This document shows, one piece after another, positions 1-37,445 of a stretch of 37,445 nt of DNA. The position numbers were made by a program, and so were the translations under genes. Under the pieces are notes generated by a model. It saw only the letters and a program-made list of their open reading frames with translations, was not told the DNA's origin and ran no database searches. How positions within the stretch are numbered: the stretch's first letter is position 1; each line of letters begins with the position of its first letter. This DNA is from a virus, in IMG/VR virus record IMGVR_UViG_3300012345_000014, positions 1-37,445 of that record. The stretch is one strand, 5' to 3'.

Positions 1-55
1 CATTATCGTCTTCGACATTAGATTCAGTTTCAGAATCCTCTGATTCAGTCTCATC
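1..55. repeat. Terminal redundancy, copy 1 (identical to 37391-37445)
   Basis: Direct comparison: cattatcgtcttcgacattagattcagtttcagaatcctctgattcagtctcatc occurs at both window ends. Confidence 0.95.
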
Positions 56-247
56 ATCTGCGACTTCCTCGCTAGATTCAGGTTCTTCTTCTTCGGTATC
101 TGTCTCAGTCTCAGCCTGAGTTGGCTGCTCTTCTGGATCAGCGAAGAGTGTCTGTCTAAGCAGGGAAGTCAGACCTTCAGTGTCTAACGAATTGCTTGGC
201 AACGTGGTTTTGGTAGGTTCACTAACCTGATTGGGTGATGTAGGCAT
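1..247 (-). CDS. Scaffolding-like protein, 5' (N-terminal) segment of a gene that wraps the window junction
   Basis: Not in the ORF track. Minus-strand ATG at 245-247, with an in-frame stop upstream at 269-271. Translation MPTSPNQVSEPTKTT...ETESEDSETESNVEDDN is strongly acidic. The 247 nt are 82 codons plus 1 nt, and the frame continues exactly into 37390 downward once the 55-bp end redundancy is collapsed (340 aa in total). Lies between the portal and major capsid genes. Confidence 0.6.
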   Translation of the reverse strand, partial: MPTSPNQVSEPTKTTLPSNSLDTEGLTSLLRQTLFADPEEQPTQAETETDTEEEEPESSEEVADDETESEDSETESNVEDDN

Positions 248-342
248 AAGCAAGAGGTTTAATGACCATCAAGAGGTCGAACTAACGAACAGAGCTTGAG
301 AAACTCAGGAACGTGAAAAACCTAAGCCTACTTTTTTGAGCG

Positions 343-588
343 TCAAGGGTCGGAGAATTCCACCTCAGTCTCAGACCGTGTCGAATAGTCCTCAATGATT
401 GCGCGCAAGTCGATTAGAGCGGCTACTTGTCCGGCGTAGTATGCACGATCCTCGCCCTTGTTGACCACATCTAGCACGCTAGACAGTGCAGAGTTGTGTT
501 CACTCTGGATGACTGCGTAGAGTGCATCCCAGAACGCTTTGGTGCCCATCTTGAGCGTGAAGGCTTCGATAACTTTTATCTCTTCCAT
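343..588 (-). CDS. Hypothetical small protein downstream of portal
   Basis: 81-aa ORF. Its ATG (586-588) overlaps the portal stop (TAATG). No motif recognised. Confidence 0.5.
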   Translation of the reverse strand: MEEIKVIEAFTLKMGTKAFWDALYAVIQSEHNSALSSVLDVVNKGEDRAYYAGQVAALIDLRAIIEDYSTRSETEVEFSDP

Positions 589-2732
589 TACATCTGAGGA
601 GGTTGTTGTTGCATTTGCTGTTGGACCATCTGGTCACCAACTGGCGTTACACCAGTTCGGCCAATCTGAGCGTTCTGTTGCTGCATTACGCTCATTTGCA
701 TGTTCTTAACGTAGTTTTGCATCAAGGTCTGGAACACTGGGTCTTGCTGTGCTGCTGCCTGTGCTTTTGGATTCTTGGACATGATGTCTTGAACATACTG
801 CATACGAGTTTCAGCAGTAGGATCGTTCTCCTTATACATCGGCTCATTGCCTAGCATCATCATTCCAATGTCAGACTGGACCTCTCTGAACATCTGCTCA
901 GATGCGCTTGAGTTGTCCATGATAAGATCACGGGCAGATTCAGGTGCAACGGCTTCGATGATCATCTGGATAAGCTTGTTACGGTTAAGAACTCCACCTG
1001 CATCGAGAGGCACCACAAACGATGAAATAGCCTGTAGTTTCTTCGCAACTAGGTCATTATCAAGCGATTGGATGTTAAACCGCACAATGAAGTCAAAGCC
1101 ACTAGCAATGTCACTCATGTTGCTTGGAAGCTGAACACCTGTGATACGCTGGATCTCTTCCGGTGGCATGTATTGCAGGCATAAGCTGAACATCTGGTTG
1201 TAGATCTTCGACCAAGTGCAGAGCCAACGGTTAACCAACTGTTGCTGCATTAGTTGCGTTTTAATTGGCACCACAGTTGCACGGCTCAAACCAAAGTAAT
1301 TGGCATGGTTGTTCTCGACACGCTCAATGAGGTTGAATGCAGTTGTCGGCGCACGGTTAGGAGACTCTAACCAAGAGTAATCATCTGGACGAGTGACAGG
1401 AAGCTGAACACCTGGGCCAATCTTGTTGATCTGACCAATGCGCTTTACCACTTTCATAGGTGGCAACGTCTCAAATGCTGTCCGGTCACGAATCGAATCG
1501 TGTTGAGCTTTGATTTCGTCCTGATCGGTGATTGTCAGTTCTGGAATGCCTCGACTCTCGGTGATTGGGCGGCGAACAACTTCGCGCCTGAACTCAATGA
1601 ACGGATACTCACCATGAGCATAATCTAGCAACTCATGCTTAGCGTAAAGATCCTGCTCTACGAGAGGAGAGAACACCGTGCAGTAAATTGCAGCGATGCC
1701 GTCCTTGTCGATCTGACGAGTGTAGGCATAGCAGATCTCAATCAGGTTGTCCTGTCGGATGATCGGAGAGGCACCCAGAGCAGTGATCGTGTCTAGCGGG
1801 TTGGTGTACCATGACTGCTTGCCTGCTGTCTCGACTGCTTGATCAATAAACTCTTCATCCCAGTCCTCTTCTTTAACCTTGGATCGTAAATCCACCTCGT
1901 TCATGTAGATACGGCGAAAGATGACTCGCGCAGATTGTAAGTCCATCGTCTCCGGTGGCAGTGCGATCTCTTCAAACGGCTTGAGAGCAGTTACACAAGG
2001 TAAGTTTTTGCTTACATACGTCTCATACATCTCACCTTCTCCAGTCTCACGAAGCTGTCTCACGAACTTCTTGATGTCACCTAACTTAAAGTCTGGCAGA
2101 TTCATGGAAATCAACTGTGCAGCTTGATCGGCTGCCTCTGGATTCATGATTAGGTCAGGAAGCTGGGAGAGTGCAGAGTCTGGACCTGCTTGCTGCGAGA
2201 GTGCAGCAATCTCGTCCATGCTGATCTTCTGAAGTCGTTTGGAGAACTCCTGATCCCATCCTACATGGTAAATCATCCAGCCGTAGTGCAAGCCATACTG
2301 TGAACCTAGCTCAACCTCACGCGATATTTCGGCCCGTAGCTTCTGTTGGGTGACCCAGTTCATGAGCGTAGACGCTGCGCTTGCAGTCGCCATGTCATTG
2401 AACTCGGTAGGCAGAACGCCAAGCTGAGAACGCTCAAAGGAGGTCGTTAGAAGGCAAGAAAGTTCATTGATAGTCGAATCAGCCAGTCTATTCCTAACAT
2501 CACTCGCGCCTTCAAATGGAAACGCCTGTCTATTGTTCGGTAGATTCTCAGAATGCTTCTTCCCATCGTCGGATTGTCCAGCCCATCTACAGAATCGGAT
2601 GTCATCAGCAGCATTTAATCTTTCTACGTTTGCAGTTGTATAGAGTGAGCGGGTAAGCTCCTTAGAGAGTTCAAGAACGTCTGGCGTTTCAGAATAGAAA
2701 GCTAGTTTGTCGCTGCTGTTTGATTTCTTCAT
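588..2732 (-). CDS. Portal protein (positional call)
   Basis: 714-aa ORF starting 1 nt after the large terminase stop and lying upstream of the scaffold and capsid genes. Size and position fit a portal. Gln-rich C-terminal tail (QQQNAQ...QQQMQQQPPQM). No family motif could be verified by eye. Confidence 0.7.
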   Translation of the reverse strand: MKKSNSSDKLAFYSETPDVLELSKELTRSLYTTANVERLNAADDIRFCRWAGQSDDGKKHSENLPNNRQAFPFEGASDVRNRLADSTINELSCLLTTSFERSQLGVLPTEFNDMATASAASTLMNWVTQQKLRAEISREVELGSQYGLHYGWMIYHVGWDQEFSKRLQKISMDEIAALSQQAGPDSALSQLPDLIMNPEAADQAAQLISMNLPDFKLGDIKKFVRQLRETGEGEMYETYVSKNLPCVTALKPFEEIALPPETMDLQSARVIFRRIYMNEVDLRSKVKEEDWDEEFIDQAVETAGKQSWYTNPLDTITALGASPIIRQDNLIEICYAYTRQIDKDGIAAIYCTVFSPLVEQDLYAKHELLDYAHGEYPFIEFRREVVRRPITESRGIPELTITDQDEIKAQHDSIRDRTAFETLPPMKVVKRIGQINKIGPGVQLPVTRPDDYSWLESPNRAPTTAFNLIERVENNHANYFGLSRATVVPIKTQLMQQQLVNRWLCTWSKIYNQMFSLCLQYMPPEEIQRITGVQLPSNMSDIASGFDFIVRFNIQSLDNDLVAKKLQAISSFVVPLDAGGVLNRNKLIQMIIEAVAPESARDLIMDNSSASEQMFREVQSDIGMMMLGNEPMYKENDPTAETRMQYVQDIMSKNPKAQAAAQQDPVFQTLMQNYVKNMQMSVMQQQNAQIGRTGVTPVGDQMVQQQMQQQPPQM

Positions 2733-2733
2733 A

Positions 2734-4383
2734 TTAATAAGAGCCTATTTCGCCTTGAGGTTGGAAGCTTTGACTGTTTTGATGGGTCGGATTCATTACG
2801 GCAAGGTAACGCAGGACATCGACAGGATCTTTAGTTGCTCCCTTGTCTCCGTCTGCACCTGTCCACTCTCGGAGTGAGTAAATGATGTTTTTGCACGTTT
2901 CACTAACATAAAGGTTAGGCTCATTTAAGAGCGCAAGCAAGGGTTCGTCCTTATCCCACGCTAACCAGTTGTTAATGATGCTCACTCCTTCCTCAATTCG
3001 GAGTCCAGCAGCAGGCGTAAACCACATTGGGTCTGGATCTTCGGCTAGGAGGTCAGTCAGACTGGTTCCACCGTTTTTACCAATCGCCTGAGTGCCTCCG
3101 GCTCTAGGGTCAATAAACCTGTCAGCAATCTCTTCCTTGCCTTCTAGCTCTTCGATGAGTGCTTTGTAGTCGTTAATCCCTCGACCAGCACCGTTTCTCT
3201 GTGCTGCCCCTGCTTTTCCGTCTGGCTTATCACTTGGGATCGCCCATTCACCTAAATCAATGCTAGGCCATTCACGATAGATGAACTTTCTACCGTGTTC
3301 GTCCACTCGGAGCCACAACATGAACCAGTTACGAGCACCAGCAGGGTCCATTGCCATGTAATTTGTCCCTTTTTCGGGTATCTGATCGTCTGGAATCACA
3401 TTCCAGTTGCCAAATTTAGGAAACTGGGAGCCAGAGAGACTTTCGGCCCAACCATAAGCACGAATCTTGACCTCGTAGTTTGTCCGGCCATGTAACGCTC
3501 GTTTGATTTCGCTGAATGGAGAGTAAGCATTGAGTTCAGAATGGAACCAAATCGCCCTGTTACTCGGATTATGGCAGGTAGCTTGGAACGGCATGGTGCC
3601 ACGTTCACCACCTGGGACATTAATTGAGTCTTTGAGCAGTGATGCTGGGAGCCATTTCGTGATCATCGCTCCTGCAATGTATTCTTTCACCACCGAAGTA
3701 TAACCAGAGATGGGAGTAAAGGTCAGAATCATCTTCCCTCGCCGTGTTGCAGTTCGGTAGCGTAGCGTTTTGATCCAATCGGCTGTGATCTCTTCGTCAA
3801 TCCAGATAAGATCGACTTCACCACCTTCGATCACCTTGATGTCTTGGGACTGATTCAGGAACCAGCACTGGCTTTTGTTGGGAAGGACAAACGTGTTGTC
3901 ACTAAATCCGTTCTTCTGCGTGAATGCTACGTTGGTGATCTTCGTCTTGCGTGCCGTCTTATACTCGGCTGGAAGGTATTTGTAGACTACAGGTTGCTGC
4001 ATCTGCACGCTGCTCATGTTGGTGGTATGGATGCACCACACTCGCTTGCCTGGGTTCTGTGAGAGGTATTGAGCCACTCGTTTTGCAGCATATTCCGTCT
4101 TAGACGCACGATTCCCACCAAAGATCATGAGTTCTGAGATAGCTGGATCTGACAACAGACTGTCGGCAATCTTCCAGTGATCTGGCTCGTAACCGTGCCT
4201 GTAAGGGTCCATCGTCTCTGCCATGATCTTATCCTCACGCAGTTGGAGAAGCTCACAAGCACGGTCAATGCCCTTGTTCTTAATGATGTTGGCTATCTGC
4301 TCCGCTGTGGGAGCGACCATGATGGGATGAGGCGTAGGCGTATATTTGCCTAGCGTTTCCTTGGATACTTCGTTGATGAACAT
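2734..4383 (-). CDS. terL: Terminase large subunit
   Basis: 549 aa. Walker A-like GGNRASKTE, Walker B-like DLIWIDEE, and a C-terminal nuclease-like half (MAMDPAG, FIDPRAGG). Immediately upstream of the portal. Confidence 0.85.
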   Translation of the reverse strand: MFINEVSKETLGKYTPTPHPIMVAPTAEQIANIIKNKGIDRACELLQLREDKIMAETMDPYRHGYEPDHWKIADSLLSDPAISELMIFGGNRASKTEYAAKRVAQYLSQNPGKRVWCIHTTNMSSVQMQQPVVYKYLPAEYKTARKTKITNVAFTQKNGFSDNTFVLPNKSQCWFLNQSQDIKVIEGGEVDLIWIDEEITADWIKTLRYRTATRRGKMILTFTPISGYTSVVKEYIAGAMITKWLPASLLKDSINVPGGERGTMPFQATCHNPSNRAIWFHSELNAYSPFSEIKRALHGRTNYEVKIRAYGWAESLSGSQFPKFGNWNVIPDDQIPEKGTNYMAMDPAGARNWFMLWLRVDEHGRKFIYREWPSIDLGEWAIPSDKPDGKAGAAQRNGAGRGINDYKALIEELEGKEEIADRFIDPRAGGTQAIGKNGGTSLTDLLAEDPDPMWFTPAAGLRIEEGVSIINNWLAWDKDEPLLALLNEPNLYVSETCKNIIYSLREWTGADGDKGATKDPVDVLRYLAVMNPTHQNSQSFQPQGEIGSY

Positions 4384-4392
4384 GCGGTTAGG

Positions 4393-4671
4393 TCACCACT
4401 TAGCCTTGTCTGCCCAGTAAGCTGCAGACATCTTACCCTTCTTGATGTTGTCAGCATGCCTAGCCTTAAACGATGCTCGACGATCCTTGGCAGCTTCACT
4501 CTCGCCCTTCTTCGGTGGTGAGCCAGAAACGCCTTGCTGACCAAAGCGGATGGTCTTTACCTTGTCGCCTTCCTTAGCTACGACTACATGGCTTTTCGTC
4601 GGATGTGATGGAGTGCGCTTCGGCTTGTTGTAGCCGCTTACGCCCACCTTAGTGAGTTTGGAGTCTTTCAT
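4393..4671 (-). CDS. Small Lys/Arg-rich conserved phage protein, function unknown
   Basis: 92 aa and very basic. KTIRFGQQG and the C-terminal FKARHADNIKKGKMSAAYWADKAKW resemble a small protein I recall as widespread in marine phage genomes. Sits directly upstream of terL. Confidence 0.55.
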   Translation of the reverse strand: MKDSKLTKVGVSGYNKPKRTPSHPTKSHVVVAKEGDKVKTIRFGQQGVSGSPPKKGESEAAKDRRASFKARHADNIKKGKMSAAYWADKAKW

Positions 4672-4691
4672 AAGTTATATCAGACCTAAAC

Positions 4692-4874
4692 CTAGTTAAG
4701 ATCTGCTTCATCAGACCTAACGCAGGCACAGTTTAACTTTGCAAGCAGTTTCTCAGCAAAGTCTTGATCCAGCCCGAAGTCGGAGATGTAGTCGAGGAAC
4801 TCAGGAAAGAAGTCCTCAATAAAGAGTGCCATAGCATCGAGTTCTTTGATGTTAAATCTAAAGGAATCTTTCAT
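4692..4874 (-). CDS. Hypothetical small acidic protein
   Basis: 60-aa ORF. It is the first ORF downstream (minus sense) of the 705-bp non-coding region. Confidence 0.4.
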   Translation of the reverse strand: MKDSFRFNIKELDAMALFIEDFFPEFLDYISDFGLDQDFAEKLLAKLNCACVRSDEADLN

Positions 4875-4969
4875 TTTTGAGAACGTAAGTCACGAAAAAG
4901 CACTGGCAAGAGTGAGATTGCCTCTTGTTCCAGTTGACTGATAGCTCTAAAGTAGCACCATAAATAAGG

Positions 4970-5056
4970 TTTGCTCTGCGGGATCAGAGTGATCTGCTCT
5001 ACTTGCAAACCGCAACTAGTCCGACTTTGATCCCGCGAAGTCGGGCTTTTTGTTTT
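4970..5056 (+). ncRNA. Candidate small structured plus-strand RNA ending at the terminator
   Basis: gcgggatc (4978-4985) is perfectly complementary to gatcccgc (5029-5036). An inner 4-bp hairpin is agag/ctct (4986-5000). A weak promoter-like TTGACT (4934-4939) is followed by CATAAA 19 nt later. No ATG-initiated ORF. Confidence 0.25.
5019..5056 (+). terminator. Rho-independent terminator-like hairpin on the plus strand
   Basis: gtccgact (5019-5026) pairs with agtcgggc (5039-5046): 8 bp with one G-U pair, and a 12-nt loop. Followed by tttttgtttt (5047-5056). The complementary strand has no U-tract. Confidence 0.5.
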
Positions 5057-5268
5057 ATGATTCTTATCCTACTCATCAAAAGAGGATAGCAACGCAGGAA
5101 TGCTAGCAAACGCTCTACATGCAGGCTGTGAGAAGTCAGTGCTATTCGTAGCGTCAAACACGAATGACTCGTTGGGGTTTATCAACTTGCAGGACGAAAG
5201 TGCCTCAAGAATTGAACGCGAGGATAAACAAAGTTCATGGGGTACCCTTCCTTCCTCCATTCTTCAAT

Positions 5269-5283
5269 GGGGGGTGGGGGGGG
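5269..5283 (+). repeat. G6-T-G8 homopurine tract
   Basis: ggggggtgggggggg read directly. Flanked by the pyrimidine run cccttccttcctcc (5245-5258) and gagagagagg (5291-5300). Confidence 0.95.
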
Positions 5284-5306
5284 TTTGCATGAGAGAGAGG
5301 ATTTGA

Positions 5307-5363
5307 TAGTTTATTGAAGCTCACTAAACCATGTTAGTTTACTGATCATCAATAGTTTACTGA
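5307..5363 (+). repeat. Three direct copies of TAGTTTAYTGA
   Basis: tagtttattga at 5307-5317, tagtttactga at 5335-5345 and tagtttactga at 5353-5363, all in the non-coding hub. Confidence 0.85.
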
Positions 5364-5579
5364 CCAGTGAATGTTGCAAATACAGTGCAGTTCTTTCAAC
5401 AAGCTACCATATTGGTAACGTCAACAAAATGGTCTGCACATGAGCAGTATATAAAAATTATAAAGATTGCCGCTCTAAAACTCCTCCGCAAATTTACAGA
5501 GGTTTACGTTGTTTTAGACTTTCTAATTACGGCACATACGCCCTAATTAAATCGGCTAACGAGGCACGGCAAAAGGTTG

Positions 5580-5882
5580 TTAGCGTTTCCGCTCGTAAAC
5601 TGGCTTGTTGTGAGTCATCCTAAAGACTCTCACAGCAGACTTAGAGCATTTGAGGATCAATGCAATGTCTAAATTTGAATGCTTCTTCCATGCTCTGTCA
5701 CTGATCTGCGGTAACTTCTCCTTGAGTGCAGAGCGTTTAGCCTTGTCAGGTGCTCTAGGTAAGCCTCTCTCACGCCTAGCACTCCTCACCGTCTTATCAC
5801 AGCATCCTAACTGATTGGCAATCGCTTCGTTCGTCTGGTTCCAGTCTGTGATACTGGAGAAGTCTACTTTGTTGTATTTCAT
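5580..5882 (-). CDS. Putative DNA-binding protein with two HTH-like segments
   Basis: The track ORF is 5580-5915. I prefer the internal ATG at 5880-5882 (MKYNKVDF...) because it abuts the upstream stop (5885-5887) and shares a 19-nt start-region repeat with the upstream gene. NEAIANQLGCCDKTVRSARRERG and NLDIALILKCSKSAVRVF look HTH-like. Confidence 0.45.
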   Translation of the reverse strand: MKYNKVDFSSITDWNQTNEAIANQLGCCDKTVRSARRERGLPRAPDKAKRSALKEKLPQISDRAWKKHSNLDIALILKCSKSAVRVFRMTHNKPVYERKR

Positions 5883-5886
5883 GGTT
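5868..5886. repeat. 19-nt repeat over a gene start (copy 1; copy 2 at 6080-6098)
   Basis: tttgttgtatttcatggtt is identical at 5868-5886 and 6080-6098. On the minus strand it reads AACC ATG AAA TAC AAC AAA (MKYNK). Confidence 0.9.
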
Positions 5887-6094
5887 AATCCCTCTCTTGA
5901 TTGCTTGAAGAGCATACAGACACGGCCTCACATGCCAATCTCATAGCCTCTTCACGAGTGCTTGCTGATTGACATCTATTAGCCAAATCAGGAACCATTG
6001 CTGCCCATGTTCCATCGGGTTCTTGTTGCGCGTAAACTTTCAGCATTACTGCTCCAGTGTGGATTTCTACTGGTCCTCGTTTGTTGTATTTCAT
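5885..6094 (-). CDS. HicB-like (UPF0150-fold) small protein
   Basis: 69 aa. VYAQQEPDGTWAAMVPDLANRCQSASTREEAMRLACEAV matches the HicB/UPF0150 pattern (E.DG.w.a.vPdl.gc.s.g.T.EEA....EA). ATGA overlap with the upstream gene. No HicA-like partner seen. Confidence 0.5.
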   Translation of the reverse strand: MKYNKRGPVEIHTGAVMLKVYAQQEPDGTWAAMVPDLANRCQSASTREEAMRLACEAVSVCSSSNQERD

Positions 6095-6336
6095 GGTTCA
6101 CACTCGCTAATGAGTTGATCAACAGCTTGTTTAATTGCAGACCACTCTCTAGGATCAATCTGAATAGTTTTTGAATCACTTTGTTGAGAGACTTCCACAA
6201 ACTCACCTGCGGCTTCATTTACAATACTCACCTCAGTGCAACGCTCTGAGAAGATAGGCTCGCCAATAGGCAGGACTGACAATCGAGTCACTCGAATTCG
6301 ATAATTGGATTCACTTGGTTCTGTTTTAGTTTTCAT
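6091..6336 (-). CDS. Hypothetical protein
   Basis: 81-aa ORF, with ATGA overlaps at both ends. Confidence 0.45.
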   Translation of the reverse strand: MKTKTEPSESNYRIRVTRLSVLPIGEPIFSERCTEVSIVNEAAGEFVEVSQQSDSKTIQIDPREWSAIKQAVDQLISECEP

Positions 6337-6473
6337 TGATAATCAGCTTTGTGTTCTTGTTTTTTGTGTTTATGCATTCGGTTAGATAGACAAGCAGGAC
6401 AACCTCCGTGACTTCGACAACTACGGTCAAAGCTTCTACTCTTACGGTATGGCTGTTTCTTGGTTCTGCTCAC
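6333..6473 (-). CDS. Small basic Cys-motif protein (below the ORF-track cutoff)
   Basis: Own translation: (GTG)SRTKKQPYRKSRSFDRSCRSHGGCPACLSNRMHKHKKQEHKADYQ*, 46 aa. AGGAAGG lies 7 nt upstream of the GTG. Its stop overlaps the next ATG (CAATGA). Fills an otherwise unexplained 138-nt gap. Confidence 0.4.
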   Translation of the reverse strand: MSRTKKQPYRKSRSFDRSCRSHGGCPACLSNRMHKHKKQEHKADYQ

Positions 6474-6474
6474 T

Positions 6475-6984
6475 CTAATACCTTCCTAGCCTCCTCGGTT
6501 GATATTTACTCATGAGATTCATTCCGTCCATGCGAATGATGATCTTCATGCCAGGGATGAACATAGACGAATCTTTACAGTGACAAAGCACCTCTTTCCC
6601 TCGGTATTCCACTACCATCATCTTTTGGTTGGGAAGTCTGCAACGCTTAACGATAGCAGTTTCCTCACCTGCAAACATTCGGTCAGTAGCGTTCAGCACC
6701 TGTGGAACATCTTCGCTTTGTGGAACATCTAGAGCTTGTTCGTTGATTGGTTCGTCGTCATCATCAATCGGTTGTCGATCAAGATCCACCACTGTCTTGC
6801 GTAGCTTCAACAGGTTGTCACCGAAGGCATTCACGAAGTATTTGTGGCCTACTTTCACAAAGGACTGTGGAACTGCTAGAAGAATGTCTTTAGCTTCCTT
6901 CTTAGATAGCCCATGCTTCTCAGCGGCTAGGAGTAGAGGAACAGTGCCCTCTGGTGGACGAATTGCTTTGGATTGTGTTTTCAT
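6475..6984 (-). CDS. Hypothetical protein
   Basis: 169-aa ORF with an acidic central linker (DDDDEPINEQ). No motif recognised. Confidence 0.5.
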   Translation of the reverse strand: MKTQSKAIRPPEGTVPLLLAAEKHGLSKKEAKDILLAVPQSFVKVGHKYFVNAFGDNLLKLRKTVVDLDRQPIDDDDEPINEQALDVPQSEDVPQVLNATDRMFAGEETAIVKRCRLPNQKMMVVEYRGKEVLCHCKDSSMFIPGMKIIIRMDGMNLMSKYQPRRLGRY

Positions 6985-6994
6985 TTGGTGTGGA

Positions 6995-7279
6995 TTAGCA
7001 ACGATACGAAGGTTGTGATTTCAGGAAGTTTCGGATGTCATCCTGCAAGAGTAGGCTCATCTGCTTCGATGCGCTGCAACGAGTCAGGAGGTGGGAGGCA
7101 TTCTGAAGTTTGACGGCTTGGATCATCAGCGTTTGCTGGCGGTCAATTAGGCGGTCGCTGAGTTCGGAGATGTCGCGTTCTAGCTGTCGGGCGAGGGAGT
7201 AAGTTTTTGCAAGTTCAACGTCGAAATCTTCAGACTCCATTGCGTCTGAGTGTGCGTCTGTGCGTGGTGTTGGTGTCAT
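6995..7279 (-). CDS. Hypothetical protein (coiled-coil-like)
   Basis: 94-aa ORF in series with its neighbours. Confidence 0.45.
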   Translation of the reverse strand: MTPTPRTDAHSDAMESEDFDVELAKTYSLARQLERDISELSDRLIDRQQTLMIQAVKLQNASHLLTRCSASKQMSLLLQDDIRNFLKSQPSYRC

Positions 7280-7293
7280 GTGTTGTTTGTTGT

Positions 7294-7548
7294 TTAATTG
7301 CGACCTTTAACTGCAACTCGCAACTTGTCACGCTCTAGTTTTCTCTTGTGACACCAGTCTAGTGCGTTTGCAAGTCTAGGGTTGGCACTAGGAGGGCTTT
7401 TGTGAATATTTTCTGGTGGTGGTGATTCATCAACTTTTTCACAGCCAAAAACTTTTTGACCCCCTCCGCCCCTAGTCTCAGCTTCACTATTGATACTGTG
7501 TCTCATTAGGTGTAAATCGTTGATACTGAGTGATGATGTATTATACAT
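7294..7548 (-). CDS. Hypothetical protein
   Basis: 84-aa ORF in series with its neighbours. Confidence 0.4.
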   Translation of the reverse strand: MYNTSSLSINDLHLMRHSINSEAETRGGGGQKVFGCEKVDESPPPENIHKSPPSANPRLANALDWCHKRKLERDKLRVAVKGRN

Positions 7549-7576
7549 TACGCTTATTGTTTGTAGTTAAGCTAGG

Positions 7577-8038
7577 TTATTGAGACTCTGTTACCTCGGT
7601 AAACTCACCATCGATGACCATTCCTTCGGATCTGAGTAGCTCATTGACTGAACTTTGGTCGATTCTGAGACGATGTTCTACCACTGTTTGTGGTTGATCG
7701 TGAAGAGCTTGGATTTTGTCAATCGCCACGGCTATAGCGATGGGTAAACTAGCCAAAGGCATATCATCAATCTCTTTAACCAGTCTCTCACTTCCCTTAC
7801 TCACAAAGTGAGATAGCGTTGCTGCTGTGGACTTCTTCCAGCTAACAAGGTTGAATCCCTCAGCTTCATCCTCCAGCTTATTCTTGAGAGCAGTCACTGC
7901 ATGAGTGCTAGTCTCATGCTTCTTCGCACAAGCTACGACTCCTAGACCTTCCTGTAAGTCAGCAATAATAGCTTCTCTCTTCTCCTCTGGTATCTGATTT
8001 CCTGAATGTCTGTTGTTACTAGTTGGTAATCGTTCCAT
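7577..8038 (-). CDS. HTH-containing protein, function unknown
   Basis: 153 aa. N-terminal EEKREAIIADLQEGLGVVACAKKHETSTHAVTALKNK looks like a helix-turn-helix. Downstream of the helicase. Confidence 0.45.
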   Translation of the reverse strand: MERLPTSNNRHSGNQIPEEKREAIIADLQEGLGVVACAKKHETSTHAVTALKNKLEDEAEGFNLVSWKKSTAATLSHFVSKGSERLVKEIDDMPLASLPIAIAVAIDKIQALHDQPQTVVEHRLRIDQSSVNELLRSEGMVIDGEFTEVTESQ

Positions 8039-8244
8039 TAAGCCTGTTTCCCTTCGATTGTAGAGGTTTCTAGAGTGTCTCCGCTATCATCTATCAGATC
8101 ACCTTCTAGAAACGTGTAGGATCGCTTGTAATGCTCAAAGTAGTCCTCAAGTGCAGTAAACTTGATATCCTCCTGAAGTTTGGTGAGAACTGGCATTTTA
8201 GCGAGTGCTCTGGCTAGTTGATGGGTGAGTGAGTCTGTTGTCAT
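8038..8244 (-). CDS. Hypothetical small acidic protein
   Basis: 68-aa ORF with a 1-nt overlap with the next gene. Confidence 0.4.
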   Translation of the reverse strand: MTTDSLTHQLARALAKMPVLTKLQEDIKFTALEDYFEHYKRSYTFLEGDLIDDSGDTLETSTIEGKQA

Positions 8245-8250
8245 GGTTGG

Positions 8251-9504
8251 TTATTCAGCTTGTTCCCTAAACTTGTAGAACTGTCCCAAGAAGTCTAGTT
8301 GCTTTTCCCAGAACCTTTCACCTGTCCTGTTCTTGATGCACTTGAGTAAACGTTTCGTGTCATCATCATCAACCTTTTCGATGTAAACGACATGATCGGC
8401 ATCTTGTCCAATGGCTCTGGACTCTCTCAACTGTCCGAAGTCGTTCAACTGGCTAGCAGTTAAGATAACCTTACCACACTTCACAGCAGTTCTCTTCAAT
8501 CGTCTGGAGATGCTGGCAATGATCTCTTCCCTAGATCCCTTCTTATTCCCATCATCCTCCATGAGTTGCAAGTAATCCACCATTGCAACGTCACAGTCAG
8601 ACTGCTCAATGTCTGCAAGGATCTCACTGGCTGAGGCTCCGTTAACATCAACAATATCGCATTTTGCGATACCTAGTTTCTTAACTGCGTCCATCAGTGC
8701 AGCTTGCTCTGCTCTGGTCATCATACCTTTCCAGACTGATTGGTTGTCGAGGTTACCCTGTGAGCATAACAAACGATATGCCTGTTCCTGTTGAGTCATC
8801 TCTAGTGGATAGATCCTGACTTTCTTCCCAAGAGCAACAGCAGATTCGAGGAAGTTCTGCATTAGGACAGACTTACCATCACCAGGCTTTCCAGCTATCA
8901 CCCAGACTCGTCCACCTTGCATTCCACCTGTCTTGGAGTCGATGAACGGAAACCCAGTCGAGATGCCAACTAAAGCTCCACCTAACTGCATACGCTTCTC
9001 AATGTCCTCAAGAAGGGTGATCGTCAGTTCTCCAATCGGTTTGGAGGATAGAGGCTTCCCTTGAATCTTGCTAGCAGTCTCAATCATCTTCTCAGCTTCA
9101 TTGAGTGCTGCTGGTATCTCGTTGATAGGCATGTTCAGTGCCTGTTCTGAGAGGTTGAGAGCATCCTTGTAAGCTTGGACACGTTTAACCAGTTCGTAAC
9201 GCTGTCTGAGTTCAGAGACTGCCTGTGATACGTTTTGTCCAGTGACTGGGCTTGTGAAGTATTCTGTCAGTGTAGCTGCTCCACCGACTTCGTCGAGTTT
9301 ACCCTGGTAACGTAGTCGAGCAGTCATCGTCACAAGGTCTGGAGTCTCATCTCTGCCTATTGTGTTGACCAGTTCAACGAAGATCGGTCTGATCATCGGA
9401 GAGAACATGTCTGCGGTAATCGCATGGATGTGCTTACCAAGGAACTGAGGGTATTGAAGGAAGATGCTGATAAGCAACTCTTCGTTAGCTTTCTTGAGGA
9501 TCAT
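8251..9504 (-). CDS. DnaB-like replicative helicase
   Basis: 417 aa. DnaB-type N-terminal domain followed by a RecA-like core with Walker A VIAGKPGDGKS and Walker B-like DVAMVDYLQL. 4-nt overlap with the initiator gene. Confidence 0.8.
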   Translation of the reverse strand: MILKKANEELLISIFLQYPQFLGKHIHAITADMFSPMIRPIFVELVNTIGRDETPDLVTMTARLRYQGKLDEVGGAATLTEYFTSPVTGQNVSQAVSELRQRYELVKRVQAYKDALNLSEQALNMPINEIPAALNEAEKMIETASKIQGKPLSSKPIGELTITLLEDIEKRMQLGGALVGISTGFPFIDSKTGGMQGGRVWVIAGKPGDGKSVLMQNFLESAVALGKKVRIYPLEMTQQEQAYRLLCSQGNLDNQSVWKGMMTRAEQAALMDAVKKLGIAKCDIVDVNGASASEILADIEQSDCDVAMVDYLQLMEDDGNKKGSREEIIASISRRLKRTAVKCGKVILTASQLNDFGQLRESRAIGQDADHVVYIEKVDDDDTKRLLKCIKNRTGERFWEKQLDFLGQFYKFREQAE

Positions 9505-10286
9505 AAACGGTCGTATTGGCTAAGTTGTTTAGGCTTGATAAAGCTTTCTGCATTCGACTTTGCTACTGGCTTCTCATCCTCGTAGCGTCTGGAGTTGAGG
9601 TAGGTAGCTGGAAAGGGAATGTATTTCACTCCTTCTTTCGTCCAGTCCTCTAACTTGCACTGCCATTCCAGTGCTGTGAGAACTGTTTCAAGGTCTGGTT
9701 TAATCTTAGCCCAGGCTCTTTCTGCATCTGCTTTGGCAGTCTTCCTTGGGTAGGCAGTCCAGAACTCATTGAAGCCTGCTGGTATAGGTTTCTTTAGTTT
9801 ATTATCTCTGTCTGCTTCTGCATCTGAGTCTGTATTTGTATCTGCTTGTGAATTCTGGCGTGACTCTGACGTTATGGGTGCGTTACTATGCGTTACTATT
9901 TCAGGACAAGTGGATGCATTTCGTTTCTGTTTCTCACGATGACGAGCCTGTCGAATAGCTGACTTCTCAGCACGATCAGCATCTGATGCCATCTCACGAT
10001 ACTTACCATGGTTAAGTAAGTGCCAACCACCTTCAATTGGTTCGATCCTGCGTCCTTCATCGTCCTTAGTGCGACTATCAACGTCAGGAGACAAAAACTT
10101 GGTGATTGCATTCCTACAAGCTTCCACTGGCACTCCAGCAATACGAGCAAGGCCAGGAATAGAACCTTGCACCTCTCCGTTTTTGTCAGCGATTGCCAGC
10201 ATAGTAATCCAGACAATGCGAGTCTGATCGTCCTCCGACCAGATTGTGGATGTAATGATTGAATTGAATAGTTTAGTGTATGCCAT
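9501..10286 (-). CDS. Replication initiator / replisome-organizer-like protein
   Basis: 261 aa. N-terminal winged-helix-like segment (RIVWITMLAIADKNGEVQGSIPGLARIAGVPVEACRNAI) and C-terminal FNEFWTAYPRKTAKADAERAW motif, both common in phage replication proteins. Coupled to the helicase. GTTACT iterons lie in and upstream of the gene. Confidence 0.55.
   Translation of the reverse strand: MAYTKLFNSIITSTIWSEDDQTRIVWITMLAIADKNGEVQGSIPGLARIAGVPVEACRNAITKFLSPDVDSRTKDDEGRRIEPIEGGWHLLNHGKYREMASDADRAEKSAIRQARHREKQKRNASTCPEIVTHSNAPITSESRQNSQADTNTDSDAEADRDNKLKKPIPAGFNEFWTAYPRKTAKADAERAWAKIKPDLETVLTALEWQCKLEDWTKEGVKYIPFPATYLNSRRYEDEKPVAKSNAESFIKPKQLSQYDRL
9880..9899. repeat. Two tandem GCGTTACTAT units inside the initiator gene
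   Basis: gcgttactat gcgttactat at 9880-9899. Same core and same 10-bp phasing as the upstream array. Confidence 0.85.
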
Positions 10287-10290
10287 ATGT

Positions 10291-10316
10291 GTTACTACGC
10301 GTTACTTAGCGTTACT
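10291..10316. repeat. Three GTTACT units at exact 10-bp spacing, upstream of the initiator ATG
   Basis: gttactacgc gttacttagc gttact at 10291, 10301 and 10311. The minus-strand reading is AGTAACGC. They fill the 43-bp gap between the methyltransferase stop and the initiator start. Confidence 0.85.
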
Positions 10317-10329
10317 GTCACAGTATCTG

Positions 10330-11226
10330 TTAGTGAGTGAGCGTCAAGAGATAGGCTTTAACGAACTCCGACGCGACCTGGGGAACGATTGCATTGCCAT
10401 AACCGCGCAGTCGCACCACTCTGGCGGAAATCCCATGAGCCAACGGGAAAAATGCGGGTTCAGTTGGGATCCTGCGGCTTTTTCCGTCTCTACAGTTGGC
10501 GAGTCTGTAATCATCCCAGCTACCTGCTGACTGAGTGGAATGCCTGTGTCCTGAGGTCGTGGAGGCAACACTCCTCTGCTCGCATCCGTCGCTGTTGGAC
10601 TGCACCAACCTGTGATCCCTTGTGCCACTCGTCCAAGTGTGTCGTTCCTTTCCTTCCCATCTTTCCTCCATCGGCTGCTCTCCAGATTGCCAGTGTCTCT
10701 GTAGTCCCTGGCTGCCGAAGTCGGCCAACCAGTAAAGTCTCTGTCTAATGTGCGGTGCGCTGACGCTGTGTGCGCCCAATACAACCGACCCAATGGCGTA
10801 GTTTTCTGATTCCAAGTCTGTCGATACTCCATCAAGCCATCCCTTCCCAATTGCTGACGCAACTTGCTCGCCAAAGACATGTTGAGGTCGGCACTCCTTG
10901 ATGAGATTGAAGAAGACAGGCCAGAGGTGGCGTTCGTCTTTGTCTCCGAGTCCTTTTCCTGCAGAACTAAACGGCTGGCATGGACACGAACCGTGCCACA
11001 CTGGTCGATCTTCTGGCCATCCTGCGAGTTGCAATGCCAAGTCCCATCCTCCAATCCCTGCGAAAAACCCAACTCTGGTAAATCCTCGAAGGTCGTCTGG
11101 TGATACATCATAAATACTTCTGTTGTCTATCTTACCTGCCATGATTAATCCCTTATCCATTAAAGCTTGCAGCCAGGCACAGCATTTAGGATCAATCTCA
11201 TTGTAGTATGCTTTGTGCTTTTGCAT
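10330..11226 (-). CDS. DNA (cytosine-5) methyltransferase, frame A
   Basis: 298 aa. Motif I FFAGIGG, motif IV SCPCQPFS, FGEQV (motif VI-like), PHIRQRLYW (motif VIII), and C-terminal RLRGYGNAIVPQVA (motif X). The 80 aa between motifs VIII and IX are low-complexity. Confidence 0.85.
   Translation of the reverse strand: MQKHKAYYNEIDPKCCAWLQALMDKGLIMAGKIDNRSIYDVSPDDLRGFTRVGFFAGIGGWDLALQLAGWPEDRPVWHGSCPCQPFSSAGKGLGDKDERHLWPVFFNLIKECRPQHVFGEQVASAIGKGWLDGVSTDLESENYAIGSVVLGAHSVSAPHIRQRLYWLADFGSQGLQRHWQSGEQPMEERWEGKERHTWTSGTRDHRLVQSNSDGCEQRSVASTTSGHRHSTQSAGSWDDYRLANCRDGKSRRIPTEPAFFPLAHGISARVVRLRGYGNAIVPQVASEFVKAYLLTLTH
10344..10832 (-). CDS. Alternative (+1) frame inside the methyltransferase gene, encoding WPT-repeat and LNP..WLMGFP motifs
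   Basis: Frame B is open from 10344 to 11111. The coordinates given start at the internal in-frame ATG (10830-10832). It encodes TGWPTSAARDYRD, TGWCSPTATDASRG, RPQDTGIPLSQQ and QLNPHFSRWLMGFPPEW, which I recognise from the C-terminal halves of phage DNA methyltransferases. Whether and how it is expressed is unknown. Confidence 0.35.
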   Translation of the reverse strand: MEYRQTWNQKTTPLGRLYWAHTASAHRTLDRDFTGWPTSAARDYRDTGNLESSRWRKDGKERNDTLGRVAQGITGWCSPTATDASRGVLPPRPQDTGIPLSQQVAGMITDSPTVETEKAAGSQLNPHFSRWLMGFPPEWCDCAVMAMQSFPRSRRSSLKPIS

Positions 11227-11692
11227 TTCGTTTGTTTTCTTGTGACTTTAATCCTCCTAATCGAGCAATATCTTTGTGATCCATTTTTGGTGGTAATTCA
11301 ATTGCTGGAGAAGCTTTGTTTAATTGATGCCATGCATAATGGCATGAATGACAAAGCCAACGAACATTAAGAGGCTTATTGTAATCATCGTGATGACCAG
11401 ACACATGAGAGGATGATCCGCATTCAGAGCATATTTTTGGATTAACTAAAATACCTCGTTTGATTGCGTTTCGATAAATGCTGCGTGCTCGATCATCTTG
11501 TGTCACACCACCTCGGAAAAAGACGTTTTCAGAATTGAAGCGAATGTTCGGCCTCATCTTCACATCTCTAACCTTGAGCCATTTGTGCATTGATTGTCTT
11601 GTCACTCCGTAGAACAAAGCTACATCCTGAATGGATAAACCTGATTCATACATTGAAACAGCCTCTGAATAATCTTTTCTGTGATTTGCCAT
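11198..11692 (-). CDS. HNH endonuclease with N-terminal HTH
   Basis: 164 aa. HTH-like SIQDVALFYGVTRQSMHKWLK, then an HNH core CSECGSSSHVSGHHDDYNKPLNVRWLCHSCHYAWH. 29-nt overlap with the methyltransferase start. Confidence 0.75.
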   Translation of the reverse strand: MANHRKDYSEAVSMYESGLSIQDVALFYGVTRQSMHKWLKVRDVKMRPNIRFNSENVFFRGGVTQDDRARSIYRNAIKRGILVNPKICSECGSSSHVSGHHDDYNKPLNVRWLCHSCHYAWHQLNKASPAIELPPKMDHKDIARLGGLKSQENKRNAKAQSILQ

Positions 11693-11697
11693 AATGT

Positions 11698-11728
11698 ATT
11701 ATATAGAATGTATGACATACTGTGTCAA
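11698..11728 (-). promoter_or_regulatory. Sigma70-like promoter immediately upstream of the HNH gene
   Basis: Minus-strand reading: TTGACA (11728-11723), 17-nt spacer, TATATA(AT) (11705-11698), then 7 nt to the ATG at 11692. Confidence 0.4.
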
Positions 11729-11749
11729 CTATTTATTAGTTTACACTTC

Positions 11750-12385
11750 TCATGCTTCTGATGTGTCGTAATGCCATGCGCTTGAGTCCTCGGTCGTCCA
11801 CTTCTTGAACGCCTCGCAGTTCCACTCATCGACGTTTACTCGGTATTCTGGATGCACTGGAAACGGCTTGGTTACATGACTTGGCTCATGCCATTTCAGT
11901 CGATTGTTAGGCTGGATCGCAAACTCTCCGCAGTCCAACGCGATGAAGTGGCCTGACTTGTGCTCCTCTGGGTGGATAGCTAGCGTGATATCCGCACCGT
12001 TGGTGTAGTCTGGACCCCATTGCATTGTCCAAAGGTAAACGCCCTCGACCCAGCTGCCATCTTTGAGATGCACAGAGACACGCAGGCCAGAAAGGAAATT
12101 GATCTCGACGATGGAAAAGTTCGCAGAGAAGCTATTCCAAAGCTGGAGATGGTGAAAAGCGTGAACATGCTCGTGCTCGTAATCATGGAGCGCATGGATC
12201 GGCAGCTTGTCTCTCAATGCGCCGTTTTCTAAGAGCACTTGAAAGAGCGCACACGAGCCTGGTATCGACCTTACCGAGACGGCAACTCCCTTTTCGTATT
12301 GGCCTTTGTGAGCCTCATCGTTAGTCATGAACTCGCGACGAACGAGCACCTTCAAAGGCGGGATGGATGATTCGTGTAGTGGCAT
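11750..12385 (-). CDS. Hypothetical His-rich protein
   Basis: 211-aa ORF with a His cluster (HALHDYEHEHVHAFHH). No family recognised. Confidence 0.5.
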   Translation of the reverse strand: MPLHESSIPPLKVLVRREFMTNDEAHKGQYEKGVAVSVRSIPGSCALFQVLLENGALRDKLPIHALHDYEHEHVHAFHHLQLWNSFSANFSIVEINFLSGLRVSVHLKDGSWVEGVYLWTMQWGPDYTNGADITLAIHPEEHKSGHFIALDCGEFAIQPNNRLKWHEPSHVTKPFPVHPEYRVNVDEWNCEAFKKWTTEDSSAWHYDTSEA

Positions 12386-12386
12386 C

Positions 12387-12575
12387 TTATTTCCTGATAG
12401 TTGCTTTCATTTTCTCAATCATGATGAGCGCGAGGCTGATGTCTGATTGCATTGATTTTATCTCGGTATTTGCTGCGTTGAGTTGGCTTTCTAAGTGCCT
12501 TGCTAAAATCCTCCAGTTGGAATCAGTTTTCACGCAGTGCAGGATAAATTCATCAGTTATTGGTGTGTCGCTCAT
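12387..12575 (-). CDS. Hypothetical small protein
   Basis: 62-aa ORF. Its stop lies 1 nt from the next start. Confidence 0.4.
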   Translation of the reverse strand: MSDTPITDEFILHCVKTDSNWRILARHLESQLNAANTEIKSMQSDISLALIMIEKMKATIRK

Positions 12576-12589
12576 TTGAGGTGGTTGTA

Positions 12590-12811
12590 TTAGTTGATTG
12601 GATAATCCCGCAGAAACTTAGTGGCTTCATCAACCTCATTGACCTCGTTGTCTCGGATCTCGCGGATAAGTTCTTTCGCTCCGTTGAGTTCGCGTTCCAG
12701 CTTATCGACCAGCGCACCAAAGTCGGCACGCTCTTGTGCGAGCAGGTCATACTCACGCTTCTCGACCAGCTCAATCAACTGATCACCGTCCATGTGTGGG
12801 AATGTTCTCAT
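12590..12811 (-). CDS. Hypothetical coiled-coil protein
   Basis: 73-aa ORF with a 4-nt overlap with the upstream gene. Preferred over the alternative-frame ORF 12553-12774. Confidence 0.45.
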   Translation of the reverse strand: MRTFPHMDGDQLIELVEKREYDLLAQERADFGALVDKLERELNGAKELIREIRDNEVNEVDEATKFLRDYPIN

Positions 12812-13023
12812 GCTGGCTTATACTTGCTCCTCTTAGTGTTGATCAACGGAAAGCCCAGTTCCTCAGCCCACTGGCGAAGGTGTAGGATGTTATAGCCTGC
12901 TCGCTTCTGAGCCTGATCTATCGTGTATCCTGCGCTGAGAATTGCATTGGTGCGCTTGAGTGCGCGTAGCTTGTCCTCCTTGGACAGGCTGGAGTGTAGT
13001 GCGTATTTTTTTGGTGTGTTCAT
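12808..13023 (-). CDS. Hypothetical small protein (possible HTH)
   Basis: 71-aa ORF with 4-nt overlaps on both sides. Confidence 0.45.
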   Translation of the reverse strand: MNTPKKYALHSSLSKEDKLRALKRTNAILSAGYTIDQAQKRAGYNILHLRQWAEELGFPLINTKRSKYKPA

Positions 13024-13277
13024 GGCTTTACCTCCCGCGCTTTAAGCATGGCGTCTGCAAATTCATAAACTCTTCCTGCTACATAATCAGGTTCAAAAAA
13101 CTCATTTGGTATCTCATCGTTCCATGAAGCAAGATAACCGTTTAAAGTCTGCCCTGCGAACCAGTCGCGGAGGGTCATGCCTGGAAATTTGAGGAAGTCT
13201 ATGACTTCTCCGTTGCATCGAATTTGCTCTTCGCAAGGAAACGCTGGGCCTCCGTCGTTGATTTGTGGTGTGTTCAT
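13020..13277 (-). CDS. Conserved phage protein with GGPAFP motif
   Basis: The track ORF starts at GTG 13304. I prefer ATG 13275-13277 (MNTPQINDGGPAFPCEE...GMTLRDWFAGQ). The GGPAFP...LRD.FA pattern recurs in many phage hypothetical proteins. Confidence 0.5.
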   Translation of the reverse strand: MNTPQINDGGPAFPCEEQIRCNGEVIDFLKFPGMTLRDWFAGQTLNGYLASWNDEIPNEFFEPDYVAGRVYEFADAMLKAREVKP

Positions 13278-13400
13278 TGTGTTTAGTGCGTTGATCAGCC
13301 GCACCCCTGAGTTTGATTAACGGCGAATTGGTTCCCACTCTGGCATATCTGTTATTTGGTAATGATAATAGTCTTTCATGGTATTTGGGTTATTTGGGAC

Positions 13401-13640
13401 TTATGCTAACACATCCCAGATGTTTATTTTTTCCACCTTCACATGGTGGTGTGGCTGTTTGTAATAATCAACCACTGTGTCACCTAAGTCTCTGCATAGG
13501 CTCCACGTAACTCCAGAATTGAGTGACAATTCTTTTTTATTCACTTCCCGAAGTGCTGAGAAGTGTTCTCCATTGTCTACGCCAACGATGGCAGTGATTG
13601 TTGTGATTGTTCCAAAAGTTACAGCGGTGAAGATTGTCAT
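13401..13640 (-). CDS. Hypothetical protein with hydrophobic N-terminus
   Basis: 79-aa ORF. N-terminal MTIFTAVTFGTITTITAIVGV looks like a signal peptide or transmembrane segment. Confidence 0.4.
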   Translation of the reverse strand: MTIFTAVTFGTITTITAIVGVDNGEHFSALREVNKKELSLNSGVTWSLCRDLGDTVVDYYKQPHHHVKVEKINIWDVLA

Positions 13641-13694
13641 GATGTTCGTTTGTGTTTGGTTTCGACTACCCAGATAGATAACACCTATCCAAAG

Positions 13695-13722
13695 TAGTGC
13701 AACTAAATCTTTTAAAAGATTT
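13695..13722. promoter_or_regulatory. TAGTGCAAC box plus an 18-bp perfect palindrome AAATCTTTTAAAAGATTT
   Basis: The palindrome at 13705-13722 overlaps the stop codon of the HTH gene. TAGTGCAAC is at 13695-13703. Both elements recur at 17471-17490. Confidence 0.6.
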
Positions 13723-13972
13723 TAAACCTCTTTTGAGCCTGCTTCCAAAGTGTTGAGTATGAATCAACTGGCATCAGGCAGGTGCCATAGAGATAGTTGA
13801 TCACTGAGCTATAAGGGATGCCTGCTAGCTCAGCAAGCTTCGGCAAAGTCATGCCATTCCGCTTTGAAGTCTCCTTGATTTCCTGGCCTAACTGTAAGCT
13901 TGCTATTCGTGATTTGATGTCATGTCGTTTAGCTAACTGTGTCTTGAGTTTCTGTCGTTCTTGTGTTGTCAT
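13712..13972 (-). CDS. HTH DNA-binding protein
   Basis: 86 aa. MTLPKLAELAGIPYSSVINYLYG is a typical HTH. Its stop codon lies inside an 18-bp perfect palindrome. Confidence 0.5.
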   Translation of the reverse strand: MTTQERQKLKTQLAKRHDIKSRIASLQLGQEIKETSKRNGMTLPKLAELAGIPYSSVINYLYGTCLMPVDSYSTLWKQAQKRFKIF

Positions 13973-14318
13973 TTTGTTTATGGATTAATGGTTGGTTAGT
14001 CTCTCGGAGAAGCTGGAAGAAGACCTGTGCTGGCATCATAACCAGCCAGTCCTTTCCGTTCCGTTTGTGTGCTACGATAGGCAGTTTGTTTTCTCCTGCG
14101 TCTCTAGTTGCTTGGTCTATCCAATTGTATGGATTGCCACCTTCTGTGCGCTTAACTTCAAAGTGTATGTTAGGCAGATCACCACAGATTACATCTGGAG
14201 AGTCTGTGCCTCCTGAGAACTGCTGACCTCGTCGAGCTTCGTAGCCTTCGGCTCTAAGCATGTCTCGCCATTCCCTTTCACCTCGGCAACCTTTGGCTCT
14301 GCTGTTGATTTTAGGCAT
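13929..14318 (-). CDS. PD-(D/E)XK resolvase-like nuclease
   Basis: 129 aa. N-terminal SRAKGCRGEREWRDML..G plus PDVICGD...HFEVKRTE fits the Hjc/archaeal-type Holliday-junction-resolvase-like pattern seen in phages. Confidence 0.55.
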   Translation of the reverse strand: MPKINSRAKGCRGEREWRDMLRAEGYEARRGQQFSGGTDSPDVICGDLPNIHFEVKRTEGGNPYNWIDQATRDAGENKLPIVAHKRNGKDWLVMMPAQVFFQLLRETNQPLIHKQNDNTRTTETQDTVS

Positions 14319-14395
14319 CTGAAGATTCTATCGTAGTTTTTGTTATACTCAGTCAGATTGACTGGTCTGAATGTGTCACCTTTACCTGCACTCAT
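14189..14395 (-). CDS. Small ORF overlapping the nuclease start out of frame
   Basis: 68-aa ORF. Its first 26 aa (MSAGKGDTFRPVNLTEYNKNYDRIFR) resemble a short motif I recall from small phage proteins. The remaining 43 codons overlap 13929-14318 in another frame. Confidence 0.3.
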   Translation of the reverse strand: MSAGKGDTFRPVNLTEYNKNYDRIFRCLKSTAEPKVAEVKGNGETCLEPKATKLDEVSSSQEAQTLQM

Positions 14396-14537
14396 AGTCT
14401 ATTGGTGGGATTGCTCTTCCAATGCTTTCGATGTCGTAGCCTATGGCATAACATGCAGCACGGAAGGCGTTAGTTGCTTCAAAGATGGAAGCGTCATCAT
14501 CAAGTTCGATCTCGACGTTGGTTCCACAGTTAGTCAT
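14382..14537 (-). CDS. Hypothetical small acidic protein (below the ORF-track cutoff)
   Basis: Own translation: MTNCGTNVEIELDDDASIFEATNAFRAACYAIGYDIESIGRAIPPIDYECR*, 51 aa. Overlaps the next ATG by 14 nt. Confidence 0.35.
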   Translation of the reverse strand: MTNCGTNVEIELDDDASIFEATNAFRAACYAIGYDIESIGRAIPPIDYECR

Positions 14538-14563
14538 TTTGATTATCATAATAGAAAGAAAGT

Positions 14564-14661
14564 GAGTTGTCTGGCTAGACTGCTTTTGGCTATCCTTGTC
14601 GCGGCAGTAGGGTTAAACATGGGACGAACACAGACCCACAGGAAATACCTCCAGACAACTC
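14564..14661. repeat. 11-bp perfect inverted repeat bracketing an intergenic gap
   Basis: gagttgtctgg (14564-14574) and ccagacaactc (14651-14661) lie within the 14538-14675 non-coding gap. Confidence 0.8.
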
Positions 14662-14675
14662 AAAAGGGTTATTGG

Positions 14676-14918
14676 TTACCAGGGAATTTCGTCAAGGTCA
14701 TCGACAGGCTTTGCAGGCTTGTCCATCTTGACTGTTGCTGCACCGTCTTTCGGCTTAAATGACAGGCTCATATAAGTCTTGCCATTGCCTTTCTTGATCC
14801 AAGCACTGATCCACATATCGACTCCACCGATCAAGGCAGAACCGTTGTAATCTGGGTGATTGTCCGTTGTCTTGCGGTCGTTCTTAAATAGTGCTCCGCT
14901 GTTGTCTCGTTTTTCCAT
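14676..14918 (-). CDS. Mini single-stranded-DNA-binding-like protein with acidic C-terminal tip
   Basis: The track ORF starts at 15086. I prefer the internal ATG 14916-14918 (MEKRDNSGALFKNDRK..PDYNG....WISAWIKKG.GKTYMSLSFKPK). The C-terminus DDLDEIPW resembles the SSB DDDIPF tail. Confidence 0.55.
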   Translation of the reverse strand: MEKRDNSGALFKNDRKTTDNHPDYNGSALIGGVDMWISAWIKKGNGKTYMSLSFKPKDGAATVKMDKPAKPVDDLDEIPW

Positions 14919-15282
14919 ATTTCTTGTTTTTGGGTTTTGTTGTTCTGTCTCTAGCCGATCTCTTGAGAAGAGCGACGAAGGTATCTGGGTTAATCTTGAG
15001 AATGCCGTCTGACCAACTGTTGATTGACTGGCAGAGGTCTGCACAGGCTTTGGATTGTATCCACTCGGCACCGTTGATGAACTCACTCATGTCCTCTATC
15101 ATTGGACGATGACAGTATTTCTCCTGCAGTGTGACTGGATCAATGATGCCTATGTCGATACCCTTAACTGCGTCTTGTAGAGCGCATTTAATGATCTCTA
15201 GGCCTAACCAAGCATATCGGTTCTCAAGCGATTGTGAGTCGCCTGAGTTAAACAGCTTCCAGTCTGATAGTGGGTCACTCAT
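14884..15282 (-). CDS. Hypothetical protein
   Basis: 132-aa ORF with an 8-nt overlap with the exonuclease gene. Confidence 0.4.
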   Translation of the reverse strand: MSDPLSDWKLFNSGDSQSLENRYAWLGLEIIKCALQDAVKGIDIGIIDPVTLQEKYCHRPMIEDMSEFINGAEWIQSKACADLCQSINSWSDGILKINPDTFVALLKRSARDRTTKPKNKKYGKTRQQRSTI

Positions 15283-16090
15283 TTATCTTGAGCCAAGATG
15301 GAATCACAAGGTCTGTCCATCCCTGAGTGTATCCTGGCCAAGAGTCCTCAAAGCAGCACTTGGCATAAGTCTCAAGGTCTTTTTTATACTCTCTGCGTCC
15401 AAGCTCCATGAGAGCAGGTGGGACAGTGTAAATGGCCGTTAAATACGGTGCTTTCTTCTCCTGAGCGAGGAAGATGAATCCCTTGCTAGGATTACCTGTG
15501 ATAAGCTCTAGAGCATCACAGTAATAGGCTGCTTGGACATGATACCTGAAATTAAAGACAGACTTGCTGAACCCTGCTGGGCTGGCATCGTCACAGGTTT
15601 TGTAGTCAATGATGAAACCATCATGCCGGATAGCATCTAGCCTAGCTCTGCACTCCATCTCCTCGACTGGATCTGTCCAGAACAGGCTAGCCTCTGTGGA
15701 AGCGATGCCGTATAGCAGGTTTGAAGCGAGTTTATCCGCTTTGATTGCTGCCACCATGCCGTCTAGCTGCTCCTTTTCAGCAGGTGTAATGATCGTTTTA
15801 CCGATAGCCTGAGACTGATGGTAATCATACTCAGCTTTGCCCTCTTTAGTGCGTCTGTCGAGCTTAGGCAGGACATAAGCCTGAGCCTCAAACTTGTCCG
15901 GCTCCAACACTGCAAGGTGAGCTAAGGAACCGAATAGCATAGCTGGTGACGGCTCCTCTTTTGGCGCAGTCCTGCTGTGATGGAACATAGCTGGACACTT
16001 GTGGACAACGTCGAGACCGTGTTTGCTGATCTCAGGACGTGCGTGGTATTCCTGATCGTTCAGGTCGTGGATGATGGTGTTCTCTTTCAT
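15275..16090 (-). CDS. PD-(D/E)XK (Cas4/RecB-like) exonuclease
   Basis: 271 aa. RARLDAIRHDGFIIDYKT (D...D.K core) and YHVQAAYY (QxxxY). Typical partner of Sak4-type recombinases. Confidence 0.7.
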   Translation of the reverse strand: MKENTIIHDLNDQEYHARPEISKHGLDVVHKCPAMFHHSRTAPKEEPSPAMLFGSLAHLAVLEPDKFEAQAYVLPKLDRRTKEGKAEYDYHQSQAIGKTIITPAEKEQLDGMVAAIKADKLASNLLYGIASTEASLFWTDPVEEMECRARLDAIRHDGFIIDYKTCDDASPAGFSKSVFNFRYHVQAAYYCDALELITGNPSKGFIFLAQEKKAPYLTAIYTVPPALMELGRREYKKDLETYAKCCFEDSWPGYTQGWTDLVIPSWLKINE

Positions 16091-16344
16091 TTGGTTTTTC
16101 CTTTTGCTTTAGCAATTGCCGATTGCACCATATCCCATGCATGATAAGGAATGCTATTGTCATCATTTTCCAAGTTCTCCAACGCTTCCAACATCACACT
16201 CCATTGTTCTAACAGGCTCCGGTAATCCTTGAGGTTGATTTCTCCATACTTGCATCTAACCGCAGCACATTTGATAGGCGGGCAACATCCAGTTTCTCCG
16301 CAGCTATCACAGATTTCGCAATAGTAGTTTTCTGTTTCGTTCAT
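16087..16344 (-). CDS. Small Cys-rich (zinc-finger-like) protein
   Basis: 85 aa, with YYCEICDSCGETGCCPPIKCAAVRC. 4-nt overlaps on both sides. Confidence 0.45.
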   Translation of the reverse strand: MNETENYYCEICDSCGETGCCPPIKCAAVRCKYGEINLKDYRSLLEQWSVMLEALENLENDDNSIPYHAWDMVQSAIAKAKGKTK

Positions 16345-17219
16345 GCCTGTTCCTCCGCGAGTTCGATTTGTTTCTTGTTAAGGTAGGCCAAGATGCGTTC
16401 TTGCTCCTTGGTTGTAGTGTCACTGAGCTTCTTCTTGCTAAGTTTGCCTAGCAGTTCAGGCACAAATCGTTCTGCCAAGGGATGTTCGATGATCTGAACA
16501 TCGAGACTAAACGCATCAGGCTCTGTTTTCTGTGTAACAGATACGACTTCGCCAGTGGAAAGCCACTTAGCGATTGCTTTTCCAGTGTCCTCAGTGACTT
16601 GAAAGATCTTGTCAGTAAACATGCCTGTGCGGTCTTTGGATGCACTAGCCTGGTGACTCATGTCAACGTCGAGAACAGTAGTAAACTCGTATTCAATGCC
16701 GTCTCGCATGATCGGAGCCATACCCACCTTCTTGATAATAGTGCGACCGCTAGAGTCCTTATCAATGACATGATCCATCTTGGAACGTAGGCAGCAAATG
16801 ACATGCAGTTTAGACTGTAAGACAGCATCCAGAATGCCCTTGAACTTGTTGCCAGCGTCTGCCCAGTTGGTATAACTGTTTCCACCACGGCCATCAAGCT
16901 TGGACTTGTATTCCAAGATGCCCTCCCAGATGTGAGAAGCAGAGTCAATCACTAGCACCTCATAACCTGCGCCTTCAGCGGCGTTGATTGCCTGAATGAA
17001 CTTGTCGTGGGTAAATGGTGGGGACAAGTCGAGAGTGTCGAAGTCAAAGCGGTCAGAGTAGAGGCTAGCACTGCCATTCTCCGTGTCGATTACAGCCACC
17101 TTCTTGCCATCGGCTAGACCTTTGGCTAGTCTGAGACTACTAAAGGTTTTACCAGAGCCGCTAGCCCCTGTTACGGCCAGTTTAATCTTGGCCTGTTTGC
17201 GTGTTGCTTTCTTGAACAT
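16341..17219 (-). CDS. Sak4-like RecA-fold ATPase (recombination)
   Basis: 292 aa. Walker A VTGASGSGKT and Walker B VLVIDSASHIWE. Matches the phage AAA/Sak4 family pattern. Confidence 0.7.
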   Translation of the reverse strand: MFKKATRKQAKIKLAVTGASGSGKTFSSLRLAKGLADGKKVAVIDTENGSASLYSDRFDFDTLDLSPPFTHDKFIQAINAAEGAGYEVLVIDSASHIWEGILEYKSKLDGRGGNSYTNWADAGNKFKGILDAVLQSKLHVICCLRSKMDHVIDKDSSGRTIIKKVGMAPIMRDGIEYEFTTVLDVDMSHQASASKDRTGMFTDKIFQVTEDTGKAIAKWLSTGEVVSVTQKTEPDAFSLDVQIIEHPLAERFVPELLGKLSKKKLSDTTTKEQERILAYLNKKQIELAEEQA

Positions 17220-17237
17220 GATGTTGTGTTTGGGTGA

Positions 17238-17414
17238 TTATTGTTCGTTGAATTGTGCGTTGCGTCCATCTTTCCAGCCTTTGTTGTAGGATGTGGATCT
17301 GATATGACGGATGAGCCGTTCATCAAGTATCAATTGCTTGTAGATCAGAAACGTGCAGATCATTGTGGCTACTAGTGAGCCACAGAGGAATGAGAGGATG
17401 TTGGTGAGTTCCAT
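17238..17414 (-). CDS. Small membrane protein (below the ORF-track cutoff)
   Basis: Own translation: MELTNILSFLCGSLVATMICTFLIYKQLILDERLIRHIRSTSYNKGWKDGRNAQFNEQ*, 58 aa, with one N-terminal TM-like segment. Confidence 0.4.
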   Translation of the reverse strand: MELTNILSFLCGSLVATMICTFLIYKQLILDERLIRHIRSTSYNKGWKDGRNAQFNEQ

Positions 17415-17470
17415 TGTGTTGTTTAGTTGTTTGCGTCAGCTTGTTTGTTGCTGACGACTTAGTCCTAATC

Positions 17471-17490
17471 CTTTTAAAAGATAGTGCAAC
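17471..17490. promoter_or_regulatory. Second copy of CTTTTAAAAGAT plus TAGTGCAAC
   Basis: cttttaaaagat at 17471-17482 and tagtgcaac at 17482-17490, in the 17415-17492 intergenic gap. A 7-bp hairpin cgtcagc/gctgacg (17434-17456) lies next to it. Confidence 0.6.
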
Positions 17491-17492
17491 AA

Positions 17493-17753
17493 CTATTTCA
17501 AACGATAATGCTTAACGTGTCGTAAACCGTTGGGAGTCATCACAATAAAAGTTTTACACTCAATGCGTCCGGAGTTGATGGACATGGTAATAACCTCGTT
17601 CATTCGTGATCTTTTGAGGTGAAAGATGCTTTCCAGTTGCAATCTGGTTTTCCAGTCTTCACTAGGAGTTTCGTGACTGCTAACTTGCTCTACTTGTAAA
17701 GCACTAATCCAGTCAGAATTCTTTGAACCCAGTGGGTAGATACCACTTGCCAT
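17493..17753 (-). CDS. Hypothetical protein, start uncertain
   Basis: The track ORF 17493-17813 overlaps the phosphoesterase 3' end by 100 nt. Internal ATGs at 17771, 17753 and 17603 are alternatives. No motif recognised. Confidence 0.25.
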   Translation of the reverse strand: MASGIYPLGSKNSDWISALQVEQVSSHETPSEDWKTRLQLESIFHLKRSRMNEVITMSINSGRIECKTFIVMTPNGLRHVKHYRLK

Positions 17754-18441
17754 TGCTGTCTTTTCGTGCATGCCAAGCTTGCCAGTCCCCTGTCTTGTCG
17801 TTGATGATTCCATAAATCCAGCCGTTTGAGTGTCGTAGTGTAGAGGTGTGGCCTGAGTTGTAACTCATTTCTAGCTCACACAAGGCACCGCTAGACATTG
17901 CGACCCTTTTGTCAAGACCAGCAATCGCAACAGAGTCAGCGGCATGGATATGACCGAAGATGCATGATCCGTAGACTAGAGCGTGTTGCCTGCAAGCGTT
18001 GATTCCATGATGGAAGCCATGGAGGAAACGAACATTGCCAAGCTGGATGATACCTAACCGCTTGTGATAGGGTTTAACCACGCATTTGAGCTTCCCATAA
18101 AGTGCAGCAAGCTCAATGCACCCTTTCATGGCATAGTCGGCTTTAATGCCTGCTGTATGGTTCTCAGCTAGGTCGTAGAGCCGTTTATCATGGTTACCTT
18201 CTAGGACATAGTTAGGCCGCCACTGTCGTAGGAACTCACATCCTGCTGTCCAGTCGTTGAGCATACTCTCAGCCTGTTCCTCTGCTCCTGCTCCACGCCT
18301 CAGCGGTCGAAGGTCAAAGATATCTCCACCGAAGATTCGGTCGTGAGGTCGGAAATCCTTCGTGAACTCATGCAAGGCTTTAATCGTCGCGGAGTCCTGC
18401 TTGTCACCATGCAGGTCTGTGGCGAAGATAAAGCGTCTCAT
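17713..18441 (-). CDS. Calcineurin-like metallophosphoesterase (NinI-type Ser/Thr phosphatase-like)
   Basis: 242 aa. FATDLHGD, FGGDIFD, EGNHD, HGF and GHIH motifs in the canonical order. Confidence 0.8.
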   Translation of the reverse strand: MRRFIFATDLHGDKQDSATIKALHEFTKDFRPHDRIFGGDIFDLRPLRRGAGAEEQAESMLNDWTAGCEFLRQWRPNYVLEGNHDKRLYDLAENHTAGIKADYAMKGCIELAALYGKLKCVVKPYHKRLGIIQLGNVRFLHGFHHGINACRQHALVYGSCIFGHIHAADSVAIAGLDKRVAMSSGALCELEMSYNSGHTSTLRHSNGWIYGIINDKTGDWQAWHARKDSNGKWYLPTGFKEF

Positions 18442-18444
18442 GCG

Positions 18445-18591
18445 TTATTTCTTTCTGTTAGCCTTCTTCATTGCAGCTTTCTGCACTGAATAGGCAATGG
18501 CAATGGCTTGCTTCTGAGGTTTACCGCTTTTCATCTCGGTTGAGACATTCTTGCTAAACGACTTCGGAGAATAACCTTTAATGAGTGGCAT
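18445..18591 (-). CDS. Small conserved basic protein (below the ORF-track cutoff)
   Basis: Own translation: MPLIKGYSPKSFSKNVSTEMKSGKPQKQAIAIAYSVQKAAMKKANRKK*, 48 aa. The pattern (MP..KG.S.K..SKN...EM..GKPQKQA.AIA) recurs in many phage and bacterial small proteins. It exactly fills the gap between the 1718-aa gene and the phosphoesterase. Confidence 0.55.
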   Translation of the reverse strand: MPLIKGYSPKSFSKNVSTEMKSGKPQKQAIAIAYSVQKAAMKKANRKK

Positions 18592-18592
18592 A

Positions 18593-21500
18593 TTACTTGG
18601 ATTTAGATTGGACTAGTTTCTGCGCTGATTCAAGCGAATCTTTTACACCTGCTAAGGCTCCAGTGGCTAGATAGACTCGGTATTTGCCAGAGGTTGACTT
18701 GATGATTCGTGATCCGTCTGAGCCGTTGAGGATGTTGGGTGAGGTTGGATCGGGTTGGAATCGGATGTCGTTAGACTTGGGTAATAGAACCGCACGGTTG
18801 TCTTGAATATCCATGCGATAACCTTCTCTAGCTAATTTCTGATAAATAGCAGCGGTTCCCTCTGTGATTTCTTTGTCGCTTTTAATGGACACACCCTTAT
18901 CAAGCCAATAGCGATAGAACTCTGAACCAATGCCTCGTCCACGATAATTCTCATCAATTTGGATCATGTTGATAGAGATTTGCTCTGGGCTTTTGGTAAG
19001 TCGAACAAATCCAATCGGCGCATCGTTGTCATCCACAATAAAGAGTTCATGCGCTCCAAATGGGCTTATGGTATCTTTGCCGCGAACCATTAAATGAGCT
19101 TCGTCGGCAATAGTATCCACCAACTTATCTTTTGCCGCGTTAAACTTGGGCATCACAAATTGATCATCTTCCAAGTCTAGCGTTTGCAGCTCTTCTAATT
19201 TATTATTGAATTGCTCTGGAGTGACTGGCTGGAAGCGGATGTCGGGTGCATCTGTGTTTGAGCGTTTGATTCCAGATTGTTCAATATAAGCATCAAGTCC
19301 AACTAGTCGAGGTTGTGTGCCAAGAGCGATGTGTGAACTAAATTTATTGCCTGGAAATACAACAGACTGATAATCACCAATTAAACCGCTGGCAGATATT
19401 GGATCTTTTAGATAACCAATAGGCTTTCCTTGGATCTCCCAATCATAACTGTAATGGAAACCAGTGCGCTTTGGTTGTGCGTCTAATGGTATCTGCACTA
19501 AAGCAACAATTGTTCCGTTTGGTAGATTAGTGAAGCGAGGATCGTTTGCTTGTTGTGCCAATTGTGTGGCAGCAATTCCAAGTTTTTCTTGTTCTACAAA
19601 TGGGATGATTGAATTAGTCCTCTTCTTTAAAAGAACATCACGCAACACACCACCAGGCTTGATTGCAAACTCAGGTGTTTTAAGCAGTTCATTAAGTGAA
19701 CGAATAGCAGGAGTCTGATTTTCTTTATCTTTTGAGCCTTTTGTTAGATTATGGACTTCACCATAAATCTCTTCAATAAATGCATCCATATCTTTTCTGG
19801 ATACCAATTTTGAATCTACAGCAGCTTCAAGTGCATCTTTATAAGCACGTTGAGTTGTTTTGTTAGAAAGGCTTGCTTCTTGACCTTGTAAAGTAACCGC
19901 TAAAAGGAAATCTTTTTCACCAGGCTTGGCTTGTGCTCTAGCTCTAGCCAATGTCCCATCGGCTTTTGCTTTTGTTGTCCATGCCCATGCTGCGTTTGGG
20001 TGTTCTTCAATAAATGAAGGGCCACCTTGTGCAATCACAGATGCTTCTCTCTCACTACCAATTGGGCCAACATTAAAACGCCCACGTCTCATTCTATCTG
20101 CCGGAATAACCATTGCAAATTTGCCATGAAGTTCATCTAAAGATACATCTCCAACAGGTTGGAATCTCTTCATTGATTCCGGCGTTAGTATAACAACATC
20201 TTTTTCACCCTTAACAGGAATGACCTTGTTGAGGTCAGTGTCGATGATACCTTCGTTGAGTTTCTTTTGCTTAGATGCCTGAGTAGCAAATTCAGACTGA
20301 GCCTTTCTCATCGCCTTCTCTTTAGAATCAGCGATGCCAATCAGCTTGCCAGTGTCATCGTATGTCCTGAAGAGTTTCGACCCTGTTTTGTTGAGGATAC
20401 GGAAGCCGTCTGGATTGGTGAATGACTCACCGTTAGGGAGGGATTCGGGAGTGAAGGCGTCTGGTTGGAAGTTCCTCATTCCACGTTCGTAAGTCGTAGC
20501 CTCTTCGAATGCAAACTTGTTGCCTGAATCGACCAGCTTGGCAAAGCGTTCTGCTCTGTAGCTCTTAATCGTGTTCTGTGACTTATTAACGACACTCTGA
20601 GGAGCATTTAACAGTGTCTCACCGTTCCGAAGTCGGAAGCCTAAAGCATCATAGAACAGATTGCGTCTTGTCGCTCCTTTAACGCCTCCACCCAGCAACG
20701 TAGCTGAGTCCACAGCGTTAATCTGCGTGATATTGTCCATGTATTTCCTGAAGCCTTTGAGAGCTTCAGCAGGACTATCGAAAGCAGCCTTAAACTCTGG
20801 CTTTGTCATAGCCGTAGCTAGACGATCACGAACCTTGGACATATCAACGGCACGAATCAGAACGCCATCCTTGCTGTTAATCTCGACAGAGTAAGGGAGG
20901 ATTTCATTCTGGCTGGCAGACTTAACGCCAGCAACCATCTTGTTGCCTCCTTTGCCTCTTGTGTAGACTCCGTAATAACGAGTGTCGAAGGTAGACTTGT
21001 CGGCGCGTTGCATGGAGTTCAGAACCTCTACAAGCACCGCTTTAGCAGATGGATCTAATGCGCCACTGTCGAGGATAGCAGTGAGGGCAGTTGGGCTTAA
21101 TTGACCCTTAGCTGTCATCACAGTCTTTCCAGCCTTATCTCGGCTAAAGTCGATTCCAATCTTCTCGCTATCTGGTAGAGCAGATAATCGGCTAGTCATG
21201 TCTTGCCAACGTGCAGCAGCTTCAGCGTCAATCTGAGACTGACTCTTTGGCGTTCCATTGTCGTTTAGAACACCTTTAGCACCACCGTATGTCTTAGCCC
21301 ATAACGCTCTATCGGCAGGGTTAACTGGGATTAAATCAGGCTTGGCATTCGTTACATCGACAGTCTTGAGCTTTTGAGCAAATGCCTTCTTAACAATGGC
21401 ATCAAGCTCAGGGATACGAATAGGCTTGCCATTCTTGTCCTTGAAGGTCTTTGCCACATTATCAAAGCCAAGGTCCATGCCTTTCTCAAACATGACCGAC

Positions 21501-23749
21501 CTGAACTTATCAAGAACACCATCTTCAATAGCAGACAGAACCTTTCGATAGACTAACGGTAATCGGTCAGGATTGAATCGACCTGCTCTTGTGCGTTCAA
21601 ATAGTCTGCCAGTGTAAGCAGCAGTCATCTCATCGGCAATACGGCTGCGAGCATTTGCCAGAGAGTCCGCATCTGTGCTGTTCTTGAGTGTATTGGCAAA
21701 GCCTTGGAACTCGTTAGCAGCAATGGTATTCTTACCATAAGCATCACGAATCTGTTCAGCTACTTTACCAAGTGCAACGTCATCGAAGACTCCAGCCTTT
21801 ACAATCTGACCTGTAACAGGATCAGCAACGCCATAAATAGCGGCTTCAATCTCAGGACGGAAAGCACGATTGATAACTGAGTTGAATAGAATGTGAGCAG
21901 ATTCATGAGCAGCAGTGTCTCCACGGATCTTTTCAGGGTTGAGAACGATTTCCATTCCGTCAATATTGACCCAACCAGGAGCTAAACCTTGCTTGATCTC
22001 GTCGGGAGTAGCTACACGAAGTTTACCACCAGAAGCTTCAGCAACTCGCATAGCGTCTAGCTGTGATGCGGCACGTTCTGGGCCTACTTTAGCGACTAGC
22101 TTGGACATTGTGTCAGACCATGCGCCTTGTTCGATCTCTGGACGAGTAGTAATGAAAGTGTTGAGGTCACCAGTCGCTTGTTGCCTTGTGCGTGATGTAG
22201 AACCACCAAGAGCTTCCTTGCCAAGGTCAAAAGCACCACTCAAAGAACCAGTTAGACCACCTAATGCTCCACCAGCTCCAAAGCCAGCAGCTACACCTTC
22301 TAGATTGCGTTCAGCTAATCCACCCAACGCACCACCGACAACAGAACCAGCAGCAGCACCTTTGACAGCACCTTTTGTAACGTCCACGACAGCACGTCCC
22401 AATGGCTGGAACTGTGCTAATCCAGCAGCAAATTTGCGTCCTGCTTGTGATACACTTTCATCAAGTGCGACACGCTCTAGACCACCAAGTCTTGAAGCTT
22501 CTTGTTGTGCAATACGAGCAGCAGCACCAACTACTTCAGCGACCTTTTCTGTGGCTTTAGCACCACCTACAACGCCAGCAGTTAGACCTAGGTCACCCAT
22601 GGCGGAAGCTGTCAATGCCGTAGCTTGTGCACCAACTCCAGAGCCAGGAGCTACTGACTCGGCAATACGACCGACTGCTTGCAGTGCTCTGCTAGGTAGT
22701 GAAGCAACGCCTTGAACAGCTCCAGCAGTGCCTTCGATGGCTCTAAGTCCTGCTTGAGCCATTGGACTTGGTGCAGTTGATGGAAATGCAACAGTTGGAG
22801 CGTTTGGATCTGGAACAAAGTCAGTCATTCCACCGCTTTCAATGGTTTCAGATACCACTGGAGATGGTATGTTGTCCGCACCTTGTGCAGCAGTCCTAGC
22901 AGCAGTTTCAGCAGCCGTTTCCACTCCTTCAGCTCCAGCAGTCCTTGCAGCAGCTTTAGCAGCAGCATTTGCAGCAGCTCTAGTGACTAAAGTCTTGCCT
23001 CCTTTGAGTGCTACCTTGACTAAGGCTCCACCTAAACCAGCAGCTAGGAACGGATCGACAAATTGTCCACCTCTAGCAACTTCTGGAATGGAAGCATTCC
23101 GCATCGTTGACTCCATTGCATAGAGCCTGTTTACAATCTCAGAGTCACGTTGTTTTTCGGATGCAATAAGGTTTTTATAGTCTTCCTCGGTATTGACTCG
23201 ACCTTGACCTACGGCATTTGGACTCATTCCACCCATTCCCATGAATGCATTGGATGCGTAATCAGGCTTTGCCACCTTTCCAACGAAGTCTTCTTTGCGT
23301 GGGATAGGTTGAGCAGGATCAAAGATCTTGTTCAGGATATCATACGTTCCAACCATTCCTGCTGTCATACCTTCACCAAGTGACTTGGCTACTTCTGCGC
23401 CTTCACCTTGATAGGTCTTATAAGCTGCCGTTCCAATGCCAGTAGCTAACTCATCTCGGACTTGGTTGAAAGTATCCTTGGCAATACCAAAGAACTCACC
23501 TGGCGAAGTCTTCTTGTCAGCTTGATACTGTTTAAACAAGACGTAGTTATCATCTGACATCTGCTGGAATGGGTCAACCAAGTCTTGCCCTTCCATGGCA
23601 GCATTCTTCACTCCTTCAACATAATCCGCCATGTCCTTACCAGTAGGCGGAAACATAGCCGTAACAGAATCATTGATTTGTTCCTGAGTCGCTTCATCAG
23701 GAAATACAAGAGTTTGATTGCGAGACTTGATGAAGACTTCTTTGGGCAT
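18593..23749 (-). CDS. Giant multidomain (polyvalent-type) virion/ejection protein: A/G-rich N-terminal part, HExxH zincin-like module, C-terminal GNAT acetyltransferase-like module
   Basis: 1718-aa ORF, the last gene of the structural module. HESAH at 21893-21907. GNAT motif A YRGRGIGSEFY at about 18914-18946, within a GNAT-like span of about 18815-19060. Ala/Gly-rich region at about 22200-23000. Five FQP tripeptides. Confidence 0.8.
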   Translation of the reverse strand: MPKEVFIKSRNQTLVFPDEATQEQINDSVTAMFPPTGKDMADYVEGVKNAAMEGQDLVDPFQQMSDDNYVLFKQYQADKKTSPGEFFGIAKDTFNQVRDELATGIGTAAYKTYQGEGAEVAKSLGEGMTAGMVGTYDILNKIFDPAQPIPRKEDFVGKVAKPDYASNAFMGMGGMSPNAVGQGRVNTEEDYKNLIASEKQRDSEIVNRLYAMESTMRNASIPEVARGGQFVDPFLAAGLGGALVKVALKGGKTLVTRAAANAAAKAAARTAGAEGVETAAETAARTAAQGADNIPSPVVSETIESGGMTDFVPDPNAPTVAFPSTAPSPMAQAGLRAIEGTAGAVQGVASLPSRALQAVGRIAESVAPGSGVGAQATALTASAMGDLGLTAGVVGGAKATEKVAEVVGAAARIAQQEASRLGGLERVALDESVSQAGRKFAAGLAQFQPLGRAVVDVTKGAVKGAAAGSVVGGALGGLAERNLEGVAAGFGAGGALGGLTGSLSGAFDLGKEALGGSTSRTRQQATGDLNTFITTRPEIEQGAWSDTMSKLVAKVGPERAASQLDAMRVAEASGGKLRVATPDEIKQGLAPGWVNIDGMEIVLNPEKIRGDTAAHESAHILFNSVINRAFRPEIEAAIYGVADPVTGQIVKAGVFDDVALGKVAEQIRDAYGKNTIAANEFQGFANTLKNSTDADSLANARSRIADEMTAAYTGRLFERTRAGRFNPDRLPLVYRKVLSAIEDGVLDKFRSVMFEKGMDLGFDNVAKTFKDKNGKPIRIPELDAIVKKAFAQKLKTVDVTNAKPDLIPVNPADRALWAKTYGGAKGVLNDNGTPKSQSQIDAEAAARWQDMTSRLSALPDSEKIGIDFSRDKAGKTVMTAKGQLSPTALTAILDSGALDPSAKAVLVEVLNSMQRADKSTFDTRYYGVYTRGKGGNKMVAGVKSASQNEILPYSVEINSKDGVLIRAVDMSKVRDRLATAMTKPEFKAAFDSPAEALKGFRKYMDNITQINAVDSATLLGGGVKGATRRNLFYDALGFRLRNGETLLNAPQSVVNKSQNTIKSYRAERFAKLVDSGNKFAFEEATTYERGMRNFQPDAFTPESLPNGESFTNPDGFRILNKTGSKLFRTYDDTGKLIGIADSKEKAMRKAQSEFATQASKQKKLNEGIIDTDLNKVIPVKGEKDVVILTPESMKRFQPVGDVSLDELHGKFAMVIPADRMRRGRFNVGPIGSEREASVIAQGGPSFIEEHPNAAWAWTTKAKADGTLARARAQAKPGEKDFLLAVTLQGQEASLSNKTTQRAYKDALEAAVDSKLVSRKDMDAFIEEIYGEVHNLTKGSKDKENQTPAIRSLNELLKTPEFAIKPGGVLRDVLLKKRTNSIIPFVEQEKLGIAATQLAQQANDPRFTNLPNGTIVALVQIPLDAQPKRTGFHYSYDWEIQGKPIGYLKDPISASGLIGDYQSVVFPGNKFSSHIALGTQPRLVGLDAYIEQSGIKRSNTDAPDIRFQPVTPEQFNNKLEELQTLDLEDDQFVMPKFNAAKDKLVDTIADEAHLMVRGKDTISPFGAHELFIVDDNDAPIGFVRLTKSPEQISINMIQIDENYRGRGIGSEFYRYWLDKGVSIKSDKEITEGTAAIYQKLAREGYRMDIQDNRAVLLPKSNDIRFQPDPTSPNILNGSDGSRIIKSTSGKYRVYLATGALAGVKDSLESAQKLVQSKSK

Positions 23750-23750
23750 A

Positions 23751-24848
23751 TTATTTTACGGGTTCGTATCTTCCTGTTGCGGGATTGATTGCCATTTCCA
23801 TTTTTGGAGGAACCGCTGATTGTCCTGATTCAACAGTATTAGCACCTTGACCTTTCTTTCTGTTTGCTATTTCAATCATTCTAGCCTGTAAACTTCTCAA
23901 GCTACGCAAAGCTTGTTCATCTGTTCCTGCCATATTGATGCCAGCCAAAGCTTGTCCAATCATAGCACGTTCTTCATTGGAGAATGAACCTTGACCCTTA
24001 AAGATACTTGAACCAATTGCTGTCACTTTTGATTTCAAAGCTTCAATCTCTGCTCTTGTCCCAGACTCAGTTGTTGGTATGCCAAGTCTATCAGAGAGTG
24101 CTTGATAGAAAGTGCCACTTTTCCCAGCAGCAGCTTCAATTAATCCTTCTTTCCTTTCTCTCTCTGCTTTTTGTTTAGCAGTTTCATTGCTTGATGGTAG
24201 TGGTCCTAGAAGATTATTCATCTCATCCACCGCATTGTTCAAAATATCTGCTGTGCTTAGTTTAACCTCTCCAGAGACGCTAGGATCAACAGGAACATCA
24301 ACAATTTTACCATTCACCAAAGCTTTGCCAGCAATAGGCTTGCCTGTTTGTGAGTCGATTACTGGATAAGCAGTGAATGCAGAGTCTGGCAATTGATTCA
24401 CATCAACGAATTGAGGTGAAGGCATACCAGCACCCATAACGATCATCTTACCAGTGCCAGGGATAACCTGAGTGCGTAGAGGTTGTTCAGGTTGTTCAAT
24501 TGCGGGAGGATCGCCGTAATAAGACTGAATATCTTTGATAGCCTTCTGTTGAAAAGCTTGAAGAGCGTTTGCTTTAATTGCTCTTTCCATTCCTCCAGCA
24601 TAGTTCACAATCTCATTAAACCTATCTTCAATCAGCTTGTTATATGCAATCCTTTTATCACTAGGCCGAAGCATTTGCTGTGGAGACTGTTGAGCAAATT
24701 GCTGTTGTGGTGCATAGTTCTGAATCTCAGGAACAGGCACAGCAACAGGAATATCTTGCTGGCTATACTGATTAATCTGCTCTTGGTTAACAGGAACAGA
24801 TGGCGCAACAAACCGCTCGTAGATTCTTGGATCAAATTGTTCAGGCAT
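23751..24848 (-). CDS. Putative internal virion protein
   Basis: 365-aa ORF with a Gln/Pro-rich N-terminus. Adjacent to the giant protein (1-nt spacing). Confidence 0.5.
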   Translation of the reverse strand: MPEQFDPRIYERFVAPSVPVNQEQINQYSQQDIPVAVPVPEIQNYAPQQQFAQQSPQQMLRPSDKRIAYNKLIEDRFNEIVNYAGGMERAIKANALQAFQQKAIKDIQSYYGDPPAIEQPEQPLRTQVIPGTGKMIVMGAGMPSPQFVDVNQLPDSAFTAYPVIDSQTGKPIAGKALVNGKIVDVPVDPSVSGEVKLSTADILNNAVDEMNNLLGPLPSSNETAKQKAERERKEGLIEAAAGKSGTFYQALSDRLGIPTTESGTRAEIEALKSKVTAIGSSIFKGQGSFSNEERAMIGQALAGINMAGTDEQALRSLRSLQARMIEIANRKKGQGANTVESGQSAVPPKMEMAINPATGRYEPVK

Positions 24849-24865
24849 AATGGTATTGTTTAATC

Positions 24866-25507
24866 TTAATATCTTTGATTCATGGGTCTAAGTGGGCCAA
24901 CTCTACCGCCATAACCAGCAACTGACATACTCGGAAATTGAGGAAGAAACATTGGATTTACTCCCGCTACTCCATCAGGTGGAGTGTCTGCATAGATTGG
25001 GACTTGACCCATTGATCCGCTCATATTTGTGGCAGATCCTCCACCAGAAAATGGTGCGCTTAATCCTCTTAAAATAAAGTCTTGATTAGAAAGACCTTGT
25101 TGCATCTGTCCTTGAGCCTGTGCAGCCCTAGCTTGTGCTTGGTTGATGCCATAAAGCATCTGCATACGTTGAGCCTCTTGACCTAGAGAGTTCTGGAACA
25201 CAGCCTGCTGTTGTGGACTCATATTACCAATGTTTAAATATTGATTAGCCAACTCAGGATTCACTGGAGTTCCAGTCGCTTGAGACAAGGACTCTAAGCC
25301 CTTGTATTGAGCAGCAGCACCTTGTTGAAAAGCTTCTGTGCCTGCTTGTTGAGCTTGATAGCCTGTGTAAGCATTAGCAAGCTTACCAATTGTATCACTG
25401 ACTGCACTTGTCATTTGTCGAGTTGGTGCCGTCATCATCTCATAGGCATTATCTGGCATGGTTTTGAAACCTTGTCTGTATGCTCCAAAATAGCTTCCTT
25501 GATTCAT
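24866..25507 (-). CDS. Gln/Ala/Gly/Met-rich putative virion protein
   Basis: 213-aa low-complexity ORF (QAQARAAQAQGQMQQG) within the structural module. Confidence 0.5.
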   Translation of the reverse strand: MNQGSYFGAYRQGFKTMPDNAYEMMTAPTRQMTSAVSDTIGKLANAYTGYQAQQAGTEAFQQGAAAQYKGLESLSQATGTPVNPELANQYLNIGNMSPQQQAVFQNSLGQEAQRMQMLYGINQAQARAAQAQGQMQQGLSNQDFILRGLSAPFSGGGSATNMSGSMGQVPIYADTPPDGVAGVNPMFLPQFPSMSVAGYGGRVGPLRPMNQRY

Positions 25508-25510
25508 AAT

Positions 25511-26314
25511 TTAGTCTTTCATGTAGGTTAGTTTTTCCTGTGATGCCCATGGCACTTGTCTCGAAATATTCTCAATTGTCATGTCCAGCTTAGGACAATG
25601 CACGAACTTAGGAGCGTTAACCCTACGATCAACGCAACGAGTGCAAGCGTGGACATAGTCAACGTTATGCGCTTTGTTCACCTTCTCGCTCCACTTGCCA
25701 TTCGATTTCTCGTAGCGGTCAGCATCGTATGGAACGTCATGCTGTTCGATGTATTCCCATACGTCATCATGAGTCCAGTCACGAAGAGGGAACATCATGT
25801 TAGGTTGACCCCATAACACTCTAGACTCAATGCGCGTTCCAGCGTCTCCACCTAGGATTGGATCTGAATCACAACCTTTGTGACCTATCCACAGACAGTC
25901 AAATGCAGGAACTTCCAATAAAGTCTGCTTTGGACGTTTGAGGATGTCTAGAGAGCAAGTAAACGAGCACCCTTGAATTGGCTCAACAATGCCAGTGGGA
26001 CAGGTGAGAATCGTTGAGTTTACTTGATAGAAGTTTTGCACCTCAAACTCGTCACCAGTCTGCTGGAAGGCAGATTCTTGAGGATGCCAAGTGTAGACCA
26101 ACAGGTTCCACCGTTTGATTAGATCATCTGCAAAGATATACTTCCTCGGCTGCCATGGTTCACGAAAGAAGACAATAGGCATTGTTAGACCCATGCTCTT
26201 CATGATGTGAAGAAGCACCATCGAGTCCTTGCCACCAGACCAACAAATCATCCCTTTTGGGAATGCCTTGATGCCGTTGGCAATGATCTTTTTTGTGGTT
26301 TCTAGTTTAGTCAT
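25511..26314 (-). CDS. PAPS-reductase-family PP-loop enzyme
   Basis: 267 aa. PP-loop ICWSGGKDSMVLLHIM near the N-terminus and a C-terminal Cys cluster HACTRCVD...VHC. No CysH-type ECG(L/I)H motif seen. Confidence 0.75.
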   Translation of the reverse strand: MTKLETTKKIIANGIKAFPKGMICWSGGKDSMVLLHIMKSMGLTMPIVFFREPWQPRKYIFADDLIKRWNLLVYTWHPQESAFQQTGDEFEVQNFYQVNSTILTCPTGIVEPIQGCSFTCSLDILKRPKQTLLEVPAFDCLWIGHKGCDSDPILGGDAGTRIESRVLWGQPNMMFPLRDWTHDDVWEYIEQHDVPYDADRYEKSNGKWSEKVNKAHNVDYVHACTRCVDRRVNAPKFVHCPKLDMTIENISRQVPWASQEKLTYMKD

Positions 26315-27106
26315 TTAGATGAGTGCTGCTGCTGCAATCGTTCCAACTGCGCCAACACCTGCACTTACCATACCTGCTTTATTGGAAGCGTTAGCAGCAC
26401 TTGCAGTCATTTGATTCTGAGCATTCTGTGAGTAAATATCAGATGCCATCTGTGATTCAGGTTGGAATTGCCTACCTGACATTAATCCAGAAGCTTGTCC
26501 AGCTAATCCACCAAGAGTCTGCGACATAGGTTGATAAGTCGTGTTGTAGTATTGAGGAACGCCAGATTGCTCTAGTTGAGTAGCCACATTACCAGCAAAC
26601 TGCTGTCGTTGGCGTTGGAGAGCTTCACCCATTCCATACTGACTCATGATCTCCGCACCAATAGCACGGTTACCTGTGCCCATTCCTCTAGCAGCATATG
26701 CAGCTCTAGCTTGTTGCTGTGCAATCCTTTGCTGTTCCGGCGTAAGGCTGGAACCAGCGGCTAGACCTTCTTCAGCTTGTGTCTGGAGCTGTGAAAGCAG
26801 ATTGGCCGATCCAGCACCTTGACGGTATTGCTGGACGAACTGCGGCATGTATTTCTGCTGTTGTGCAATGTCAGCTTCAGAGAGTTGGTTCTGGTAATCA
26901 ATAAGGCCAGGCATTGCCTCACCGTAGATACCTTGTAAACCTTGCAGTCCTTGGCCTAACTGCGAGATGTTTAACGCAGTGTATTGAGGCTGATACTGCT
27001 GTTCTGCTGACAGAAGCTTAGGCGCAAGCTTGATTTGCGCGTTAAGCGTATCAGTCATGATCTTCGCGTAAGATACTGGTTTTGGTGCTTCAGCTGATGA
27101 TCCCAT
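26315..27106 (-). CDS. Gln-rich putative virion protein with hydrophobic C-terminus
   Basis: 263-aa ORF. Gln-rich, ending in GMVSAGVGAVGTIAAAALI. Confidence 0.5.
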   Translation of the reverse strand: MGSSAEAPKPVSYAKIMTDTLNAQIKLAPKLLSAEQQYQPQYTALNISQLGQGLQGLQGIYGEAMPGLIDYQNQLSEADIAQQQKYMPQFVQQYRQGAGSANLLSQLQTQAEEGLAAGSSLTPEQQRIAQQQARAAYAARGMGTGNRAIGAEIMSQYGMGEALQRQRQQFAGNVATQLEQSGVPQYYNTTYQPMSQTLGGLAGQASGLMSGRQFQPESQMASDIYSQNAQNQMTASAANASNKAGMVSAGVGAVGTIAAAALI

Positions 27107-27428
27107 ATTTTTCTTTCACTTTGTTGAATTTGTAAGCGTGATATTTTTCTAAACCATGACGCTGAAAGACTGCATACTCTAAAGCGTGAGGAGCTTTAAG
27201 AAGCATATCCTTAACTGAGCCGGAAGCAAGATGCACAAACCAGCCATTATGTCTATCAGTTAAAAAGAACGGCTTGTATCCGTCCCAGTAACATTGTTGA
27301 GCTAGGCAGAAACTTGTGTCGGAGGAGTAAACGACTCCGTATTGAATGCAACTAGCCAACATACTCTCGAAAGGAGCGGCATCAGGCCACTTCTCAAGCC
27401 ATTGTTTTGCTAGTTGCCATGGTTTCAT
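27090..27428 (-). CDS. Hypothetical protein
   Basis: 112-aa ORF. Abuts the fibre-like gene and overlaps the next gene by 17 nt. Confidence 0.45.
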   Translation of the reverse strand: MKPWQLAKQWLEKWPDAAPFESMLASCIQYGVVYSSDTSFCLAQQCYWDGYKPFFLTDRHNGWFVHLASGSVKDMLLKAPHALEYAVFQRHGLEKYHAYKFNKVKEKYGIIS

Positions 27429-28754
27429 TTACCAGATTGATTGAAAGTGGAACTCACCAGATGTTTCGGTGTTGATTCCTCCGGTGTCGTAACTAACAAA
27501 AGCAAAGCCACTAACCGTCTTCAAGACATTTGATGGAACATTGCTCACGATGTTATTAACCTGAGGAGTGAAAAGATTGGTGTTTGATGTGAACTTTACA
27601 GCAGAAAGGTTTAGAATATATGCATCAGCGGAAGGTGGTTTATTAGTAAAGTTCACACGAATTACCCGTGATGAATCTTTACCGTAGGCTGAGTAAGCAT
27701 TATTGCCTGCAAGTAAAGCATGCGAATACCAATTGATTGCAACATTGGTTTGAACTGAGGTTGTAGCCGTAACAATCGTAAATGTGTTTGCATTAGCGAC
27801 CGTAACAACACTATACCAGCCAGCGGTTAAGCCAGTCCCAGTAAAGTATGCTGCATCATCAACTCTAAACCCATGAGCTGTCTTTGTTACAGTCATTGTC
27901 TGTGATCCAGATGTTCTGCTGTAAGTAGCTGAAACAGTGACAGGGTTAGCACTAATATTAGCCCATGCTTTAATAAATGCGCCAACAGTTGTTTTGAGTC
28001 GGTTGGAATCTGACACGTCTTTGAACAAGAACTCATCACCAGTCCCAAGTTCAACACTGGCAACGTTAATCGGAATGTTACCTTGTAGCGGTCCAGTGAG
28101 TGTCGAGCTGATAGTCAGTGCCTTCTCATACCATGTCACATTCCCAACTATGTCACCTGCATCAGCAACTGTAACGGTAAACACATCAACAGACGTTACT
28201 GTGACGGTATAAGTGCCGTTGAGAATACTGCTAGTTACTGGCACTGCACTTGTCCCTGTAAACACAAAGTAACGAGAGTTACCAGTGGTTAGACCATGAG
28301 CGGTCTTTGTGACTGTGAGAAGGGTTGTCGTCCTTGACCACGTTGCACTAGCTACAGCAGCAGTTCCTAGCGTTGTATCACTGCTAACCGTTACAGGTGC
28401 ACCGAAACTAGACGTTGCGTTGACTGTTAGTGTATCAGCAGCAGCATCTCCTAGGGTTGTGTTGCCATTTGCAGTCAATGCGCCAGATAAGGTTGTTGCG
28501 CCAGTTACCGCAAGGCTAGCAGCAGAAGTGCCAGTTGGGAGGTTAGCGGCTAGTGTGGAAAGGCTCACCTTCTTAGCCGGAGAAGCTCCAGCCGTAGCAA
28601 TCAGGAACTCATCAGCGGGAGCTGGAGAAGCTACAGCATCTTGTCCTGAGATGAACGTTGCAAGAGGCTTTGCATCGACAACGTGATTCGTTAGTGCATC
28701 AGCATTGAGAACGTTACCTTGAACGAATGTTTGAGTAGAAACGAGTGTTGGCAT
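27429..28754 (-). CDS. Tail-fibre-like protein with an internal domain duplication
   Basis: 441 aa, Thr/Ser/Ala-rich. The N-terminal DEFLIATAGASPAKKVSLSTLA motif is typical of fibre N-termini. Two copies of a roughly 60-aa unit contain TVTKTAHG(L/F). Confidence 0.55.
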   Translation of the reverse strand: MPTLVSTQTFVQGNVLNADALTNHVVDAKPLATFISGQDAVASPAPADEFLIATAGASPAKKVSLSTLAANLPTGTSAASLAVTGATTLSGALTANGNTTLGDAAADTLTVNATSSFGAPVTVSSDTTLGTAAVASATWSRTTTLLTVTKTAHGLTTGNSRYFVFTGTSAVPVTSSILNGTYTVTVTSVDVFTVTVADAGDIVGNVTWYEKALTISSTLTGPLQGNIPINVASVELGTGDEFLFKDVSDSNRLKTTVGAFIKAWANISANPVTVSATYSRTSGSQTMTVTKTAHGFRVDDAAYFTGTGLTAGWYSVVTVANANTFTIVTATTSVQTNVAINWYSHALLAGNNAYSAYGKDSSRVIRVNFTNKPPSADAYILNLSAVKFTSNTNLFTPQVNNIVSNVPSNVLKTVSGFAFVSYDTGGINTETSGEFHFQSIW

Positions 28755-28757
28755 ATT

Positions 28758-30707
28758 TTATTCAGTTGAGACTAGGTTACGACCAGGAGTAATTGCATCA
28801 ATAGTTAAGCCACGAATGGTTGGGCGTCCTGAATTGATTGTAAACTTGATGTCTAGGGCATAGGCTCTGCGTGAAACCTTAGCCCTAACATTCTTATCTT
28901 CTGCGGTTGTGCTTGTGAAGTTAATCAAGCTGATTGCCGTGTCTGGATTCGTAGCAATAGCAGAGATGTCCATGCTTGTGCTAGCATCCAGAAGCATATC
29001 AGTCTGTAGGCCAGAGAACCTCTTTTGATCAAAGGTCTTGAAGCTGTAACGTCTGCTTGTGAGTATAGCAGGAATCGAAGATTGAATCACTCCAGTAACG
29101 AATACGGCTGAGTCTGCACCTGCTGTATCTCCTAGCAGAGCCAAGCCTAGAACTGGTGTTCCACTCCCATTGTTGAGAATATCGACCTCTCCTTGTTCGC
29201 TTAGATGCAGCTTCCTCAACGAGACTGCAAACATCTGGTTTCTGTTGTTGTAGACTGCCTGTAATAGCACTCTAGGAGCATACGAACCATAAGTTGAGTT
29301 CTGCGGATACTTGTCCACCGATTCCCACGCTTGGTTCAGCAGTGAGTAAACGAGCGTTGCATTGTTAGTCGTTGGAGGAACATCGGAGTCAATCAGAGGG
29401 ATCGAAAGGTAGTAACGGTTGTTGAAGAACAGTCCACAGGCGTTCTGGGCATACTGCGTGTTGATGTCCTCAATGATGTCAGAGATTAGATCAGACAGAG
29501 GCTTTTGATCACCTACTAACTTAAGGTCTAACGTGTTGTTAAGCAAGTAAACACCACGATCTGAGAGGAAGAACACCTGTTGTCCTGCAAACGTAATGCT
29601 ACGCCTTGCAATGCATCCAAACTGGTTGGTGAGAGTCTGAACGAACGACTCATTGTCGATTCCTCGGTCAATCGTTGTGTTCGTGATAGCAGGTGGCGGA
29701 ATGTAACCGTAGTAGATGCTATTCCGCTTAAAGATCAGGAACTTGTCTTCTTGGAATGGAACAAAGCCAACAATATAGTCGTTATCTCCCACGTTGATCT
29801 TGAATTGATCCAACGAGACATCAAACACGTTTGGCTCGTAATAGTTAGACGCTGCAATCTCATCACGGCTAACACAAAGCACAATACGACCTTGGAAATA
29901 CATTCCGAAGTCTGCTGGAGGCATACAAGAACTCGTTGTGTTTGCTAAGAATGGGAATTGCTCTGGAATAGATCCAGCAGCAACAACCGCTTGAGGCATC
30001 ACAGTTACTGTTAATGCTGTTGGGTTTCCATCAAATACCAAAGGAGCTTTAGCCTTAACACAGTCGAATGTGCCGTGGTTTACAGTTCCTGAAGTTGTCG
30101 TTGTGTATGTAATTGATGTTGTGCTAGGAACTGTCTCAACGAAGTAAGTTCCTGAAATATTTGGATGCGTTGGAACATTAACAATGATCTCATCTCCAAT
30201 GGCATAACCATGATTAGAGGGAAAAGAGCTTAGAGTTACAGTTGTTCCAGTGCGACTAGCTGAAGTTCCAGTGAAGACAGTGTTTCGGCTGTAACCTCGC
30301 AAGATATAAATCTTGTCCTCAGCTTGGAAAGCATCAACTGGATCTGACTCGGAGATGGAACGAAAGAACGTAGTCGCACCAATCACCCGTGAAGGGTAAG
30401 GTCTAGCTGAAGAAATAGTCTTCGTCGTCGTGTTGTAGGTGTAAAGTGCAGTCTCGGAGACTAGGACGATAGACTGCTCACCTGTGATGCTCGTATAGAG
30501 GCAACTGGTCAGGAACTTCTTGCCACCAGATACAAGGTCGGGAGTTGTTAGGTCTAGACAACCTGCACGAACCTTAGCCTCTCCACGATCCATCCGCATA
30601 TTCTGTGCGTATTGCACATAGCCTGCTGCTACGTTTACAGGATTCTCTCGGCTGGAAATACCAACAAAGCCAAGGTCACCTTCAGTTTGATATGGATTGT
30701 TAGGCAT
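28758..30707 (-). CDS. Large virion structural protein (possible tail tube/nozzle)
   Basis: 649-aa ORF inside the structural module. The call rests on size and position only. Confidence 0.45.
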   Translation of the reverse strand: MPNNPYQTEGDLGFVGISSRENPVNVAAGYVQYAQNMRMDRGEAKVRAGCLDLTTPDLVSGGKKFLTSCLYTSITGEQSIVLVSETALYTYNTTTKTISSARPYPSRVIGATTFFRSISESDPVDAFQAEDKIYILRGYSRNTVFTGTSASRTGTTVTLSSFPSNHGYAIGDEIIVNVPTHPNISGTYFVETVPSTTSITYTTTTSGTVNHGTFDCVKAKAPLVFDGNPTALTVTVMPQAVVAAGSIPEQFPFLANTTSSCMPPADFGMYFQGRIVLCVSRDEIAASNYYEPNVFDVSLDQFKINVGDNDYIVGFVPFQEDKFLIFKRNSIYYGYIPPPAITNTTIDRGIDNESFVQTLTNQFGCIARRSITFAGQQVFFLSDRGVYLLNNTLDLKLVGDQKPLSDLISDIIEDINTQYAQNACGLFFNNRYYLSIPLIDSDVPPTTNNATLVYSLLNQAWESVDKYPQNSTYGSYAPRVLLQAVYNNRNQMFAVSLRKLHLSEQGEVDILNNGSGTPVLGLALLGDTAGADSAVFVTGVIQSSIPAILTSRRYSFKTFDQKRFSGLQTDMLLDASTSMDISAIATNPDTAISLINFTSTTAEDKNVRAKVSRRAYALDIKFTINSGRPTIRGLTIDAITPGRNLVSTE

Positions 30708-30710
30708 AGG

Positions 30711-31187
30711 TTACACGATCTTCTGAATGTCTTTACCGTTAGCTTCCATCCTTTCCCTTGCCTGAGCAAGAGACAGCCCAAAGGTAACTTGAAAGTGTGG
30801 CGTTTCTTGGAATGACTTCCAATGTCCAGCCCACTCAATACCGTTAGCCTCTGCAATCCTTCCAATCTCAGCGTAGAGTTTGTCTGCTTCAGCAGGTTTC
30901 TTTTCGTCGAGGTAAACTCCACCTTTGAACAAGCCAAGGTCTATGGCTAAACCGTAGTTATGCCAACTGGACCCAGGCTTTGCTTTGGTCACAATCTTGC
31001 CAGGCTTAGTCCTACCAGAAGCATAGAGAGCAGCTTGTGAAGCCCAAGAGCGTAAGCCAGAGATAACCTCAACAGTCACACCTTTTGGATTCATGATCGA
31101 CTCCACGATGACAAGGAAGCGATCTAGCTTGGCTAGTGCTTTCTTGTTTAGGCTCCCAAGGTTCTCAATGGTTCTCTTTGTTCTCAT
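30711..31187 (-). CDS. Endolysin, peptidase M15 (VanY/L-Ala-D-Glu peptidase-like)
   Basis: SGLRSWASQAALYASGR, SWHNYGLAIDL and ETPHFQ motifs. I prefer ATG 31185-31187 (MRTKRTIENLG) over the track's TTG at 31229. Confidence 0.85.
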   Translation of the reverse strand: MRTKRTIENLGSLNKKALAKLDRFLVIVESIMNPKGVTVEVISGLRSWASQAALYASGRTKPGKIVTKAKPGSSWHNYGLAIDLGLFKGGVYLDEKKPAEADKLYAEIGRIAEANGIEWAGHWKSFQETPHFQVTFGLSLAQARERMEANGKDIQKIV

Positions 31188-31308
31188 GTCGTTTCTTCTG
31201 CTCGTCAAATGCTGCTTGATCGCAAGCAAAGAACAAGGCTATTAGACCAAGTGCTCCCACTGCTACAAAAGCAAAGATGATGCCGAAGATAGCAGAGAGA
31301 ACAGTCAT
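31165..31308 (-). CDS. Small single-TM protein (holin/spanin candidate)
   Basis: Own translation: MTVLSAIFGIIFAFVAVGALGLIALFFACDQAAFDEQKKRHENKENH*, 47 aa. Overlaps the endolysin start out of frame. Confidence 0.45.
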   Translation of the reverse strand: MTVLSAIFGIIFAFVAVGALGLIALFFACDQAAFDEQKKRHENKENH

Positions 31309-31484
31309 TACAGACCAGTCTTGTCACCGTCTTTTGCTACAATCAGACCAAGACTAACTGCAAGTGCAGTAACTTGGTGAGCAACTGTGGCATATTGTGG
31401 AAACATTACAGGCACTACCACAGAGGCAACGCCGAAGAATCCAGCGAGACTTGTTTTCCAGTTTTTGAAGATGTTCTTTTTCAT
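31308..31484 (-). CDS. Small two-TM protein (holin candidate)
   Basis: Own translation: MKKNIFKNWKTSLAGFFGVASVVVPVMFPQYATVAHQVTALAVSLGLIVAKDGDKTGL*, 58 aa. TAATG overlap with the next ORF. Confidence 0.5.
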   Translation of the reverse strand: MKKNIFKNWKTSLAGFFGVASVVVPVMFPQYATVAHQVTALAVSLGLIVAKDGDKTGL

Positions 31485-31485
31485 A

Positions 31486-31653
31486 TTATTTGCGTAGGTT
31501 TTTAATTGCTGAAATGCAGCCTAATACACCAGCTAGAGTTCCGACTGCGAGAGAACTTAGCTTTAGCCACAGCTCAATCTCTGCCATGCTCGCTACTGTG
31601 CTTAGAAAAGCAAGTAACGAACCGACGAAAGGTGTGACGTTGTGATCATTCAT
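31486..31653 (-). CDS. Small two-TM protein (holin/antiholin candidate)
   Basis: Own translation: MNDHNVTPFVGSLLAFLSTVASMAEIELWLKLSSLAVGTLAGVLGCISAIKNLRK*, 55 aa. Confidence 0.45.
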   Translation of the reverse strand: MNDHNVTPFVGSLLAFLSTVASMAEIELWLKLSSLAVGTLAGVLGCISAIKNLRK

Positions 31654-31655
31654 CG

Positions 31656-32093
31656 TTATCTTCCTTCTTGGATAGTTGTTACAGCTACTGGAGTTGTGCC
31701 AGCATTTGAGTTGGCTACATTTCCATTTGCTGCCATAGTTAAGATAGCAGCATCACCACTAAGTGTTCCAGTCCATAATTCAGTATTTTCTGCCACTAAA
31801 ATGAGCAATTGAGCAAGTTGAGATGGTGGGTCACCTAGATTAAAAGAAACATTGTGTCCAATGCCTTCCACTGCTGGCTCAGTCTCATTGACAGAAGACC
31901 ACCAAAAGTAATGATTGTTACCTGCTGTATCACCAGCAGTTAAATACTTAGCAGTATCATCACCGTTAGATAGGTCTAAAGCAGTCAACCCAGTGAAGTC
32001 AAATCGTGTAATCTCCGGTCTTGGAGAAGACGAACCACCACTACGAAACGCAGAAACAGAGTTTGATAGGGTGATTGCAATCATTGAGTTCAT
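31656..32093 (-). CDS. Hypothetical structural-module protein
   Basis: 145-aa ORF that abuts its neighbours. Confidence 0.45.
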   Translation of the reverse strand: MNSMIAITLSNSVSAFRSGGSSSPRPEITRFDFTGLTALDLSNGDDTAKYLTAGDTAGNNHYFWWSSVNETEPAVEGIGHNVSFNLGDPPSQLAQLLILVAENTELWTGTLSGDAAILTMAANGNVANSNAGTTPVAVTTIQEGR

Positions 32094-32516
32094 TTACAGC
32101 GCAACAATCTCTTCCTTACGAGCCTCGGTGATAATGTCCAGCTCAACCAGTTTATCTAGTCCAGCGATAACGCGAGGATCATTGGAGTAGACTTGAGAGA
32201 ACCAAGTGGAAATCTCCAACCTTAAAGCAGCAACGGTTGTGTCAGTGCTGTTAGCGATGCCAAACGTCTCCTCGTCAGTAAACTCAGCCATGAAAGCTTG
32301 AGCGTTTGACCAGATTTTGTAGTCTGGTTTATCATTAATAACCCACTGACCATCAATCCATTCAGGCTCGTATTGAGTGTGATCGTCGTAAGGTGGTGCT
32401 GGTGGTCTAAGTGCCCAGCCATCCACCTTGGGATTTCCGGCAGCGGTCATTTCAGCAAACCACTCGTCATCAAAGTCTCGCGTTTCGTTTGTATCGGCGT
32501 TGTAATAGGTGCTCAT
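32094..32516 (-). CDS. Hypothetical structural-module protein
   Basis: 140-aa ORF with a 4-nt overlap upstream. Confidence 0.45.
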   Translation of the reverse strand: MSTYYNADTNETRDFDDEWFAEMTAAGNPKVDGWALRPPAPPYDDHTQYEPEWIDGQWVINDKPDYKIWSNAQAFMAEFTDEETFGIANSTDTTVAALRLEISTWFSQVYSNDPRVIAGLDKLVELDIITEARKEEIVAL

Positions 32517-33124
32517 GAGTAAATTCTAGGGTGACCTGCTGCTGTTAACGATCCAACTGTTGTCCATTCATTACCTTTAATATCTTGGTTAGTGCGTATT
32601 AACGGCAAATAAGCCACAAGAGATTGAGGTCGAATTTGGGCTGGTGTGAATCCTTTGAATAGTGAGGCAACTTCGCTATCTTCTAAAGCAACATTCCAAA
32701 TTCCTACTTCAGCGATTTGACCAATTAATGGATCGCCCACAGTTGTGCCACTTCCAAACACACCAATATTAGTTCTATCTAATCCAACTGTTGCTTGTAA
32801 TGCTGTATTTGTTCCTTTTGATCCGCCATTCAAAAAAACTGATCGATTTGTTGTAGATGCAAAAACTGCGCAAATGTGCTGCCACTGGTTTATTGAGTAA
32901 TTAGAAGTTGTTGTTGCAACCGCACTGTTTGTATAAGCTATTACAGACGATCCGCTTAATGCAATACCAACAGAACTTGCATTGGTCGGCGCATTGTTAA
33001 CTATAATATTTTGAGTTGCTGTTGAAGTAGAATAAACCCATGCTGCAAGAGTTAATGGTTGACCACTTGAGAGTGCCGTTAAAATTCGCACATAATTTGA
33101 AGTGCTAAAACCAGAAAAAGCCAT
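32513..33124 (-). CDS. LamG / concanavalin-A-like lectin domain protein
   Basis: 203 aa. LTLAAWVY, QWQHICAVF, FLNG and GQIAEVGIWNVALEDSEVASLF fit the Laminin_G_3-type pattern. Confidence 0.65.
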   Translation of the reverse strand: MAFSGFSTSNYVRILTALSSGQPLTLAAWVYSTSTATQNIIVNNAPTNASSVGIALSGSSVIAYTNSAVATTTSNYSINQWQHICAVFASTTNRSVFLNGGSKGTNTALQATVGLDRTNIGVFGSGTTVGDPLIGQIAEVGIWNVALEDSEVASLFKGFTPAQIRPQSLVAYLPLIRTNQDIKGNEWTTVGSLTAAGHPRIYS

Positions 33125-33125
33125 A

Positions 33126-33944
33126 TTAGTTAGCGGTTCGCACCTCCACAGTTACAAGTTCAGCATCACCTGCCATCGTGTCAGCAGCATCACCAGTATC
33201 ACGATAGATTTTCAGTCGGTAAGTATCACCAACAGTAACGCCATCAATCGCTGTGCAAGTGATGGAGGTTAAGCTTGTGATGCCACTTGTTCCATTGGTC
33301 GTTGTTGTGACTTCTGTTGCCGTGTCGAATGAGTCAGAGTCAAGATCCGTATTGCAACGCATCCATTGTGCTCCCCAACGGCAATCTCCACTTGTGGCTG
33401 TGGCAGCTGCCCAGCTAATGCGAACAGTAAGACCACTGGTCAAAACGGCACCTTCTGGAATGACTCCCACAAAGATTGCAGACTCTTCTGTGGCAGTGTC
33501 AAAGTCTAGAATTGCAATGCTGTTGCGCGTGTCGAGTGTCGCAAAGTTAGTCGCTGGAGGCTGGTTGTCGCGTGGAGTAAATTGAGCAATGGTTTTAGTT
33601 CCAGAGCCTCCACTTACTGTTGCCCACGTTGCATCACCGCGAAGATAAGTTGTAGCATCAGCAGTGCCAGTGCCTAGTCGAGCAGTTGCCACACTGCCAG
33701 TTAGGTTTCCAGCTGGAATGCTTGTGCAATTGGTTAGCGTTCCGCTTGATGGCGTTCCAAGTGCTCCACCAGATGCCACTGCACCTAAAGCGGTGATTTG
33801 TGCTGCTGCGTTAGCGGCTTCAAGCAATGCTGCGCCTGCTGCTGTAGATGTGAATTTACGGTCAACACCACCTTGGGTTCCATAAAATAAACCACCAGTT
33901 GCAGCCGTTGCTGCTGTTAGGTTTGCGAGTGTAGTGTCAGCCAT
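33126..33944 (-). CDS. Tail-fibre-like protein
   Basis: 272 aa. N-terminal LGTPSSGTLTNCTSIPAGNLTG...TYLRGDATWATV is a recurrent phage fibre motif. Confidence 0.6.
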   Translation of the reverse strand: MADTTLANLTAATAATGGLFYGTQGGVDRKFTSTAAGAALLEAANAAAQITALGAVASGGALGTPSSGTLTNCTSIPAGNLTGSVATARLGTGTADATTYLRGDATWATVSGGSGTKTIAQFTPRDNQPPATNFATLDTRNSIAILDFDTATEESAIFVGVIPEGAVLTSGLTVRISWAAATATSGDCRWGAQWMRCNTDLDSDSFDTATEVTTTTNGTSGITSLTSITCTAIDGVTVGDTYRLKIYRDTGDAADTMAGDAELVTVEVRTAN

Positions 33945-33946
33945 AA

Positions 33947-34093
33947 TTAGTTAAGTTGAAGTCTAGAGCCATCATTATCGGAAAGAAGAAGGTAGTCGTC
34001 ACCGTTCGATAACAATAAGAACGATGGCTCTGCTGGAACACCAGACATGCCAGTTGAAGGCTTAATGTTAAGCGAAAGTGTAATGGCAATCAT
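33947..34093 (-). CDS. Small protein (below the ORF-track cutoff)
   Basis: Own translation: MIAITLSLNIKPSTGMSGVPAEPSFLLLSNGDDYLLLSDNDGSRLQLN*, 48 aa. Fills the gap upstream of the fibre-like gene. Confidence 0.4.
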   Translation of the reverse strand: MIAITLSLNIKPSTGMSGVPAEPSFLLLSNGDDYLLLSDNDGSRLQLN

Positions 34094-34099
34094 GAGAGA

Positions 34100-34366
34100 T
34101 TACGCAGGGAGCTTGTAAGCACGAACGCGACCAGATGTCAGCGTGAAAGCAGTGATACCAAGACCGTTAATGATCGTTGTTCCTGCTGGAATAGTGAAGC
34201 CAGTCATAGCGTCACCTGATTTGCTGTTCTCGGTCAGTAAGGAAAAAACAGTATCAGTGAGAACTTGGATAGCATAGAACTTACCAGTTACGGCAGTTGT
34301 TCCAGTTTCGACTACAACACCATGACAAGCTCCTGCTGCTCCTGCGATATTTACGTTATTTTGCAT
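34100..34366 (-). CDS. Hypothetical small structural-module protein
   Basis: 88-aa ORF. Confidence 0.45.
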   Translation of the reverse strand: MQNNVNIAGAAGACHGVVVETGTTAVTGKFYAIQVLTDTVFSLLTENSKSGDAMTGFTIPAGTTIINGLGITAFTLTSGRVRAYKLPA

Positions 34367-34368
34367 AA

Positions 34369-35130
34369 TTAATAAGTGAAGACTCTCATTGTTTTAACCT
34401 GTCCCTCAGAGCGAAGGACACGGTCTACTTGCATCATTTTTGCCTGGTCAGCTTCTTGGTCTGCAATAGCAGCAGACTCAAACTGTGACTCAGAGCGAAG
34501 GTAATCCGAAAGGATGCCACGGACAAGGTAGTCTGTGGTGAAATAAGGAACTTCGACCATCTGCCAGCGTGCAGGAGTGTTGACTGGATGCTCACCAGAG
34601 TTACCAGCAGAAAGACAGGTATAGAAGTTACCTGATCCACCTGAAGTCTTGGAAGGTTGATAGTTTCCTGTCAGTGTCCCAGTGTCGAAGTAGATCTGTG
34701 CTCCTGTGGTGTAGTTAGAACTAGCATCATAAGCCTCACCAAAGAAGGTCGGAGGTGGTAAACGATACTCTACCCAGACTGGGTTGGTAGAACTTAGCAT
34801 CACGATGCGGGAAGAGTCACCGCTATCGTCGAGATAGTAACTCACGTTCACTGCTCTGGCAGTCACGCGAGGATTGAGCTGGTAGACATTCAGAATGTCA
34901 CCGTTAGCTTCTGTGATGTCGATGGATGCCACTGAGTCTTCGTCAGTCGTTACATTCATCTCTTCAACGCGAACAATGTCAGGCCAGGGTTCCTGCTCCC
35001 AAATGTCAGAAATGCGTTGAGTTGCGAAGTCACGAATCATGCGAAACGTTGAGTCCTGAATCGCTGAACGATCCATGCCACACAACGTAATTGCACGATA
35101 CAGTATTTCGCTAAAGTTGGTTGTTCTCAC
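34369..35130 (-). CDS. Hypothetical virion protein (possible adaptor / tail tubular A)
   Basis: 253-aa ORF two genes downstream of the capsid gene. The call is positional only. Confidence 0.45.
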   Translation of the reverse strand: MRTTNFSEILYRAITLCGMDRSAIQDSTFRMIRDFATQRISDIWEQEPWPDIVRVEEMNVTTDEDSVASIDITEANGDILNVYQLNPRVTARAVNVSYYLDDSGDSSRIVMLSSTNPVWVEYRLPPPTFFGEAYDASSNYTTGAQIYFDTGTLTGNYQPSKTSGGSGNFYTCLSAGNSGEHPVNTPARWQMVEVPYFTTDYLVRGILSDYLRSESQFESAAIADQEADQAKMMQVDRVLRSEGQVKTMRVFTY

Positions 35131-35486
35131 GCGTAGACTTTACGATGCTTTAGGTTACGAGTCGAGGAGGAACCAGAGAAACCAACATGAATTTCTTTCG
35201 TTCCGCCACTGTTGACTTTGCAATAGGGATTCTTTTCCATGTAACGCTTTCGGAATGCTGCATCCTTCCAGCAGTCATAACCTAAACGCTGTCCCCAATA
35301 GTGAAACGAATCTGCATTGATTCGCATCTGTAGTTGACCAATGCCGTCAATCGACTTGGCCTTGATTTGGTTAACCTGTCCGACAGCTTGCGTTTGAGCC
35401 TCAGCCATCACCTTTTGAAAGTTCCATCCTGTCTTGAATTCCTTGAGCATAGCTCCATGGAGTTCTTCGGGGATTTGTTCGATCAT
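35127..35486 (-). CDS. Hypothetical protein
   Basis: 119-aa ORF directly downstream of the capsid gene. Confidence 0.45.
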   Translation of the reverse strand: MIEQIPEELHGAMLKEFKTGWNFQKVMAEAQTQAVGQVNQIKAKSIDGIGQLQMRINADSFHYWGQRLGYDCWKDAAFRKRYMEKNPYCKVNSGGTKEIHVGFSGSSSTRNLKHRKVYA

Positions 35487-35536
35487 AAGTAATGGCTGAG
35501 GATTGTGTTACGCGATGCTTAGACTAGTATTTACTA

Positions 35537-36586
35537 CTATGATGTAGCAGCAAATTTCCCAAGACCTAGGGGATTTTTGCATACGAGTCCGGCCACGGCT
35601 TTTATGAGCCGTGCGGGGCCGCCACCAGCATCAGGAAGTTCTGTCACCTGTGGAAGGTTAGTGTAACGCAACTCCAAGAGATCCATGTCGAGGACATAAC
35701 CACGGAAAGCACCATTAGCACCACCAACACCATTGAACAGAGTTGGATGCAAGCGGAGGCTACCGAAGTCACCTTCGAACAGATCAACAGAAGAGCTGAT
35801 CGTGTCGCTAAAGGCATCACGGTTGAGTGTGCGAACACTTGCAAAGGTATTTGCAGTTGGAGTTGCGAGTTGTGTTGCTGTATAAAGCAAGTTGCTGAAA
35901 GCACGTTTCAGAGTTGGACCAACGACAGTGTCGAACACCTTCATCTGACCAGTCTGGTTGTAGATGCTAGTCAGAACACCTTGAGCATCTGTTTCAGCAA
36001 ATGAACCTGTTGGAGTAGTATTGATGCTAGCCGCAGGTGTGCGGTAGTCAGGACCAGATACTTCACCCGATGGAATAGGATCAACTAAACCAGTCTGGGA
36101 TTCATTATTGATCCAGCGACCAAGAGCTTTGGTTTGATAAGGATTTGTGCCGTTATCAATGACAGCTTGGTTGTCAGAACAGATCGCCGCCTCCATATCC
36201 CTTTTTAACAATTTTATCCCCTTGGCGACCATCCCTGAAAGTTCATCGCGCAGACCAGCCACAATGGAAACGTCCACTGCAAGAGGAGAGACGCGGATTG
36301 CACGTTGGAATACCTGAACATGGTTCGTGAGAATTGCACGGCCATCGTTAAGGTTAGCGTATCCAAGACCACCAGAACCACCAACGGTGACATCTGATCC
36401 GTCAAGAGTACCTGTGATAACTGCGGCTGGCATGTTGTCAGCTTGGAACTGAAGCAAGGTATTACCTGGCTTGTTACCTTTTGGAATCATCGACGTTACA
36501 GGAGTGTCCTTAGCGTCAACGAGTGTGATGTAGTCGGCAAGATCTTCGCGTTTACCGACCTGTGAGCGTTCAAATAGAGCAGGCAT
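35537..36586 (-). CDS. Major capsid protein (HK97-fold type)
   Basis: 349 aa. The N-terminal KREDLADYITLVDAKDTPVTSMIPKG pattern is typical of HK97-like capsid proteins. Follows the scaffold gene. Confidence 0.8.
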   Translation of the reverse strand: MPALFERSQVGKREDLADYITLVDAKDTPVTSMIPKGNKPGNTLLQFQADNMPAAVITGTLDGSDVTVGGSGGLGYANLNDGRAILTNHVQVFQRAIRVSPLAVDVSIVAGLRDELSGMVAKGIKLLKRDMEAAICSDNQAVIDNGTNPYQTKALGRWINNESQTGLVDPIPSGEVSGPDYRTPAASINTTPTGSFAETDAQGVLTSIYNQTGQMKVFDTVVGPTLKRAFSNLLYTATQLATPTANTFASVRTLNRDAFSDTISSSVDLFEGDFGSLRLHPTLFNGVGGANGAFRGYVLDMDLLELRYTNLPQVTELPDAGGGPARLIKAVAGLVCKNPLGLGKFAATS

Positions 36587-36614
36587 AATATTTTATTTTA
36601 TTGAGTTTGTTAGG

Positions 36615-37445
36615 TTAAAGGAATCTCTCAGCAATGAGTGCTTTGAATGAATCCTTATCGTTTGGGTTTTTCCTGAATGCTTCCTCAGTAGAGCGAGCTT
36701 TCATTGACTTTGAAGTTTGAACAGGTGCAGATGCTGTCTGCTTCGGATTTGATGGAGCCTTCTTAATAGCAGATGTAGGCTTGACCTTGGATTCCCGAAT
36801 CCTTTTACCTTCGATCATATCTCCAATGGAGAGTTTGAAATCAGGGAACTTTTGGATCTCTGGGAACTCACGAATCAAAGCGTTAGCATACTGATATTCT
36901 TGGCTTGAGCGTTGTTTCCAGAACGGATAAGTCTTTTCAGCTTCTGCATCAAACTGCTTACGCGTTTGAATATAGTTCATCTGAGAAGGCAAGTGTTCTT
37001 CAAGGGCATCAATAGCGTTAAGCTTGATCTTGCGGATGTCTTCCGCAGAGTATTCAACCTCTTGACCATCTTTGCCAGTAACAACAGCACCATCAGGATT
37101 CTCTTCAGCCCACCGTCTAACCTGTCGAGCGTTTCGGATCTCCGCATGAACATCAGTATCGCTTTGCAGCTTGAAGTATGGGTTTAATCCTTTGTCAGTT
37201 GGTGCAAAGTCCTTTTGGGAATTGGCAGCTTGTGACTCTGTTTCGGCTAGTTTTTCAGCGAGAGCATTTAGCTTTGCCTCGGCTTCCTTCTTCTGAGCGA
37301 CTAATTTGTCGATCCGTTTCTGGACTCCTTTGGAAAGTTGCTTGTCCTGTTTATCTTCATCGTCAGCTTTAGACTCTTCTGCTTCGTCAGCATTATCGTC
37401 TTCGACATTAGATTCAGTTTCAGAATCCTCTGATTCAGTCTCATC
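36615..37445 (-). CDS. Scaffolding-like protein, 3' (C-terminal) segment; open to the window end
   Basis: The track truncates this ORF at a TTG (36992). My own reading shows the frame has no stop from 36992 up to 37445 (...KQLSKGVQKRIDKLVAQKKEAEAKLNALAEKLAETESQ...) and joins 1-247 through the 55-bp redundancy. Acidic, coiled-coil-rich and just upstream of the capsid gene. Confidence 0.6.
   Translation of the reverse strand, partial: DETESEDSETESNVEDDNADEAEESKADDEDKQDKQLSKGVQKRIDKLVAQKKEAEAKLNALAEKLAETESQAANSQKDFAPTDKGLNPYFKLQSDTDVHAEIRNARQVRRWAEENPDGAVVTGKDGQEVEYSAEDIRKIKLNAIDALEEHLPSQMNYIQTRKQFDAEAEKTYPFWKQRSSQEYQYANALIREFPEIQKFPDFKLSIGDMIEGKRIRESKVKPTSAIKKAPSNPKQTASAPVQTSKSMKARSTEEAFRKNPNDKDSFKALIAERFL
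37391..37445. repeat. Terminal redundancy, copy 2 (identical to 1-55)
   Basis: See copy 1. The redundancy lies inside a coding region, which fits an assembly circularisation overlap. Confidence 0.95.

Follow-up and report, generated by a model that had tools for sequence, protein, structure and literature searches.

A phage polyvalent protein with a constant core carrying a predicted zincin-like metallopeptidase, exchangeable cassettes including a GNAT acetyltransferase, and a recurrent R-F-Q-P junction motif

The combination of a zincin metallopeptidase (MPTase) with a GNAT domain in a phage polyvalent protein has already been described, and the GNAT family in these proteins usually adjoins an ART domain (Iyer et al., 2017, J Bacteriol, PMC5512222). 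Polyvalent proteins are predicted to be processed by their own MPTase domains; the N4 virion RNA polymerase, ArdC and TraC1 bear such a domain, yet are transferred unprocessed (reviewed in PMC5512222). A search of the text of PMC5512222 for linker, shuffling and transmembrane returned nothing, and no cleavage site is named in it.

The window, by which the whole analysed stretch of 37,445 nucleotides is meant, carries an exact direct repeat of 55 bp at both termini and hence represents a complete circular assembly of 37.4 kb. Its source is a small uncultured freshwater phage. Genes for the terminase, the portal, the major head protein and replication all lie in this same circular genome. The gene singled out in the initial annotation as the largest (1718 aa, ~14% of the genome) is indeed the longest ORF of the window, with an ATG start, 1718 codons and a stop; it occupies 5157 of the 37,445 bases (13.8%), and its intact product, identical to member P0001 of the relative set, is a protein of ~185 kDa. 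No match to the whole protein was found among 50,697 GenBank phage records (megablast and tblastn) or by an NCBIfam profile search, and two scans of 185,579 GTDB species genomes revealed no prophage copy. Based on the portal protein, the nearest cultured relative is phage C75C1 (27% identity), the giant proteins of which are unrelated and lack the R-F-Q-P motif described below.

Like the polyvalent proteins of Iyer et al., the product is a giant multidomain phage protein in which a zincin-like metallopeptidase forms the constant "hub", in which ART-PolyVal, PBECR, GNAT and LPD domains occur in varying combinations among relatives, and for which delivery with the DNA and self-processing by the MPTase are predicted. 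Within 1718 aa, it unites a gluzincin-type domain, a GNAT and at least three further conserved units (Table 1). Unlike the described proteins, it has no LPD, ART-PolyVal, PBECR or MPTase-PolyVal match at E <= 1 of its own; its relatives do. LPD23, ART-PolyVal, PBECR5 and LPD37 score above the cut-offs in proteins sharing its core, which bears out its initial assignment to the polyvalent proteins.

Table 1. Features of the polyvalent protein gene in the 37,445-nt window.
Feature	Residues (aa)	Coordinates	Strand	Basis
Whole ORF, polyvalent protein	1-1718	18593..23749	-	ORF list and translation
N-terminal region, kept in the family	1-229	23063..23749	-	conservation profile
Ala/Gly-rich region with glycine-zipper-like hydrophobic segments	230-520	22190..23062	-	composition, hydrophobicity, conservation
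Predicted gluzincin-type metallopeptidase domain	521-740	21530..22189	-	AF2 model and invariant residues
HESAH: predicted zinc ligands H615/H619, predicted catalytic base E616	615-619	21893..21907	-	alignment
E707 codon, predicted third zinc ligand, motif I-A-D-E-x-x-A-x-Y	707	21629..21631	-	invariant alignment column
Remainder of the constant core	741-1092	20474..21529	-	conservation profile
C0a, starts with NFQP, end of the constant region	1093-1150	20300..20473	-	clustering, DNA homology
Connecting segment	1151-1194	20168..20299	-	common only to relatives with a C5 or C12 cassette
Cassette C5, starts with RFQP (20156-20167)	1195-1504	19238..20167	-	piece clustering
GNAT cassette, starts with RFQP (19226-19237)	1505-1662	18764..19237	-	Pfam, stand-alone homologues
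C0b, starts with RFQP (18752-18763)	1663-1718	18596..18763	-	clustering, alignment, DNA homology

Residues 1-1150 form a constant platform composed of the N-terminal domain, the glycine-zipper region, the metallopeptidase, a large conserved domain and C0a. The N-terminal region has no family match in Pfam, PHROG or NCBIfam. Behind it, the Ala/Gly-rich region, noted in the initial annotation at about 22200-23000, is confirmed by an Ala plus Gly content of 39.5%, compared with 21.7% in the entire protein. It includes three moderately hydrophobic 19-mers (aa 229-249, 376-394 and 461-479), several small-xxx-small zipper runs and a variable insert at aa 270-330, and in the relative P0039, it matches Pfam Gly-zipper_YMGG with a score under the cut-off. 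This region probably engages a membrane. The large conserved domain that follows the metallopeptidase has a column identity to the query of 68-87% and is also matched in distant relatives.

The domain at aa 521-740 is a predicted gluzincin-type metallopeptidase. An alignment of 23 sequences, the most distant of them only 14-21% identical, has five invariant residues and no others: N604, H615, E616, H619 and E707. HExxH occurs in all close relatives (41 of 41) and in almost all full-length distant ones; the distant relative P0075 has EExxH in its place and retains its FQP motifs. An AF2 model of a 226-aa zincin region reached a pLDDT of 88.7 and a pTM of 0.84 and consists of three strands followed by the HExxH helix, with E707 located in model helix 180-205 (alignment column E193). 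Only this region, for which a more diverse alignment was used, could be modelled with confidence; a model of the whole core (aa 520-1092) reached a pLDDT of just 58, and a Foldseek search with this poor model was uninformative. With the zincin model, about 20 of the top 37 Foldseek matches in the PDB were zincins, at non-significant scores (best E 0.18, TM-scores <=0.39); these weak matches include anthrax LF, MATCAP, PprI/IrrE, M1, selecase/jannalysin, PPEP-1 and deuterolysin. A profile search of PDB sequences with the same region gave aureolysin (E 0.03). In BFVD, the matches were other phage polyvalent proteins (E 1e-24 to 1e-6), some of them carrying the name "Large polyvalent protein associated domain-containing". 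Neither the 23 zincin-region members nor the whole protein gave a significant match to the Pfam zincin families; hence, the core zincin belongs to a divergent or unmodelled clade. The HESAH motif had been placed initially at 21893-21907, which is exact, and read as a zincin-like site. This reading gained from the superfamily-wide conservation of HExxH and of the distal Glu and from the confident zincin-like model, but not from Pfam or from significant Foldseek matches in the PDB.

The C-terminal third is organized differently. Forty close relatives are 56-90% identical across the first ~67% of the protein and differ in their C-terminal parts: the first ~1150 aa are common to all of them, and other cassettes follow. 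At this same place, and in the same gene order, the tails of the relatives carry the Pfam domains LPD23 (which comes with a second zincin), ART-PolyVal, PBECR5, LPD37 and DUF7178. When the proteins were cut at the motif and the pieces clustered, the order core, C0, variable cassettes, C0 was obtained in nearly all relatives. The number of cassettes ranges from none (L012) to four across the family, and collapsed cassettes also occur. The two C0 domains are 43% identical, paralogous domains of ~55 aa that bracket the array, and the FQP tripeptide is invariant in their alignment. A PDB sequence search with the C0 domain gave nothing significant, and Pfam only a weak DUF7336 match. Nearly all full-length members of the family end in C0b, which is conserved among them. 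Homology at the DNA level extends to aa ~1150 in three relatives and restarts at aa 1658-1664 in four. In the window, the array (aa 1151-1662) consists of cassette C5 and one GNAT cassette and is closed by C0b. C5, common to P0002 and P0006 and resembling the start of the P0004 cassette, has no PDB, Pfam, PHROG or NCBIfam match. This layout, in which RFQP-delimited cassettes stand between a constant core and a conserved terminal domain, was missed in the initial annotation. Moreover, a 1150-aa platform, a C0-bracketed array and R-F-Q-P before each unit are not described in PMC5512222.

The GNAT module recognized initially is backed by Pfam scores above the gathering cut-offs and by strong homology to stand-alone proteins. 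Acetyltransf_7 (28.5 bits, cut-off 27) and Acetyltransf_1 (27.0 bits, cut-off 20.7) both match aa 1565-1639 (~18833-19057), and a PHROG acetyltransferase matches with E 9e-5. The GNAT motif A, IDENYRGRGIGSEFY, corresponds to aa 1598-1612 (18914-18958, minus strand); the start given previously was correct, but not the end at 18946. Its core, R1603-G-R-G1606-I-G1608, fits the pattern Q/R-x-x-G-x-G/A, and Y-R-G-x-G-I plus 50 other positions are invariant among 14 aligned GNAT sequences. Stand-alone phage GNATs of 170 aa (P0094-P0104) are 52-58% identical to the cassette over 96% of its length and match three GNAT Pfam families. These proteins come from uncultured, probably large, phages. Compared with them, the first ~20 residues are replaced in the cassette by RFQPVTP and the stop codon by ...SNDI-RFQP. 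To judge from these alignments, the cassette was apparently captured almost whole from the stand-alone family. No characterised protein and no closely related solved structure were found for this family; PDB sequence matches for the cassette and the stand-alone GNAT were all GNATs, weak and non-significant (E 0.07-0.46). The module does lie near the C-terminus, but it is followed by the conserved 56-aa C0b, and the unit measures 158 aa, not about the last 300 aa as first assumed. Nor is it a fixed feature of the protein: it is a rare exchangeable cassette, present in two of 41 full-length relatives and in one fragment. DNA homology with the P0005 locus restarts exactly at its first residue, aa 1505.

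The element common to all these borders is a tetrapeptide. Each unit after the core opens with [R/K/N]-F-Q-P, embedded in a linker rich in Pro, Ser, Asp and Glu, with raised disorder propensity in the motif flanks. All 118 tabulated junctions read [RKN]F[QS]P, and more than 15 unrelated cassette types are preceded by the tetrapeptide. In total, 121 motifs were counted in 22,348 tail residues, where shuffling predicts ~1, and none in 42,577 core residues; with a relaxed pattern, these numbers become 135 and 0. A candidate junction peptide, as it would stand ahead of a reporter, is SNDIRFQPDPTS. Relatives at only 22-32% identity retain HExxH together with R-[FY]-x-P repeats (RFQP, RFSP, RYSP, RYQP and RFMP). 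The unrelated giant phage proteins examined lack the motif; among the proteins examined, it is co-distributed with the zincin core and confined to proteins having that core.

Nucleotide homology to five related loci restarts at aa 1505.0, 1664, 1661, 1661.7 and 1658, that is, at RFQP junctions. In a noisy test, BLAST HSPs started within four residues of a motif in 18% of cases versus 3% at random. As the R, F, Q and P codons vary synonymously, selection acts on the peptide. Furthermore, the first copy, NFQP, belongs to the constant region, and homology in the DNA passes through it up to aa ~1150; hence, the motif is not merely a recombination scar. A role of RFQP as a DNA-level recombination signal alone is ruled out by the same two observations. 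Nothing relevant to RFQP, IRFQP, DIRFS or strings of this kind came up in the literature, and recent literature on injected polyvalent proteins added nothing specific. The junction motif was thus not found in the literature searched; the protein class was already known to hold MPTase and GNAT domains.

Taken together, the observed domain identities, cassette architecture and junction motif, with its amino-acid-level selection, describe a phage polyvalent protein in which a constant platform for delivery and processing probably precedes an array of exchangeable effectors. A comparable organization is found in the MARTX toxins of Vibrio and relatives, in which conserved regions for membrane engagement and translocation accompany a central effector array that differs by strain via recombination. 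An InsP6-activated cysteine protease in the same polypeptide cuts the linkers between the effectors after Leu once the toxin has been delivered. These toxins leave the cell through type I secretion, not inside a virion, and are unrelated in sequence to the protein described here, in which a zinc protease is the candidate enzyme, R-F-Q-P the candidate site and cleavage itself hypothesised. Short border peptides are also known from polymorphic toxins: VENN in CdiA and DPxGL in Rhs separate the constant part from exchangeable C-terminal modules, and the Rhs peptide doubles as an autoproteolysis site. CdiA and Rhs proteins, on the contrary, carry one terminal toxin accompanied by an immunity gene; here, serial cassettes with their own junctions are found in a phage, with no immunity gene.

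By analogy with MARTX, R-F-Q-P (or R-[F/Y]-x-P) is tentatively proposed as the cleavage site of the gluzincin in cis, which would make the protein a self-processing, plug-and-play effector array and a phage counterpart of these toxins. The protein would be made late and built into the virion as an internal or ejected component; its glycine-zipper region would then help it into the cell along with the DNA, and this part of the scheme is rather likely. Once inside, the zincin may cut the RFQP linkers and free the cassettes as separate early effectors, a step considered possible rather than probable. The GNAT would then acetylate a host target, either a protein or a small molecule, using host acetyl-CoA. 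The lack of a recognised separate prohead protease in the genome annotation was counted in favor of this mechanism. Two points were counted against cleavage at the motif: the EExxH of P0075, which keeps its FQP motifs, and the fate of the C0 domains, as cutting at every RFQP would free both as peptides of 6-11 kDa without an obvious role.

Packaging and injection are suggested by gene position and by analogy. The gene is located at the end of the head/tail block, after the portal, capsid and tail genes, with no distal-tail genes beyond it and with the same neighbors in every relative examined. In this position, in its very large size and in its hydrophobic, Gly-rich segments, the protein is like podovirus internal or ejected proteins (T7 gp14-16, the N4 virion RNA polymerase and AF_016), although it has no detectable homology with T7 gp16, the N4 virion RNA polymerase or AF_016. 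Membrane-active segments are a feature of ejection proteins, and the conserved glycine-zipper region appears similar to them. Moreover, the LPD23 and second zincin cassette of the relatives is homologous to part of the giant ORF AF_016 of the Pseudomonas podophage AF, which directly follows genes whose annotations read internal virion protein A, internal virion protein B and structural lysozyme. The same cassette is present in a protein of phage 8P annotated as "structural protein". The R-[FY]-x-P motif is absent from both AF_016 and 8P_023.

The same architecture would also be obtained if RFQP served as a conserved docking or linking element in a multidomain protein that stays intact like the N4 virion RNA polymerase. 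The tetrapeptide could, for instance, cap each unit, form its first strand or touch the core, and the zincin would then attack host proteins or have a role in packaging. Recurring at every boundary, the motif would help cassettes to recombine in frame, and this reading accommodates the coincidence of the homology breakpoints with the motif, the existence of collapsed cassettes and of a cassette-less variant, and the invariant FQP in the C0 alignment. It also agrees with the P0075 protein, which has lost the first His of HExxH and kept its motifs, and with the unprocessed transfer of the N4 virion RNA polymerase, ArdC and TraC1 despite their MPTase domains (PMC5512222). However, the synonymous codon variation shows conservation of something other than a recombination signal in the DNA, and the same tetrapeptide ahead of more than 15 unrelated cassettes, across core identities of 22-30%, is hard to understand as part of a fold. 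The motif, furthermore, stands in linker-like sequence and is confined to proteins with this zincin core. An uncleaved linker or docking element is, on balance, a somewhat unlikely explanation.

It is improbable that the protein is not packaged at all and acts as an intracellular multi-enzyme protein made during infection, its adjacency to the structural genes being incidental. All genes are on one strand, a phosphoesterase gene and then recombination or replication genes directly follow, and scanning the surroundings of the gene's 3' end revealed no promoter- or terminator-like signal between it and the downstream genes; nor was homology found to proteomics-verified virion proteins in the GenBank phage records. 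Against this stand the location after the portal, capsid and tail block in every relative examined, the apparent likeness of the glycine-zipper region to the membrane-active segments of ejection proteins, and the polyvalent-specific Pfam domains, typical of proteins delivered with DNA. That podophage AF has cassettes of the relatives among its internal-virion-protein genes, and phage 8P in a structural-annotated protein, also argues for a virion protein. A purely structural protein, such as a tape measure or a tail fiber with a variable C-terminus for host-range switching, would likewise be long, with Gly-rich hydrophobic segments, a conserved N-terminus and a mosaic C-terminus, and one cassette has a weak, non-significant phmmer match to a tape-measure chain (E 0.25). 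The cassettes, however, are enzymes of intracellular type (ADP-ribosyltransferase, BECR RNase, GNAT and zincin) and not receptor-binding folds, the gene is the last of its block, and the searches detected no family of tail tubes, tail sheaths or tape measures. Such a protein is very improbable; both the tape-measure and the tail-fiber readings were rejected because of the cassette content and the gene position.

Polyvalent proteins are thought to be among the first weapons of an entering phage or plasmid, and their processing has so far been a matter of prediction, with no site known for it. This family makes it testable on a small and clean scale: a single protease domain holds four invariant predicted catalytic residues, a single four-residue junction recurs ~120-135 times among the 41 relatives, and natural variants carry from zero to four cassettes. 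If the motif is not cleaved, the protein is a new, sharply delimited member of a class already known, with a GNAT cassette. If the self-processing array is real and the motif is its cleavage site, R-F-Q-P would be the first processing site to be defined for the MPTase domains of this protein class and would explain how unrelated enzymes can be swapped without breaking delivery. Any enzyme provided with the tetrapeptide, be it an ADP-ribosyltransferase, an RNase, an acetyltransferase or another, would then be carried with the DNA and freed in the host. The motif would also give a rule for cassette borders, by which new anti-defence and takeover effectors, such as the uncharacterised C5, could be found in metagenomes, and it would suggest a tag for loading cargo into phage particles.

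The giant ORF (18593..23749, minus strand; 1718 aa) takes up 13.8% of the genome. An initial homology search yielded 40 relatives, each of them metagenomic, with 56-90% identity to the query's first ~67%; the C-terminal thirds of these relatives differ. The Pfam families found there (LPD23, ART-PolyVal, PBECR5, LPD37 and DUF7178) are ones that were defined from polyvalent proteins sensu Iyer et al. 2017 (PMC5512222), and the initial annotation had rightly placed the protein in this class. Its zincin-like and GNAT domain calls are likewise correct: the HESAH site (aa 615-619) lies at 21893-21907, as stated, and GNAT motif A, IDENYRGRGIGSEFY (aa 1598-1612), at 18914-18958. Because Iyer et al. 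2017 (PMC5512222) already name the zincin-like metallopeptidase (MPTase) as the commonest hub domain of polyvalent proteins and count GNATs among their protein-modifying domains, the combination of both is documented and not new in itself. What is added here is a cassette architecture delimited by the tetrapeptide RFQP, with a pair of C0 domains that bracket the cassettes, and a clade of core zincins that Pfam lacks.

The junction motif was recognized by eye, then by regular expression: the sequence [R/K/N]-F-[Q/S]-P marks each boundary within the variable part. Clustering of the pieces cut at this motif gives a regular layout, core / C0 / cassettes / C0. The motif is present in all 118 tabulated junctions, regardless of the flanking units, and occurs 121 times in 22,348 tail residues (about one expected from shuffles) vs. 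zero in 42,577 residues of the cores. Relaxing the pattern to [RKNM]FQ[PSA] raises the tail count to 135 and leaves that of the cores at 0. When the window is compared with five related loci as DNA, homology is interrupted inside the array and restarts at junctions (aa 1505.0, 1664, 1661, 1661.7 and 1658). In three loci, the left-hand homology breaks at aa ~1150, just past the first C0 copy (C0a), and the NFQP at 1093 is hence inside the constant region.

The codons of all four motif residues vary freely (Arg CGC, CGA, AGA, CGT, AGG or CGG; Phe TTC/TTT; Gln CAA/CAG; Pro CCT/CCC/CCA); the junction is thus conserved at the peptide level. It is also specific to proteins bearing this core. Distant relatives carry the variants RFSP, RYSP, RYQP, RFMP, RYMP and RFLP, repeated within each protein, and the motif is absent from the unrelated giant phage proteins examined (two of phage C75C1, AF_016 of phage AF and 8P_023 of phage 8P). 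AF_016 and 8P_023 share a relatives' cassette with the giant-protein family, but not its core. The literature searched, including Iyer et al. (PMC5512222), does not mention the motif. An FQP tripeptide is also seen in the Ala/Gly-rich region (AQFQP, aa 445-449, window ~22403-22417, in the context GLAQFQPLGR); it occurs in at least six of 12 relatives, and its Phe stays below 50% in a 36-sequence consensus.

Behind the core, the units form an exchangeable array of enzymatic cassettes. The commonest type, C2 (18 units), holds an ART-PolyVal domain in P0003, the relative that was checked, and this domain is precomputed for several further relatives. C3-type cassettes contain a second zincin, HE[VI]QH, so that many relatives have two metallopeptidase domains. 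In these modules (in P0003, module 1089-1451, at aa ~1160), the junction ahead of LPD23, ANIRFQFAGE, reads RFQF instead of RFQP, and the second zincin lies past it. Collapsed cassettes exist as well, e.g., RFQP-VTPESPDI-RFQP, and the residues between tandem RFQPs correspond to the two ends of known cassettes; these tandems look like cassette-deletion scars. Tandem motifs 5-13 residues apart are found in the relatives P0041 (aa 1359-1388) and P0038 (aa 1394-1403). The bracketing domains C0a and C0b, with 43% identity and a pairwise E of 1e-11, are paralogues; no known-family match was found for them. A natural minimal variant, locus L012 (IMGVR_UViG_3300033571_011180), encodes 1103 aa with zero cassettes and a single C0 copy: at residue ~1051 of its giant ORF, the core NFQP is fused straight to the terminal C0, RAMRNFQPDPAS...

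The GNAT cassette is rare, being found in the giant protein itself, in P0005 and in the fragment P0042. Over aa 1565-1639, the Pfam models Acetyltransf_7 and Acetyltransf_1 exceed their cut-offs (28.5 vs. 27 bits and 27.0 vs. 20.7 bits, respectively), and PHROG acetyltransferase families match weakly. Searched alone, aa 1505-1662 retrieves eleven stand-alone GNATs of 170-172 aa (52-58% identity, 94-96% of the query covered, E 1e-45 to 1e-52), each with GNAT domains in its precomputed Pfam annotation. Y-R-G-x-G-I and about 50 further positions are invariant in the alignment. The cassette lacks only the first ~20 residues of the stand-alone protein and ends four residues ahead of the next RFQP. 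A PDB search gave no close solved structure; its weak matches are all GNATs. The GNATs of polyvalent proteins are near RimI-like protein acetyltransferases according to Iyer et al. (PMC5512222).

The stand-alone genes have as neighbors small unannotated ORFs, a gp44-like clamp-loader ATPase, a 5'-3' exonuclease and an N6/N4 DNA methyltransferase, and their contigs look like large phages. One homologue is located on a 213.5-kb JGI contig (L006, 6001-6513), others at L022 and L023. L006 also carries DUF1501 and PSCyt2/PSD1 genes, which are typical of Planctomycetes and Verrucomicrobia; this contig may come from a jumbo phage or belong to a bacterial island.

In the core, HE[ST][AS]H is present in 41 of 41 close family members, always ~478 residues ahead of the core end. 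A phmmer scan with aa 520-1092 against 1.84 billion representative proteins (E <= 0.001) found only 50 representatives. Giant size (1200-2700 aa) is common to all distant representatives (22-32% identity), which match at about residues 500-1000; nearly all those of full length keep HExxH. In the distant member P0075, PEEVFH replaces HExxH (aa ~560-566), the first zinc ligand becoming Glu. Among 23 aligned zincin regions, down to 14-21% identity, only N604, H615, E616, H619 and E707 are invariant, and Y712 nearly so. This is the gluzincin pattern of an HExxH and a distal Glu, which in this case lies about 87 residues further downstream. The AF2 model computed on this alignment (pLDDT 88.7, pTM 0.84) exhibits three helices, three strands, the HExxH helix and a long helix bearing E707.

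None of the Pfam zincin families matches the core zincin, and Foldseek against the PDB gave no significant match (best E 0.18); about 20 of the 37 top matches, all non-significant, are zincins (anthrax lethal factor, MATCAP, PprI/IrrE, M1 peptidase, selecase/jannalysin, PPEP-1, deuterolysin). In BFVD, the model matches other phage proteins whose names indicate large-polyvalent-protein-associated or ART-PolyVal-like domains (E 4e-24 to 8e-6) and, weakly, an N4-like virion RNA polymerase, a MuF protein and a metalloprotease. A predicted zinc metallopeptidase with no significant known-family match is well supported by conservation and model topology. The core is a constant platform, and its conserved gluzincin is probably active.

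A 55-bp exact direct repeat at the ends (1-55 and 37391-37445) identifies the window as a complete, circularly assembled phage genome of ~37.39 kb. Every long ORF is on the minus strand. An acidic, coiled-coil-like ORF crosses the joined ends between the portal and major head genes and is a scaffold candidate. Since none of the window genes was recognized as a member of a tape-measure, sheath, tube or prohead-protease family, the particle is likely podovirus-like.

Units of the giant protein and selected genes of the window
Feature	Location	Strand	Length	Remark
Core	aa 1-1092			
NFQP-C0a	aa 1093-1150			connecting segment to 1194
RFQP-C5	aa 1195-1504			unit without assigned function
RFQP-GNAT	aa 1505-1662			
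RFQP-C0b	aa 1663-1718			
Portal	588..2732		714 aa	tblastn matches to annotated portal proteins; nearest relative phage C75C1, 27% identity
Large terminase	2734..4383			weak match
Calcineurin-like metallophosphoesterase	17713-18441	-	242 aa	
PAPS-reductase / PP-loop family protein	25511-26314	-	267 aa	Pfam PAPS_reduct, E 4e-12
Structural gene	28758..30707			matches "virion structural protein" PHROGs
M15/VanY-type cell-wall peptidase	30711..31229	-	172 aa	
Major head protein	35537..36586			

The giant gene closes the structural block and is followed by the phosphoesterase, then by recombination and replication genes. Five related metagenomic loci have the same gene order, running from the M15 peptidase through genes for products of ~650, ~445, ~111 and ~262 aa, the PAPS-reductase-like gene (267 aa) and genes for products of ~200 and ~330 aa to the giant gene and then the phosphoesterase. 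The latter directly follows the giant gene in each related locus examined, with a constant length of 242 aa, and may have a function connected with that of the effector protein. The PAPS-reductase-like gene sits mid structural block, in the same place in all related loci covering the region (L002 7633-8436, L004 5095-5898, L008 309-1112); this position is odd for such an enzyme, which might have a DNA-modification or virion-associated function. The M15/VanY gene, also inside the structural block, just upstream of a 649-aa virion structural protein and not in a lysis cassette, encodes a peptidase that may be virion-associated.

The Ala/Gly-rich stretch reported in the initial annotation is indeed present at aa ~230-520 (A+G 39.5% vs. 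21.7% overall), and includes three 19-mers of moderate hydrophobicity as well as several runs of the small-xxx-small type. The relatives' cassette with LPD23 and the second zincin has homologous stretches in two proteins of other phages: one encoded by a 2213-aa ORF of the Pseudomonas podophage AF that directly follows "internal virion protein A/B" and "structural lysozyme", the other annotated "structural protein" in phage 8P. Gene position, class membership, the Gly-zipper region and this cassette homology argue, with reasonable probability, that the giant protein would be packaged in the virion and then injected.

A subsequent cut at RFQP by the cis zincin is a more tentative proposal. It is suggested by the co-distribution of motif and core and by the linker context, disorder-promoting residues being enriched in the 7-10 residues either side of the motif, as well as by the lack of another recognizable protease and the self-processing by the MPTase predicted by Iyer et al. 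2017 (PMC5512222). Some MPTase-bearing proteins are, however, known to pass into the recipient unprocessed (PMC5512222), which counts against cleavage; so do P0075, which retains three FQP/FSP motifs despite its EExxH, and the FQP tripeptide as a conserved, integral part of the C0 domain alignment. Should the zincin cleave before the Phe, one may speculate that an N-degron residue would be exposed and the released effectors would be short-lived. For polyvalent proteins, the RFQP junction is a directly testable candidate for their long-predicted processing step.
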